Part shown: piece by piece, positions 1 through 64,000 of the stretch
Layout of the letters: each line of letters begins with the position of its first letter
Position numbering within the stretch: position 1 is the stretch's first letter
Source: Desulfatibacillum sp.
GTDB taxonomy: Bacteria; Desulfobacterota; Desulfobacteria; Desulfobacterales; SpSt-501
Assembly: GCA_020725555.1 (NCBI GenBank)
Contig: DYEU01000018.1
Location: 79,113-143,112, forward strand
Direction of reading: 5' to 3'
DNA length: 64,000 nucleotides
The notes under the pieces: model-generated
What the model was told of the DNA's origin: nothing
The model's input: the letters and a program-made list of their open reading frames with translations, nothing else
Databases searched by the model: none
Program-made: the position numbers and the translations under genes

Positions 1-30
1 TCATGGTCCCTGTCCTCTGCGGCGCCGCGA

Positions 31-981
31 TCAGCGGATGAAATCGTTCGGGTCGTTGGGCCGGTAGTGATCGAGCGCCGGCCGCACCTCGAGGCTCAGC
101 CCGGCTTCCCAGCCGAAGAGCTCGAGGCAGTCCTTTTCGAGTTTTTTTGTGAACAGGCGCATGTTGATCCCCACGGGGCAGGCGCGCTCGCAGGCGCCGC
201 AGTCCGTGCAGCGGCCGGCGCAGTGGTAGGCCCGCAGGAAATGGAAGGTGCGCACGTCGACCGGGTCCTGGCCCTTGCCCACCCACTGCGGCCGCGACTC
301 GTCCACGAAGCAGGTCGGGCAATAGCACAGGGGGCAGGCGTTGCGGCAGGCGTAGCAGCGGATGCACGGGGCGAGCAGGTCCTCGAAGTACTTCCAGCGC
401 TGCTCGGGCGACATCGCCTCGACGGCGCGCACGTCGGCGTAGCGGTCCACGCCCTGCTGCTCCTCGACCGGCTCGCCCGCCAGCTCGTCGTGGATCACCG
501 GGTTGCGGTGGGTGCAGAGGCTGCAGTTGTGCTGGAGCACGTCGGCCTTCTCGAAGGTCCGGGTGAAGCCCTCGCCCTCGGCGGTGATCGCGGTCTCGGT
601 TTCGTGCACGCGCAGGATCTCGCCGGGGCATTTCATCGCGATCTTGCGCTTGTCCGCCATCCCGCGGCAGGGGACCCCGATCACCACGAGCTGCTCGCGG
701 CGGATCTTGTTCTCCAGGATGTGCGTCACGAGGTTGCGCGAATCGCAGCCCTTGGCGACGATCCCGATCTTCTTTTCCTTGCGGTCGGTCACGTAGTTCG
801 CCAGGTTGATGCCGCAGTGGCTGTCCCAGACGAGGAGCCCCGCCTCGGCGGGCTTGCGCACGAAGCAGGGCTCGTTCATCATCGGGATCGTTCCCTGGCG
901 GAAGCCGATCACCATCTCCACCGCCCCGCTGGCAAGCAGCCGCGCGGCGGTCTCGCGGAGGATTTCGGTCGTGCTCGTCAT
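31..981 (-). CDS. FrhB/FdhB-like iron-sulfur protein (F420-hydrogenase beta-like domain plus two [4Fe-4S] ferredoxin motifs), distal gene of the hdrA-mvhD operon
   Basis: 316-aa ORF with Cys motifs CIRCYACRNACPLCYC and CTDCGACERACP. Its ATG lies 1 nt after the mvhD stop. A further minus-strand ATG at position 4 suggests the operon continues off the window. Confidence 0.75.
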   Translation of the reverse strand: MTSTTEILRETAARLLASGAVEMVIGFRQGTIPMMNEPCFVRKPAEAGLLVWDSHCGINLANYVTDRKEKKIGIVAKGCDSRNLVTHILENKIRREQLVVIGVPCRGMADKRKIAMKCPGEILRVHETETAITAEGEGFTRTFEKADVLQHNCSLCTHRNPVIHDELAGEPVEEQQGVDRYADVRAVEAMSPEQRWKYFEDLLAPCIRCYACRNACPLCYCPTCFVDESRPQWVGKGQDPVDVRTFHFLRAYHCAGRCTDCGACERACPVGINMRLFTKKLEKDCLELFGWEAGLSLEVRPALDHYRPNDPNDFIR

Positions 982-982
982 G

Positions 983-1414
983 TCAGGCGACCTCGGCCAG
1001 TGGCTTGATGAAGCGCGTGTTCGGGCCGAGCGCGCGCACGGCCTCGGTGACCTGGGCGGCCACGGTGACGAACTTCGTCGACTCGGCCGAGGAGATCCAG
1101 GAGAACTGGAGGCGTCCGGGCTCGATCCCCATGTGCTCCATCAGGTTCTTGAACAGCGCGAATTTGCGACGGGCGTAGTAATTACCTTCCAGGTAATGGC
1201 ATTCCCCGGGGTGTCACCCGGAGACCCAGACGCCGTCGGCCCCCTCCCGCAGGGCGGCGAGGAAAAAGTTGGGGCTCATGCGGCCGGTGCAGGGAATGCG
1301 GATCACGCGGATGTGGGGCGGGTACTCCATGCGGCCGACCCCGGCGAGGTCCGCGGCCCCGTAACTGCACCAGTTGCACAGGAACGCGACGATCTTGGGC
1401 TCCCAGTCCGACAT
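983..1414 (-). CDS. mvhD: MvhD-like (methyl-viologen-reducing hydrogenase delta subunit family) selenoprotein; in-frame UGA at 1214-1216 read as Sec
   Basis: The last 66 codons of ORF 1214..3721 ([25 protein letters not shown]...ADGVWVSG) stop at TGA 1214-1216. The same frame continues [18 protein letters not shown]...KPLAEVA to TGA 983-985. The joined 143 codons reproduce the MvhD G-C-H-P-G-x-C-H-Y motif with UGA at the first Cys position. Confidence 0.85.
1181..1197 (-). promoter_or_regulatory. candidate bacterial SECIS hairpin for the mvhD UGA
   Basis: RNA AUUACC-UGGAA-GGUAAU (6-bp perfect stem, 5-nt loop) starts 17 nt after the UGA. The loop occupies UGA+23..+27. Confidence 0.55.
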
Positions 1415-1428
1415 CTCGCTGCCTCCTC

Positions 1429-4400
1429 TCATACCGCTTCGCGCAGGCTGAAGATCTGGGCGAAGATCTGGTCGTTGTCGAAGCCTTTCAGGTGGATGGC
1501 CCCCGAGCGGCAGGAGGCCACGCACAGGCCGCAGCCCTTGCACAGGACGGGGTTGATCTGCGCGCGCTCGGCGAAGGGCCCCTTCTCGATCCAGGAGGGG
1601 GCCGAGTAGGGGCAGATCGACACGCACACCCCGCAGCGGCTGCACATCCGCGGGTCCACCTCGGCGACCGTGCCGCTCGTGTAGAGCGTCTTGCGCGCCA
1701 GCAGGGTGACCGCGCGGGAGGCCGCCGCCTGGCCCTGGGCGATCGCCTCGTCGATCGGCTTGGGGTAATGGGCGAGCCCGCAGAGGAAGACCCCGTCGGT
1801 GGCGAACTCCGAGGGGCCGAGCTTGGCGTGCCGCTCGACGAAGAAGCCGTCGGCGTTCAGGGGGACCTTGAAGAACTGGGCGAGGGCCTCGTTCTCCTGC
1901 GGCAGGATCGCCGTCGCCAGGGTCAAGAGATCGGCTTCGAGCTCGAGCTCGCGGCCGAGGATGGGGTCGAAGACGCGGACGAGGAGCCGGCCGCCCTCGA
2001 GGCGCACCTCGGGTTTGCGCTCGCGGGAGAAGCGCACGAAGATCACCCCCAGCTCGCGCGCCTTTTTGTAGAGCAGCTCCCGCTCCCCGTAGGTGCGCAG
2101 GTCCCGGTAGAGAACGAAGACGTTCATCTCCGGGTTCATCTCCTTGAGGTGGATCGCGTTGTCCACGCTGTGGGTGCAGCAGACGCGCGAGCAGTAGGGG
2201 CGCTCGGGCTCCCGGGAGCCCACGCACTGGATGAAGACGGCGCTCGCGAGCCGGCCGAGCGCCGGGTCGCCCTCGAGGATCCTGCGGTCGAGCTCGAGGC
2301 TGGTCAGGATGCGCGGGTCGGTCCCGTACCCGTACTCGCTCGGCCGGTAGGGCCGGCCGCCGGTGGCGAGGATGGCGACCCCGTGCTCGATCACCTGGCT
2401 GCCGCCCGCCCCCTCGAGGGTCGTCTTGAAGTTGCCGACGAAGCCCTCCACCCGGCAGATCGAGGCCCCGCGGTGCACCTGGATCCGGGGGTCGGCCTCG
2501 ACCTCGGCGATCATGGAGGAGAGCAGCTCCGGCACGGGCTCCCCGCGCGCCGTGCGGTAGAGGTTCCGGGCCTGCCCCCCGAGACGGTCTTCCTTCTCGA
2601 CGAGATGGACCGCGTAGCCCTGCCGCGCCAGGCTGCGGGCCGCGGCCATGCCCGCCAGCCCGCCGCCGACGACGAGGGCGCTCTGGTGGATTTCGAGCTC
2701 CGCCTCGCGCAGCGGGGAGAGCAGCGCCGCCTTTTCGACCGCCATGCGCACGAGGTCCTTCGCCTTGCGCGTGGCCAGCTCGGGGGCGTTCTTGTGCACC
2801 CAGGAGTCCTGGTTGCGGATGTTCGCCATCTCGAAGAGGTACTTGTTCAACCCGGCGTTGACGAGCGTCTCCTGGAAGAGCGGCTCGTGGGTCTTCGGCG
2901 TGCAGGCCGCGACCACGACCCGGTTCAGGTTCTTCTCGCGGATGATCTTGGAGATGGTCTCCTGGGTGTCCTGGGAACAGGAATAGAGGTTGTCGGTGGC
3001 GAACTCGACGTAGGGCAGGCTCTTGGCGTACTCGGCGACCGCCGGGACGTCGACGACGCCGGCGATGTTGGTCCCGCAGCGGCAGACGAACACCCCGATC
3101 CGCGGCCGCTCGTTTGCCACGTTCACCTCGGGGACCTTCTCCTTCGTGCGGGTCCGGGTGCCCCGGGCGGGGGCGAGGACCTCGCCGGCGGCCATCGCCG
3201 CCGCGCTCGCGTCGATCACCGACTGGGGGATGTCCTTGGGGCCCTGGAAGGCGCCGCAGACGTAGATGCCCGCGCGCGAGGAGGCGACGGGGGTGAGGCT
3301 CGCGGTGCGGCAGAAGCGCCCCGGGGTGAGTTCGAGACCCAGGCGCCGCGCGAGATCGAGAACCCCCGGGGAGACCTCCATGCCGATCGAGAGCACCACG
3401 AGGTCGAAGACCTCGGTGTGGAGGCTTCCGTCCTCGGCGATGTAGCGCACCTCGAGGTCGTCGGTCGTCCCCACCGGGGTCACCGAGTGCACCCGGCTGC
3501 GGATGAAGCGCACGCCGTGGCGTTCGCGGGCGTCGTCGTAGAAGCGCTCGAATTCCTTGCCGTGGGTGCGCATGTCCATGAAGAAGACCGCGCAGTCGAG
3601 CCCCGGGCCCACGTGCTCCTTGGCGATCACGGCCTCCTTGACCGCGTACATGCAGCAGACCGCGGAGCAGTAAGCGTTGTCGCAGCGGTTGAGGTCGCGC
3701 GAGCCCACGCACTGGAACCAAGCGATCTTCTTCGGGTCCCGGCCGTCCTTGGAGAGCCGCTTCACGTGGCCCTGCGTGGGCCCCGAGGCGGAGAGCATGC
3801 GCTCGAACTCCATGGCGGTCATCACGTTGGGCAGCTTCGCGTACTGGTAGTTGTCATAGCGCGCCGGGTCGAAGGGCACGAACCCCGGGGCGAGCACCAC
3901 CGCGCCCACGCGCACCGTGGAGGTGACCGGCTTCTGGTCGAAATCCACGGCCCCCGTCGGGCAGATCTTCTTGCAGGCGCCGCATTTGCCCTTCTGGAGG
4001 AAGATGCACTCCTCGGGGTCGATGGCGTACTTGAGCGGCACGGCCTGCGGGTACTCCACGTAGGCCGCCTTGCGCTTGGAGAGCCCCATGTTGTAGGTGT
4101 CGACGGTCTTCTTGGGGCATTTCTCGGCGCAGGCGCCGCAGCCGATGCACTTCTCGATGTCGATGTAGCGGGGGTGCTGCAGGAGCTCGACTTCGAAGTC
4201 CCCCGCCTCGCCCCGGATGTCCTGGACCTCGGTGAGCGTTTTCAGCTCGATGTTCAGATGCCGGCCGACCTCGACCAGTTTGGGCGAGATGATTCACATC
4301 GCGCAGTCGCAGGTGGGAAAGGTCTTGTCCAGCTGCGACATGACGCCCCCGATGGAGGGCCCTTTTTCCACGAGGTAGACGTAGTAGCCCGCATCGGCGA

Positions 4401-4473
4401 GATCCAGCGCGGCTTGCATGCCGGCGATCCCGCCGCCGACCACCATGGCCGAACCGATGAGTTCCTTTGGCAT
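1429..4473 (-). CDS. hdrA: large HdrA-like heterodisulfide reductase subunit A flavoprotein (about 1014 codons), selenoprotein; in-frame UGA at 4294-4296 read as Sec
   Basis: ORF 4294..4611 from its Met47 ([28 protein letters not shown] upstream) ends ...[11 protein letters not shown] at TGA 4294-4296. The frame continues [14 protein letters not shown]... straight into ORF 1429..4089. The HdrA signature FPT-x-DC-x-x-C-I-x-x-PK has UGA at the last Cys. There is a second GGGLAGM dinucleotide fold and C-terminal [12 protein letters not shown] / [11 protein letters not shown] motifs. Confidence 0.88.
4261..4278 (-). promoter_or_regulatory. candidate SECIS hairpin for the hdrA UGA
   Basis: RNA CUGGUC-GAGGUC-GGCCGG (6-bp stem including 2 G-U pairs, loop containing GGUC). 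The loop occupies UGA+22..+27, the same distance as in the other two candidates. Confidence 0.35.
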
Positions 4474-4725
4474 CGCTCTTGACTCTCCTTCGCAGAGGAA
4501 CAGCGCTTTGGGTTTCGGGGCGGCCCCGGCGCCCCCCGGCCTTGTGCCGGGGCGGCGGAAACCGGCGCCCTCCGGCCCCCGGCGGCCCCGTCGGCGGCCG
4601 GCCCGGGGCAACGGCGCGCCAAGGGGCCATCTCTACGCGCAGCCGTCGGGATTGTCAATAGAGATCGGACCGTTCCGGGCGTTGAGCCGCGCCCGCTCCG
4701 TGTGCTATCAGGGCCCATCTCGGCC

Positions 4726-5721
4726 ATGAGCGCACCCTGCCCCCCCCACCCCGCGCCGCGCGCCGGCGATCGCGCCGCCCCCCGCGTGATCGTCCTCTGC
4801 GGCCCGACCGCCGCGGGCAAGACCGCCGTCGGCATCGCGCTCGCCCGCGAGCTGGGCGGGGAGATCGTCGGCGCGGACGCGATGCAGGTCTACCGCCGCA
4901 TGGACATCGGCACGGCCAAGCCGACCCCGGCCGAGCGCGCGCTCGTCCCCCATCACCTGATCGACGTCGTCGAGCCCGACGAGCCCTTCGACGCCGCGCG
5001 CTACGCCGCCCTCGCGCGGCGGGCCGTGGCCGACATCCGCCGCCGCGGGAAGGTCCCCCTTGTCGTGGGGGGGACCGGTCTCTACATCAAGGCCCTGCTC
5101 CACGGGATCTTCCCCGGCCCGGCGGGGGACCCGGCGGTGCGGCTGCGGCTTGCGGCCGAACTCGCCGCCCGGGGGGTGGAGGCGCTGCATGCGCGGCTGG
5201 CGCACGGCGACCCCGAAACCGCCCGGCGGCTCCACCCGCGCGACACCGCGCGCATCCTGCGCGCCCTCGAGGTCCTGGAGACGACCGGCCGGCCAATCTC
5301 CGCCTTCCAGCAGGACCACCGCTTCGCCGACTCCCCCTATGCCTCCCTGATCCTCGGCCTCGAAATCGAGCGGCCGCTTCTTTATGCGCGCATCGACCGG
5401 CGGGTGGAGGAGATGCTCGCGGCGGGGCTCGAAGAGGAGGTGCGCGGCCTTCTCGCCGCCGGCTTCTCCCCCCGCCTCAAGCCGATGCAGTCCCTCGGCT
5501 ACCGCCACGTCGCCGCCTGGCTCGAGGGCCGGCTCTCCCGCGAGGAGGCCGTGCGCACGATGAAGCGCGACACGCGGCGCTACGCCAAGCGCCAGATGAC
5601 CTGGTTCCGCGCGACGGCCGGCATCCGCTGGTTTGCCCCGGCGGAGTTCCCCGCGATCGCCGCCGCCTGCCGGGCCTTCCTCGAGCCCGCCCCGCGGACG
5701 GGGCCGCCCGCCGCGCGCTAA
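4726..5721 (+). CDS. miaA: tRNA dimethylallyltransferase
   Basis: P-loop VIVLCGPTAAGKTAVGIALA, then DAMQVYRRMDIGTAKPT and the DxxR/tRNA-binding region. The ORF track starts at GTG 4702; ATG 4726 is the alternative used here. Confidence 0.9.
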   Translation: MSAPCPPHPAPRAGDRAAPRVIVLCGPTAAGKTAVGIALARELGGEIVGADAMQVYRRMDIGTAKPTPAERALVPHHLIDVVEPDEPFDAARYAALARRAVADIRRRGKVPLVVGGTGLYIKALLHGIFPGPAGDPAVRLRLAAELAARGVEALHARLAHGDPETARRLHPRDTARILRALEVLETTGRPISAFQQDHRFADSPYASLILGLEIERPLLYARIDRRVEEMLAAGLEEEVRGLLAAGFSPRLKPMQSLGYRHVAAWLEGRLSREEAVRTMKRDTRRYAKRQMTWFRATAGIRWFAPAEFPAIAAACRAFLEPAPRTGPPAAR

Positions 5722-7001
5722 TCGAGACGCAGCGTCCCCGCCGCGTCGAAGGAGAGCGGCCTCGCCTCCCCCACCTCGGCCTGCGGCAGGGCCGAGAGCT
5801 CGGGGGCGAGCGCGGCGCTCGCCCACCACTCGCCCAGATGCAGCGTGTCGCGCAGGATCACGGCGCGCACGGCCTCGGCCGGGGTGGGGCCCAGGGTGGT
5901 GAAGCAGGCTTGGATCGCCTTGCGGTCGTCGGGCATGCGGATGGGGATGAAGGCCTTGTGGAGGGAAAGGCTGGTGAGCGCGTTCATCACCGTCGCCTCG
6001 TAATCCATGGCGCGGAAGACGGCCTCGGTGATGAAGTCGGCGTTTCCCAGACCGATCGCGTTTCCGCCCGTCGCCGGCGACAGCCCCAGGACGGCGACCC
6101 GGGTGGCGCGCAGGATCTCCGAGAAATCGCTTTCCATCAGGTCGAAGGCCCGGCCGGTGACGTTCGGGTCCATGCCCGCCCCGCTCAGATCCTTGCCGAT
6201 CCGGCCGATCACCAGGACGTCGAGCGTGCGGAAGGGCAGCCGCGGGATCAGCTCGTTGGCGAGCCGGTTCAGGCGGGATTCCTCCTCGAGCAGCCGCTCG
6301 GCGAAGACGGCCTCGATCCGCGCCGGCTCGTCGTGGGCGTCCTCGACGACGGCGACCCCGAAGCGGAAATTCGCCGCCCGGGCGAGCGCCGTCCCCATCT
6401 CGCGGAGCAGCGGGAAAAACCCGTATTTCATCGCGTAGCGGTGGAAGGCGAGCGCCCCCTCGTGCTTGCCCAGCCCCACGCAGAGCATCTTGAGGATCCC
6501 CGACTCGGCCGGGCCGCGGAACTTGGAGTGCGGCTTGATGCGGTTCAGCACGATCGCGTGGTCGAGGGCGAGGGCGTCCTCGGCGTAGAAGAGCGGGACC
6601 TCGCCCAGGACGGTGCCGACCCGCCGCACGGCGAGCGAGGAGACGACCGGCGCGCCGCAGGTCTCCTCGGTGACCCCCAAGCGCTGGAGCACCGCCGCCT
6701 GCCCCTCGGCCGTCGCCCCGCCGTGGCTGCCCATGGCGGGCAGGATCACGGGCCGCGCCCCCGCCTCCCGCAGCACGCGGCAGCTCTCGCGCACGAACTC
6801 GGCCAGGCGGCGGATCCCGCGGCTGCCGACGCCGAGGCCCACGCGGTCCCCGGGCCGCACGCCGGCGGCGGCGAGCGCCTCGCGCAGCACGCGGCGAAGC
6901 TCGCCCACGGGGTCGGCGAGCCCCCGGTGCGGGTAGCGCAGGCGCACGCGGTGAAAGGGCGGGAAGTCGAAGGCGTTCTCGATGAAGGGCGGATAGCGCA
7001 T
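5718..7001 (-). CDS. DUF2088 / lactate-racemase-N-terminal-like domain protein
   Basis: Recognised by eye from conserved blocks VGSRGI...PAMGSHGGATAEGQ...GVTEE...NRIKPHSKFRG..ESGILKM..VGLGKHEGA. The ORF track start is TTG 7031; ATG 7001 is preceded by GGGGAG. Confidence 0.6.
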   Translation of the reverse strand: MRYPPFIENAFDFPPFHRVRLRYPHRGLADPVGELRRVLREALAAAGVRPGDRVGLGVGSRGIRRLAEFVRESCRVLREAGARPVILPAMGSHGGATAEGQAAVLQRLGVTEETCGAPVVSSLAVRRVGTVLGEVPLFYAEDALALDHAIVLNRIKPHSKFRGPAESGILKMLCVGLGKHEGALAFHRYAMKYGFFPLLREMGTALARAANFRFGVAVVEDAHDEPARIEAVFAERLLEEESRLNRLANELIPRLPFRTLDVLVIGRIGKDLSGAGMDPNVTGRAFDLMESDFSEILRATRVAVLGLSPATGGNAIGLGNADFITEAVFRAMDYEATVMNALTSLSLHKAFIPIRMPDDRKAIQACFTTLGPTPAEAVRAVILRDTLHLGEWWASAALAPELSALPQAEVGEARPLSFDAAGTLRLD

Positions 7002-7058
7002 GGGCTCCCCCGGGGCGCCGCGCACCGGCAAGGGGCGGCCGCGGCGCCGGCGGCTCGT

Positions 7059-7460
7059 TTACGGTCGGGGCGGCGGCTCGGCGAGCAGCCGCAGGCCGGA
7101 GACGAAGCTCTCGAACTCGGGATCCCCGACCGGCTCCCAGGGCCGGCTCGGCAGAAACTGCAGAAAGGACGACGTCCCGGGGCTGAAGACCTTGCCCGAC
7201 TGGATGCGCGGCGCCGGCAGCCGGTACTTGAACCCCTCGCCCAGGTCCAGCCAGAGGTCGAGCTCGTCTGCCTCCTCGAGCAGCTCAACGAGGAGCAGCG
7301 GCCGGAGGCGGCCGCGGCCGGAGAGGGTGCGCCGGCCCCCGCGGCCCTCGGCGACCTCGAGCACGGCCTCCTCGAGCGCAACCCCCACCGGCGCGGCGCG
7401 GCGCACGAGAAAGGCGCGCTCGATCCCGTAACGGCCCTCGGCAAAGGGGATCCAGTCCAT
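7059..7460 (-). CDS. hypothetical protein (133 aa)
   Basis: Internal ATG of ORF 7059..7772 (MDWIPFAEGRYGIERAF...) preceded by GGAGGAGG. The upstream part of that ORF is Arg/Pro-rich noise. I recognised no family. Confidence 0.5.
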   Translation of the reverse strand: MDWIPFAEGRYGIERAFLVRRAAPVGVALEEAVLEVAEGRGGRRTLSGRGRLRPLLLVELLEEADELDLWLDLGEGFKYRLPAPRIQSGKVFSPGTSSFLQFLPSRPWEPVGDPEFESFVSGLRLLAEPPPRP

Positions 7461-7656
7461 CGGCCTCCTCCGCGGCGCATCGGGCGGACCCGGAAGCCCT
7501 TCCGGCCGCCTTTTTGTTGCTTGTACGCCGATTTCCGCCCGCGGATCAAGCCGGCGGCGCGCCCGCTTGAAACGCCCGGCGGTTCGCTGGTAGTGTTTCC
7601 CTTCCCGCGGAACGGGGATCCCCCCGGCGGGAGGAAACGCGATCGGGAGGTGCGTC

Positions 7657-9486
7657 ATGTACGGCTGGTGCGGCAGGATCCTGCGGGTGGACCTCACCCG
7701 CGGGCGGATCACGACCGAGGCGCTCGACCCCGGGATCGCCCGGGACTGGATCGGCGGCCGGGGCTTCGGCATCCACTACCTCCGGCGGGAGGTCCCCCCC
7801 GCGTGCGACCCCTTAGGCCCCGAAAACAAGGTGGTGCTGGCCACGGGGCCGCTCACGGGGACGGCGGCGCCGACCGGCGCGCGCTACGTCGCGACGACCC
7901 GCTCCCCGCTCACGGGGGCGATCACCTGCTCCAACTCCGGCGGCTTTTTCCCCGCGGAGCTCAAGAAAAGCGGCTGGGACGCCGTGATCGTGGAGGGCAG
8001 CGCCCCCGCGCCGGTCTACCTCTGGATCGACGGGGAGCGGGCCGAGCTGCGGCCCGCCGGCCACTTCTGGGGGAAGACCACCCACGAGACCGACGACCTG
8101 CTGCGCGCGGAAACCCACGCCGAGGCCAAAACCGCGGTCATCGGGCCCGCGGGCGAGCGCCGCGTGCGCTTCGCCGCCCTGATGAACGACCGTGACCGCG
8201 CCGCCGGCCGCGCGGGGGTGGGCGCCGTCTTCGGGGCGAAGCACCTCAAGGGCATCGCCGTGCGCGGCGAGGGCGAAGTCGCCCTGGCGGACCCGGCGGC
8301 CTTCAAGGCCGCCAACGCCGCCTTCCGCGGCCGCTTCAAGGAAAAGACCCGCGACAACCCGCCCCCCCTCCGGCTGCACGGCACGGCGATCACCGTCGTC
8401 GGCACCCAGAGCCACGGGGTCTTCCCCACGCGCAACTTCCGCGAGGGCCAGTTCGAGGGCTGGGAGGCGATCTACGGCGAGACCCTGACCCGGAAGTACC
8501 TCGTGCGGCCCAAGGCCTGCTTCAGCTGCCCGATCGCCTGCGGCCGGGTGACCCGCATCCCGGAGGGGCCCTACCGGGGGGAGGGCGAGGGGCCGGAGTA
8601 TGAGACGGTCTACGCCCTCGGCTCCAACTGCGGCGTGGACGACCTCGCCGCGCTCACCAAGGCGAACTACCTCTGCAACGAGCTCGGCCTGGACACGATC
8701 AGCATGGGCGGGGCGATCGCCTGCGCCATGGAGCTCTTCGAGCGCGGGCTGCTGACGGAGGCCGAGACGGGGATGGCCCTGCGCTGGGGCGACGGGGCCG
8801 CACTCGTCGAGCTGACCCGCCGCACCGGGTTGCGCGAGGGCTTCGGCGACCTTCTCGCCGAGGGCAGCCTGCGGCTCGCCGCCCGCTGCGGGGCCCCCGA
8901 GCTCGCCATGGTCGCCAAGGGGCTCGATTTCGCGGGCTATGACCCGCGCGGCGAGCAGGGCATGGGGCTCGCCTACGCCACCTCGCCGATCGGCGGCTCG
9001 CACATGCGCGGGGATCCCGCCTATTTCGAGCTCCTCGGGGTGCCGGTCGCGGCCGACCCGCACAGCTGGGAGGACAAGCCGCCGCTGATCGCCAAGTGGC
9101 AGGACGTCTTCTGCGTGATCGACGCGGCCGGGCTGTGCGTCTTCTTCAGCGTGCGCTACCTCGTCGAGCCGGACCTGATGATCCGCCCGGTCGGCATCAC
9201 CGAGCTCCTCAACGGGGCGACCGGCGCCGGCTACACCCCCGAGGAGGTGGAGCGGATCGGCGAGCGCATCTTCAACGCCGAGCGCCTCTACATCCTCGCC
9301 GCCGGCTTCGGCCGCAAGGACGACACGCTGCCGCCGCGGATCCTCAAGGAACCCATGCCCTCGGGCCCGGCAAAGGGTCTCGTCTGCCGCCTGGAAGAGA
9401 TGCTCGGGCCCTACTACCGGGTGCGCGGCTGGAGCGCGGAGGGGGTGCCGACGCGGGAGAAACTCGCCTCCCTGGGCCTTCTGTGA
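7657..9486 (+). CDS. aor: aldehyde:ferredoxin oxidoreductase (tungstopterin AOR family)
   Basis: 609 aa. N-terminus MYGWCGRILRVDLTRGRITTE...GGRGFG and the AOR-family length and blocks (CFSCPIACGR, GLDTISMG). GGGAGG RBS. Confidence 0.92.
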   Translation: MYGWCGRILRVDLTRGRITTEALDPGIARDWIGGRGFGIHYLRREVPPACDPLGPENKVVLATGPLTGTAAPTGARYVATTRSPLTGAITCSNSGGFFPAELKKSGWDAVIVEGSAPAPVYLWIDGERAELRPAGHFWGKTTHETDDLLRAETHAEAKTAVIGPAGERRVRFAALMNDRDRAAGRAGVGAVFGAKHLKGIAVRGEGEVALADPAAFKAANAAFRGRFKEKTRDNPPPLRLHGTAITVVGTQSHGVFPTRNFREGQFEGWEAIYGETLTRKYLVRPKACFSCPIACGRVTRIPEGPYRGEGEGPEYETVYALGSNCGVDDLAALTKANYLCNELGLDTISMGGAIACAMELFERGLLTEAETGMALRWGDGAALVELTRRTGLREGFGDLLAEGSLRLAARCGAPELAMVAKGLDFAGYDPRGEQGMGLAYATSPIGGSHMRGDPAYFELLGVPVAADPHSWEDKPPLIAKWQDVFCVIDAAGLCVFFSVRYLVEPDLMIRPVGITELLNGATGAGYTPEEVERIGERIFNAERLYILAAGFGRKDDTLPPRILKEPMPSGPAKGLVCRLEEMLGPYYRVRGWSAEGVPTREKLASLGLL

Positions 9487-9511
9487 ACCCCGCCGGCGGG
9501 AGGGGCGCGGC

Positions 9512-9739
9512 ATGCGGGTCTCGGTCCAGGCCTTCGCCAACCTCAAGGCCTTCGCGCCCGGGGGCGACGGCGAGGTGTCCCTCCCCGAGGGGGCCACGGT
9601 GCGGGACCTGCTCGCCCGGCTCGCGATCCCGCCCGGGGTCGAGGCCGTGGTGCTCGTGAACGGCCGGCGCGCCGGCGGGGAGCAGCGGCTGTCCGCCGGC
9701 GACCGGCTGGTCCTTTTCCCGCCGATGGAGGGCGGCTGA
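9512..9739 (+). CDS. MoaD/ThiS-family ubiquitin-like sulfur-carrier protein
   Basis: 75 aa ending in ...FPPMEGG (C-terminal Gly-Gly), directly after aor. Confidence 0.8.
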   Translation: MRVSVQAFANLKAFAPGGDGEVSLPEGATVRDLLARLAIPPGVEAVVLVNGRRAGGEQRLSAGDRLVLFPPMEGG

Positions 9740-9746
9740 GGGGCCC

Positions 9747-10568
9747 TCAGGCCGGGGGCTTGAGGGAGAGAATCCGCCGCGCCTCATCCGGGGTCGCGAC
9801 CCCCCGCCCGAACTCGGCCGCCAGCCGCACCATGCGCTCCACGAAGCGCTCGTTCGGCGCGAGCTCCCCCTTGCGGAAATAGATGTTGTCCTCGAGGCCG
9901 ACGCGCACGTGCCCGCCCGTGAGGAGGGCGTGCACGTTCATCGGCAGCTGGGCGGCGCCGATCCCGGCCGCGGTCCAGGTGGAGCCGGGGGGAAGGGCGT
10001 TCTTGAGGTGGACGAGGTTTTCGATCGTGGCCGGGATCGCCCCTTTCAGCCCTAAAACGAAGTCGAAGTGCAGGGGCGGGTCCGCAAGCCCCCGCTCGGC
10101 GAGCTCGACCGCGTTGCGCACCATGCTGACGTCGAAGATCTCCATCTCGGGCTTGATCCCGTAGGCCTTCATGTCGCGGGCGAGCCGCTCGATCAGCTCG
10201 GGGGAGTTCGCATAGACCGTGTCCGGGAAATTGACCGAGCCGGTGGTGAGGCTCGCCATCTCCGGGCGCAGCGCGAGCCGGTCGGAGCGCTGCTCGTAGG
10301 CCATCCCGGCGCGGCCGCCGGTGGAGATCTGGACGATGAGCCGCGTGCGCTCCCGCAGCCCCTGGCAGATCTCCTCGAAGAGGCGGAACTCGGTCGAGGG
10401 CGACTCGTCTTTCGGGTTGCGCGCGTGGACGTGGATCACGGCCGCCCCGGCCTGCTCGCAGCGCACCCCGGCCGCCACGATCTCCTCGGGGGTGATCGGG
10501 ACGTAGGGGGTCTTCGTACGCGTGGGCAGCGATCCGGTGACGGCCACGGTGATGACGAGCTTCTCCAT
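9747..10568 (-). CDS. 3-keto-5-aminohexanoate cleavage enzyme family (BKACE/DUF849) protein
   Basis: From the internal Met47 of ORF 9747..10706: MEKLVITVAVTGSLPTRTKTPYVPITPEEI...VIHVHARNP. The upstream 46 codons start at TTG and are Arg-rich. Confidence 0.85.
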   Translation of the reverse strand: MEKLVITVAVTGSLPTRTKTPYVPITPEEIVAAGVRCEQAGAAVIHVHARNPKDESPSTEFRLFEEICQGLRERTRLIVQISTGGRAGMAYEQRSDRLALRPEMASLTTGSVNFPDTVYANSPELIERLARDMKAYGIKPEMEIFDVSMVRNAVELAERGLADPPLHFDFVLGLKGAIPATIENLVHLKNALPPGSTWTAAGIGAAQLPMNVHALLTGGHVRVGLEDNIYFRKGELAPNERFVERMVRLAAEFGRGVATPDEARRILSLKPPA

Positions 10569-10796
10569 GAGGCCTCCCTGGCGTCGGGTTCGGCCCCGGG
10601 CCGCGGGGGCGCGGCCCGGGGCGAGGCGGCGACTATAGCCGGGGGCGGAGTCCCGCGTCAACCGCCGCCGGGAGAGCCGATTGACAAGCTTGGTGGAATC
10701 GGGCAAGGTACATCCTTTTCGCTTTCGGTCACCCCCACCGGCCCGGGGGATCGCGAGGGGGGCCGGGAAACCCGTTCACCCGAAAGGAGGGTCAGC

Positions 10797-11978
10797 ATGA
10801 ACAGGAAGCGCACAGGGATCGCCATCGGGCTCGTGCTCGCACTCGCGTTCTGCGGCGCCGCCGCCGCCCAGGACACGGTCAAGATCGGGGTCGTCGGCCC
10901 GCGCACGGGCCCCGCGGCCGCAACCGGCGCGGCCTTCGACGAGGGCATCAAGCTCGCCGTCGACTACGTGAACGGCAAGGGCGGCGTCCTCGGCAAGAAG
11001 CTCGAGGTGGCCTTCGAGGACACCGCCGGCGCCCCCGACAAGGCGGCCTCGGGCTTCGAGCGCCTGGTCACCCGCGACAAGGTCGTGATGGTCCTCGGGG
11101 AGAGCCACTCCTCCTCGGCGCTCGCCCAGATCGAGGTGGCCAACCGCCTGAAGGTCCCCTTCGTCGTCGTCGAGGCCTGGGCCGATGAGATCACGGCCAA
11201 GAACTACCGCTACGTCTTCCGCGCCGGCCCCTCGAACTCCGGGGTCGTCAACCAGACCATCGCCCAGTGGGTCAAGGCCGAAACCTTCAAGCGCGCCTAC
11301 GTGATCGCCGAGAACACCGACTGGGGCATCGGCATCGGCAAGCTGACCGAGAACGCGCTCGCCAAGGCGGGCATCCCCTACGAGTCGATGATCACCGAGC
11401 GCAACAGCCAGGACCACTACGTCGAACTCACCAAGATCAAGGCCTTCAAGCCCGACGTGGTCCTGGCCTACATTTACGGCGTGGGCCTGCACTACTTCGT
11501 CGCCCAAGCCGGCGAAACCGGCGTGAGCCCCAAGGCGGTCGTCCTCGACGGCGCCGGCCCCCCCAGCCTGTGGCCCGACTACTGGAAGAACGTCGGCGAC
11601 TACGGCGACCTCGAGTGCTTCGTCTCCTCGATGCACGAGAAGGTGGAGCTCACCCCGCTGGCCAAGTACTTCCGCGAGGCCTACACGAAGAAATTCGGCA
11701 AGGCGCCGACCGACTACAAGTCGCGCTCGATCTTCGACGGCATCCTGATCGCCGCCGACGCGATCAACCGCGCCAAGGCGACCGACGCCGAGAAGCTCGT
11801 GGAGGCGCTCGAGAAGACGAACCTCGAGACCACCCGCGGCACGGCCAAGTTCGGCCTGACCAAGGGCGGGCCCGAATACCACCAGTGGATGCCGCCGATG
11901 CTCGTCATCCAGTGGCAGAACAAGCAGCAGGTCGTGCTCTACCCGACGCAGGCGGCGACCGGAAAGCTCAAGCGGTAA
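10797..11978 (+). CDS. ABC transporter substrate-binding protein, LivK/branched-chain amino acid family
   Basis: Internal ATG of ORF 10068..11978 after AAAGGAGG. Signal peptide MNRKRTGIAIGLVLALAFCGAAAAQ followed by the DTVKIGVVGPRTGPAA motif. Confidence 0.9.
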   Translation: MNRKRTGIAIGLVLALAFCGAAAAQDTVKIGVVGPRTGPAAATGAAFDEGIKLAVDYVNGKGGVLGKKLEVAFEDTAGAPDKAASGFERLVTRDKVVMVLGESHSSSALAQIEVANRLKVPFVVVEAWADEITAKNYRYVFRAGPSNSGVVNQTIAQWVKAETFKRAYVIAENTDWGIGIGKLTENALAKAGIPYESMITERNSQDHYVELTKIKAFKPDVVLAYIYGVGLHYFVAQAGETGVSPKAVVLDGAGPPSLWPDYWKNVGDYGDLECFVSSMHEKVELTPLAKYFREAYTKKFGKAPTDYKSRSIFDGILIAADAINRAKATDAEKLVEALEKTNLETTRGTAKFGLTKGGPEYHQWMPPMLVIQWQNKQQVVLYPTQAATGKLKR

Positions 11979-12074
11979 CCCCGCACCCGGACGGCCGGGC
12001 CGGGCCGGGGGGATCCCGGAACCGGGAGGCCCCGCCCCGCGACCCGGCCGCTCCCCGAGGAAGGAGTCCCGCAC

Positions 12075-12932
12075 ATGCTCGCCATCTCGGTCATGAACGG
12101 CCTGGTCATGGGCGTGATCTACGCGCTCGCGGCCCTCGGCGTCTCCCTCGTGGTCGGCATCATGAACGTCATCAACTTCGCCCACGGGGAGCTCTACATC
12201 CTGGCCGGCTACTTCAGCTTCCTCTTCGCCTCCGTCCTCGGGCTGCCCGTCGCGCCGGCGATGGCCCTCGCCGTGGCCCTGGTCTTTCTCTTCGGCCTCC
12301 TGATCGAGCGGCTCCTCATCCGGCCGACCTACGGCAACGACATGTACTCGCTGATCCTCACCTTCATCCTCTCGATCGTGCTCCAGAACGCGTTTCTCCT
12401 GATCTTCGGGCCCTACCCGAACAAGCCGCCGCTCTGGGTCCGCGGGGCGAGCGACATCTTCGGGCTCTTCTCCTACGGCAACCAGCGCCTGGCTGCGCTC
12501 CTGAGCGGCGCGGTGCTGATCGCCGCCGTCTTTCTCCTCATCCAGAAGACCTGGTTCGGCCGCATCGTGCGCGCGACGAGCCAGGACCGCGGCATGGCCG
12601 AGTGGAACGGGGTGAACACGACCCGCCTCAACATGCTGAGCTTCGGGCTGGGCTGCGCCCTCGCCGCCGCCGCCGGGGTGATCCTGAGCCCCGTCTTCCC
12701 CGTGACACCCACGGCCGGGGTGCCGATCGCGCTCACCGCCTTCGTCGTCGTCGTCCTCGGCGGCATGGGCTCCCTGTGGGGCTGCGTCGTGGGCGGGCTG
12801 CTCCTCGGGCTGGTCGAAAACCTGGGGGCGGCGTTCGTCTCCTCGGGCTACAAGAACGTTTTCGGCTTCATCATTCTCATCCTGGTGCTGCTCATCCGGC
12901 CCGCCGGCCTCTTCGGGCGGGCGAAGCTCTGA
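12075..12932 (+). CDS. livH: branched-chain amino acid ABC transporter permease (LivH-like)
   Basis: 285-aa polytopic protein in a livKHMGF-type order. Confidence 0.88.
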   Translation: MLAISVMNGLVMGVIYALAALGVSLVVGIMNVINFAHGELYILAGYFSFLFASVLGLPVAPAMALAVALVFLFGLLIERLLIRPTYGNDMYSLILTFILSIVLQNAFLLIFGPYPNKPPLWVRGASDIFGLFSYGNQRLAALLSGAVLIAAVFLLIQKTWFGRIVRATSQDRGMAEWNGVNTTRLNMLSFGLGCALAAAAGVILSPVFPVTPTAGVPIALTAFVVVVLGGMGSLWGCVVGGLLLGLVENLGAAFVSSGYKNVFGFIILILVLLIRPAGLFGRAKL

Positions 12933-12983
12933 TCGGGCCGCCCCCCGGCCGGCCGCGAAACGACACCGGAACAGGACGCCTCC

Positions 12984-13904
12984 ATGATCTCCTCTTCGAA
13001 ATGGATCGGACCCGCGGTGCTGGCGGGCATGTGTCTGTTGCCGCTGCCGCTGGGCATCTACCCGCAGCACGTCCTGATCGTGAGCCTCTTTTACGTCATG
13101 ATGGCCGCGAGCTGGAACCTGCTTGCCGGGTACACCGGCCAGGTCTCCTTCGGGCATGCCGCGATGGCCGGCATCGGGGCCTACACCTCGGGCATTCTCG
13201 CGGCCAAGGCGGGGGTGAACCCCTGGGTCGGGGTCGCCGCCGGGACCCTCCTCGCCGCCCTCCTCGGGCTCGGCCTCGGGGCGCTCTGCCTCAAGATGGG
13301 GGGCATCTACCTTTCGCTCACGACGCTCGCCTTCTCGCAGATCCTGCACATCATCATCGTGAACGAGTACGAGGTGACCCGCGGCACGATGGGGCTGCAG
13401 GTCCCCGGACTCACGGCCGAATACTCCAAGCTGACCTACTACTACATCCTGCTCGCCGCCACCGTGCTCGTCCTCTTCATCCTCTACCGCATGATCCATT
13501 CCAACCTGGGGCTGAGTTTCCGCGCAGTGCAGAACGACGAGACGGCGGCGCGTGCGGTGGGCGTGCGCGTGCTGCACCTGCGGGTCCTCGCCTTCACCGT
13601 GGCGAGCGCCATGGCCGGGTTCGCCGGCGGGCTCTACGGGCACTACCTGCTCCTCATCACCCCGGAGATCCCCTCGCTCGACCTGCAGTTCTACGTGCTC
13701 GCCATGACGGTGATCGGCGGCATGGGCTCCTTTGTGGGCCCGATCGTCGGGGCCTTCGCCATCAACATCCTGGCGGAGAAGATCCGGGACTACGGGGAGT
13801 ACCACGTGCTCGTCTTCGGGCTGATCGCGCTCGTCGTGGCGCGGTTCGCCCCCGAGGGGCTGACCGGCGTGTGGCGCTCGCTTGGCCGCAGGCGCACCCC
13901 CTGA
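12984..13904 (+). CDS. livM: branched-chain amino acid ABC transporter permease (LivM-like)
   Basis: 306-aa polytopic protein; GQVSFGHAAMAGIGAY block. Confidence 0.88.
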   Translation: MISSSKWIGPAVLAGMCLLPLPLGIYPQHVLIVSLFYVMMAASWNLLAGYTGQVSFGHAAMAGIGAYTSGILAAKAGVNPWVGVAAGTLLAALLGLGLGALCLKMGGIYLSLTTLAFSQILHIIIVNEYEVTRGTMGLQVPGLTAEYSKLTYYYILLAATVLVLFILYRMIHSNLGLSFRAVQNDETAARAVGVRVLHLRVLAFTVASAMAGFAGGLYGHYLLLITPEIPSLDLQFYVLAMTVIGGMGSFVGPIVGAFAINILAEKIRDYGEYHVLVFGLIALVVARFAPEGLTGVWRSLGRRRTP

Positions 13905-13953
13905 GGGGCGGGCGCGCGAACCCGGCGGCAGGGGAGTCGGAGGGGGAGAAACG

Positions 13954-14670
13954 ATGCTCCTGGAAGGACGGAAGATTTCCAAACGCTTCGGGGGGGTCCA
14001 GGCGTTGAGCGAGGTGGACTTCCACGTGGAGGCGGGATCGATCACCGCCCTCATCGGGCCGAACGGCGCGGGCAAGACCACCCTCTTCAACATCGTCGCC
14101 GGCGCGATCAAGCCCTCCTCGGGGCAGACCGTTTTCGAGGGCCGGGAGATCACCGGGCTGCCGGCGGACGAGATCTGCCGCCGCGGGATCGCCCGCACCT
14201 TCCAGATCGTCCGGCCCTTTGCGACGATGACCTGCCTCGAGAACGTGCTCGTCGCGGCCGTCAACCGCCATCCCCGGCGGCCGCGCGCCGCGCTCGAGCC
14301 CGGTGCACGCGATCTGCTCGCCCAGGTGGGGCTCGCCGATCTCGCCGGCCAGGAGGCGCGGCACCTCAACGTCGTCCAGAAAAAGCTCCTCGAGCTCGCG
14401 CGCGCGCTCGCCACCGAGCCGCGGCTGCTGCTCCTCGACGAGGTGCTCGGGGGGCTGAACACCCAGGAGATCCTGCAGGCGGTGGAGCAGATCCGCCGCC
14501 TGCGCGACCGCGCGGGGATCACGATCCTGTGGATCGAGCACGTCATGGGGGCCATCATGCAGGCGGCCGACCGCGTGATCGTGCTCGACCAGGGCCGGGT
14601 GCTGACCGCGGCCCCGCCGCGCGAGGTGGTGAGCGACCCGCGGGTCATCCGGGCCTACTTGGGGGAATGA
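13954..14670 (+). CDS. livG: ABC transporter ATP-binding protein (LivG-like)
   Basis: From Met25 of ORF 13882..14670: MLLEGRKISKRFGGVQAL, Walker A GPNGAGKTT. GGAGGGGGAG RBS. Confidence 0.9.
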   Translation: MLLEGRKISKRFGGVQALSEVDFHVEAGSITALIGPNGAGKTTLFNIVAGAIKPSSGQTVFEGREITGLPADEICRRGIARTFQIVRPFATMTCLENVLVAAVNRHPRRPRAALEPGARDLLAQVGLADLAGQEARHLNVVQKKLLELARALATEPRLLLLDEVLGGLNTQEILQAVEQIRRLRDRAGITILWIEHVMGAIMQAADRVIVLDQGRVLTAAPPREVVSDPRVIRAYLGE

Positions 14671-14674
14671 AACC

Positions 14675-15385
<711 letters not shown>

Positions 15386-15428
15386 GCACAGCCGGCGGCG
15401 TTGCCTTCCGGGCCCTGCTTCGGATAGG

Positions 15429-18131
<2,703 letters not shown>

Positions 18132-18210
18132 CTTCATGAAACGGGCGGCCGCGCCGCCCCGCCGGGCACCGCGATCCTCCCTCTCCCCGCATTGAAGAAA
18201 GGATGATCCG

Positions 18211-18675
18211 ATGGCCATGCAAAAGATCCTCCTGCCCTACAATTTCACCCCCCTCGACGGGCGCGCCCTGAAATTCGTAAGCGAAACCTTCGGCCCCCCC
18301 CGGGACGCGGAGGTGACCCTCCTCCACCTCTACACCCCCCCGCCGCGGGTGGAGACGATGGACAGCCTGGTCACGGGCAAGCTGAAGGGAAGCCTCGCCC
18401 AGATTTCGCAGGAGGTCGCCCAGCTCGAAGCGCGGCTCGAGGACGTGCGGGGCCTGCTCGCGGAGCGCGGGTTCGCCCCCGGGCGGGTGAAGGCCGTCTT
18501 CGCCCCGCGCCGCAAAGACATCGCCGAGGAGATCATCGAGCAGGTCGCCCGAGGCCAATTCGACGTGGTGGTGCTCAACCGCCGGGCGGGGCGGGTCACC
18601 CGCTTTTTCTCCGGCAGCGTCTCCCAGAAAGTCCTGGCCGCGCTGAGCGACACGACCGTGTGCGTGGTGTGCTGA
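18211..18675 (+). CDS. universal stress protein (UspA) family
   Basis: 154 aa; ...DVVVLNRRAGRVTRFFSGSVSQKVL, a Usp-type ATP-binding tail. Confidence 0.8.
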   Translation: MAMQKILLPYNFTPLDGRALKFVSETFGPPRDAEVTLLHLYTPPPRVETMDSLVTGKLKGSLAQISQEVAQLEARLEDVRGLLAERGFAPGRVKAVFAPRRKDIAEEIIEQVARGQFDVVVLNRRAGRVTRFFSGSVSQKVLAALSDTTVCVVC

Positions 18676-18710
18676 CCCGGGCGCTTTGCCCGCAGGAGGA
18701 GGTCTTCGCG

Positions 18711-19274
18711 ATGGAACTCCAGAGAAAAATCGACTTCGGCGTCTTCAAGCTCGTCTTCCGCGCCATGGCGGAATCGGACGACCTGGAGATCATGGCCAAC
18801 CATTTCGCCCAGCTGCTGGCGGCTTCGCTGGCGATCAAGGGCTGTGTCATTTTCGTTCTGAACCCCCAGACCGGCGAGCTCGAGCACCTGGCGAGCTTCG
18901 GGCTCAGCATGAACTACCTCCACAAGGGGCCCGTCAAGCGCGACCGCAGCCTGGCCGAGAGCATCCTCGGCAAACCCACGGTCATCCGCGACACCCAGCA
19001 CACGGACCGCCTGCAGTACCCCGAGGACGCGAAAAAGGAAGGCATCCGCGCCATCGTCTCCATCCCCATCCTCTTCTCCGGCAAGGTGATCGGGGCCCTG
19101 CGGCTCTACCACCGCGAGGTCTGGGACATCCCCGAGGAGGACGTCGACTCCCTGATGGTCCTCGCCGAGGGGCTCGGGCTCGCCATGACCTACACGCGGA
19201 CCGTGAGCGCCCTCAAGAGCATCCGCCAGACCGTCCTCGACCTCCACGGCGTCTGGACGATGGAGCCGCAGTGA
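18711..19274 (+). CDS. GAF domain-containing protein
   Basis: Internal ATG (MELQRKIDFGVFKL...) after CAGGAGGAGG. ...IRAIVSIPILFSGKVIGALRLY is a GAF-like core. Confidence 0.7.
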   Translation: MELQRKIDFGVFKLVFRAMAESDDLEIMANHFAQLLAASLAIKGCVIFVLNPQTGELEHLASFGLSMNYLHKGPVKRDRSLAESILGKPTVIRDTQHTDRLQYPEDAKKEGIRAIVSIPILFSGKVIGALRLYHREVWDIPEEDVDSLMVLAEGLGLAMTYTRTVSALKSIRQTVLDLHGVWTMEPQ

Positions 19275-19409
19275 GCCCGCCGCCCGGCGAGCCCGCCGAC
19301 CGCGGCCGGCGATTGACACGCCAAGGCGAAGTGCATTAGAAAGAACTCTTTTTTAAGCCGCCTTCGGCGACGCCGGCCGCGGCACCTTCGCTAGCGAGGA
19401 TGTTCGCCC

Positions 19410-20696
19410 ATGGGATCTGCCAGAATGCGCGGCGGAGTCTCGCTGCCGCTCGCCTTCGAGGGCTTCTCCCGCCCCTTTGAGGCCCTGCCCCTGCCTTCCC
19501 GGCTGACCCTGCCCCTGATCCAGGACGAGGGAGGGGTCCTCGAGCCGCGGGTCAAGAAAAACGAGACGGTCCGGGCCGGGCAGATCATCGCCGAGAACCC
19601 CCGCCCGCACATGGCCGCGCTCCACGCCCCGGCCGCGGGGAAAGTGGTGGAGATCGTCTCCTCTTTCCGCGATCTTCGTGGCCGCGCCGTCCCGGCGGTC
19701 GTGATCGAACCCGACGGTACCCCGGCGCAGGCCGAGGCGCCGGCGGCCGATGCCGACCCGGTTTCCTCCGCGGCGGCGCGCGGCCTCGTCGATTTCGACC
19801 GCCGGACCCCGCCGCTCGCCGGCAAGCTGAACGACGCCCTGGGCCGGGGGATCGAGACCCTGATCGTGAACGCCCTCGACCAGGAGCCTTTCCTCTTCAG
19901 CCGCGGCCGGCTGCTCCAGGAGGAAGGGGAAGCCGTCCGGCGGGGAATCAAATCCCTGCGCGCACTGCTCTCCCCCGGCAAGACGGTCCTCGTCGTCGAA
20001 TCGCGCGTTGCGGCCGTGCGGGATGCGGCGAAGGCGGCGGCCGGGGAGGCGGCCTACGTTTTTCCGCTGGCAAACCGCTACCCGCAGGCCGCTCCGCGCA
20101 TGATCGCCCGCGCCGTGCTCGGGGCCGAGATCCCCTACACCGCGGGCGTCACCGTGGCCGATTTCGGCGGCCTGATCGTGGACGTGGAGGCGGCCGCCGC
20201 CCTGGGGCGGGAGGGACCGCTCACGGAGCGTTTCCTCACCGTGAGCGACGGCCGGGGGCGGCGGCACAACGTCCGCGTCGCGCTCGGCACCCCGATCGGC
20301 GAGATCCTCGAGCACGTGGGGATCATCACCCCCGCGGCCGGCGGAAAAATCATCGCCGGCGGCCCGATGAGCGGCCTTGCCGCGGCCGATCCCGGGCTCC
20401 CGGTGACCAAGGAGACGGCGGGCGTCTTCGTCCAGGGGCCCTCCGAGGTCATCCGGCCGGCCGATGCGGTTTGCATCAAGTGCGGCCTGTGCGTCGAGAA
20501 GTGCCCCATGCGCCTGATGCCGTTTCTGATCGCCGGCTTCTCCGAAAAATGCCGCTTCGACGACGCCGAGCGCCACGATCTCTTCGCCTGCATCGAGTGC
20601 GGCTGCTGTGCCTACCTCTGCCCGGTGGGCATCCCGCTCCTGCAGTTCATCCGCTTCGGCAAGCAGCAGATCCTCGCCCGGAGAAACGCCGCATGA
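19410..20696 (+). CDS. rnfC: Rnf electron-transport complex subunit C
   Basis: 428 aa; C-terminal CIKCGLCVEKCP and CIECGCCAYLCP. First gene of the rnfCDGEAB order. Confidence 0.85.
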   Translation: MGSARMRGGVSLPLAFEGFSRPFEALPLPSRLTLPLIQDEGGVLEPRVKKNETVRAGQIIAENPRPHMAALHAPAAGKVVEIVSSFRDLRGRAVPAVVIEPDGTPAQAEAPAADADPVSSAAARGLVDFDRRTPPLAGKLNDALGRGIETLIVNALDQEPFLFSRGRLLQEEGEAVRRGIKSLRALLSPGKTVLVVESRVAAVRDAAKAAAGEAAYVFPLANRYPQAAPRMIARAVLGAEIPYTAGVTVADFGGLIVDVEAAAALGREGPLTERFLTVSDGRGRRHNVRVALGTPIGEILEHVGIITPAAGGKIIAGGPMSGLAAADPGLPVTKETAGVFVQGPSEVIRPADAVCIKCGLCVEKCPMRLMPFLIAGFSEKCRFDDAERHDLFACIECGCCAYLCPVGIPLLQFIRFGKQQILARRNAA

Positions 20697-21694
20697 ACGA
20701 TCCCGCTTTCGTCGTCTCCGCCCCGCCGCACATCCACAGCGGGTATACCGTGCGGCGTCTGATGCTCGCCTCGATCGCCGCCATGCTCCCGCCCCTCGCC
20801 GCCGGGTTCTGGGCCTTCGGGCCCGATGCGCTGCGCGTGGCCGCAATCGCCGTGGCCTCGGCCGCGGCGTGGGATCTCCTGCTGCAGCGGATCTTCGGCA
20901 GGCCGCTTTCGATCGCCGACGGCAGCGCCGCGGCCTACGGGCTCCTGTTCGCCCTGCTCCTTCCCGCAAGCGCCCCCTGGTGGCTCGTCTGCGTGGGCAC
21001 GCTCGTCCTTCTGCTTCTCGGGAAGCACGTCTACGGGGGACTCGGGTGCAACCCGTTCAACGGCGTCCTCATCGCCTACGCCGCCCTGATGCTCTCCTAC
21101 CCCGGGCTGATGCAGGATGTCCCCCCGCCGACCGCGGAGGACATCATGACCGAGTCGGCGCCGCTCGTCGAGCTCAAGGACAAGGGGCCCGAGGACGCCG
21201 AGGCGGCCTTCCCCCTCGCCGAGCTCTGGGTCGGCTCGCGCAAGGTCACGGGGGCGATCGGGGAAATCTCCCCGCTCGCGGTTCTGGCCGGCGGCATCTT
21301 CCTGATCGCGACGCGGACGATCCCCTGGATCATCCCGGCCGCGTTCCTCGCCGGCCTGGCCGCCCTCTCCGGGTTGTTCCGGCTCCTCGATCCCGAAACC
21401 TACGCCTCCCCGCTCTTTCATCTCCTGGCGGGGGGGGCGTTTCTCTCCGCGTTCCTGATCGCGCCGGACTGGCCGACCTCGCCCGTAACGCGGGCGGGGC
21501 GGCTCGTCTACGGCCTGCTCGCGGGGGCGCTCGCCTTCGCCATCCGCGCCTGGTCGCAGTGGCCGGAAGGGGCCTATTTCGCGGTCTTTCTCGCCAGCCT
21601 CCTCACCCCGCTCCTCGACCGCCTGCGGCCGGCCGTCTTCGGCGCGCGCTTCACCCGCAGGCGGCCGGTTCGCCACCGGCCCGCGGGGCTCTGA
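20693..21694 (+). CDS. rnfD: Rnf complex subunit D
   Basis: Internal ATG of ORF 20471..21694 forming an ATGA overlap with the rnfC stop. MNDPAFVVSAPPHIHSG N-terminus; polytopic. Confidence 0.9.
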   Translation: MNDPAFVVSAPPHIHSGYTVRRLMLASIAAMLPPLAAGFWAFGPDALRVAAIAVASAAAWDLLLQRIFGRPLSIADGSAAAYGLLFALLLPASAPWWLVCVGTLVLLLLGKHVYGGLGCNPFNGVLIAYAALMLSYPGLMQDVPPPTAEDIMTESAPLVELKDKGPEDAEAAFPLAELWVGSRKVTGAIGEISPLAVLAGGIFLIATRTIPWIIPAAFLAGLAALSGLFRLLDPETYASPLFHLLAGGAFLSAFLIAPDWPTSPVTRAGRLVYGLLAGALAFAIRAWSQWPEGAYFAVFLASLLTPLLDRLRPAVFGARFTRRRPVRHRPAGL

Positions 21695-21766
21695 GGGCGC
21701 AAGAACGGGATCGGCCGAGACCGCGGGCATGCTTCCGCGACACCGTATGCCGAAGGGAGAGTCGCC

Positions 21767-22363
21767 GTGACGCTGCGCGAGATGATCCGCATGATCGTGG
21801 TGTTGACCTGCGTGACGGTGGTCTGCGCCGGCAGCCTGGCCGCCGTCCGCCTGGCCACCCGCGAGCAGATCGACTACCAGCAGATCAAGTTCATCAAGGA
21901 GCCGGCGCTCAAGAAGATCCTCGCCGACTACGAAAACGACCCCGTGGCCGACCGCATCCAGGTCCCGACCGGCAAGGACGCCCGCGGCCGCCCCGTGCAC
22001 ACGACGCTGTTCCCGGCGAAAAAAGGCGGGGAGGTGGTCACGGTGGTGCTCGAGGCGAGCGGGCCGGGCTACAAGGGCCCGATCGGGGTCATGGTGGCGA
22101 TCGACCCCAAGAACGACCGGCTGCAGGGGATCGCCGTCACGACGCATTCGGAGACGCCGGGCATCGGGACCAAGATCATCGACGAGCCCTCCTTCGGCGC
22201 CCAGTTCGCCGGCAAATCGCTGAGCGCCAATTTCCAGCTCGCCTCGGCCGGCGGCGAGATCCAGGCCATCTCCGGGGCCACGATCTCGAGCGGCGGCGTG
22301 AGCCAGGCGGTCGCCCGCGCCGTGGGCATCTACCAGGCCGTCAAGCCGGAGCTGAAATTCTAA
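21767..22363 (+). CDS. rnfG: Rnf complex subunit G (FMN-binding)
   Basis: N-terminal anchor; SGATISSGGV flavinylation-type motif. GTG start after GAAGGGAGAG. Confidence 0.88.
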   Translation: MTLREMIRMIVVLTCVTVVCAGSLAAVRLATREQIDYQQIKFIKEPALKKILADYENDPVADRIQVPTGKDARGRPVHTTLFPAKKGGEVVTVVLEASGPGYKGPIGVMVAIDPKNDRLQGIAVTTHSETPGIGTKIIDEPSFGAQFAGKSLSANFQLASAGGEIQAISGATISSGGVSQAVARAVGIYQAVKPELKF

Positions 22364-22381
22364 CGTCGATCCGGAGGGGTC

Positions 22382-22987
22382 ATGGCCGCACGCATCGTGC
22401 AGGAATTCACCAAGGGGCTCTGGAAGGAGATCGCGCCCCTGCGCTTCGCCCTGGGCATCTGCTCCGCGCTGGCCGTTTCCACCCGCGTGGACAACGCGCT
22501 CGGGCTGGGGATCGCCGTCGTCTTCGTGACCTGCATGAGCAACGTCCTCATCTCGCTCGTCCGGAACCTCGTCCCCGACAAGGTCCGCATCGCCGTGTTC
22601 ATCAGCATCATCGCCACCGCGGTCGTGATCGTGGAGCTCGTGATGCAGGCCTATTTCTACCCGCTCTTCCTCGTGCTGGGCATCTGGATCCCGCTCATCG
22701 TGGTGAACTGCATCGTGCTCGGCCGCGCCGAGGCCTTCGCCCGCAAAAACCCGGTCGCGCTCTCCCTGGCGGACGGGCTGGGCATGGGCCTGGGGTTCAC
22801 GCTCTCGCTGCTCGTCATCGCGAGCATCCGCGAGGTGCTCGGGAGCGGGAGCTGGCTGGGAATCGCGGTCCTCCCCGACGGCTACCCGGGGTTCGGGTTC
22901 CTGCTGCGGCCGCCGGGGGCGTTTGTGATCTTCGGGGTCCTTCTGGCCGCCATGAACGTCGTCTCCAAACGTCTCGAGAAACGGTAA
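22382..22987 (+). CDS. rnfE: Rnf complex subunit E
   Basis: 201-aa polytopic protein, RnfE-type N-terminus ...LWKEIAPLRFALGICSALAV. Confidence 0.9.
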   Translation: MAARIVQEFTKGLWKEIAPLRFALGICSALAVSTRVDNALGLGIAVVFVTCMSNVLISLVRNLVPDKVRIAVFISIIATAVVIVELVMQAYFYPLFLVLGIWIPLIVVNCIVLGRAEAFARKNPVALSLADGLGMGLGFTLSLLVIASIREVLGSGSWLGIAVLPDGYPGFGFLLRPPGAFVIFGVLLAAMNVVSKRLEKR

Positions 22988-23003
22988 CCCGGGAGAAACC
23001 GCC

Positions 23004-23585
23004 GTGCAGGACTACCTTCTGCTGATCATCGCGGCGATGTTCGTCAACAACATCGTCCTGATCCTCTTTCTGGGGAACTGCCCGCTCGTCGGGGTCACGA
23101 GCTCCATGGAGAGCGCCTTCGGCATGGGGGCCGCCGTCGTCTTCGTGACCACGCTCGCGGGGACCGCCTGCTGGATCGTGCAGCGCTTCGCCCTCGAGCC
23201 GCTCGCGCTCGAGTACCTCCAGACCCTCGTCTTCATCCTGATCATCGCGAGCCTCGTGCAGTTCGTGGAGATCGTCCTCCAGAAGGTGGCGCCCCCGCTC
23301 TACCGGACGCTCGGGATCTTCCTGCCCCTGATCACCACCAACTGCATGGTCTTCGGGGCGGCCATCCTGAGCATCAAGCGCGACTACACCTTTTTGCAGA
23401 CCCTCGTGTTCTGCCTCGCCGCCGCCGTGGGCTTCGCGCTCGTCCTGGTCTTCATGGCCGGGCTCCGCGAGCGCATGGAGGTTTCGGGGAGGATCCCCGC
23501 CGCGCTGCAGGGGGTCCCCATCACCATGATCACGGCCGGCATGATGGGGCTGAGTTTCGCCGGCCTGCTCGGTATGGCCCACTAA
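23004..23585 (+). CDS. rnfA: Rnf complex subunit A
   Basis: 193-aa polytopic protein; ...FVNNIVLILFLGNCPLVGV. Confidence 0.9.
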   Translation: MQDYLLLIIAAMFVNNIVLILFLGNCPLVGVTSSMESAFGMGAAVVFVTTLAGTACWIVQRFALEPLALEYLQTLVFILIIASLVQFVEIVLQKVAPPLYRTLGIFLPLITTNCMVFGAAILSIKRDYTFLQTLVFCLAAAVGFALVLVFMAGLRERMEVSGRIPAALQGVPITMITAGMMGLSFAGLLGMAH

Positions 23586-23602
23586 CGCTCAAGGAGCGTC
23601 GC

Positions 23603-24430
23603 ATGGAATCCGTCCTCACCGCCGTGCTCACCCTGGGTGCACTGGCCTTCGCCGCCGGCCTGCTGCTCAGCGTGGCCGCCAAGGTGTTCTACGTCCCGGT
23701 CGACCCGCGGGTGGGGCAGATCGGCGACCTCCTGCCCGGGGCGAACTGCGGCGGCTGCGGCTTCGCGGGCTGCCTGGACCTCGCCGGCGCGATCGTCAGC
23801 GGCCAGACCCCCCCCAACGCCTGCCGCTGCGCCTCGGAGGAAGCCAACCGCCGGATCGCCGCGTTGATCGGCGCGGTGCTCAAGGAGCGGGAGCGCGAGG
23901 TCGCCTGCATCTTCTGCAAGGGGGATGCCGCCCACGCCCGCCTGCGGTTCCGCTACCTCGGCATCGCGGACTGCCGCGCCGCCGAGCTCGTCGCGGGGGG
24001 CGACAAGGCCTGCGCCTACGGGTGCTTGGGCTTGGGCACGTGCGTCAACGCCTGCATCTTCGGCGCCCTGCGGATGGGCGAGGACGGCCTCCCCGTGGTC
24101 AACCCCGACCGCTGCACGGCCTGCGGGGCCTGCGTGCGCATCTGCCCGCGGCGGATCCCGCGCCTGGTGCCCGTTTCCCAAAAAGCGATCGCCTTCTGCT
24201 CCTCCCACGACCCGGGCAAGGTGGTCAAGGAGGTCTGCACGGTGGGCTGCATCGCCTGCGGCCTGTGCAAGAAGGTCTGCCCCGAAAACGCGATCGAGAT
24301 CGTCTCGCTGCTCGCCGTCGTGGACCCGGCGAAATGCACCGGCTGCGGGAAGTGCTTTGAGAAATGCCCGACCGGGATCATCCGGCCGGCCTCGGGCGAG
24401 GCCCCCGCCCGCCGTCAGGCCGCCGCCTGA
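23603..24430 (+). CDS. rnfB: Rnf complex subunit B (polyferredoxin)
   Basis: N-terminal anchor, LPGANCGGCGFAGC motif, several CxxCxxCxxxCP clusters. Confidence 0.9.
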   Translation: MESVLTAVLTLGALAFAAGLLLSVAAKVFYVPVDPRVGQIGDLLPGANCGGCGFAGCLDLAGAIVSGQTPPNACRCASEEANRRIAALIGAVLKEREREVACIFCKGDAAHARLRFRYLGIADCRAAELVAGGDKACAYGCLGLGTCVNACIFGALRMGEDGLPVVNPDRCTACGACVRICPRRIPRLVPVSQKAIAFCSSHDPGKVVKEVCTVGCIACGLCKKVCPENAIEIVSLLAVVDPAKCTGCGKCFEKCPTGIIRPASGEAPARRQAAA

Positions 24431-24454
24431 CGGCCTGAGCCGGGGCAGACCGCG

Positions 24455-24925
24455 ATGGAGCCCCCCGTTTCCTCCCACCCCGCCGACGAAGAGCGCAAGG
24501 CCGGGGAGGTGCTCGCCCTCGAGGGGTCGCGGGCGCGCGTCAAGCTGCGCCGCGGGGAGGGATGCGCCGCCTGCTCCTGCGCCGCCTTCTGCAGCCCGTT
24601 CGGCAAAGACTGGATGGTCGTGAGCGCCGCAAACCCCCTGCGCGCCGGGGTCGGCGACGAGGTCGAAGTCGTCTACCGGGCGGCCGGCAGGACGCGGGCC
24701 GTCGTTCTGCTCTATCTGCTGCCGCTCGCCGCCCTGCTCGCCGGCGCCGTCCTCGGCCAGGCGAGTGCCTTCCTGGGGGACCCCGACCTCTCGGCCGCGG
24801 CGGGCGGCCTTGCGGCAACGGCGGCCTGCTTTCTCCTCCTGCGCCGCTATTCCCGGCGCCGGCTGGAGCGCGACCCGGCCTTCTTCCCCGTGATCGTGGC
24901 GATCCTGAAACCCGCCGCCGGCTGA
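24455..24925 (+). CDS. rseC: RseC/MucC-family (SoxR-reducing system) membrane protein
   Basis: 156 aa; Cys cluster GCAACSCAAFC followed by two hydrophobic helices. Position directly after rnfB. Confidence 0.7.
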   Translation: MEPPVSSHPADEERKAGEVLALEGSRARVKLRRGEGCAACSCAAFCSPFGKDWMVVSAANPLRAGVGDEVEVVYRAAGRTRAVVLLYLLPLAALLAGAVLGQASAFLGDPDLSAAAGGLAATAACFLLLRRYSRRRLERDPAFFPVIVAILKPAAG

Positions 24926-24956
24926 CCCCGCGGTTTCCCCCGGCCCCGCCTTGCGC

Positions 24957-26261
24957 TCAGAGGAACTTCGCCAGCCCCGCGTAATCGGGGGTGAGCGCCC
25001 CGCGGTGGGCGATGACGGCGCGCCTGAGCTCGGGCGGAAGGCGCCAGGCGGCGAAGTCCCCGCGGGGGTCGCTTTGCGCGAGGGCGGGCAGAAGACCGCT
25101 CAGGACACGGCTGAAATCGGTCGAGGATTCGCGCGGGATTTCCGCGGGCAGGATGTCCACGGCCATGACCACCGGGCCCCGGCCCCGCACCCCCTCGCGC
25201 ACGGCCCCGGTCTCGGGCTCGTAGACGTAGAGAGGATCCCCGGGGTCGGTCGCCCGCAGCGTGCACTCCACCGCGCCCCTCACGTCGCAGCTGATGTCCC
25301 CGATCACGCGCAGCCGGGGCCCGGGCCCCGGCCCCCAGAGCCGGCGGCAGCCCTCGAGAGTGAGCAGCCGGGGATAGCGGGCATCCCAGTAGACGCCGTT
25401 CACCCAGACGACGAGCTGCGGGAGGAAGGACTCGAAGACGCTCCGGTAGCCCTCGGCCCCGCGGCGGTAGTAGTCGGCGAGGTCGAAGGGCTCCCCGGAC
25501 GTCTTCGGCACGAAGAGGTCCTCCTCGGCGAAGACCGCCTTGTAGATCCGGCGCGGGTCCGCAAAACGGGAGGGGTCGCCCGCCAGCAACTCCTCCGGCC
25601 GGATCTCGTCCACGGGGAACCGATCGAGGATCTCCTGCGCCCCGCGGGAGACGTTCCCCGTCCCGGTGAAGCCCACGACCAGCGGGTGCACCTCGGGGGG
25701 GACCCCGCGCGCGGCGACGGCCCGGGCCGCTTTCCGCAGATCCTCGTCCGCCGCGTCGAGATCCGCGTAGGTGCGGGCCTGCCGCAGCGCGGCGAAGGGC
25801 GAGGGGATCTGCTCCTCCGCCAGCCGCAACCCGAGCGCCCACAGGGAGTTGATCATCCCCGCCAGGCCGGCGTGCCGGCCGAAGAAAATCAGGCGTCGGT
25901 TGTGTTCGTCCACGATGCGCTCGTAGTCGACGAGCGTCGCCCCCTGCTCCAGGATGCGCCGCAGCATGGGCATGTTGGCGGCCTGGCCCTTGATGACGTG
26001 CGGGAAGAAGAGGTAGGTCTTCCCCGGCTCGATCTTCTCCGGGGGGATCTCCTTGATCCCGACGATCACCTCGCAGTCGGCGAGCGACTCCTGGACGGGA
26101 ACCCCCGCCGCGCGATACTCCGCGTCGGCAAACGCCCTGCGGGCGCTCGACTGCACGACGACCTCGAGCCCCGCCGCCCGGAGACGGGCGGCGTCGGCGG
26201 GAACGAGAGGGGTTCTTCGCTCCCACGGTCCCTTGTCTTCGCTGCGGATTCCGATCTTCAT
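24957..26261 (-). CDS. lysine-ketoglutarate-reductase / saccharopine dehydrogenase (LOR/SDH, AlaDH-PNT-like) family protein
   Basis: Last 434 codons of ORF 24957..27674: MKIGIRSEDKGPWERRTPLVP...VIVGIKEIP...LFFPHVIKGQ..NMP. ATGA-type 4-nt overlap with the upstream gene. Confidence 0.75.
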   Translation of the reverse strand: MKIGIRSEDKGPWERRTPLVPADAARLRAAGLEVVVQSSARRAFADAEYRAAGVPVQESLADCEVIVGIKEIPPEKIEPGKTYLFFPHVIKGQAANMPMLRRILEQGATLVDYERIVDEHNRRLIFFGRHAGLAGMINSLWALGLRLAEEQIPSPFAALRQARTYADLDAADEDLRKAARAVAARGVPPEVHPLVVGFTGTGNVSRGAQEILDRFPVDEIRPEELLAGDPSRFADPRRIYKAVFAEEDLFVPKTSGEPFDLADYYRRGAEGYRSVFESFLPQLVVWVNGVYWDARYPRLLTLEGCRRLWGPGPGPRLRVIGDISCDVRGAVECTLRATDPGDPLYVYEPETGAVREGVRGRGPVVMAVDILPAEIPRESSTDFSRVLSGLLPALAQSDPRGDFAAWRLPPELRRAVIAHRGALTPDYAGLAKFL

Positions 26262-27679
26262 CCCTCGAGACTCCCCGTTCCGCCGCCCTCCGCATCGGGA
26301 GGCGCGGACAGCAGTTCCGCGAGCGCGGCCGCCCCCTCCCGGGGGACGGCGCCCACCGCGGCCAGCACCGCCTCCTGCCTCGCGGCCGAAAAGCAGCCGC
26401 GGCTCAAGTGGCGGAATTTCGCGATCAAGGCCGCGCGGTCCATCGGCCGCGCGGGGTCCCCCGCGGGATGGCGGCAGAGGCGGGCATGGGATCGGCCGCC
26501 GGCGCGCACGAGAACCCGTGCCGCGGTCTCCGCCGGGAAACCCCGGTCGAGCTCGGGGTCGACCCGCAGCGAAACGCGGGAGGCGAGGGCGACCGCCCCC
26601 GGGTGGTGGAGGCTTCCCTCGCGGATCGGCAGCAGGGCCTCCCGCCCCTCCGCCGCGAGCAGCCCGAGGCCGAAGGGTAGGCTGTACTGGGCCGCCTCGA
26701 CGGTGACGGGATCGATCTCGTTGGTCAGCCGCAGGGCGCGCTCGAAGGTGTGGACCTCGACCGATTCGAGGTCCTCGGCCGCGAGGCCCTCCTCGCGCAT
26801 CACCGTCTCCAGGGCCTCGAGCGCCGCGTGGGCCCAGCGGCAGCAGCCGTAGGGCTTGAAATAGACGCCCTCGACGGCGAAGCCCCGGCCCAGCCCCGCG
26901 CGGATGCGGCGGGCGTCGAAGTGGTCCGGGTGATCCAGGATGTCGAGGGGGCCGGTGAACCCGGAGGCGGCGAGCTCCGTCGCCCACAAGCCGGTCAGCA
27001 CCGACCAGGGGATGCCTTCCTTGGCATGGTTGCCCATGAACCGGCTGTAGCCCGCGGCGGAGAGCCCGGGGGAGAGAACCCCGGCCACGGACAGGGCCTC
27101 GGCCGTCCGCCGGCGGTCGAGCCCCCGCAGGCGGCAGGCGGCCGCAGCCGCGCCGTAGGCGCCCCAGCGGCCCGTCGATAGGGTGTCGAGCCGGGCGAAA
27201 TCCCGCGCCGCAGCGACGCGCACGCCGACCTCGTAGCCTGCGGCGATCGCCGCGAGGGTGTCCGGCGCCGGCGAGGCGCTCTCCTGGGCGACGGCGATCA
27301 CGGCGGGCAGCACGGCCGCCCCGGGGTGCCCGCCGGCGGCGCGGTGGCCGTCGTCGAGGTCGAGGGCGCTCGCCGCGGCGCTGTTGGCGAAGGCGGCGGC
27401 GGCGGCTTCGCGGCGGCCGCCCCCGAACCAGAGCCCGGCCGCACCCGGTGCCCCGAGCCGCGCCGCGGTGCGGCGGGCGATTTCGGCCGCGGCCGTCGCC
27501 CGGCCCGCGGCCGCGGCGCCGGCCAGGTCGATCAGGCAGTCGCCGATCTTCTCCCGCACCGGCGCCGGGATCTCCTCCCCCCGCAGCGAAAGGGCGTAGT
27601 CGGCGAGAACCTCCGTCGTCCAGCCGCCCCGTTCCGTCGCGCCGCGGGCCGCGGCTTCGGGAGCGGTCATGCAATCCAC
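26258..27679 (-). CDS. MmgE/PrpD family protein
   Basis: 473 aa; ...ANSAAASALDLDDGHRAAGGHPGAAVLPAV and ...FKPYGCCRWAH blocks typical of the family. Confidence 0.8.
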   Translation of the reverse strand: MDCMTAPEAAARGATERGGWTTEVLADYALSLRGEEIPAPVREKIGDCLIDLAGAAAAGRATAAAEIARRTAARLGAPGAAGLWFGGGRREAAAAAFANSAAASALDLDDGHRAAGGHPGAAVLPAVIAVAQESASPAPDTLAAIAAGYEVGVRVAAARDFARLDTLSTGRWGAYGAAAAACRLRGLDRRRTAEALSVAGVLSPGLSAAGYSRFMGNHAKEGIPWSVLTGLWATELAASGFTGPLDILDHPDHFDARRIRAGLGRGFAVEGVYFKPYGCCRWAHAALEALETVMREEGLAAEDLESVEVHTFERALRLTNEIDPVTVEAAQYSLPFGLGLLAAEGREALLPIREGSLHHPGAVALASRVSLRVDPELDRGFPAETAARVLVRAGGRSHARLCRHPAGDPARPMDRAALIAKFRHLSRGCFSAARQEAVLAAVGAVPREGAAALAELLSAPPDAEGGGTGSLEG

Positions 27680-28842
27680 CGTTCGAAGCGCATGCCGCGG
27701 GCCTCCAGCTCCCGCAGCACCTCGCGGGCGGGGACGTCGCGCACCGGGTTCAAGACACCCGCACCCGCGATCCGTCCCTCCAGGATCATCCGCGCGGCAA
27801 TCGCCGTCGTGAACCCCACGGTGCGGTTCATGGCGAAGAGGCCCGTCTCGAGGTCCCGGGTGTCGATCAGCTGGTGGACCACGCGCCGCGGCCGGCCGTC
27901 CTTCGTCCCCCAGGCCTCCACGCGCAGGATGACGAGGTCACGCTCGTCGTCGCGGAACTGCAGGCGCGGGGTCAGGTGCTCGACGACGAAACGCCGCGGG
28001 GAGATCGCCGCCCCGGCGATCGTTTCCGGCGTCTCGTCCAGGAAGCCGAGCTCGGCCATGACCCACCAGAAGTCGTTGTGCCCCGGCCAGCGCATGGCGA
28101 AGCGGCCCATCTCGCGCAGCTCCGGGCCCAGCCCGAAGAGCCCGATGTAGCGCAACGCATCGCCGTTGTAGTAGGCGTCGAGCTCGCCCACACCCTCGAC
28201 GACCAGGCGGTGGCGGTGTTCCGGCCGCAGCACGTGGCCCGCGGGGATCGCGCCCTCGATCCCGTCGCGCAAAAACCTCGCGGGGCGCATGTAGGCCTTG
28301 AGAACGCCCTCGAAGGTCCAGCTGATCTTGTAGCCGATGGGGTTGTCGCGGGCGCAGCCGGGCTCGGGGAGGCCCGCCCCGTAGGAGCGCATGCCGTGGA
28401 CGCCATCGAGTTCCTCGAGCGCCAGCCGGCCGAGCAGCAGGTCGATCCCCGGGTCCATGCCCATCTCCGGGAGGAGAGGGACCCCGCGCCGGCGCGCCTC
28501 CTCGTCCAGCTCCGCAACCGCCCCCGTGTAGCTCGAGCTCGTATAGGGGGTCCCCTCCTCCAGCGCGGCGGCGGCGACCGCGGGCTGGAAATCGGGCGGC
28601 AGCATGTTGACCACGACCCCCGGCCGGACCTCCCGGATCAGCCGCCGCAAGGCCTCCCCGTCCGCGGCGTCCAGGGGGACCACCCGGGTGCGGCGGAACC
28701 CCCGCCGCGCGGCGTGGGCGGCCGCCCTCTCCCAGGCGGCCTCGGCGACGACGATGCGCACGGGGGCGCTCCAGCGTTCGAGGTCCTCGACGACGGCCTT
28801 GCCCTGAAGGCCCATTCCCAAGACGAGCACGGTGTGCTCCAT
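27667..28842 (-). CDS. saccharopine dehydrogenase (Sacchrp_dh NADP-binding/C-terminal) family protein
   Basis: MEHTVLVLGMGLQGKAV Rossmann start; ...PEMGMDPGIDLLL...IGYKISWTFEGVL. Confidence 0.8.
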   Translation of the reverse strand: MEHTVLVLGMGLQGKAVVEDLERWSAPVRIVVAEAAWERAAAHAARRGFRRTRVVPLDAADGEALRRLIREVRPGVVVNMLPPDFQPAVAAAALEEGTPYTSSSYTGAVAELDEEARRRGVPLLPEMGMDPGIDLLLGRLALEELDGVHGMRSYGAGLPEPGCARDNPIGYKISWTFEGVLKAYMRPARFLRDGIEGAIPAGHVLRPEHRHRLVVEGVGELDAYYNGDALRYIGLFGLGPELREMGRFAMRWPGHNDFWWVMAELGFLDETPETIAGAAISPRRFVVEHLTPRLQFRDDERDLVILRVEAWGTKDGRPRRVVHQLIDTRDLETGLFAMNRTVGFTTAIAARMILEGRIAGAGVLNPVRDVPAREVLRELEARGMRFERWIA

Positions 28843-28864
28843 GGCGTTTTGCCCCTCCTGATCC

Positions 28865-29773
28865 TCAGCGGGGGATGTTCCGCAGGCGTGGGTCGAGGGC
28901 GTCCCGCAGCCCGTCCCCCAGCAGGTTGATCGCGAGGATGGTCAGCATGATCGCCAGCCCCGGCAGCGTGACCAGCCACCAGGCGTCGGTGATGTAGACC
29001 CGCCCCTCGGCGAGCATGCGGCCCCAGGTCGGCATCGGGGGCGGGACCCCCATGCCGAGAAAGGAAAGCCCGCTCTCCCAGATGATGATGTTCGCAACCC
29101 GCACCGTCCCCAACACGAGGACGGGCGAGAGCACGTTGGGGAAGATGTGGCGCCTGAGGATCACGCGGTTGGGGGTCCCGACGCTGCGCGCGGCGGTGAC
29201 GAACTCCTTCTCCTTGATGCTGAGCACGCTCCCCCGCACCGTGCGGGCGTAGGTGACCCAGTCGGAGAGCCCCAGGACCAGGATCAGGTTGAGGATCGAG
29301 TTGCCGAGGACGGCGATCACGGAGATCGTGAGCAGCATGAAGGGGTAGGCCATGAAGACGTCGGCCACGCGCATGATCAGGCTGTCGAGGCGCCCGCCGT
29401 AATAGCCCGAAAGCAGCCCGAGCAGGATCCCCGAACCGCAGGCGACCAGCACCGCGGCGAAGCCGACGAAGAGGCTCACGCGGCTGCCGTGGAGGATGCG
29501 CACGAGGACGTCGCGGCCGAGGTTGTCGGTCCCCAGGGGGTGGGCGAGGCTGCCGCCCTCCTGCCAGCAGGGGGGGGTCAGCCGCGCGAGCAGGTCCTGG
29601 GCCAGCGGGTCGGCGGCGGTGAACCAGGGAAACAGGAGGCTGGTCGCGAGGATGGCGAGCAGCAGCCCGCCGCCGATCACGGCCCCGGGCGAACGGCCGA
29701 GCGCCCGGAGGGTTTCCCCCCACAGGCGCAGGCTCTCGGCCCCCTCGAGCATCCGGCCTGCCGCGGCGCTCAC
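28865..29773 (-). CDS. ABC transporter permease (DppC/OppC type)
   Basis: ...HPLGTDNLGRDVLVRILHGSR... GTG 29773 gives a GTGA overlap with the upstream permease stop; ATG 29752 is the alternative. Confidence 0.85.
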   Translation of the reverse strand: MSAAAGRMLEGAESLRLWGETLRALGRSPGAVIGGGLLLAILATSLLFPWFTAADPLAQDLLARLTPPCWQEGGSLAHPLGTDNLGRDVLVRILHGSRVSLFVGFAAVLVACGSGILLGLLSGYYGGRLDSLIMRVADVFMAYPFMLLTISVIAVLGNSILNLILVLGLSDWVTYARTVRGSVLSIKEKEFVTAARSVGTPNRVILRRHIFPNVLSPVLVLGTVRVANIIIWESGLSFLGMGVPPPMPTWGRMLAEGRVYITDAWWLVTLPGLAIMLTILAINLLGDGLRDALDPRLRNIPR

Positions 29774-30696
29774 GATCCGCCCCCGTAGCTGATCTGCGGG
29801 TCGAGGAGCACGTAGAGCAGGTCGACCAGCAGGTTGATCAGGACGAAGAGCACGGCGAGCACGAGGACCGCGGCCTGGACGAGGGGGTAATCCCGGCTGA
29901 AGATGGCCTGCACGACGAGCCGCCCCACCCCCGGCCAGGCGAAGACGGTCTCGATGATCACCGTCCCGCCGATCAGGAACCCGAACTGCATCCCGGCCAC
30001 GGTGACGAGGGGGATGAGGGCGTTTTTGAGCGCGTGCTTGCCGATGACGAGGCGCTCGCGCAGGCCCTTGGCGCGCGCCGTGCGGACGTAATCCTGCCCG
30101 AGCACCTCGAGCATGACCGAGCGCGTGAGCCGCGCGAACATCGCCAGCAGGCTCAGCCCCAGGGCGAGCGCGGGAAGCACGAGCTGGGCGAAGCTTCCGC
30201 GGCCGGAGGTGGGAAACCACCCCAGGTGCACGGAAAAGAGGAGCACCAGCATGATCCCCAGCCAGAAGTGGGGCATGGAAAGCCCGAAGAGCGCGGCCAG
30301 CATGGAGCCGAGATCGAGAAGCGAGCCGCGCCGCACGGCGGCCAGGATGCCGAGGGGGACGGCGACCGCGAGCGCAAAGAGCATCGCCGCCCCGGCGAGC
30401 TCGAGGCTGGCGGGCAGCCGCTCGAAAATGAGGTCCAGGGCGGGCACGCGGTGCACGAGGGAGACCCCGAGGTCCCCCCGCAGGGCGTGACCGGCGAAAC
30501 GCAGGTACTGGACGGCGAGCGGGTCGTTGAAGCCGAGCTGTTCGCGCAGCGTCTCGACCTCCTCCTTCGAGGCGTCCGGCGGCAGCATGAGCAGGACCGG
30601 GTCCCCGGAGAGGTGGATGAAGAAGAAGCTGATGAGGGAAATGCCGACGGCCACGTAGACCGTGTGCCAGAGGCGTTTGAGAATGTACCGTGCCAT
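29770..30696 (-). CDS. ABC transporter permease (DppB/OppB type)
   Basis: MARYILKRLWHTVYVAVGISLISFFFIHLSGDP N-terminus. Confidence 0.88.
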   Translation of the reverse strand: MARYILKRLWHTVYVAVGISLISFFFIHLSGDPVLLMLPPDASKEEVETLREQLGFNDPLAVQYLRFAGHALRGDLGVSLVHRVPALDLIFERLPASLELAGAAMLFALAVAVPLGILAAVRRGSLLDLGSMLAALFGLSMPHFWLGIMLVLLFSVHLGWFPTSGRGSFAQLVLPALALGLSLLAMFARLTRSVMLEVLGQDYVRTARAKGLRERLVIGKHALKNALIPLVTVAGMQFGFLIGGTVIIETVFAWPGVGRLVVQAIFSRDYPLVQAAVLVLAVLFVLINLLVDLLYVLLDPQISYGGGS

Positions 30697-30765
30697 GCGG
30701 TGCGTTTCCGCTGCGACGATCCCGTCCCCGGGGCGGGGTTCGCGCCGCCCCGGGGACGATCGGCG

Positions 30766-32259
30766 TTACTTGCGCGGCCTGGCCGTGCTCATGATGAGGT
30801 AGCCGTCCCGCAGGCCCTTGTACTCCACCGCGTTCGAAACCGCGTAGACCTCGGGGATGACGTAGAGGTAGACCCAGGGCGCGTCCTCATAGAGGAAGCG
30901 GTCGATCTGATGGTATACCTTGGCGCGCTCGGCGGGGTCGAGGGTCGTGCGGCCCTTTTCGAGCAGCCGGTCGACCGTTTCGTTCTTGTAGTAGTAGTCG
31001 CGGCTCTTCGAGTGGAAGAGCGAGTACATGTAGCGGTCGGGCTCGGGGGCGTCGTCCCAGAAGTAGATGAACATCTGGTGCTGGCGGTTCTTGTAGCGCT
31101 CCCACATCACCGCCCGCTCGTAAGGCTCGAGCTTCACGCGGATCCCGATCTTCCCCAGATCGGCGGCGATGGCCTCGGCCTGCTCCTGGATCTGGGGCAT
31201 GTAGGTGCCGTAGGCGAGCCGCGCCTCGAACCCGTTCGGATAGCCCGCCTCGGCGAGGAGCTTCTTCGCCTTTTCGGGGTCGTAGGGGTAGGGCTTGAGC
31301 GTGGGGTCGGCGCCGAAGGTGCGCGGGCTGATCGGGCCGCGGCAAAGGATGGCCTTGCCCTGGAAGAGCGCCTGGTTGATCAGTTCGCGGTTCACGCCGT
31401 GGTTGACGGCCTGCCGCACGCGCACGTCGTTGAAGGGCTTCTCGTAGGTGTTCAGCCCGAGGTAATTCATGGAGCCCATCTGGTCGGTGAGATAGGCTTT
31501 GCCCGAGGCGAGGATCTTCGGCCGCTGGTGCATGGGGATCCCGCTCACGACGTCGGCTTCGCCCGTGAGCAGGGCGGCGATGCGCGAGGCCTCCTCGGGC
31601 ACGCCGCGGAAGATGAGCCGCTTGTAGGCGGGCTTCGGGCCGTAGTACTTCTCGTAGGCGGTCATGACGACCTCCTGGCCCTTGACCCATCGCTCGAGCC
31701 GGTAGGGCCCGCAGCCCACGGGTTTCAGGTTGTACTCGGCGTCCCCCACCTGCTGGACGTACTTCGGCGGCACGATGAAGAGATACTGCGCGAGCATGTA
31801 GAGCCCGGGGGCGTAGGGCTCGGAGGTGGACATCGTGAAGGTCCGCTCGTCGATCACCTCGACCCCCTTGAAGAGGTTCAGCTTGCCGCGGTGCGGGCTC
31901 TTGAGCGCATCGCCCATCAGCCGCTCAAAGGAAAACTTGACCGCCGCGGCGTCGATCGGCTCGCCGTTGTGGAAGGTCGCCCCCTTCACCAGGGTGAATT
32001 TCCAGGTGAGGTCGTTCAGCTTCTCCCATTTCTCGACCAGACCCGGCTTGACGGTCGCGTCCTCCTGGGGTTTGAGGATCGTGTCGTGGAGGTTGTAGCC
32101 GACGCTCATCGTGGTCTGGATGGAACTCTGCATGATGTCCAGGCCGACGGGCTCGGCCTCCTGCACGACGACGAGCGTGTCCGGGTCCTTGGCCGCCGCG
32201 GGCTGAACCGCAAGGGCCGCGGCCCAGAGAACCGCCAGAATGATTGCCGTCTTGCGCAT
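30766..32259 (-). CDS. ABC transporter substrate-binding protein, family 5 (peptide/nickel/opine type)
   Basis: 497 aa, signal peptide MRKTAIILAVLWAAALAVQPAAA, family-5 length and blocks. Confidence 0.85.
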   Translation of the reverse strand: MRKTAIILAVLWAAALAVQPAAAKDPDTLVVVQEAEPVGLDIMQSSIQTTMSVGYNLHDTILKPQEDATVKPGLVEKWEKLNDLTWKFTLVKGATFHNGEPIDAAAVKFSFERLMGDALKSPHRGKLNLFKGVEVIDERTFTMSTSEPYAPGLYMLAQYLFIVPPKYVQQVGDAEYNLKPVGCGPYRLERWVKGQEVVMTAYEKYYGPKPAYKRLIFRGVPEEASRIAALLTGEADVVSGIPMHQRPKILASGKAYLTDQMGSMNYLGLNTYEKPFNDVRVRQAVNHGVNRELINQALFQGKAILCRGPISPRTFGADPTLKPYPYDPEKAKKLLAEAGYPNGFEARLAYGTYMPQIQEQAEAIAADLGKIGIRVKLEPYERAVMWERYKNRQHQMFIYFWDDAPEPDRYMYSLFHSKSRDYYYKNETVDRLLEKGRTTLDPAERAKVYHQIDRFLYEDAPWVYLYVIPEVYAVSNAVEYKGLRDGYLIMSTARPRK

Positions 32260-33299
32260 CAGGTCCTCCTCTCTTCAGGGGTTGGGGGTGAGGCGCCCGG
32301 CTCGGGCGCCGGGGAAACGGTCTCTCCCGGCGGGGAGCCGCCGTAGAGGTGGCAGCAGACGATCCGGCCGTCGGCCGGTCGGCGCGGCCGGGGGTCCTCC
32401 TCGCGGCAGACGGCCAACGCCTCGGGGCAGCGCGGGTGGAAGCGGCAGCCCGGAGGGGGGTCGATCGGCGAGGGGACGTCCCCCGGCAGCAGGATCCGTG
32501 TTCGCCTGCGGCGCGGGTCGGGAACGGGCACGGCCGAGAGCAGGGCGCGCGTGTAAGGGTGGAGGGGGTTCTCGTAGAGCTCCCGCACCGGCGCCGTTTC
32601 CACGATCCGGCCGAGGTACATGACCCCCACGCGGTGGCTCACGTAGCGGACGACCGCGAGGTCGTGCGAGATGAAGAGCAGCGAGATCCCGAAGCGCCGC
32701 TGGAGCTTGACGATGAGGTTGAGGATCTGGGCGCGCACGGAGACATCGAGCGCCGAGACCGGCTCGTCGCCGACCACCAGCCGCGGCCGCAGCATGAGCG
32801 CCCGCGCGATGCCGATCCGCTGGCGCTGCCCGCCCGAGAACTCGTGGGGGAAGCGGCGCCGGTGCTCCGGGTGCAGCCCCACCACCTCGAGCATCTCCGC
32901 GACCCGCTCGCGCCGCTCGGCGGCGGAGAGCCGTTCGTGGTTGAGCAGCGGCTCCTCCAGGGTGCGCTCGACCGTGAGCCGCGGGTTCAGGGAGCCGAAG
33001 GGGTCCTGGAAGACGATCTGCATCTCGCGCCGCATCCGGCGCAGCCCCTCGGGGTCGAGGGCGAGAACGTTTCGACCGCGGAACCACACGCGGCCCGCGG
33101 TGGGCTCGATCAGCCGCAGAACGGCGAAGCCCGTGGTCGACTTGCCGCACCCCGACTCGCCGACGAGGGCGTAGGTCTCGTTCGGCGCGATCGCGAAGCT
33201 CACCCCGTCGACGGCGTGCACGCGGGCCCCCCGGCCGCCCCACCCCCGGCGCACCCGGTAGTGCTTGACGAGCCCCTCCACGCGCAAGAGCTCATCCAT
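32259..33299 (-). CDS. ABC transporter ATP-binding protein (DppF/OppF type)
   Basis: Walker [18 protein letters not shown]-type signature FSGGQRQRIGIARAL, C-terminal oligopeptide-type extension. Confidence 0.88.
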   Translation of the reverse strand: MDELLRVEGLVKHYRVRRGWGGRGARVHAVDGVSFAIAPNETYALVGESGCGKSTTGFAVLRLIEPTAGRVWFRGRNVLALDPEGLRRMRREMQIVFQDPFGSLNPRLTVERTLEEPLLNHERLSAAERRERVAEMLEVVGLHPEHRRRFPHEFSGGQRQRIGIARALMLRPRLVVGDEPVSALDVSVRAQILNLIVKLQRRFGISLLFISHDLAVVRYVSHRVGVMYLGRIVETAPVRELYENPLHPYTRALLSAVPVPDPRRRRTRILLPGDVPSPIDPPPGCRFHPRCPEALAVCREEDPRPRRPADGRIVCCHLYGGSPPGETVSPAPEPGASPPTPEERRT

Positions 33300-34299
33300 C
33301 CACCGGCCTCCAGCAGGCGACGCGGTGCCCCGGGAGGAGCTCCTCCAGGCGAGGGGCCTCGCGGCGGCAGATCTCCGCCGCCCGCGGGCAGCGCGGCGCG
33401 AAGTGGCACCCCGGGGGCAGGGCGAAGGCGCTCGGCACGACGCCCGGGATCTCGTTCAAGCTCTCGGTTTGAAACGAGGCGTCCGCGCGCGGGATCGAGG
33501 CGAGAAGCCCCCGGGTGTAAGGGTGCAGGGGGGTTTCAAAGAGCGCCGCCGTGGGGGCCTCCTCCACGAGGCGGCCGGTGTACATCACGGCGACCCTCCG
33601 GGTGACCTCGGCCACGACGGCGAGATCGTGGGTGATCAGCAGAATCGCCGTGTGCAGCTCGGCGTTCAGGGAGAGCATCAGATCGAGGATCTGGGCCTGG
33701 ATGCTCACGTCGAGGGCGGTCGTCGGCTCGTCGGCGAGCAGGAGCGCCGGCCGACAGGCGAGCGCGATCGCGATCATCACCCGCTGGCGCATGCCGCCGG
33801 AGAGCTGGAAAGGGTATTCGCGCACCCGCCGCTCGGGGGCGGGCACCCCCACGCGGCCGAGCATCCGGGCGGCGCTCGCGAGGGCCTGGGAACGGCTCTG
33901 CCCGCGGTGGACGCGGTAGACCTCGGCCAGCTGGTCGCCGATCGTGAAGACGGGGTTGAGCGCGGTCATCGGCTCCTGGAAGATCATGCTGATCCGGTTG
34001 CCGCGCAGGGCGAGGATGTCGCGCGGATCGGCCCGGAGCAGGTCGCGGCCCTCGAAGCGGATCTCGCCGCCCGCGAAGAGGGCCGGCGGGACGGGAAGGA
34101 GCCGCAGGATGGAGAGGGCGAGCACGCTCTTGCCGCAGCCCGATTCGCCGACCAGCCCCACGACCTCGCCCGCGGCGACGTCGAGGCTGACCCCGTCCAC
34201 GGCCACGCCCGTCCCCTGCGGCGTGCGGAAGTGGATCTTGAGCCCGCGGATCGAAAGAAGAGGCATCCTCGGATCGGAAGGCGTCACGGCGGCGTTCAC
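33292..34299 (-). CDS. ABC transporter ATP-binding protein (DppD/OppD type)
   Basis: Walker [10 protein letters not shown], signature [12 protein letters not shown]. 8-nt overlap with the next gene. Confidence 0.88.
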
Positions 34300-34393
34300 G
34301 GTTCGGGCCCCGCATCCATCGTGGATCGAACTGTCTAACCGAGCCGCGGCGGATTGTCAAAGAAACGGGGAGGAGCCGCAGGCAGGACGCCCC

Positions 34394-35347
34394 TCAGGAC
34401 CCCCGCCGGCTGGGCGAGAAGGCGAGGCGGAAGCCCAGCCCGGCGCCGTAGTAGTCCTCGGGGAAGCCGAAGCGGCGGCTGCAGCGGGCGCTCCAGTCGT
34501 CGAGGCTCCAGGAGCCGCCGCGGATCACGCGCTCGGTCACCCCGCGCCGCGGGCTGCGCGCCTGCGGCGCAACGGCGACCGCGCCCGGGACGTAGACGTC
34601 CGCGCACCACTCCCAGACGTTGCCGCTCATGTCGTGGAGGCCCAGGCCGTTGGGCGCCTTGCGGCCGACCGGCTGCGTGGTCCCGCCGCTGTTTTCGGCG
34701 TACCAGGCGACGCGGTCGATCTCGTCCCCGCCGGCGTAGAGTTCCCGTTTCCCGCCGGAGCGGGCGGCGTACTCCCACTCGGCCTCGGTCGGGAGCCGGA
34801 ACTCGCCGGGCCCGGGCGAGCGCTCGCGCAGCCGGCGGATGAACTCCTGGACGTCCGCCCAGCTCACCTGTTCCACGGGGTACTCCTCACCGAGGCGGAA
34901 ATGGGAGGGGTTCTCGGCCATGACCTTCACCCACTGCCCCTGGGTCACGGGGGTCTTGGCGAGGTAGAAATCCTCGATGACCACCTCGCGCAGCGGGGTC
35001 TCGTTGTCCCAGCCGACCTCGAAGAGATCGCCCATGGCATAGGCGCCGCCCTTGACAAAGACGAACTCCATGCCGGTCACCGGCTCGACGTAGCGGTCCC
35101 CCGTCTCGCCGGGGCCGCCGGCCGGCCGGCAGTGCGGGCATTCGGAAGCGGCGGGCGGGAGGAGGCGTCCGCAGGCGGCGCAGGCCAAGCGCCGGCCGCA
35201 GCCGGGGCAGCGCTTCCAGTGGGGCTTGATGTCGCGGCCGCAGCCGGGGCAGCGCGACTCCGCGAGCGGCCGCTCGCAGGCGGGGCAGAACGTCCACTCC
35301 GGCGCGACGGGTTCGCCGCAACCCGGGCAGCGCAGCGGCTCGGTCAT
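34394..35347 (-). CDS. formylglycine-generating-enzyme (FGE-sulfatase/SUMF1) domain protein with N-terminal multiple zinc ribbons
   Basis: N-terminus CPGCG..CPAC..CPGCG..CPGCG..CAACG..CPHC, then the FGE blocks ...[11 protein letters not shown]...[13 protein letters not shown]...RVIRGGSW. Confidence 0.85.
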
Positions 35348-35438
35348 CGGGGTTCTCCTTCGGCAGGGGCGCCCCCGCGGGGCGTGTTCCGGGGAAATGT
35401 ACGCAAAACGGCCGGTGAATTCAAACCCGGGGGGCGGC

Positions 35439-37289
35439 TCAGGCGGCGGCGTTCAGGGCCTGAAGCAAGGCGCCGGGAAGCTCGGCGGGGCCCTTGCCGA
35501 TGATCGTGAGAAAGCGCTCGGGGACATCGGCCCGCGGCAGCGCGGCGATCTCGTAGCGGCCGCAGACGTATTGCAGGGCAAAGACGCCGGGTGCGTCTCG
35601 AAAGGAGATCAGGCCCTTCGCCCGGAAGATGCGGTCGGGGAGCCCTGCGAGCGCCGCAAGGAGGGCCTCGCGCTCGCAGGGGGCGGTGAGGTGCAGGGTG
35701 CGGCTCCAGAGGCCGGATGCGGCGTGGGTCAGGCCCGCGGCGGGCGCCCTTGCGCCGGATGGCCGCCCCGCCGGCTCGGCGTCGAGGATCCAGGCGGGGT
35801 TCAGGTCCCCCTGGACGGCCGTGAAGCGCGGCGCCGAAGGGTTGATCCCCGCGAGGAGCCGCTCGAGGGCCTCGAGGCCCGCATCGTCCACGAGATCGCG
35901 CTTGTTCACGACGAGGATGTCGGCCGCCCGCACCTGGTCGACCGCGAGCGGCTCCTCGGCGAGCAGCCGCGCCGCGTGCACCGCGTCCACGAGGGTCACG
36001 GTGCAGTCGTAGCGCACGAGCGCGCCCCAGTCGGGCTCCTCCTCGAGCAGGTGGAGCGGGTTGGCGAGCCCCGAGGTCTCGAGGATCACGCAATCGGGGG
36101 AGAAGCGGGCGAGGATCCCGTGCAGCGCGCGCTTGAGGTTCCCCGAGAGCGTGCAGCAGACGCAGCCCTCGTCGATCTCGGTCACCTCGTAGTCGAGGAG
36201 CTTGCCGTCGAGGCCGACCTCGCCGATCTCGTTTTGGATGACGGCGACGAAGCGGTGCCGCTGGCTCTGGTATTCGAGGAAATGCCGCAGGAAGCTCGTC
36301 TTGCCCGCCCCGAGAAAGCCCGTGAGGATGATGAAGGGCGGCCGCTCGTCCACGCCGAGGAGCCGCTTTTCCAGGCTGCGCCCCGGCGTGAGGCCGTGCG
36401 CGCGCCACCACAGGCGCTCCCGGTATTCGGCCGGGGCCCCCTCCTGTCCCCCCGCCTCGAGCGCGGCCCACACCGGCCCCGGTTCGACCAGCGCCGGCTT
36501 CTCGAAGGGAACCGCCCCCCCGGGATCGCCGAACGTGAGGCGGAGCAGGCGGGTCCGGAGGTCGGGGGCAGGGCGGCGAGACGCTTCCCCTTCCCCGGAG
36601 GCGACGATTTCGCAGGCCGGGTGGCGCGATTCCCGCAGCCGTGCCGGGGGGCGGCCGAGTTGGAAGGCGAGCGAGGCGGCCAGGGCCTCGAACAACGGCA
36701 GGGCCGTCTCCCAGGCCGGGAAATCCGCGTCCACCCCGCCCGGGGCGACGAGCCAGCGGACCTCCCCCCCGGCTTCGACGCCGACGCCCGCGGCGGCGAT
36801 CGCGCGCAGGCGCTCCGGGGCCTCGAGGGCCAGCGTCGCCGCCGCCCGGTCGCAGCGCAGCGCCAGGCGGATCACGGCGATTCCGAAGAGATCGGCGAAC
36901 CCCGCCTCCGTGGTGAACCGGCGCACCCGATCGCGGTAGCCCTCGCGCTGGGTTTCGGCCGCGGCCCGGACGGCGAGCGCCTCCACCCGCTCTTCCTCGG
37001 GGTCCGGGAAGTAGCACAGGCCGAAACGCCCGGCGGTCCACCCCGCGGGGGCCTCCTCCGTCTCCTGGAAAAAAACGCCGAAGACGCCGGGGGCGGCGGC
37101 GATCTTGGCCGTCCAGGCTTCCGCAGCCCCCGGGGTGAGGCTCAGCCCGCGCCAGCCCAGCGCGTGCCGCACGGCGGGAACGAAGTGGGCGCGCATGAGA
37201 ATCGCCCGCAGGAACCCGGGCAGGGCGACCCCGGGATCGGAGGCCGGGTCGAGGTGGGCGATCTCCTCGAGCGGGAGCGCCGCGGGCAT
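35439..37289 (-). CDS. CobW/G3E-family GTPase metallochaperone with a ~350-aa N-terminal extension of unknown function
   Basis: Internal ATG 37289 of ORF 35439..37514 ([13 protein letters not shown]...). P-loop GFLGAGKTS, metal motif [24 protein letters not shown], CobW C-terminal domain. Confidence 0.8.
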
Positions 37290-37312
37290 GGGAACAGCCT
37301 CTCGCCCAGGCT

Positions 37313-37705
37313 TCAGTATTCCACCTTCCCGCCCTTGGGCCCGCCCCAGGCGAAGCTCTTGATCCTGCCGTCCTTCCAGCCGAGGGAGAAGATCCGCACC
37401 GTGCCCTTGGCCGCCGGCGAGTCCTTGCACTCCTCCACGCGGGACTCCACGGTGTAGACGGTCAGGCCGCCCTTTTCTTCGGTCTTCTGGAGGACGGGTT
37501 TCGCCATCTCGCACTTGGTGAGCTCAGGGGGCACCACGCCGGGGTCGGCGTATTTCTCCAGCACCGCGGCCCGCTTGGCGCGGTCGGCGAAGGCGTCGAT
37601 CACTTCCTGCATCTGCGGGATGGGCTTCTTCCCCACCACCGCGACCAGAAAGGGAAGCAGGGCGAACACGAGCAGAAAACGCGCCCACGAACGGTTTCGT
37701 TTCAT
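37313..37705 (-). CDS. small signal-anchored/exported hypothetical protein (130 aa)
   Basis: MKRNRSWARFLLVFALLPFLVAVVGKK hydrophobic N-terminus (Met23 of ORF 37313..37771). I recognised no family. Confidence 0.55.
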   Translation of the reverse strand: MKRNRSWARFLLVFALLPFLVAVVGKKPIPQMQEVIDAFADRAKRAAVLEKYADPGVVPPELTKCEMAKPVLQKTEEKGGLTVYTVESRVEECKDSPAAKGTVRIFSLGWKDGRIKSFAWGGPKGGKVEY

Positions 37706-37787
37706 GGAGTCCTCCCCGCGGTGGGGCGGAAGGGGACCCTTCCGCCCCACCGCCTGTTGCGATGTCTTCACGAGAGCCCGGCCCGGT

Positions 37788-38966
37788 TCAGACGTCGATC
37801 CCGTAGCCGATCTTGTCCCCGTTTCCGAGATAGGCCGTGTCCTTCGACCGGTGGCGGGCCGTGCCCTTGATCACGGGGTAGCCCGCCTCGATGAACTTCT
37901 TGGCGCAAAGAATCCCCGTGCAGTGGTTGCAGCCGATCTTCTTGAAGCCGTATTTGCCGAGCGAAAGGACCAGGTCGTCGTACTTGGGGTCCCAGTCCTC
38001 GAAGGGCGAGATGTGGAGACCCCCGTAGATCCCGTAAAGCTGGTCCTTCTCGTACTTGATCTCGCGGAAGGCCGTTTCCGAGAACTGGATGATCCCGAAG
38101 TGGCAGCAGCCGGTGATGCTGACCAGGCCGTGATCCTTCACGTTCACGTAGATCGACTGCTCGCCGTAGACGCGGCAGATGATCGGGACCGGGAAATTGT
38201 AGGTGGCGAGGCCGGGGATGATGCGGTTCAATTCCCCGGATTTCACCTCGACCAGCTTCCCCTTGTGGCCGGCGTCCTTCAGGTACTGCAGCCCCTCGGG
38301 GTAGAATCCCTGGGGATAGTAGGTGGTGATGTTCGGGTTGTACTTGAAGACGACCGGGATCCCCCAGAAGTGGTCGAAATGCTCGTGGGAGATGATGAAG
38401 GCCTCGATCTCGTTGTCCCGGAGCATCCGGTCGATGCCCTCGCGCTTGAAGCACTCGTCCATCCACTTGTAGGACCAGCCGGAGTCGAGCAGGAACTTTC
38501 TCTTGCGGCCGTCCAGCTCCTCGATCTCGATCAGGGCCGCAAAGCCGCCGGCGTTCTCGGGGCTGACCGAGAGCTTTTCGGTCAGCGCCCAGGCCTCCTC
38601 CAGGTTGTTCGGCAGCAGATGCTTGATCTTGGCGATCCCCTTTTCGTAGCTCCCCTTGCCGAGACCCGTCCCGTCGCCGAAGGGCGGCCAGTTGTAGCTG
38701 TACTGGTTGACGAGCAGGCCGCCCGCCTCCTTGATGTCCTTCATGAGGACGGCGTTCTCGAACCAGCTCGTCTCCGAGATGTTCGTCACCTTGACGGATT
38801 TGCAGACGCCGATGTCGGCGAGCTTGCGTTTCACCTCCGGGAAGTAGGATTTCCTCCAGGGGGAATACGAGAACAGCCCCATCCCCAGGACCGTCCCCCC
38901 CATCACGCCCATCGCGGCGCCCTTGAGGAAGCCGCGGCGGCTGATCGTGGTCTTCTCTTCGGACAT
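37788..38966 (-). CDS. Tat-exported MBL-fold metallo-hydrolase (COG1237-like)
   Basis: From Met34 of ORF 37788..39065: MSEEKTTISRRGFLKGAAMGVMG twin-arginine signal, HEHFDH (HxHxDH) motif, later TGCCHFGI and GCNHCTG blocks. Confidence 0.8.
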   Translation of the reverse strand: MSEEKTTISRRGFLKGAAMGVMGGTVLGMGLFSYSPWRKSYFPEVKRKLADIGVCKSVKVTNISETSWFENAVLMKDIKEAGGLLVNQYSYNWPPFGDGTGLGKGSYEKGIAKIKHLLPNNLEEAWALTEKLSVSPENAGGFAALIEIEELDGRKRKFLLDSGWSYKWMDECFKREGIDRMLRDNEIEAFIISHEHFDHFWGIPVVFKYNPNITTYYPQGFYPEGLQYLKDAGHKGKLVEVKSGELNRIIPGLATYNFPVPIICRVYGEQSIYVNVKDHGLVSITGCCHFGIIQFSETAFREIKYEKDQLYGIYGGLHISPFEDWDPKYDDLVLSLGKYGFKKIGCNHCTGILCAKKFIEAGYPVIKGTARHRSKDTAYLGNGDKIGYGIDV

Positions 38967-38989
38967 GGCTCCTCCTTGTCGGGGCACGG

Positions 38990-40402
38990 TCACTTGATGA
39001 CCGTGATGTTCTTGTAGGCCCAGGGCAGCACGCTCAGGGTGATGAAATAGACCGCCACCCCGCACACCGCCCCCACGCCGAGGCCCCAGCCGAGCGCCGG
39101 GTTCCAGCGGACCTCGGAGAGCCGCGCCTGCTCCGCGGCATGCTCGGCCGCGATCTCCTCGGCGGTCTTGGGCACCATCTTCCAGGCCGGCCAGTTGTCC
39201 ATGAACCAGTGGTGGACCAGCCAGATGTTGATCAGCCAGATGGTCGGGATCATGGGGAACTGCTGCTCGTGCATGAAGCCCTTCTGGGTCCCGAGGTAGT
39301 CATGGGAGGTCTTGTAGTAGAAGATGTAAAGCGCGATCGCCGCGGCGAGCGTGATCACCGTGCGCAAAAAGACGTTCACCGGCAGGCTGAAGCGCCGCGG
39401 CCAGTTGTTGCAGTAAAAGGTCAGGAAAAGCGCCGGGACCAGGAAGAAGACCGCCATCTCGCCCACGTGCAGCCAGCGCCAGTCGGGCGCGTTGATGAGG
39501 CGGGTGCCCCGGATCGCCGGGCCCCAGGTCAGCTCCTGGGCGAAGTAGAGGAAGAAGTGCATCGCCCAGGCGATGGCGATGATCCCGAAGAAGGCGACGG
39601 TGCGGCGCAGCCAGTTCGTCCGGATCAGCTTGAAGGGGAAGCGCTCCCAGATCGTCTCGACCAGCCAGACCGTGACCGTGCAGCACATGATCCAGGCGAC
39701 GTGGAAGTTCCCCGACACCGTGTTCGCGAATTTCTCCCAGTAGGGCGGGGCGATCGCGGTGAAGTACTGCCAGGGGTAGTAGAGAATGCCCATGTGCGAG
39801 TGCATGGTCATGAAGTAGATGAGCGTGCTCAGGAAAAAGGTGAAGACGAGGATGCTGATCCCTTTGGCCGGCTGGCTCAGGTTCTGCCAGGGCACCTCCT
39901 CGCAGGCGACCACCCAGGCGGGGCTCAGCCACGAGGCGATGGCCGCGAACATCAGGCAGGCGAGCGAGGCGTACTCGAGGGCGAAGAACTCGGTCATGCG
40001 CGGCAGCTTCATCAACCGCTCGGGGTTGAAGTAGGCGATCCCGAAGTTGCCGAGGACCGACTCGAAGAAGCCCTTGATCAGCACCCACAGAATCACCACC
40101 GAGATCGCCGTCAGCACCGCCCCCTTGACCAGCGGGTGCGTGTTCTCAAGCCAGCTCCGCTTGAAGGGCCAGTAGTTGAAGATGTAGACCATCCAGATCA
40201 GCATGATCAGCCACCAGCGGGTGTACATGTAGCCCACGTAAGGCGTGTACATCCGCAGCCATCCCCGCGGGTCCTGGAAGACCCACCAGCTCGCGTAGAA
40301 CACGGCGAGCGTCAGCACCAGGGCCACGATCGCCGCGATCGGCTGCGGCCAGCGCGGGATGAGCTTTCGTTCCTCCAGATAGCCGGTGCCGTATCGTTCC
40401 AT
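38990..40402 (-). CDS. Trp-rich polytopic membrane protein, family not recognised (470 aa)
   Basis: From Met49 of ORF 38990..40546 (MERYGTGYLEERKL...) after GAGGAAAGGGGG. Many hydrophobic segments. About 32 Trp by hand count. Conserved-looking His (MHSHMG, NFHVAW, WLVHHWF). Confidence 0.7.
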   Translation of the reverse strand: MERYGTGYLEERKLIPRWPQPIAAIVALVLTLAVFYASWWVFQDPRGWLRMYTPYVGYMYTRWWLIMLIWMVYIFNYWPFKRSWLENTHPLVKGAVLTAISVVILWVLIKGFFESVLGNFGIAYFNPERLMKLPRMTEFFALEYASLACLMFAAIASWLSPAWVVACEEVPWQNLSQPAKGISILVFTFFLSTLIYFMTMHSHMGILYYPWQYFTAIAPPYWEKFANTVSGNFHVAWIMCCTVTVWLVETIWERFPFKLIRTNWLRRTVAFFGIIAIAWAMHFFLYFAQELTWGPAIRGTRLINAPDWRWLHVGEMAVFFLVPALFLTFYCNNWPRRFSLPVNVFLRTVITLAAAIALYIFYYKTSHDYLGTQKGFMHEQQFPMIPTIWLINIWLVHHWFMDNWPAWKMVPKTAEEIAAEHAAEQARLSEVRWNPALGWGLGVGAVCGVAVYFITLSVLPWAYKNITVIK

Positions 40403-40463
40403 GAATATCCCCCTTTCCTCTCGGGTGGGTTGGACAAAACCGCCGAACGCCTCGGCGGCGACT

Positions 40464-40778
40464 TTACCCCTCCGGATCTTCAGCCCCGCAAGACGGGCAC
40501 CCCTCCCCGCCTCCCTGCGGCATGGAGGGCGGCGTGCGCCTCGCAAGCTCTCGGTAAATCGCCCGCCTGAGCGCCGCGGGGTCCTTCAACCCCGGCTCGA
40601 GGCCGCGGCATTCGGCTTCGATTGCGAGCAGCGCCGGGCTGAGCTCGGTTTCCGCCGCGCCGCAGAACGGGTCACGGGACGAATCCGACGAGGGGGGGGC
40701 TGCCGCGGCGGCAAGATCCCCCGCCGCCCGGATGCCCCGGCCGAGGAGATCCCTGAAGAACTCTTTGCGGGAAAGCAT
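40464..40778 (-). CDS. small hypothetical protein (104 aa) with Tat-like S-R-K-E-F-F N-terminal motif and C-terminal CPSC
   Basis: From Met47 of ORF 40464..40916: MLSRKEFFRDLLGRGIRAAG...; GAAGGAGGG RBS. Third-position GC is consistent with coding. No family recognised. Confidence 0.45.
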   Translation of the reverse strand: MLSRKEFFRDLLGRGIRAAGDLAAAAAPPSSDSSRDPFCGAAETELSPALLAIEAECRGLEPGLKDPAALRRAIYRELARRTPPSMPQGGGEGCPSCGAEDPEG

Positions 40779-40790
40779 ACCCTCCTTCAC

Positions 40791-40806
40791 AGCAATTGCG
40801 ATGCCA
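40791..40806 (-). promoter_or_regulatory. sigma54 (-24/-12) promoter motif TGGCATCGCAATTGCT
   Basis: Exact match to TGGCA[CT]-N5-TTGC[AT] on the minus strand. It ends 12 nt before ATG 40778, and the intervening 12 nt contain the SD GAAGGAGGG. Confidence 0.6.
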
Positions 40807-40929
40807 CGGCGCAAGAACCCCTTTTTAAGTGCCAACCGCTCGAATCGACATGTTTTTCTTGAATCGCGGCTCCCGAGCGGACAAGGGTTCCCGGGGAAAA
40901 AGGGAACAGAACGCACTCACTTGAATTTC

Positions 40930-41400
40930 TTACGGGTGCAGATTGCCCCCGGGCGAGGGGCTTTCCCGGAAACCGGGCATGCGGAATTTCTCATCCCCCA
41001 ACCGGCCGCTGCGGTAGGCGGCGAACACTTCACGGGCCTCGCCGCTCACCCCGCTGATCACGTCGATCCCCTCGGCTTCAAGGAAGCTGGAGAGGGTCTC
41101 GCTCACCGCGCCGCAGATCACCGTCCGCACCCCGAGACGCTTGATCTCGCCGGCGCGCTGGGAAAGGGAGGCGCCGGCGAAAGAAACCGTGCGCGCCTCG
41201 GCCTCGCCGCCCCCGCGCGGGTCCATCAGGGTGAGGCAGGTGCAGGTGTCGAGGACGGGGGAGACGCGGCCCCGGAACACGGGCACCGCAACCAGGGACT
41301 GCGGCCGGGGAGGGGGGGATGGCGAAGGGGGCTGCGGGAACGCGGGGATCCCAGGTCGTTTCCGGGCGTTTTCGCAGAAGATGCAGGGACGCCTGGCCAT
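40930..41400 (-). CDS. NifX/NifB-type (dinitrogenase FeMo-cofactor-binding-like) domain protein with a 32-aa Cys/Pro-rich N-terminal extension
   Basis: From Met48 of ORF 40930..41541. SLVAVPVFRGRVSPVLD parallels MRIAVAHWQGRISPVFD of gene 60930. ...VICGAVSETLSSFLEAEGIDVISG. Confidence 0.7.
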   Translation of the reverse strand: MARRPCIFCENARKRPGIPAFPQPPSPSPPPRPQSLVAVPVFRGRVSPVLDTCTCLTLMDPRGGGEAEARTVSFAGASLSQRAGEIKRLGVRTVICGAVSETLSSFLEAEGIDVISGVSGEAREVFAAYRSGRLGDEKFRMPGFRESPSPGGNLHP

Positions 41401-41452
41401 CGGACTTCTCCCCCCTTGCCGGAACGGGTCGCCCGCAACCGGTCTCGAGATA

Positions 41453-41468
41453 AGCAACAACCGTTCCC
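41453..41468 (-). promoter_or_regulatory. weak sigma54-like motif GGGAACGGTTGTTGCT upstream of the NifX-like gene
   Basis: GG-N10-GC spacing is correct and the -12 TTGCT is exact. The -24 element matches 4 of 6 positions. About 40 nt of leader to ATG 41400. Confidence 0.3.
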
Positions 41469-43043
41469 GGAAGCCGGGGCCCCCCCGCCGCAACGGGACG
41501 GACTGAAGAACGGACCCGTATAACCCAAAGGATCCGCGCACCCAGGCGTTCGGGGAGTACCGGAGTTAGGCTTCCGGCCGGGGTTGACAGGGAAAGCGAG
41601 AGGGAACAACATGCACCCGACGGTGGGCGAAAATCGCGGGTCGCCCCTGGGGGATTCCATGGAGCCGGTTTGCGAAGAGAACGAGCGGCGCCACCACGAG
41701 CTCATCCTCGACAGCATCGAGGAAGGGGTCTTCACGGTCGACCTCACCTGGCGCATCACCTCCTTCAACCGCGCCGCGGAGAAGATCACCGGCGTCCCGC
41801 GGGCCGAGGCCGTCGGCCGCCCCTGCTTCGAGGTCTTCCGCGCCGACGTCTGCGAAACCGGCTGCATGCTGCGCCGCACGCTCGAGAGCGAAACGCCGGT
41901 CGCCAACGTCCTGGTCCACATTTTCCGCGCCGACAAGAAGCGCATCCCCATCCGCATCAGCACCGCCCTGCTCAGGGACCCCGCGGGCCGGCTGGTCGGG
42001 GGGGTCGAGACGTTTCAGGACGTGAGCGCCCTCCAGGAACTGCGGCGGGCCCTGCAGCGGCAGCACCGCTTCGAGGACATCGTGAGCAAGAACCCGCGCA
42101 TGCTCAAGATCTTCGCCATGCTCCCGCAGGTGGCCGAAAGCGGGAGCACGGTGCTGATCGAGGGGGCGAGCGGGACCGGCAAGGAGCTCGTGGCGCGGGC
42201 GATCCACCACCACAGCCCGCAGCGCGAGGGCCCCTTCGTCGCCGTGAACTGCGGGGCGCTCCCCGACACGCTGATCGAGGCCGAGCTCTTCGGCTACAAG
42301 GCCGGGGCCTTCACCGACGCACGGCGGGACCGGGCCGGCCGCTTCGCCCTGGCCCAGAACGGCACGATCTTTCTCGACGAGATCGGCGACATCTCCCCCG
42401 CGCTCCAGGTGCGGCTGCTGCGGGTGCTCCAGGAGCGGGTCTACGAGCCCCTCGGCGCGGGAAAGCCCGTCCCGACGAACGCCCGGGTGATCGCCGCCAC
42501 GCACCGCGACCTGAGCCGTCTTGTCCGCGAGGAGAAATTCCGCGAGGACCTCTACTTCCGGGTCAACGTCTTCAAGATCGCGCTGCCGCCGCTCGCCGAG
42601 CGCCGCGAGGACATCCCGCTGCTCGTCGAGCACTTCATCGACCGCTTCAACCACCGCAGGGGCCGAAACGTCGCCGGGGTCGCCCGCGAGGCGATGGAAG
42701 CGCTCCTGCACCACGACTGGCCGGGAAACGTGCGCGAGCTCGAAAACGCGATCGAGCACGCCTTCGTCCTCTGCCGCGACGACACGATCCGGCTGGAGGA
42801 TCTGCCCGAGCCTCTCCAGGCGGCCGCCGCATCGGGCCGACCGGCCGCCGCGACCACGCTGCGGGACATCGAGCGGGCGGCGATCCTTGCCGCCCTCGAG
42901 CGCCACGGCGGCCGCAAGCTCGCCGCCGCCCGCGAGCTCGGGGTCGACAAGAACACGCTGCGCCGCAAGATGATCCGCCTCGGCCTGCGGCCGCCCCCCG
43001 CCGCCCGGGGCGTCCGGCCTGACCGGGGCGGGCAACCGGCCCC

Positions 43044-46276
<3,233 letters not shown>

Positions 46277-46280
<4 letters not shown>

Positions 46281-47419
46281 GAGGGGCTCTCCACGCGCAT
46301 CCCGTCGGCCAGGGCGGACGGCGGCTCGACCACGTAACGTTCGCCCTCGGAAAGCCCTGCGAGCACGGCCGCCCGGTCCCCCCCGAGAGGCGCGGTGCGC
46401 ACGAGCCGGAAGCGGGCGATCCCGCTGTCGTCGAGCACGAAGAGGCCGGTCAGCTGCCCGCGGCGCAACAGGGCGGTGAGCGGAACGGCGATCTGCGGCG
46501 CCGCGCCCAGGGGGACGGCGACCCGCACGTAGGCGCCGGGGCGAAGCGCCGCCTCCCGCGGCAGCCGGATCTTGAGCAGCACCGTGCGGCTTGCCGGGTC
46601 GGCGGCGGGGGAGGCACGCTCGATCACGCCGCGATGGCTCGCCTCCCCCGCCTCCACGCGCACGGCCGCGCCGGGCACGGCGGCGTAGGCGGCCGCCTCG
46701 GGGAGGTGCACCGCGACGAGAAGGCCGCCTTCCATCTCCAGCCGCAACAGCGGCCTTCCGGGCGCGGCGAGCTCCCCGGGCTCGACGAGCCGCGCGGCGA
46801 CGAGGCCGTCGTAGGGGGCCGTGAGGCGCGCGTCGGCCGAGGCGGCGCGGGCCAGCGCGAGCGCCGCCTCGGCCCTCCGGACGCCGTCCGCCGCGGCCGC
46901 GGCGACCTCATCGGCCCGGCGCCGCTCGGCCTCGGCCTGGAGCCGGCGGGCCTCGACCTCTTCGTATTCCTGGCGGCTCGTCGCCTCCTTGGCCCACAGG
47001 TCCCGGTAGCGCCTCCAGGTCGCCTCGGCGAGGGCGGCCGCGCTGGCCGCGGCGTCCCGGCCGGCGCGGGCCGCGGCCTCGGCCCGGCGGACCTCGGCCA
47101 GCGCCGCCTCGGCCTCGCGCGCGCGGGCGTCGGCCTGGCGCGGGTCGACGAGCACGAGGAGATCGCCCCGCCGCACGCGGTCCCCCTCGCGCACCCGGAC
47201 CTCGGTCACGGTGCCGAGCGTTTTCGCCGCGATCAGGCCGGAGACCTCGGACTGCACGGTCCCGGCCGCCTCGAATTCCACCGGCTCCGGCGCGGCCCGG
47301 GCCGTTTCGACCGCGGCGCGGATCACCGCCGCCTGCCCCTCGACCCGGCCGGGCTCGATGCGCTCGCCGCAGCCGGCGAGCCAAAGCGCAGCACCGATGA
47401 ACGCCCAGAGCATGCTCAT
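46277..47419 (-). CDS. RND efflux periplasmic adaptor (membrane fusion) subunit
   Basis: Lipobox-like LAGC, Ala/Glu/Arg-rich coiled-coil hairpin, barrel-sandwich blocks. Confidence 0.85.
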
Positions 47420-48831
47420 CGCCCCTCCCCGGGGGGGGACGTCCCGCCCCCCTCGCCTTCTTCCGCCGCGGCCGAAAGCACCCCCGCCGCCCGCTCGAGC
47501 TCGGCGCGGCCGAGCACGAGGTCGTGGCGCGCCTGCAGGAGCAGCCGCCGGGCCTCCTGGAGCGCCGCCCCGGCCGAGAGGAGATCGGCCATGGTCACGA
47601 GACCGGCGGCGTAGCGCTCGGAGACGATCCGCAGCGCCTCCTCGGCCTCCGCGACCGCCGCCGCGGCGACCCCCTCGCGCCGCGCGGCGCTGCCGAAGGC
47701 GTTGTGGGCGCGGCGGACCTCGAGCGCCGCCCGGTCCTCGACCCGCCGTCTCTCGGCCTGGGCCTGCCGCAGGCGGGCCAGGGCCTCGCCCACGGCGGAA
47801 GAGACGGCCAGCCCGGCGAAGAGCGGCAGGCGCACGACGGCGCCCACGGCGTAATGCTCGCCGGCGCTCTCGAAGTCCTCCGAATGGAGCTGCACGTCGC
47901 CCACGAGGTCAAGCCGCGGCAGATGCCCCGCGCGGGCGCGCTCCGTCCGCTCCCGCGCCATCTCCTCCGCAAGCGCCGCCTCCTGGAGATCCGGCCGCTG
48001 CGCGGCGGCGCGGGCGAGCCAGGCGTCGACGGGGTCCGCGTCCCGGATACCGGGCGCGGCGGAGAGCTGCGCCAGGGAATCGGCCGGTTCCCGCGGGATC
48101 TCCCGCCGCCGGCCCATGGCCGTGGCGAGGGCCGCGCGCGCGGTTTCGAGCCGGCTTGCGGCGTCGAGCCGCTGCTGCTCGAGCTCGGCTACCCGGACGC
48201 GCGCGCGCAGGAGGTCCGACTTGACGGAAAGGCCGGCCGCGTGGCGCTCCTCGGCCAGGCGCGCGTGGGCGCGCGCCGCGGAGAGCGCGGCCTCGACGAC
48301 GCCGAGATGGTCGCGGGCGAGGAGCCAGCCGGCGTAGGCGGCGGTCACCTCGGCGATCACCGCCTGGCGCGTGCGCTCGAGGGCGAGATCGGCCGCCCGG
48401 CGGCCGAGACGCGCCTCCTGCCAGCCGTGCCACGTCCGGCCGCCGTCGTAGAGCGTCCAGGCGGCGCTCAGGGAGGCCCCGAAATCGGAACGTGCGTTCG
48501 GCCGGTTGAGGCGGTCGATGTCGAAGTCCTCGGCCGAGAAGCGCTCCTGGTCGAGCTTGCTCGCGAAGACCTCGGGGGGGTGGGTGGTGCGGCGGAAGGA
48601 TCCGCTCGCATCCAGCCGCGGGAGAAACCCGGCACGCTCGCGCACGACCCCCTCCGCGGCGGCCTCGGCCCCCGCCTGCGAGGCCGCGAGCGCCGGGTGC
48701 TCGCGCAGGGCGATCGCGACCGCGCGGGAAAGCGAAAGCGGCGTCATCCCGCCCGCCTCCGCCGGAACGTCGAACCAATGAAGGCAGACCGCGAAAAGCC
48801 ATACGATCAGCAAGACGTTGTTCCTCTCCAT
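47416..48831 (-). CDS. TolC-family outer membrane efflux protein
   Basis: From Met39 of ORF 47416..48945 (MERNNVLLIVWLFAVCL... signal). Repeated TolC-type coiled segments. 4-nt overlap with the adaptor gene. Confidence 0.8.
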   Translation of the reverse strand: MERNNVLLIVWLFAVCLHWFDVPAEAGGMTPLSLSRAVAIALREHPALAASQAGAEAAAEGVVRERAGFLPRLDASGSFRRTTHPPEVFASKLDQERFSAEDFDIDRLNRPNARSDFGASLSAAWTLYDGGRTWHGWQEARLGRRAADLALERTRQAVIAEVTAAYAGWLLARDHLGVVEAALSAARAHARLAEERHAAGLSVKSDLLRARVRVAELEQQRLDAASRLETARAALATAMGRRREIPREPADSLAQLSAAPGIRDADPVDAWLARAAAQRPDLQEAALAEEMARERTERARAGHLPRLDLVGDVQLHSEDFESAGEHYAVGAVVRLPLFAGLAVSSAVGEALARLRQAQAERRRVEDRAALEVRRAHNAFGSAARREGVAAAAVAEAEEALRIVSERYAAGLVTMADLLSAGAALQEARRLLLQARHDLVLGRAELERAAGVLSAAAEEGEGGGTSPPGEGR

Positions 48832-49028
48832 GGCGCATCCTCTGGCGGAGCGTCGGCCCATCCCATACCCGATCGTCTGGCCGCAATCAATCCGCCGGAA
48901 CGGCGACGCCGCCCCCTCACCCGGCGTTTGCCAATTCGGCGGCAATCGCCTATGGAAAGGCTCACCGGCCGCCGGGGGTCGTCCCCCGGCTGTGCGGAAG
49001 AGTTCCTGGATCCGGGGGTGAGGTTCTC

Positions 49029-49457
49029 ATGGAAAAACCGCCGTTCGATTTCTTCCGGGATCATGCGGACGTGTTTCTGGAGATGGCCTTCCGCGCCGAT
49101 CGGCTGGAGCCCCTGGAACACCCCGACGCGGAGGGCCAAAACCGCGGACGCTGCGGCGACACGGCGACGGTCTGGCTCAAGACCGAGGGGGAGCGGATCG
49201 TTCAGGTCGCGCTGCGCGTGGAGGGCTGCCTGCACACGGTCGCCTGCGCCAACGCCGTGGCCGAGCTCGTGGAGGGGAAACCGGTCGCCGAGGCCTGGGA
49301 GCTCACCCCCGAGCGGGTGATCGCCTTTCTCGAGACCCTCCCGCCCGACCATCACCACTGCGCGGAGCTCGCCGTGGGGGCGCTGCACCGTGCGCTCGCC
49401 GATCTCCAGGCCCGCCGGCGGGAGCCCTGGAAAACCCCCTACCGCAAGACCGGATGA
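49029..49457 (+). CDS. NifU/IscU N-terminal-domain-like Fe-S scaffold protein
   Basis: 142 aa with scaffold Cys pattern RCGD...GCLHTVAC...HHCAELA. Confidence 0.7.
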   Translation: MEKPPFDFFRDHADVFLEMAFRADRLEPLEHPDAEGQNRGRCGDTATVWLKTEGERIVQVALRVEGCLHTVACANAVAELVEGKPVAEAWELTPERVIAFLETLPPDHHHCAELAVGALHRALADLQARRREPWKTPYRKTG

Positions 49458-49476
49458 GGCCGCGGCGCCTCCCGCG

Positions 49477-50766
49477 TCAATCGGGAAGCGAGGCGGCGTA
49501 GAGTTCGACGGGGTGGCGGACGGCGATCGCGTCGCCCGCCTGCGAGAGCATGTCGGAAATCTGGAGCATGCAGGCCGGGCAGCCGGTCGCCACCACCTCG
49601 CAGCCGGTCGCGGCGATGCGCGCGCGCTTGAGCCGGCCGATCGCCTTCGACAGCTCGTAGTGCGCGAGGTTGAAGCTTCCGCCCATGCCACAGCAGTCGT
49701 CGGACCCCTCCATCTCCCTCAAGGCCCAACCGCCCGCGGCACGGATCAGCTCCCGCGGCTCGGCGAAGACGCCCAGCGATTTCTTGAGGTGGCAGGGATC
49801 GTGCACGGTGACGACCCGGCCTTCCCGGCCTGCACCGGGCGCCCCCGCGACCCCCAGGCGCCGCACGAGAAACTGCGAGATGTCCATCGTCTTCTCCGCG
49901 AGCGCGCGGGCGCGCGCGGCGACGGGCCCCTCGCAAAGCGCGGGCCAGAGTTTTTTCAGCGTCGCGGTGCAGGTCGCGCAACAGGTGACCAGCACATCGA
50001 AGCGGCCGGGGTCGAACAGATCCAGGTGCCACGCGACCAACCGCCGGAAGGTCGCGAGATCCCCGCCGGAGAGGGCCGGGATGCCGCAGCACCCCTGCCC
50101 CGGGGGGACGAAAACGCCCGCGCCGCGGTGGTCGAGCACGCGCAGGGCGGCTTCGGCCACGGAAGGGAAGATCTTGTCGATCAGGCAGCCGGTGAACAGG
50201 GCGACCCGCGGCCCCCCCTCGCGCGGGGGCGTCTCCCGCGAGGGGCAGCGGCGGTGAAAGGGCTCGGCGGCGAGCGGCCGGAAGTGTCTTCCTGCGAGAA
50301 CCGGCGCCGGGATGCGGCCGCAGGAGGTGCCCACCGTCTCGTTCACCGGCCGGGCGAGGAGTCTCTGGAAGACGGCCGCAAACGCGACGGCGCGGTCCAG
50401 GACCCGGGGATGCGCGAGCAGGCGGCGGAAGATCGCCTTTTTGGCGGGCGAAAGCCCGAGGTAACCCGCGAGAATCGCCCGGGCTTTCAAAAAGATGCCG
50501 AGCGCGTTCACCCCGCTCGGGCATTGGGCGGCGCAGCTGCCGCAGAGGAGACAGCGCTCCAGCCTGGCGCGCACGCCCTCGGGGTCCTCGAGCATCGCCT
50601 GGAGAAGGCCGTCGAGCAAGGCGAGCTTGCCGCGGGCGACGTCGGCCTCGCGGCCGGTCTGGCCGAAGACGGGGCAGACGGCCTGGCACATGCCGCAGCG
50701 CATGCAGACCACGAGTTCCTCTTCCAGCCCCCGCAACAGGCCGCGCAGCGTCGCCAGGTCCGCCAT
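49477..50766 (-). CDS. (Fe-S)-binding CCG-domain oxidoreductase (GlcF/HdrD-like partner of the FAD oxidase)
   Basis: CMRCGMCQAVCP and CLLCGSCAAQCP ferredoxin motifs plus two CCG motifs (GCCGIPA, DCCGMGG). Confidence 0.85.
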   Translation of the reverse strand: MADLATLRGLLRGLEEELVVCMRCGMCQAVCPVFGQTGREADVARGKLALLDGLLQAMLEDPEGVRARLERCLLCGSCAAQCPSGVNALGIFLKARAILAGYLGLSPAKKAIFRRLLAHPRVLDRAVAFAAVFQRLLARPVNETVGTSCGRIPAPVLAGRHFRPLAAEPFHRRCPSRETPPREGGPRVALFTGCLIDKIFPSVAEAALRVLDHRGAGVFVPPGQGCCGIPALSGGDLATFRRLVAWHLDLFDPGRFDVLVTCCATCTATLKKLWPALCEGPVAARARALAEKTMDISQFLVRRLGVAGAPGAGREGRVVTVHDPCHLKKSLGVFAEPRELIRAAGGWALREMEGSDDCCGMGGSFNLAHYELSKAIGRLKRARIAATGCEVVATGCPACMLQISDMLSQAGDAIAVRHPVELYAASLPD

Positions 50767-50803
50767 GGTCTCGGGTTCCTCCCGCTCGAGGGGCCGGCCG
50801 CGC

Positions 50804-52192
50804 TCAGGCCGGGGCCGGGATGATCTTTCCCGGGTTGAGGATGTTTCCGGGGTCGAGCGCCTTCTTGATGCGCTGCGAATAGAGAATCGTGGCCGCGGTT
50901 GTCTCGCGGTCGAGGAAGCAGGCCTTGGCGATCCCCGTGCCGTGCTCCCCGGAGAGGGTCCCCCCCAGGGCCAGCGCGCGGTCGAAGATCGCGGCGATCG
51001 CCCGCTCCACGCGCGCCCACTCTTCCCGGTCGCGCTTGTCCGTCAGGATGGTGGGGTGGAGGTTCCCGTCGCCCGCATGGCCGAAGGTGCCGATCGCGAG
51101 GCGGAATTCCCGCGCGATCTCGTCGATCGCCCGCACCATGTCGGGGATGCGGCTGCGGGGGACGGTTGCGTCCTCGAGGACCAGGGTCGGTTTCAGCTTG
51201 GCGAGCGCGGAGAGCGCGCTGCGGCGGGCTTCCCAGACCTTGTTGCGCTCGGCGGCGCCGCGCGCGACGCGCAGGGATGCGGCTCCGTGCCGGCGGCAGA
51301 GTTCCTCCACGCGCGAGGCGTCCTCGGCCACCTGGGCGGGGTGACCGTCCACCTCGATCAGCAGCAGGGCCGCCGCCTCGACCGGGAGGCCCGCGCGGCT
51401 GTACTCCTCGACGGCGCGGATCGTGAATTGGTCCATGAACTCGAGGGTCGCCGGGACGATGCGCGCGGCGATGATCGCGGCGACCGTCTCCGAGGCGGCC
51501 TCCGGCCGGTCGAAGACCGCCATCATCGCCTGCTGCGCGGCCGGCAACGGGATCAGCTTGAGGGTGATGCGGTGGAAGACCCCCAGGGTGCCCTCCGAGC
51601 CCACCAGCAGGCCGGCCAGGTTGTAGCCGGTCGCGCATTTCACGGTGCGCGAGCCGGTCTTGATCGTCTCGCCGCGGGCGTCGAAGAATTCGAGCCCCAT
51701 GACGTAGTCGCGCGTGACCCCGTACTTCAGCCCTCGGAGGCCGCCCGCGTTCTCGGCGACGTTGCCGCCGAGCGTGGACACGGCCTGGCTGCCCGGGTCC
51801 GGCGGGTAAAAGAGGCCGCGCGCCTGGACGGCGGCGGCGAATTTCGCCGTGACCACGCCGGGCTCGACCACGGCGTAGAGGTCTTCCTCGTTCAGCTCGA
51901 GGATGCGGTTGAGGCCGTTGGTCACGACCACCACCCCGCCGGGCAGGGGAACGGTGCCGCCGCTCAGGTTGGTCCCCGCCCCCCGCACCGTGAGGGGAAT
52001 CCCGTTTTCGCCGCACAGGCGCACCGCGGCGGCGAGCGCCTCCCCCGAGGTCGGCCGCACCACGAGGCCGGGCATCACCTGCTCGAGGGGGGCGGCGTCG
52101 TAGGCGTAGGTCAGCCGGTCGGCCTCGGCGGCAAAGACGGCGTCTTTTCCGAACACGGCTTCGAATTCACGGATCAGGGCTCCGCGGATCAT
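50804..52192 (-). CDS. FAD-binding oxidase (GlcD / D-lactate dehydrogenase family)
   Basis: From Met34 of ORF 50804..52291: MIRGALIREFEAVFG...; RGAGTNLSGG FAD-PCMH motif; C-terminal GTLSGEHGTG and LNPGKI. Confidence 0.88.
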   Translation of the reverse strand: MIRGALIREFEAVFGKDAVFAAEADRLTYAYDAAPLEQVMPGLVVRPTSGEALAAAVRLCGENGIPLTVRGAGTNLSGGTVPLPGGVVVVTNGLNRILELNEEDLYAVVEPGVVTAKFAAAVQARGLFYPPDPGSQAVSTLGGNVAENAGGLRGLKYGVTRDYVMGLEFFDARGETIKTGSRTVKCATGYNLAGLLVGSEGTLGVFHRITLKLIPLPAAQQAMMAVFDRPEAASETVAAIIAARIVPATLEFMDQFTIRAVEEYSRAGLPVEAAALLLIEVDGHPAQVAEDASRVEELCRRHGAASLRVARGAAERNKVWEARRSALSALAKLKPTLVLEDATVPRSRIPDMVRAIDEIAREFRLAIGTFGHAGDGNLHPTILTDKRDREEWARVERAIAAIFDRALALGGTLSGEHGTGIAKACFLDRETTAATILYSQRIKKALDPGNILNPGKIIPAPA

Positions 52193-52250
52193 CGTTGCGG
52201 TCCTTTCCCCCCTGCGGCCGCCGGCCGCACCGCCGGCCGCAGGCATCCCC

Positions 52251-53063
52251 TCAGAGGGGATGGTCGAAGGTGACATGCACGCTCTCGGCACCCGCGAGCG
52301 TGGCGAGCGCCTGCACCTTCTCCACGAGTTTCGGCTTCTCCAGAAGCAGGGTGTGGAGGGAGAAGCCGGTGATGAGGTGCACGCGGGCCGCGCCCCGCTC
52401 CACCGTGACCGTGAAGCGCGGAAACTCCTCGATCAGGTAGGATTCCACCTGGGCTTCGAGAACGCGGTCGTTCAGCAGCCGCTTGGCCTCGGGCGTCATC
52501 CGAAAGGACGGCAAGGCGGCCGCCTCGGCGAGAAGCCGCGCGGCGTCCTCGACCGTCAGGGTCCCGATGTGCAAGAGCACATCGTACAGCCCGGGGTCGG
52601 CCGGGTCCATCCCGTAGAGGCTGAGCGCCCAGCGGCGCCGCTCCTCGTCGTCGCGGAGCACCCGCTCGCGGGCTTTTTCCGCGGTCGACCCCGATTGTTC
52701 CATTTCCTCGCGGATGCGCTCCTCGAGGTCGGCGAAGACCCGGGCCTTCAGGACAGCCGGGATGCCGCGCAGGAAAAAATGGCCGGCGTAGCCGTGGTAG
52801 ACCACGTTGTCCTTCTGCACCTCGCGCAGGAGCGCGGTGCGGATGAAGGCGATGTACTTGCGGCGATCCCGGCCGAGCCGCTCGAGCAGCGAGGGCGCCT
52901 CCTCGATCGCCCGCGTCAGGCGCAGCTCCGGGATGTCGAAGATCTTCGAGGCCTCGAGCAGCACCTCGCGCGAAATGCAGGCGCAGCCCAGCCGGGCCGC
53001 CGCCCGCTCGGCCACCTCGCTGCCGCGCCGGTAGCAGCCGCGGGACACGATGACGATGGCCAT
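52251..53063 (-). CDS. cytidylate-kinase-like family protein
   Basis: From Met109 of ORF 52251..53387 after GGAAGGAGG: MAIVIVSRGCYRRGSEVAERAA...DVLLHIGTLTVEDAARLL. The P-loop looks degenerate. Confidence 0.6.
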   Translation of the reverse strand: MAIVIVSRGCYRRGSEVAERAAARLGCACISREVLLEASKIFDIPELRLTRAIEEAPSLLERLGRDRRKYIAFIRTALLREVQKDNVVYHGYAGHFFLRGIPAVLKARVFADLEERIREEMEQSGSTAEKARERVLRDDEERRRWALSLYGMDPADPGLYDVLLHIGTLTVEDAARLLAEAAALPSFRMTPEAKRLLNDRVLEAQVESYLIEEFPRFTVTVERGAARVHLITGFSLHTLLLEKPKLVEKVQALATLAGAESVHVTFDHPL

Positions 53064-53281
53064 CTCGCCTCCTTCCCGGCGGAGGAGCGCCGCCGGCGGC
53101 GCCCCGTTCCCCCTCGCTTCGGATTCCCCTTTGCTTATATTCGGAAGCGCGGCGTTTGGGAAGCCCCGGGGTTCGATCGGGGCTTTAGCCGCGGCACGGG
53201 GAAGCGTTGTAACCTCGCGCCCCACTCCGGGATCATCAGCAGCCGGGTGTACGGTCCGATCCGGGCCCGAGGGAGGTCCCC

Positions 53282-53479
53282 ATGCCGATCTACGAGTACG
53301 AGTGCCGCCGTTGCGGCGGTGATTTCGAAAAGCTCCTCTTCCCCTCGGAGAGCGAAGAGGAGGTGGCCTGCCCCTGCTGCGGCGCAAAAGACGTCCGCCG
53401 GCGCATCAGTTGCGCAAGCACCCTCACGGGCGGCGGCAAAAGCCTCTGCGGCGGCTCCGGAGCCACGCGCTTTTCCTGA
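53282..53479 (+). CDS. FmdB-family zinc-ribbon protein
   Basis: MPIYEYECRRCG...CPCCG, the classic CxxC-CxxC_SSSS signature. Confidence 0.85.
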   Translation: MPIYEYECRRCGGDFEKLLFPSESEEEVACPCCGAKDVRRRISCASTLTGGGKSLCGGSGATRFS

Positions 53480-53850
53480 GCCCGCTGAATCCTCCCCGGC
53501 GGTCGGCCGGGGGCGAATCGTTGCCAACACCGCGGGGCGCACCGCCCCCGAAGCAGCGCACGGGGCAACGGGCCTGGGGTTCCCCCCTCCACGCCGCACC
53601 CCGACCCGACGGTGCAAGGCCGGGCCGTGACACCCCGGGTGTGCGGTTCCTGCAACCGTGGCCGAAGCGGCACACCGCCCCCGGGGTGCGGCCGTTTCAG
53701 GCCGCGTTGAGAGGGGGAAGGGGTGCGCCCGATCGATCGCCCGACCGGCCCGGCGCGTCGGGCCCGGATCCGGGGGACCCGGTGCGCGCTGCACCCCCGG
53801 GGAAAGCCGCCCTCGGCCCCCTCCCCCCGTGACGACAGGAGGCTTATTCC

Positions 53851-54894
53851 ATGTGGCCGCTGCTGCTGACGCTAAACAAGAATCTCTTCACCGCCATCCC
53901 CGCCATGCTGCTGTTGGGGTTCGGCTGCGGGGTCCTCTGCGACCCCGGCCCGCTCAGGCAGGCGATCGTGCCGCTTACGTTCCTGATGGTCTACCCGATG
54001 ATGGTGACCCTGAAGGTGCGCAAGCTGTTCCAGCGCGGCGGCGGCAAGGCCCAGTGGCTCGCGCAGGCCGTCAACTTCGGGTTCATTCCGTTCGCCGCAC
54101 TGGGGATCGGGCGGCTTTTCTTCCCGGAGGAGCCCTACCTGGCCCTCGGCCTTTTGCTGGCGGGCCTGGTGCCCACCAGCGGCATGACGATTTCCTGGAC
54201 CGGTTTCGCCCGCGGCGACGTGGAAGCCGCGGTCAAGATGACGGTCATCGGCCTGATCCTCGGCTCGCTGGCGACGCCCGTGTACCTCAAGCTCCTGATG
54301 GGCGCCGACATCGACATGGACCTGCGGCTGGTGGTTCGCCAGATTCTGCTGATCGTTTTCGTGCCCATGGCCGCCGGTCATCTGACCCAGAGCCTGCTGC
54401 TGCGCCGGTACGGCCGGGAGGCCTTTCAACAACGGCTGGCGCCGCGCTTTCCGGCGCTGTCGACGCTGGGGGTGCTGGGCATCGTCTTCGTCGCCATGGC
54501 CCTGAAGGCCCGCTCCATCCTGCAATCACCGGAAATCCTGCTCTCCCTGTTTGCGCCGCTTCTGGTCCTCTATGCGCTGAATTTCGCGCTCAGCACCTGG
54601 ATCGGGAAACGCCTGCTGCCGCGCGGGGAGGCCATCGCCCTCGTCTACGGGACCGTGATGCGCAACCTGTCGATCGCCCTGGCGCTGGCCATCAACGCCT
54701 TTGGCCCGCAGGGCGCAGCCGCCGCGCTGGTCGTGGCGCTCGCGTATGTCGTGCAGGTGCAGGCGGCGGCCTGGTACGTGAGGTACACCGACCGCATCTT
54801 CGGCACGGCGGAGACCTTCCCGGCCGGGTCCGCGTTGCCGGCCGCGGTCGAAACGGCGGTTGCCGGGGCCGCCGAGGAGGGGAAGGCCCCCTGA
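53851..54894 (+). CDS. ACR3 / bile-acid:Na+ symporter (SBF-like) family transporter
   Basis: 347-aa polytopic protein; LMVYPMMVTLKV...NFGFIPF...GLLLAGLVPTSGMTISWTGFARGD resembles ACR3/BASS core repeats. AGGAGG RBS. Confidence 0.7.
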   Translation: MWPLLLTLNKNLFTAIPAMLLLGFGCGVLCDPGPLRQAIVPLTFLMVYPMMVTLKVRKLFQRGGGKAQWLAQAVNFGFIPFAALGIGRLFFPEEPYLALGLLLAGLVPTSGMTISWTGFARGDVEAAVKMTVIGLILGSLATPVYLKLLMGADIDMDLRLVVRQILLIVFVPMAAGHLTQSLLLRRYGREAFQQRLAPRFPALSTLGVLGIVFVAMALKARSILQSPEILLSLFAPLLVLYALNFALSTWIGKRLLPRGEAIALVYGTVMRNLSIALALAINAFGPQGAAAALVVALAYVVQVQAAAWYVRYTDRIFGTAETFPAGSALPAAVETAVAGAAEEGKAP

Positions 54895-54960
54895 GGCCCG
54901 AATTCTTTTGGCCCGGTTTCGGCCCTTTCGGCCGGCCTGCAAAGGAGGGACGACCGCGAC

Positions 54961-57047
54961 ATGGGCGCTTGCACCCGTCACCCCGATCGAGAAACGCGCT
55001 TCCAATGCCTGAAGCACGGCATCTGGATGTGCGAGGAATGCCTGGCCTGCCGCGACCCCGAACTGTACTGCAAGCACCGCTCCGCCTGCCCGATCTGGTT
55101 CATGGCAAAACGCCGCCGGCGCCAGGAGCAGGAGGAACAGGCCGCTTCCGCCGCCCGGCGCGTACACGTCAGGTTCGAACCGGAAGGCAAGACCGCCGAG
55201 GTGCCGGCCGGCGCCACCCTCCTGGAAGCCGCGGCGGCAGGAGGCGTCCACGTGAACGCCTCCTGCAGCGGCAAAGGCCTGTGCGGCAAGTGCAAGCGGG
55301 TGGTGGAATCGGGAGAGCTCGACAGGGAACCGACGGCGCTTCTCCGCGATGCGGAAACGCAAAAGCGCTGCGTGCCGGCCTGCCAGAGCCGGCTGCGGGG
55401 CGACGCCGTGGTCCGCATCCCGCCGGAGGCGATCGAGCGCAAGCTGAAGGTGGCCGGGATGGGCCGGGAAGCCACCTCGCGCCTGAAGGGGCGGGTCTGC
55501 CGGATCGATCCCCTGCTGCGGGAAATCCCGCTCGAACTCCCGCCGCCGACGATCGAAGACGCCGTCAGCGACCTGGACCGTATCAACCGCGCGCTCAAGC
55601 AGCACGGCGGTGACAGCGAGAAGCTTCACGTGGGGCTCACGGTGATGCGGCAACTCGCCGAGGCTGTGCGGGAAGGGCACTGGAAAGTGACCGCGTCGGT
55701 TGTCCGGCACGGCGGCTTCGACGAACTGCGGGAGGTTCGTCCCGGCGACGGCAACGAACCCTGCCTGGGGCTGGCCATCGACGTGGGGACCACGACGATC
55801 GTGGTCTATCTCGTGGACATGGCCGACGGCCGGATTCTTGCGGCCACCTCGGGCCACAACCGTCAGGCGGCCTGCGGCGACGACGTCATCAACCGCATCG
55901 TGTGCGCCGAAACGGAGGGGTGCGCAAGTTGAGCGAGATGGCGCTCGCCACCATCAACGGCCTGATCGGCGAGGCACTCGACAGCGCCGGGGCGCACGTG
56001 CGCCGGGTCAAGAACATCGTCGTGGCCGGCAACACGGTCATGACCCACCTGCTCCTGCAGATCGAACCCCGCTACATCCGCCGCACCCCCTACATCCCCA
56101 CGGTCGCGGAGTTTCCGATCCTCGAGGCCGGAACCATCGGACTCAAGGCCCATCCGGCCGCCGCCGTGTTCGTGATGCCCGGACCGGCCAGCTACGTGGG
56201 CGGCGACATCGTCGCCGGCGTCCTCTCCTCCGGCCTGCACCGCGAAGCCCCGCTCACGCTGTTCATTGACGTGGGGACCAACGGAGAAATCGTCCTCGGC
56301 AACCATGAGTGGATGCTGACCGCCGCCTGCAGCGCCGGACCGGCCTTCGAGGGCGGCGGCATCCGCTGGGGCATGCGCGCCGAAGCGGGGGCGATCGAGG
56401 CCGTGCGCATCCATCCCGAGACCGGGGAGCCGCAGATCCGTACCGTCGGCGGGGAGCCGCCGCGGGGGATCTGCGGCACGGGGATGATCGAGCTGATCGC
56501 GGAAATGCTCGCCGCCGGGATCATCGACCGCAGCGGGGCCTTCTCCGCGGACCGCGCCCACCCCCGGGTCCGCCGGATCCAGGACGAGTGGGCCTACATT
56601 CTGGTCCCCGCCGACCGCTCGCCGGTGGAAGAGGACATCGCCTTCAGCGCCTCCGACCTCCGCAACCTTCTCTACAGCAAGGCCGCCGTCTATGCCGGCC
56701 TGCGGACGCTGCTGCGCGAAGCCGGGCTGGAACCAGCCGCGGTGGAGCGCATCTGGATCGCCGGGGGCTTCGGACAATCCCTGGACGTCGACAAGGCGGT
56801 CCGCGTCGGGCTGCTCCCCGACCTGGAGCGCGGCCGCTTCCGCTATCTCGGAAACAGCACGATCGCCGGGGCCTACCTGTCGCTGCTGCCCGAGGCGTCC
56901 CGGCGGCAAGCGCGGGAGATCTGCCGTGCCATGACCTACCTCGATCTCTCCAGCCATCCCGGCTCTATGGAGGAGTTCACGTCGGCCCTGTTTCTGCCGC
57001 ACACCCACCTGGAGGCGTTTCCCAGCGCGACCCGCGCGGGCGCCTGA
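54961..57047 (+). pseudogene. RACo-type corrinoid-activation ASKHA ATPase (B-box-like Zn finger + 2Fe-2S ferredoxin + DUF4445/ASKHA), interrupted by a -1 frameshift in a G4 run near 55917-55920
   Basis: ORF 54961..55932 ends ...ACGDDVINRIVCAETEG-CAS*. ORF 55902..57047 continues in the -1 frame with ...GGVRKLSEMALATINGLIGEAL...FIDVGTNGEIVLG...CSAGPAFEGGGI...ICGTGMIEL. One extra G in gagGGGGtgc would fuse them into one protein of about 695 aa. Confidence 0.8.
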
Positions 57048-57070
57048 CGATTCACCCGGCCGTTGTCGTG

Positions 57071-57093
57071 GCCCGGGGGAGAAACACCCGGGC
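57071..57093. terminator. GC-rich hairpin between convergent genes (possible bidirectional terminator)
   Basis: GCCCGGG-GGAGAAACA-CCCGGGC, a 7-bp stem. No clear U-tract. Confidence 0.25.
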
Positions 57094-57194
57094 ACCCCTC
57101 GTCCGCTTCTTGGATCTTCTCCCGCCCGCGCGCCGGGCGGACCGGATTGCCGGAAAACGAGGCCGACCCCGGGATCCCGTCGGGGAAGAACCCC

Positions 57195-57692
57195 TCATCC
57201 GCCGAAGCGACGTTCGAGGGTGGACCCGCAGCCGGGACACCGCAACTTGAAGCACGGAAGGCCCTGATCCTCCTCGCTGCGGTAGCCGCAGCGCTCGCAG
57301 AAGCACCAGCCTGCGGGGTTGGGGCGGGAGGGGGGGGAGAGGGCCGGGGAAGCAGCAACCTTCTCGGCCGCCGGGGCGGCGTGGGCGGGAAAGGCGGGGA
57401 GGTGGTCCCGAATGGCCCCGCGCCGGCCTTCTTCGATCGCGATGCCGACCGCTTCAAGGACGGCCTTGGCGTTCGGGCCGGCGCTTCCGGTGATCACCCG
57501 CTCCACCCCCGCTGCGACCAGTGCCTCCGCGGCGCGGACGCCGGCACCGCCCGAGGCCTTCGCGCCCGGGTTGGGCTCGACGCGAAACGCCCCGCTTGCG
57601 AGATCCACGATCAAAAAATTCCGGCAGCGTCCGAGCGCGGGCTCGATCGGATCCTCGAGCGAACTTCCCTGGGTGGAAAAGGCGATTTTCAC
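57195..57692 (-). CDS. NifX/NifB-type domain protein fused to a C-terminal zinc ribbon
   Basis: GTG start (VKIAFSTQGSSLEDPIEPALGRCRNFLIVD...) after AAGGAGA. ...VITGSAGPNAKAVLEAVGI. Tail CFCERCG...CPGCG. Confidence 0.75.
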   Translation of the reverse strand: MKIAFSTQGSSLEDPIEPALGRCRNFLIVDLASGAFRVEPNPGAKASGGAGVRAAEALVAAGVERVITGSAGPNAKAVLEAVGIAIEEGRRGAIRDHLPAFPAHAAPAAEKVAASPALSPPSRPNPAGWCFCERCGYRSEEDQGLPCFKLRCPGCGSTLERRFGG

Positions 57693-57813
57693 GCGCGTCT
57701 CCTTGGGGCCGGGATGCAACGAACCGCGCCCGGCCCGGGCGCGAGCCCGCCTGGGCAAGGAGCCGGCCGGCGCTCCGCAGGGTGCGCTTCCGCAACCGGC
57801 CGGCCGCCGCGCG

Positions 57814-59133
57814 TCATTTGGCGGACTCCGGGTGAAACACCGCCACCTCCCTCAGGTCGTCTCCCAGGTAAGCCCGCTCGTTGGGGCCGAGGATCCCCAG
57901 CGCCAGGCAAAGGAGCGTCCAGAGGTGAATCACGTGGTAGCCCCCGCCGTAATGTTCGCTCAGTTCATGGATCTGGGCATGGCAGTTGTGGCAACCGGCG
58001 ATGCAGTACTGCGCGCCGGTCGCCCGGATCTGCTCGTCCTTGAGTCGGCCGAACTCGAGGCGCTGGGCCTTGAACCCCGATTGGAGAAACCCCCCGCCGC
58101 CGCCGCAGCAATAGTTGTTGGAGCGGTTGGGCTGCATGTCGATGAAGTTTTCCTCCCCCACCGCCGTCTTGACCACGAAGCGCAGGTCCTCGGCGATCGG
58201 ATCGCCGTAACTCTTGCGGACGATCTGGCAGGGGTCCTGGACCGTGAACTTGATCTTCAGGTCCCGGTTCCAATCGGCGTTGACCTTGAGCCGGCCCTCC
58301 CGGATCCACCGGGCGTAGTATTCGTAGATGTTTTTGACCGTGAACGTGTGCTCGATCTTGAATTTTTTCAGTCCTTCCAGGACCGAAAAGGTGACGTGCC
58401 CTCACTCGGTGTTGAGAAAGACCTTGCACCCCAACTCTTCGGCCTGCCGGGCCGCCGTCGCCGTGATGTGCTTCCAGGCCGCGTCGTCGCCCAGGAACAT
58501 GCAGTAATTCTCGCCACCCCAGCCCTTGGAGCCGTAGGTCCAGTCCGCACCGGCCAGATGCAGCAGCTTCCACAGGGGCACCATTTCGTCGGGTTCGGTC
58601 ACCGGCTCGCGCGAGTTCTGGTTGAGGAAGAATTCGGCCCCCGCCTTGTCAATGGGCGCCTCCATGGCGGCGAATTCCGGCTGCGCCTCGCGGTACTCCG
58701 CCAAGACGTCTTCGACCACGAAGCGGAAGTCCTCGGGCGAGGCGCCCATGGCGCTGCAGCTGTCGTTGCGCAAGGCCATGTCGCACGAACCGCGGATCCC
58801 TTTCGGGCGCTTTTCCCGGGGCCAGGCGGCACGCACGTTGTAGACCAGCCGTGGAATGTCGATTTTCATCGGGCAGACGTAGATGCATCGCTGGCATTGC
58901 GTGCACATCCAGACCCAGTCCGTGGCGAGGATCTCCTCGTCCAGGCCAAGGGCGGCCATGCGCAGAAACTTGCGCGGGTCCAGGCCCTCCAGCCCCGTCG
59001 CCGGGCAACCCGAGGAGCAGGCGCCGCAGGTGAGGCACAGGTTGAGATGGCCGCCTTCCGGGAGAATCTCCCGGACCTTTTCCATGAATGTCGTGCGTCG
59101 TTTTCCCCCCAAGCGAATGACGGTCTCCTCCAT
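57814..59133 (-). CDS. HdrD-like Fe-S oxidoreductase (2x[4Fe-4S] + two CCG domains), selenoprotein; in-frame UGA at 58402-58404 read as Sec
   Basis: The last 243 codons of ORF 58402..60786 (MEETVIRLGG...CLTCGACSSGCP...CTQCQRCIYVCP...KVFLNTE) stop at TGA. The same frame continues GHVTFSVLEGLKKF... into ORF 57814..58176 (NYCCGGGGG, CIAGCHNC). GAGGAGGAG RBS before ATG 59133. Confidence 0.85.
58365..58389 (-). promoter_or_regulatory. strong candidate SECIS hairpin for the hdrD-like UGA
   Basis: RNA UUUUCGGUCC-UGGAA-GGACUGAAAA (10-bp stem with one G-U pair, 5-nt loop) begins 13 nt after the UGA. The loop occupies UGA+23..+27. Confidence 0.65.
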
Positions 59134-59239
59134 CGGCGCTCCTCCTCGTGGTGGCGGGTGGCGGGGTTCACCCCGGGATTTCCGACCCGGACAAAGGCAA
59201 GTTTCCCCGGCCTGCGCCCGGGGCCTTGGAAGAGAAGCA

Positions 59240-59255
59240 AGCAAGACACATGCCA
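59240..59255 (-). promoter_or_regulatory. sigma54 (-24/-12) promoter TGGCATGTGTCTTGCT upstream of the hdrD-like selenoprotein gene
   Basis: Exact match to TGGCA[CT]-N5-TTGC[AT]. About 95-nt leader to ATG 59133. It lies 112-125 nt downstream of a TTGC-N5-GCAA palindrome and just after the activator gene. Confidence 0.7.
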
Positions 59256-59366
59256 TCCCGCCTCCAAGCGGGGCCGGGGCCGGCGATCGGCGCGGGGGGC
59301 GGGGCATTCGCCGCGGCACCTCGCGGCGGGAGGGGGCACCGCACCGGCGAGGCGGATTCGGCAACC

Positions 59367-59379
59367 TTGCAACATGCAA
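59367..59379. promoter_or_regulatory. palindrome TTGCAACATGCAA (TTGC-N5-GCAA), candidate activator binding site (UAS)
   Basis: Perfect inverted repeat TTGCA-ACA-TGCAA directly after the activator stop codon. It is preceded by GCAACC, giving GCAA-CC-TTGC. Confidence 0.4.
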
Positions 59380-59381
59380 TT

Positions 59382-60743
<1,362 letters not shown>

Positions 60744-60812
60744 GAAGCCTCCTCCGGCCGGCGGGCCATGGCCAAAGACCGTGCATCGTGCATTATAGGA
60801 AATGCTTTATTC

Positions 60813-60825
60813 TTGCATAACGCAA
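60813..60825. promoter_or_regulatory. imperfect palindrome TTGCATAACGCAA (TTGC-N5-GCAA), candidate UAS
   Basis: Lies in the only AT-rich stretch of the divergent intergenic region, 77-89 nt upstream of the -24 element at 60902. Confidence 0.35.
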
Positions 60826-60901
60826 GATGGAAATCCATCCCCGGCGCGGGGTGTGGGCCGCTTCCTGCTGCCCTCGGCCGCGCGGCCCCGTTTTTTCCGT
60901 A

Positions 60902-60917
60902 TGGCACCGCCTTTGCA
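60902..60917 (+). promoter_or_regulatory. sigma54 (-24/-12) promoter TGGCACCGCCTTTGCA
   Basis: Full consensus TGGCAC-N5-TTGCA. It ends exactly 12 nt before ATG 60930. Confidence 0.7.
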
Positions 60918-60929
60918 GGGATACTCGGC

Positions 60930-61331
60930 ATGCGGATTGCTGTCGCCCACTGGCAAGGCCGGATTTCTCCGGTCTTCGATGAAGCGCAGGATCTCTGGGT
61001 GGTGACGGTCGACGGCGGCCGGGAGATCGGGCGCGACCGCCTGCGGCTCAGGACGCGCAACCTCTTGGATCGGGTGCGAATCCTCTGCGAGCAGGAAATC
61101 GAGGTCCTGCTCTGCGGGGCGATCTCCTTTTCCCTGGAGCACGCTCTGGAAGCCGCGGGCATCCGGGTCGTGGGTTTCCTCGCCGGGGAGTGCGAACCGA
61201 TTCTCGTCTCGTTTCTCAACGCCCGCGGCCACGCCGCCGGCCCGGTGCGTTTCGCGACGCGACGGCGATTCCCCCGGCCGGAGCCCCGGCAGGGCAAGGC
61301 CCGCCCGCCGACATCCGGCCGCGGGCGATGA
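60930..61331 (+). CDS. NifX/NifB-type domain protein (133 aa)
   Basis: Last part of ORF 59148..61331: MRIAVAHWQGRISPVFDEAQDLWVV...VLLCGAISFSLEHALEAAGIRVVGF. Confidence 0.75.
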   Translation: MRIAVAHWQGRISPVFDEAQDLWVVTVDGGREIGRDRLRLRTRNLLDRVRILCEQEIEVLLCGAISFSLEHALEAAGIRVVGFLAGECEPILVSFLNARGHAAGPVRFATRRRFPRPEPRQGKARPPTSGRGR

Positions 61332-61363
61332 CCCGCGAAACCTCTACCTGGGAGATGAACGCC

Positions 61364-61981
61364 ATGAAAGTCGCCATCAGCGCCAGCGCACCTTCCCTCG
61401 AGGCCCCGCTGGATCCCCGATTCGGCCGTGCCCCGTGGTTCCTGATCGTCGATCCCGAAACCCTCGCCGTCGAGGAAATCGCCAATCCGGCCGCCTCCGG
61501 TGCCGGCGGCGCCGGCATTGAGGCGGCCCGGGCCATCGCCGCACGGGCGGTAACGAACGTGCTCACCGGCCGCTGCGGCCCGAATGCCGCAGCGGCGTTG
61601 TCCGCCGCGAACATCGTGTTCGTCGAGGGCTGTTCCGGAACGGCGCGCGAAGCCCTCGAGCGCTTTCTCGCCGCAGCCCCTCCGGCCGCGGAGGCCGGGC
61701 CGGCGGCGGGCCGTCCCGCCGCGGACCGCCTGCCGCAACCACCCGGCCCTGGACCCGGCGGCGCACCCCCCATGCGCGGCGGCGGGGGTCGCGGGGGATG
61801 CGGGCGGATGCGCGGCGGCGGCGGAGGACGCGGAGGGGGAGGCGGCGGGAGGGCGGGAAGTTTCGGTCCTCCCCGAACCCCCGTAGGCTCAACCCTCGAG
61901 GAAGAGGCCGAGCGGCTGCGCCGGCGGCTTGCGGAAATCGAAGAGCGTCGCGGAACGCGCATCCCGCCCTCCCGCCGGTGA
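61364..61981 (+). CDS. NifX/NifB-type domain fused to a Gly/Arg-rich linker and C-terminal coiled coil (DUF5320-like tail)
   Basis: From Met59 of ORF 61190..61981: MKVAISASAPSLEAPLDPRFGRAPWFLIVD...VLTGRCGPNAAAAL. Then GGGGRGGCGRMRGGGGGRGGGGGG and LEEEAERLRRRLAEIEERR. Confidence 0.75.
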   Translation: MKVAISASAPSLEAPLDPRFGRAPWFLIVDPETLAVEEIANPAASGAGGAGIEAARAIAARAVTNVLTGRCGPNAAAALSAANIVFVEGCSGTAREALERFLAAAPPAAEAGPAAGRPAADRLPQPPGPGPGGAPPMRGGGGRGGCGRMRGGGGGRGGGGGGRAGSFGPPRTPVGSTLEEEAERLRRRLAEIEERRGTRIPPSRR

Positions 61982-61992
61982 GCGGCAGGGTC

Positions 61993-63000
61993 ATGGCCGC
62001 TCGCCCGCCGCGTCCCCCGGAAGGGGGGTTCCTCTACGGCCCGGTCCCCTCGCGGCGCCTCGGGCGCTCGCTCGGCGTGGATCTCGTCCCGTTCAAGACC
62101 TGCAGCTACGATTGCGTCTACTGCCAGCTCGGGCGCACGACCTGCCGGACGCTCGAGCGCTCGGAGTACGTGCCGACGACGCAGGTCCTCGATGCGATCG
62201 CGGCATTTCGGCGAAGCGGCGCGGCCGCCGATTTCATCGGCATCGCCGGCTCCGGCGAGCCGACGCTGCACGCCGGGATCGGGGACATCATCGCCGGCAT
62301 CCGCCAACGGACGCGCCTCCCGGTCGCCGTGCTCACCAACGGCTCCTTGCTCTGGGACGCGGAGGTGCGGCGGGAGCTCTCCCGGGCGCACGTGGTGATT
62401 CCTTCGCTGGACGCCGGCGGGCCGCGAACCTTCCGTCGCGTCAACCGCCCCCACCCCGGGCTCGCATTCGAAACGGTGGTGGAGGGGCTGGCCGCGTTCG
62501 CCGCCGGGTTCCGGGGAGAGATCTGGCTCGAAGTCATGTTCGTCGCCGGGATCAACACCGACCTGCGCGAGGTCCGCCGCATCGCCCGCCTGGCCGACCG
62601 CATCGGCCCGCGGCGCATCCAGCTCAACACCGTCGTCCGGCCGCCCGCCGAGCGCTTTGCACGCCCCGTCCCGCGGGAAGATCTCGCGCGGCTGGCCCGC
62701 TGCCTGGGCGGGAGGGCGGAATGCATCGCCGACTTCCGACCGGACGCAGAGACCGCGACACCCCGCAGCCGGGCGGGTGAGCGAGCGATTCTGGAATTGC
62801 TCGCCCGCCGCCCCTGTACGGTATCGGGGATCGCCGACGGGCTCGCCATCCATCCTCAGGAAGCCGTGAAGCGCCTGGACGATCTCCTGCGCCGGGGGCT
62901 CGTCGCGGTGAACGAGCGGGACGGCGAGCGCTACTTCGGCCTCAAGCGGATCCGCACGCCGCGGGTCCGCAGCGGCCTTCCGGAAAGGAGCCTTCCATGA
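61993..63000 (+). CDS. radical SAM protein (COG0731-like)
   Basis: From Met66 of ORF 61798..63000: MAARPPRPPEGGFLYGPVPSRRLGRSLGVDLVPFKTCSYDCVYCQ (CxxxCxxC), GSGEPTL. C-terminal winged-helix-like tail. Confidence 0.85.
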   Translation: MAARPPRPPEGGFLYGPVPSRRLGRSLGVDLVPFKTCSYDCVYCQLGRTTCRTLERSEYVPTTQVLDAIAAFRRSGAAADFIGIAGSGEPTLHAGIGDIIAGIRQRTRLPVAVLTNGSLLWDAEVRRELSRAHVVIPSLDAGGPRTFRRVNRPHPGLAFETVVEGLAAFAAGFRGEIWLEVMFVAGINTDLREVRRIARLADRIGPRRIQLNTVVRPPAERFARPVPREDLARLARCLGGRAECIADFRPDAETATPRSRAGERAILELLARRPCTVSGIADGLAIHPQEAVKRLDDLLRRGLVAVNERDGERYFGLKRIRTPRVRSGLPERSLP

Positions 63001-63905
63001 CCCGCACCCCCTCCTCCCCCTCTTCCTCCTGCGGCACCTGCGACCGGCCCGACTGCTCGGCCAAGGCCCCCCGGCCGGGGGAGGGCGAGGCCGAATTCGT
63101 CGAGCGCCGGGAACTCGAGGCACGCCTGTGCCGCATCCGACACCGCATCGTCGTCCTCTCGGGCAAGGGCGGCGTCGGGAAAAGCACGGTGGCCGTCAAC
63201 CTGGCCGCGGGGCTGCTGCAGGAAGGCCACACCGTCGGCCTGCTCGACGTGGACCTTCACGGCCCCAGCATCCCCACGATGCTCGGGCTGGAGCGGCAGC
63301 GTCTCGGCGGCAACGACCGGGAAATCCACCCCGCGGACGTGGGCGGGCTCAAGGTCGTCTCCATCGGCTTCTTTCTGTCCTCGCCGGACGACGCCGTCAT
63401 CTGGCGCGGGCCGCTCAAAATGGGGGCCATCAAGCAGTTTTTAAAGGACGTGGCCTGGGGTGATCTCGATTTCCTGGTGATCGACTCCCCGCCCGGGACC
63501 GGGGACGAACCGCTTTCGGTTTGCCAACTGATCGGGCGCCTGGACGGTGCGGTGATCGTGACCACCCCCCAGCGGGTGGCGGCGGTCGACGTGCGCAAGT
63601 CGATCACGTTCTGCCGCCACCTTCAGGTCCCGGTCCTGGGGGTCGTGGAGAACATGAGCGGTTTTGCCTGCCCGAAGTGCGGGGAGGTGACCCAGATCTT
63701 CCGGACCGGCGGCGGGCGCAGGATCGCCGAGGACATGGGGATCGCCTTCCTCGGGTCGATTCCGCTGGACCCGGCGCTCGCCGACTCCGGCGACGGCGGC
63801 GAGCCCTTCCTCCGCCGCCACGCCGACTCGCCGACGGCGGAGCGGCTGCGACGCTTAATCCGGCCCATCGCCGCGCTCGCCGCCGCAGAGCAGCGGCCGG
63901 CCTGA
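62997..63905 (+). CDS. Mrp/NBP35 (ApbC-like) P-loop ATPase, Fe-S cluster carrier family
   Basis: Deviant Walker A SGKGGVGKST, ...DSPPGTGDE..., CPKCG motif, N-terminal CGTCDRPDC. ATGA overlap with the radical SAM stop. Confidence 0.88.
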   Translation: MTRTPSSPSSSCGTCDRPDCSAKAPRPGEGEAEFVERRELEARLCRIRHRIVVLSGKGGVGKSTVAVNLAAGLLQEGHTVGLLDVDLHGPSIPTMLGLERQRLGGNDREIHPADVGGLKVVSIGFFLSSPDDAVIWRGPLKMGAIKQFLKDVAWGDLDFLVIDSPPGTGDEPLSVCQLIGRLDGAVIVTTPQRVAAVDVRKSITFCRHLQVPVLGVVENMSGFACPKCGEVTQIFRTGGGRRIAEDMGIAFLGSIPLDPALADSGDGGEPFLRRHADSPTAERLRRLIRPIAALAAAEQRPA

Positions 63906-63929
63906 GGCAGAGGGCGCGGGACGGCCCCC

Positions 63930-64000
63930 TCAGGCCGCAGGCACCGCCGGCGTGCCGCCTTCCTCCACCACCGGCAGGCTGACGACGAAGAGACTCCCGC
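63930..64000 (-). CDS. 3' end of a histidine-kinase-like gene (partial, runs off the window)
   Basis: The minus frame reads ...GSLFVVSLPVVEEGGTPAVPAA* with TGA at 63930-63932. G-S-x-F-x-V-x-L-P is the usual HATPase_c terminus. Confidence 0.4.
   Translation of the reverse strand, partial: GSLFVVSLPVVEEGGTPAVPAA

What the first reader, a model, noticed from the sequence alone, without database searches (positions are those of the whole stretch)
60902..60932. Consensus sigma54 promoters placed exactly 12 nt before the ATG at two loci: predicted near-leaderless sigma54 transcripts
TGGCACCGCCTTTGCA-N12-ATG lies at 60902-60932. TGGCATCGCAATTGCT-N12-ATG lies at 40806-40776 on the minus strand. With the GC of the -12 element at -12/-13, transcription would start 1-3 nt before the start codon in both cases. 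Under equal base frequencies, TGGCA[CT]-N5-TTGC[AT] is expected about 0.1 times on both strands of 64 kb, yet three exact copies occur, all in intergenic DNA next to sigma54 activators. Identical promoter-to-ATG spacing at two of them is unlikely to be accidental. Leaderless sigma54 mRNAs are, to my knowledge, not a described class.
Basis: partly seen in the sequence, partly recalled or inferred. Interest (0 to 1): 0.65.

Follow-up and report, generated by a model that had tools for sequence, protein, structure and literature searches.

The report
Sigma-54 promoters abutting start codons
[quoted passage not shown] For one of them the same layout is kept in 65 of 80 related genomes labelled as eight phyla, which points to a conserved and apparently undescribed class of leaderless sigma-54 transcripts. 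No transcription start site has been mapped.

Summary

**In the window.** There are three exact TGGCAY-N5-TTGCW motifs, against 0.04 expected. Two of them lie exactly 12 nt before an ATG (60930 on the + strand; 40778 on the - strand).

**The ATGs are the real starts.**
- ATG 60930 opens a NifX-like protein whose N-terminus (M-K/R-I/V-A-x-A-H-W-Q-G-R-I-S-P-V-F-D) is conserved from Met1.
- ATG 40778 opens a conserved 104-aa protein whose MLSRKEFF N-terminus has an invariant M-L-S-R.

**Spacing in relatives.** Let d be the distance from the C of the -12 GC to the A of the ATG.
- In 80 NifX-like loci, 65 have a sigma-54 motif at d = 13-17 (mode 15, never below 13). The spacer sequence is not conserved, and only 2 of 65 carry a Shine-Dalgarno core.
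- The 11 relatives with d = 21-38 mostly carry GGAGG-type Shine-Dalgarno sequences (9 of 11).
- Only 0.47% of other ATGs in these loci show such a motif at that spacing.
- The second family keeps d = 14 only in its close relatives. More distant ones have 60-85 nt leaders.

**Context.** It is an orp/OrpR-like regulon: a PAS Fe-S Cys triad, a GAFTDA motif, and an MrpORP-like protein. In Desulfovibrio vulgaris the homologous orp1 promoter is leadered.

**Conclusion.** The best explanation is mRNAs with leaders of about 0-6 nt, translated from a 5'-proximal AUG. No start site is mapped, and no prior description was found.

The parts
59382..60743 (-). OrpR-like sigma-54 activator (PAS - AAA+ - HTH_8), transcribed divergently from the NifX-like gene
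   Evidence: Pfam Sigma54_activat 3.9e-69, plus PAS and HTH_8. It carries GAFTDA and C53-x-D55-x6-C62-x3-C66 (read from the translation), the same signatures as D. vulgaris OrpR. A divergent homologue at 68-88% identity is present in 75 of 80 related loci.
60782..60792 (.). Upstream activator site 1, TGCATCGTGCA (TGCA-N3-TGCA), about 148 nt before the ATG
   Evidence: It falls in a conserved block of the intergenic alignment A3. TGCA-N2-6-TGCA sites cluster near -118 and -150 in 51 of 79 loci, against 7% background. It is one of only two exact sites in the window.
60812..60826 (.). Upstream activator site 2, the palindrome CTTGCATAACGCAAG (TGCA-N3-CGCA, one mismatch), about 115 nt before the ATG
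   Evidence: It aligns with the conserved TTGCATnnTGCAA block, and its position matches the -118 cluster.
60902..60917 (+). Sigma-54 (-24/-12) promoter TGGCACCGCCTTTGCA
   Evidence: Exact consensus match. The TGGCA and TTGC columns are invariant in the intergenic alignment. Homologous motifs occur in 76 of 80 loci.
60927..60930 (+). Predicted transcription start (G60927/G60928, or A60930), giving a leader of 0-3 nt
   Evidence: Inferred from the -24/-12 geometry. G is enriched 11 nt after the -12 C in 35 of 65 loci. Not measured.
60930..61331 (+). NifX-like (PF02579) gene of 133 aa, first gene of the operon, with no Shine-Dalgarno sequence
   Evidence: Pfam match. The N-terminus is conserved from Met1. 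d = 14.
61364..61981 (+). Second NifX/ORP-like gene of the operon
   Evidence: PF02579, 5.5e-19. Syntenic in 55 loci.
61993..63000 (+). Radical SAM gene (start approximate)
   Evidence: PF04055. Syntenic in 18 loci.
62997..63905 (+). Mrp/NBP35 ATPase resembling MrpORP
   Evidence: NCBIfam MrpORP, 8.3e-114 and 380.7 bits, below the 450-bit cut-off. Only profile positions 2-255 of 365 match, so the C-terminal domain is absent.
59240..59255 (-). Third sigma-54 promoter, TGGCATGTGTCTTGCT, with an ordinary leader of about 95 nt. It serves as an internal contrast.
   Evidence: GGAGGAG precedes ATG 59133, which starts a 4Fe-4S dicluster protein gene (58402-59133, -).
59368..59378 (.). TGCAACATGCA, the same activator-site motif, about 115 nt upstream of the third promoter
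   Evidence: It is the only other exact TGCA-N3-TGCA in the window.
40791..40806 (-). Sigma-54 promoter TGGCATCGCAATTGCT
   Evidence: Exact consensus match. Identical or near-identical in L081, L083 and L084.
40464..40778 (-). Conserved 104-aa protein of unknown function (MLSRKEFFRDLL...); its ATG lies 12 nt after the promoter (d = 14)
   Evidence: 24 homologues with M-L-S-R invariant. No Pfam or NCBIfam family. The AAGGAGG in the spacer is not conserved in L083 or L084.
38990..40405 (-). Downstream membrane protein of the same transcription unit (start approximate)
   Evidence: ORF, with no family hit. A 65%-identical homologue lies next to the NifX-like gene in L048.
37788..39065 (-). Metallo-beta-lactamase-fold protein with a TAT signal, downstream
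   Evidence: Pfam Lactamase_B and TAT_signal, both weak.
40930..41400 (-). NifX-like paralogue with a Cys-containing N-terminal extension. It has a GGGGGGAG Shine-Dalgarno-like run and a weak sigma-54-like motif (41468-41453) about 50 nt upstream.
41584..43092 (+). Second OrpR-like activator (PAS - AAA+ - HTH)
   Evidence: Pfam. GAFTDA and C-x-E-x6-C-x3-C are read from the translation.

Best explanation
Both sites are functional sigma-54 promoters of an orp/OrpR-like regulon. They sit so that RNA polymerase starts 0-6 nt upstream of the AUG of the first gene.

Proposed mechanism at locus 1:
1. A redox-sensing OrpR-like activator (PAS domain with an Fe-S Cys triad) binds a pair of TGCA-N3-TGCA sites about 85-120 bp upstream of the promoter.
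2. It remodels the sigma-54 holoenzyme bound at TGGCAC-N5-TTGCA.
3. The resulting mRNA begins at or just before the AUG, probably at a G 2-3 nt upstream.
4. That AUG is therefore translated by the leaderless route, in which the ribosome recognises a 5'-proximal AUG without a Shine-Dalgarno sequence. Downstream genes of the operon use ordinary initiation.

A consequence (inferred): only transcripts started at the sigma-54 promoter put the AUG at the 5' end. Read-through RNA would then not express the first gene, which would add a translational lock to an already tightly off promoter class.

Shown here:
- the motifs and their spacing;
- the authenticity of the start codons;
- conservation of spacer length without conservation of spacer sequence;
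- absence of a Shine-Dalgarno sequence;
- the linked activator and its sites.

Inferred: the exact start site, sigma-54 dependence in this organism, and the mode of translation initiation.
For: - Motifs: exact consensus, 3 found against 0.04 expected.
- Start codons: Met1 and the following residues are conserved in both families, and the Pfam domain starts at residue 10.
- Spacing in 80 NifX-like loci: 76 have a sigma-54 motif within 150 nt. The distribution of d is 13 (8 loci), 14 (13), 15 (31), 16 (11) and 17 (2), which is 65 loci with none below 13.
- Control: 0.47% of 13,936 other ATGs in the same loci have such a motif at d = 13-17.
- Spacers: sequences are unrelated while length is kept.
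- Shine-Dalgarno core in -18..-4: 2 of 65 in the abutting class against 9 of 11 in relatives with d = 21-38.
- Start codon: ATG in 62 of 65.
- Possible initiating base: G is enriched 11 nt after the -12 C in 35 of 65 loci.
- Breadth: records are labelled Desulfobacterota, Planctomycetota, Acidobacteriota, Verrucomicrobiota, Nitrospirota, Chloroflexota, Hydrogenedentota and Lentisphaerota.
- Second family: d = 14 in L081, L083 and L084 with different spacers.
- Specificity: other sigma-54-driven genes in about 0.6 Mb of related DNA have d >= 21.
- Conserved blocks: only the activator sites, the -24/-12 elements and the ATG are conserved in the intergenic alignment.
- Alternatives not seen: no sigma-70-like promoter and no Rfam family in either region.
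- Experimental precedent: the orthologous D. vulgaris operons are sigma-54/OrpR/IHF dependent (PMC3897727, PMC8359166).
Against: - No start site is mapped for any member.
- With the commonest spacing (d = 15) the leader would be about 2-4 nt rather than 0. In E. coli extra 5' nucleotides lower leaderless translation (my own knowledge, not tested here).
- Leaderless translation has not been studied in most of these phyla.
- In D. vulgaris, the one experimentally studied orp system, orp1 has d = 36 and a marked Shine-Dalgarno sequence. The abutting layout is therefore not required for orp function.
- The activator is 68-74% identical across phyla. The module may have spread horizontally, so the loci are not fully independent samples.
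- Predicted 5' mRNA structure is no weaker than in shuffled controls (z about 0).
Confidence: 0.75

Rival explanations
1. The sigma-54 motifs are real promoters, but the protein is made from a longer transcript started at another upstream promoter. Transcripts from the sigma-54 start would serve only the downstream genes.
For: It cannot be excluded without RNA data. At locus 2 an upstream NifX-like gene (41400-40930) on the same strand could read through into ORF104.
Against: - Such a model puts no constraint on promoter-to-ATG distance, yet d is held to 13-17 with a sharp lower limit at 13.
- A longer transcript would need a Shine-Dalgarno sequence, and only 2 of 65 loci have one.
- No sigma-70-like promoter was found.
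- No other conserved block exists in the intergenic region.
Confidence: 0.1
2. The transcripts do start next to the AUG, but initiation is not classical leaderless initiation. It depends instead on elements inside the coding sequence, for example the A/G-rich second and third codons such as AUGAGGAUC or AUGAAGAUC.
For: Codon 2 is almost always AAG, AGG, AAA or AGA, and the commonest spacing implies a 2-4 nt leader rather than a 5'-terminal AUG.
Against: A Lys or Arg at position 2 is also a protein-level feature of the family. The window's own genes use CGG and CUU as codon 2.
Confidence: 0.1
3. The start codons are mis-assigned, the real starts lie downstream, and the transcripts have ordinary leaders.
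For: The window's locus 2 has AAGGAGG just before the ATG, which could suggest another reading of the region.
Against: - Met1 and the residues after it are conserved in both families.
- The next in-frame start in the NifX-like gene is the GTG at codon 24 or 25 (read). Using it would delete the invariant R-x-S-P-V-x-D block of A1.
- AAGGAGG is not conserved in L083 or L084.
Confidence: 0.03
4. Chance juxtaposition of sigma-54-like motifs and ATGs.
For: None beyond the small sample of two loci in the window.
Against: 3 motifs found against 0.04 expected. 65 of 80 loci against 0.47% of control ATGs.
Confidence: 0.01

Closest known systems
orp operons of Desulfovibrio vulgaris Hildenborough (orp1 DVU2107-2109, orp2 DVU2103-2105, regulator OrpR DVU2106; PMC3897727, PMC8359166, PMC4641369)
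   Same: - The activator has the same PAS - AAA+ - HTH build, the unusual GAFTDA motif and the C-x-[DE]-x6-C-x3-C Fe-S triad.
- It sits between sigma-54-driven operons.
- The operons encode NifX/ORP-like proteins and an MrpORP-like ATPase.
- Paired palindromic activator sites lie upstream of the promoters.
   Different: - In D. vulgaris the orp1 promoter lies 36 nt (C of the GC to the ATG) from the start codon and a GAGGT Shine-Dalgarno sequence is marked. Here, and in 65 of 80 relatives, the distance is 13-17 nt with no Shine-Dalgarno sequence.
- The activator site differs: TGCA-N3-TGCA here against GGGCGYRTTTTGCGCCC, which is absent from the window.
- The Mrp lacks the C-terminal NifX-like domain.
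- A radical SAM gene is inserted in the operon.
Leaderless mRNAs from sigma-70-type promoters (Deinococcus-Thermus '-10 region adjacent to ORFs', PMC12340547; 171 leaderless starts in Sinorhizobium meliloti, PMC3616915; also mycobacteria and Caulobacter)
   Same: A promoter element sits at a fixed short distance from an AUG. There is no Shine-Dalgarno sequence, and AUG is strongly preferred as the start codon.
   Different: The promoter here is the -24/-12 class. That class is activator- and ATP-dependent and has no -10 element. None of the retrieved start-site papers that I opened linked a leaderless transcript to sigma-54; the rest I judged from title and abstract only.
Canonical sigma-54 promoters with leaders (the third promoter in this window at 59255-59240, and the leadered subfamilies L007, L009, L016, L023, L032, L041, L064)
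   Same: The same -24/-12 consensus, the same regulon and the same activator-site motif.
   Different: Leaders of about 20-95 nt that carry GGAGG-type Shine-Dalgarno sequences.

Membership tests
Sigma-54 (-24/-12) promoter | GG and GC doublets exactly 10 bp apart within TGGCAC-N5-TTGCW | tested here: met
   Exact matches at 60902-60917 and 40806-40791. The motif is conserved in 76 of 80 loci of one family and 41 of 42 of the other.
Sigma-54 (-24/-12) promoter | A cognate enhancer-binding protein with upstream binding sites | tested here: met
   Sigma54_activat proteins are adjacent. A divergent activator is present in 75 of 80 loci. Conserved TGCA-N3-TGCA pairs lie about 85-120 bp upstream of the promoter.
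Sigma-54 (-24/-12) promoter | Transcription depends on rpoN and the activator, with a start about 12 nt after the GC | not testable with these tools
   Needs RNA 5'-end mapping and mutants. It has been shown only for the leadered D. vulgaris orthologues (PMC3897727).
Leaderless mRNA | 5' UTR of 0-5 nt (definition cited in PMC12754779) | not testable with these tools
   Predicted from geometry only. d = 14 in the window gives a 1-3 nt leader, and d = 13-17 in relatives gives 0-6 nt.
Leaderless mRNA | No Shine-Dalgarno sequence before the start codon | tested here: met
   A GGAG, GAGG or AGGA core occurs in -18..-4 in 2 of 65 abutting loci against 9 of 11 leadered relatives. Any such sequence would in any case lie upstream of the predicted start.
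Leaderless mRNA | AUG start codon strongly preferred | tested here: met
   62 of 65 abutting loci start with ATG and 3 with GTG. Both window genes use ATG.
orp / OrpR regulon | Activator with a PAS domain carrying three conserved Cys (C52, C61, C65) plus D/E54, and a GAFTDA loop | tested here: met
   Activator 1 has C53-C-D55-x6-C62-x3-C66 and GAFTDA. Activator 2 has C-F-E-x6-C-x3-C and GAFTDA (translations, compared).
orp / OrpR regulon | MrpORP iron-sulfur carrier (NCBIfam NF041136 equivalog) | tested here: inconclusive
   380.7 bits against a 450-bit cut-off. It matches profile positions 2-255 of 365, so the C-terminal NifX-like domain is missing.
orp / OrpR regulon | OrpR operator GGGCGYRTTTTGCGCCC | tested here: not met
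   Only chance-level matches with 3 mismatches, none near the promoters. A different palindrome is conserved instead.

The most novel reading that the evidence does not exclude
A conserved class of sigma-54-dependent leaderless mRNAs exists across anaerobes labelled as at least eight phyla. The -24/-12 promoter is held 13-17 nt from the AUG, so transcription start and translation start coincide. Expression of the first orp-like gene would then require both activator-driven sigma-54 initiation and recognition of a 5'-terminal AUG. This would be a combined transcriptional and translational lock that makes read-through RNA silent.
Probability: 0.55. Interest if true: 0.75.

Novelty: new variant of a known kind. 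Interest (0 to 1): 0.62.

Why it matters
Sigma-54 promoters and leaderless mRNAs are each well known. Their combination was not found in the open literature I could search, and here it is conserved rather than incidental.

If start-site mapping confirms it:
1. Leaderless initiation would be shown to work in lineages where it has hardly been looked at (Desulfobacterota, Planctomycetota, Acidobacteriota and others).
2. It would give a natural case where one regulon switched several times between a Shine-Dalgarno-led and a leaderless layout: D. vulgaris and the MKVALAVWNG subfamily against the rest. That is useful for asking why leaders are kept or lost.
3. It suggests a very tight off state, because only RNA started at the activator-dependent promoter is translatable.
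4. It explains annotation errors. 13 of the 32 aligned family members carry spurious N-terminal extensions, some reading the TTGCT -12 element as Leu-Leu, and 2 are called short. Start-codon callers that look for a ribosome-binding site plausibly fail here.
5. It offers a compact regulated expression cassette for anaerobes.

Tried and rejected
- A genome scan with the single NifX-like protein found nothing. The alignment-based scan worked.
- I asked whether the 'leadered' ORF104 relatives really start at an upstream in-frame ATG close to their promoter. L085 suggested this, with an ATG at offset 18. Most relatives have in-frame stops, so the idea is rejected and the 60-85 nt leaders are non-coding.
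- Folding of the first 42 nt of the mRNA: mean z is about 0 in both the abutting and leadered classes, and unpaired probabilities are similar. This was uninformative.
- The AAGGAGG before ATG 40778 as a Shine-Dalgarno sequence: rejected. It ends 2 nt from the ATG, would lie upstream of the predicted start, and is absent in L083 and L084.
- The D. vulgaris OrpR operator is not present.
- There are no Rfam families in the window and no sigma-70-like promoter in either intergenic region.
- Fievet et al. 2011 (PMC3133258), which maps the D. vulgaris orp start sites, is not held. The +1 marks in Figure S1 of PMC3897727 could not be placed from the text version, so the GC-to-start distance could not be calibrated on an experimental orthologue.
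- The second sigma-54-like motif, CGGCATGCGGATTGCT (60926-60941), overlaps the start codon. The homologue upstream regions printed do not show it, so I treat it as coincidence.

Full report
**1. The observation**

TGGCACCGCCTTTGCA lies at 60902-60917 on the + strand, followed by 12 nt and ATG 60930. TGGCATCGCAATTGCT lies at 40806-40791 on the - strand, followed by 12 nt and ATG 40778.

The pattern TGGCAY-N5-TTGCW occurs three times in the window. Dinucleotide-preserving shuffles give 0.04 on average, and none of 100 shuffles reached three.

The third copy (59255-59240, -) has an ordinary layout. It lies about 107 nt before ATG 59133, which carries a GGAGGAG Shine-Dalgarno sequence (SD). A looser scan of the whole window found no other strong intergenic candidate. 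The exception is a weak motif (41468-41453) about 50 nt before a NifX-like paralogue that does have an SD.

**2. What the genes are**

ATG 60930 opens a 133-aa NifX-like protein (PF02579; the domain starts at residue 10). Its neighbours are:
- a divergent PAS - sigma54-AAA+ - HTH activator (59382-60743, -);
- a second NifX/ORP-like gene, a radical SAM gene and an Mrp/NBP35 ATPase downstream.

The Mrp scores 380.7 bits on NCBIfam MrpORP. This is below the 450-bit cut-off because the C-terminal domain is absent.

Both activators in the window carry two signatures reported for OrpR of Desulfovibrio vulgaris:
- the unusual GAFTDA loop (PMC4641369);
- the Cys pattern C-x-[DE]-x6-C-x3-C, the [4Fe-4S] redox-sensing PAS domain with C52, C61, C65 and D/E54 (PMC8359166).

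The window therefore holds two orp/OrpR-like modules.

ATG 40778 opens a 104-aa protein with no family assignment. A membrane protein and a TAT-signal metallo-beta-lactamase-fold protein follow it.

**3. Are the ATGs the real starts?**

For the NifX-like protein, 31 homologues align from residue 1. The consensus is M-K/R-I/V-A-x-A-H-W-Q-G-R-I/V-S-P-V-F-D, and Met1 is nearly invariant.

In the window gene the next in-frame start is the GTG at codon 24 or 25 (read). Using it would delete the invariant R-x-S-P-V-x-D block.

For the 104-aa protein, 24 homologues share an MLSRKEFF N-terminus in which M-L-S-R is invariant.

In both families some database entries carry N-terminal extensions. These appear to translate the promoter itself, for example '...RGIAIAVKEGM' from cgTGGCATCGCAATTGCTgtg. 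Gene callers evidently found no ribosome-binding site at the true start.

**4. Is the spacing conserved?**

An alignment-based scan of one genome per species returned 80 loci encoding relatives of the NifX-like protein. I define d as the distance from the C of the -12 GC to the A of the ATG. In the window d = 14 at both loci.

Results for the 80 loci:

| d (nt) | loci |
|---|---|
| 13 | 8 |
| 14 | 13 |
| 15 | 31 |
| 16 | 11 |
| 17 | 2 |
| 21-38 | 11 |

- 76 of 80 have a sigma-54 motif within 150 nt of the start.
- 65 of 80 have d = 13-17, and none has d below 13.
- The spacer sequences are unrelated to one another while their length is kept.
- G is enriched 11 nt after the C (35 of 65). This is compatible with an initiating purine 1-6 nt before the AUG.

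Controls and contrasts:
- Only 0.47% of 13,936 other ATGs in the same loci have a comparable motif at d = 13-17.
- An SD core occurs in -18..-4 in 2 of 65 abutting loci, but in 9 of 11 loci with d = 21-38. The latter group includes the MKVALAVWNG subfamily, which carries GGAGG.
- 62 of the 65 abutting genes start with ATG.
- The abutting layout occurs in records labelled Desulfobacterales, Syntrophales, Syntrophorhabdus (including the isolate genome S. aromaticivorans UI), Desulfomonilia, Phycisphaerae, Planctomycetia, Bryobacterales, Terriglobia, Verrucomicrobia, Nitrospiraceae, Anaerolineaceae, Hydrogenedentota and Victivallaceae.
- The divergent activator is present in 75 of 80 loci at 68-88% identity. 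The module may therefore have moved horizontally, and bin labels of metagenome-assembled genomes can be wrong. Even so, the diverged spacers show that length has been maintained over long times.

**5. The second family**

A metagenome scan returned 42 loci.
- The three close relatives that have upstream sequence (L081, L083, L084; 63-91% identity) keep d = 14 exactly. Their spacers differ: gtgtaggagggt, tgaatctcaggt, ttctctgtcggc. The SD-like AAGGAGG of the window is therefore incidental.
- The 38 more distant relatives all have a perfect sigma-54 motif at d = 73-96.
- The upstream in-frame reading is interrupted by stops in most of them. These are real 60-85 nt non-coding leaders.

This family is sigma-54-driven throughout, and it became abutting in one clade, the one the window belongs to.

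**6. Anatomy of the control region**

Aligning the intergenic region of the window with ten relatives shows conservation of only the following blocks:
- two blocks, cGTGCAnnnTGCAt and TTGCATnnTGCAA;
- TGGCA...TTGC;
- the ATG.

TGCA-N2-6-TGCA sites, almost all with a 3-nt spacer, cluster near -118 and -150 from the ATG in 51 of 79 loci, against 7% of random windows.

In the window the sites are 60782-60792 (exact) and 60812-60826 (one mismatch). The only other exact TGCA-N3-TGCA in 64 kb is at 59368-59378, about 115 nt upstream of the third promoter. Activator 1 therefore probably drives the operons on both of its sides, as OrpR does in D. vulgaris.

The D. vulgaris operator GGGCGYRTTTTGCGCCC is absent. 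No sigma-70-like promoter and no Rfam family is present.

**7. Mechanism**

The name and geometry of -24/-12 promoters place +1 about 12 nt after the GC (PMC8359166). The exact range of 11-13 nt is from my own knowledge of characterised promoters such as glnAp2 and nifH.

With d = 13-17 the leader is 0-6 nt, which is too short to hold an SD and its spacing. The sharp lower limit at d = 13 is what one expects if the AUG must be included in the transcript. The narrow upper limit is what one expects if the AUG must stay 5'-proximal.

The simplest reading is leaderless or near-leaderless translation of a sigma-54 transcript. I put this at about 0.75.

A further, inferred idea is that this layout makes read-through RNA untranslatable for the first gene. 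That would add to the tight off state of sigma-54 promoters.

**8. Comparison with what is known**

The system is an orp/OrpR-like regulon, but the experimentally studied D. vulgaris orp1 promoter is leadered. Counting in Figure S1 of PMC3897727 gives d = 36, with a marked GAGGT SD.

Leaderless mRNAs with a promoter element fixed next to the ORF are known for sigma-70-type promoters, for example in Deinococcus-Thermus (PMC12340547) and S. meliloti (PMC3616915).

I ran four full-text searches: 'leaderless' with sigma54; with sigma-54 and 'transcription start site'; with RpoN; and with 'enhancer binding protein'. They returned 36, 5, 35 and 11 papers. I opened three of the start-site and regulator papers among them. 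None reports a leaderless sigma-54 transcript. In the PexR paper the leaderless gene is the sigma-A-driven regulator itself. The other hits I judged from title and abstract only. The library misses most subscription journals, so this is absence of evidence, not proof.

**9. Verdict**

That evidence is far broader than the two loci in the window.

I classify it as a new variant of a known kind: a sigma-54 promoter combined with leaderless initiation, conserved in one regulon. The missing piece is a mapped start site.

Noticed in passing
L085-L122 (metagenome loci), the 73-96 nt between the sigma-54 promoter and the MLSRK start codon: Distant relatives of the 104-aa protein have a long non-coding leader with recurring blocks, for example ...gtaaa(a/g)ccc-T-run-gggg...aagattctg...cctttccgYGGGATCG... 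A GGAATCGC/GGGATCG element lies about 5-8 nt before the ATG in place of a canonical Shine-Dalgarno sequence. It could be a structured regulatory leader.
   Followed up: partly
window 60926-60941 (+): A second sigma-54-like motif, CGGCATGCGGATTGCT (GG-N10-GC), overlaps the start codon of the NifX-like gene. It lies exactly 24 nt downstream of the first promoter. The homologue upstream regions printed do not show it, so it is probably coincidence.
   Followed up: partly
Protein database entries P0007, P0009, P0012, P0018, P0021-P0023, P0027, P0028, P0030, P0031, P0067, P0083, P0087, P0090: Gene calls for both families often carry spurious N-terminal extensions that translate the promoter (TTGCT read as Leu-Leu; TGGCATCGCAATTGCT read as G-I-A-I-A). 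Others are called short, starting at 'MAHWQ'. This is a systematic start-codon annotation error at these sites without a Shine-Dalgarno sequence.
   Followed up: partly
window 59368-59378 and 59240-59255 (-); genes 58402-59133, 57814-58176 and 57195-57758 (-): The operon on the other side of activator 1 has the same TGCA-N3-TGCA site and a leadered sigma-54 promoter. From their translations, its genes encode a 4Fe-4S dicluster protein, a Cys-rich protein that looks like an HdrB/HdrD-type CCG domain, and a NifX-like protein with a C-terminal CxxC...CxxC zinc-ribbon tail. Only the first was checked against Pfam. The layout mirrors the orp1/orp2 arrangement around orpR.
   Followed up: partly
L001-L080, activator gene upstream of the NifX-like gene: The OrpR-like activator is 68-74% identical between records labelled as different phyla (Victivallaceae, Planctomycetaceae, Nitrospiraceae, Acidobacteria, Desulfobacterales). 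The adjacent NifX-like protein is only about 40-47% identical. This suggests either unusually strong constraint or horizontal spread of the module among anaerobes.
   Followed up: no
window 40930-41400 (-): A NifX-like paralogue has a 35-aa N-terminal extension containing CxxC (MARRPCIFCENARK...) and a proline-rich linker. It is preceded by a weak sigma-54-like motif (41468-41453) and a GGGGGGAG Shine-Dalgarno-like run. One locus thus holds a leadered and an abutting sigma-54 unit in tandem.
   Followed up: no
L048:2-1216 (-): A 65%-identical homologue of the window's 471-aa membrane protein (38990-40405), which has no family assignment, lies next to the NifX-like gene in an Acidobacteriota genome. 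This links the two window loci functionally.
   Followed up: no
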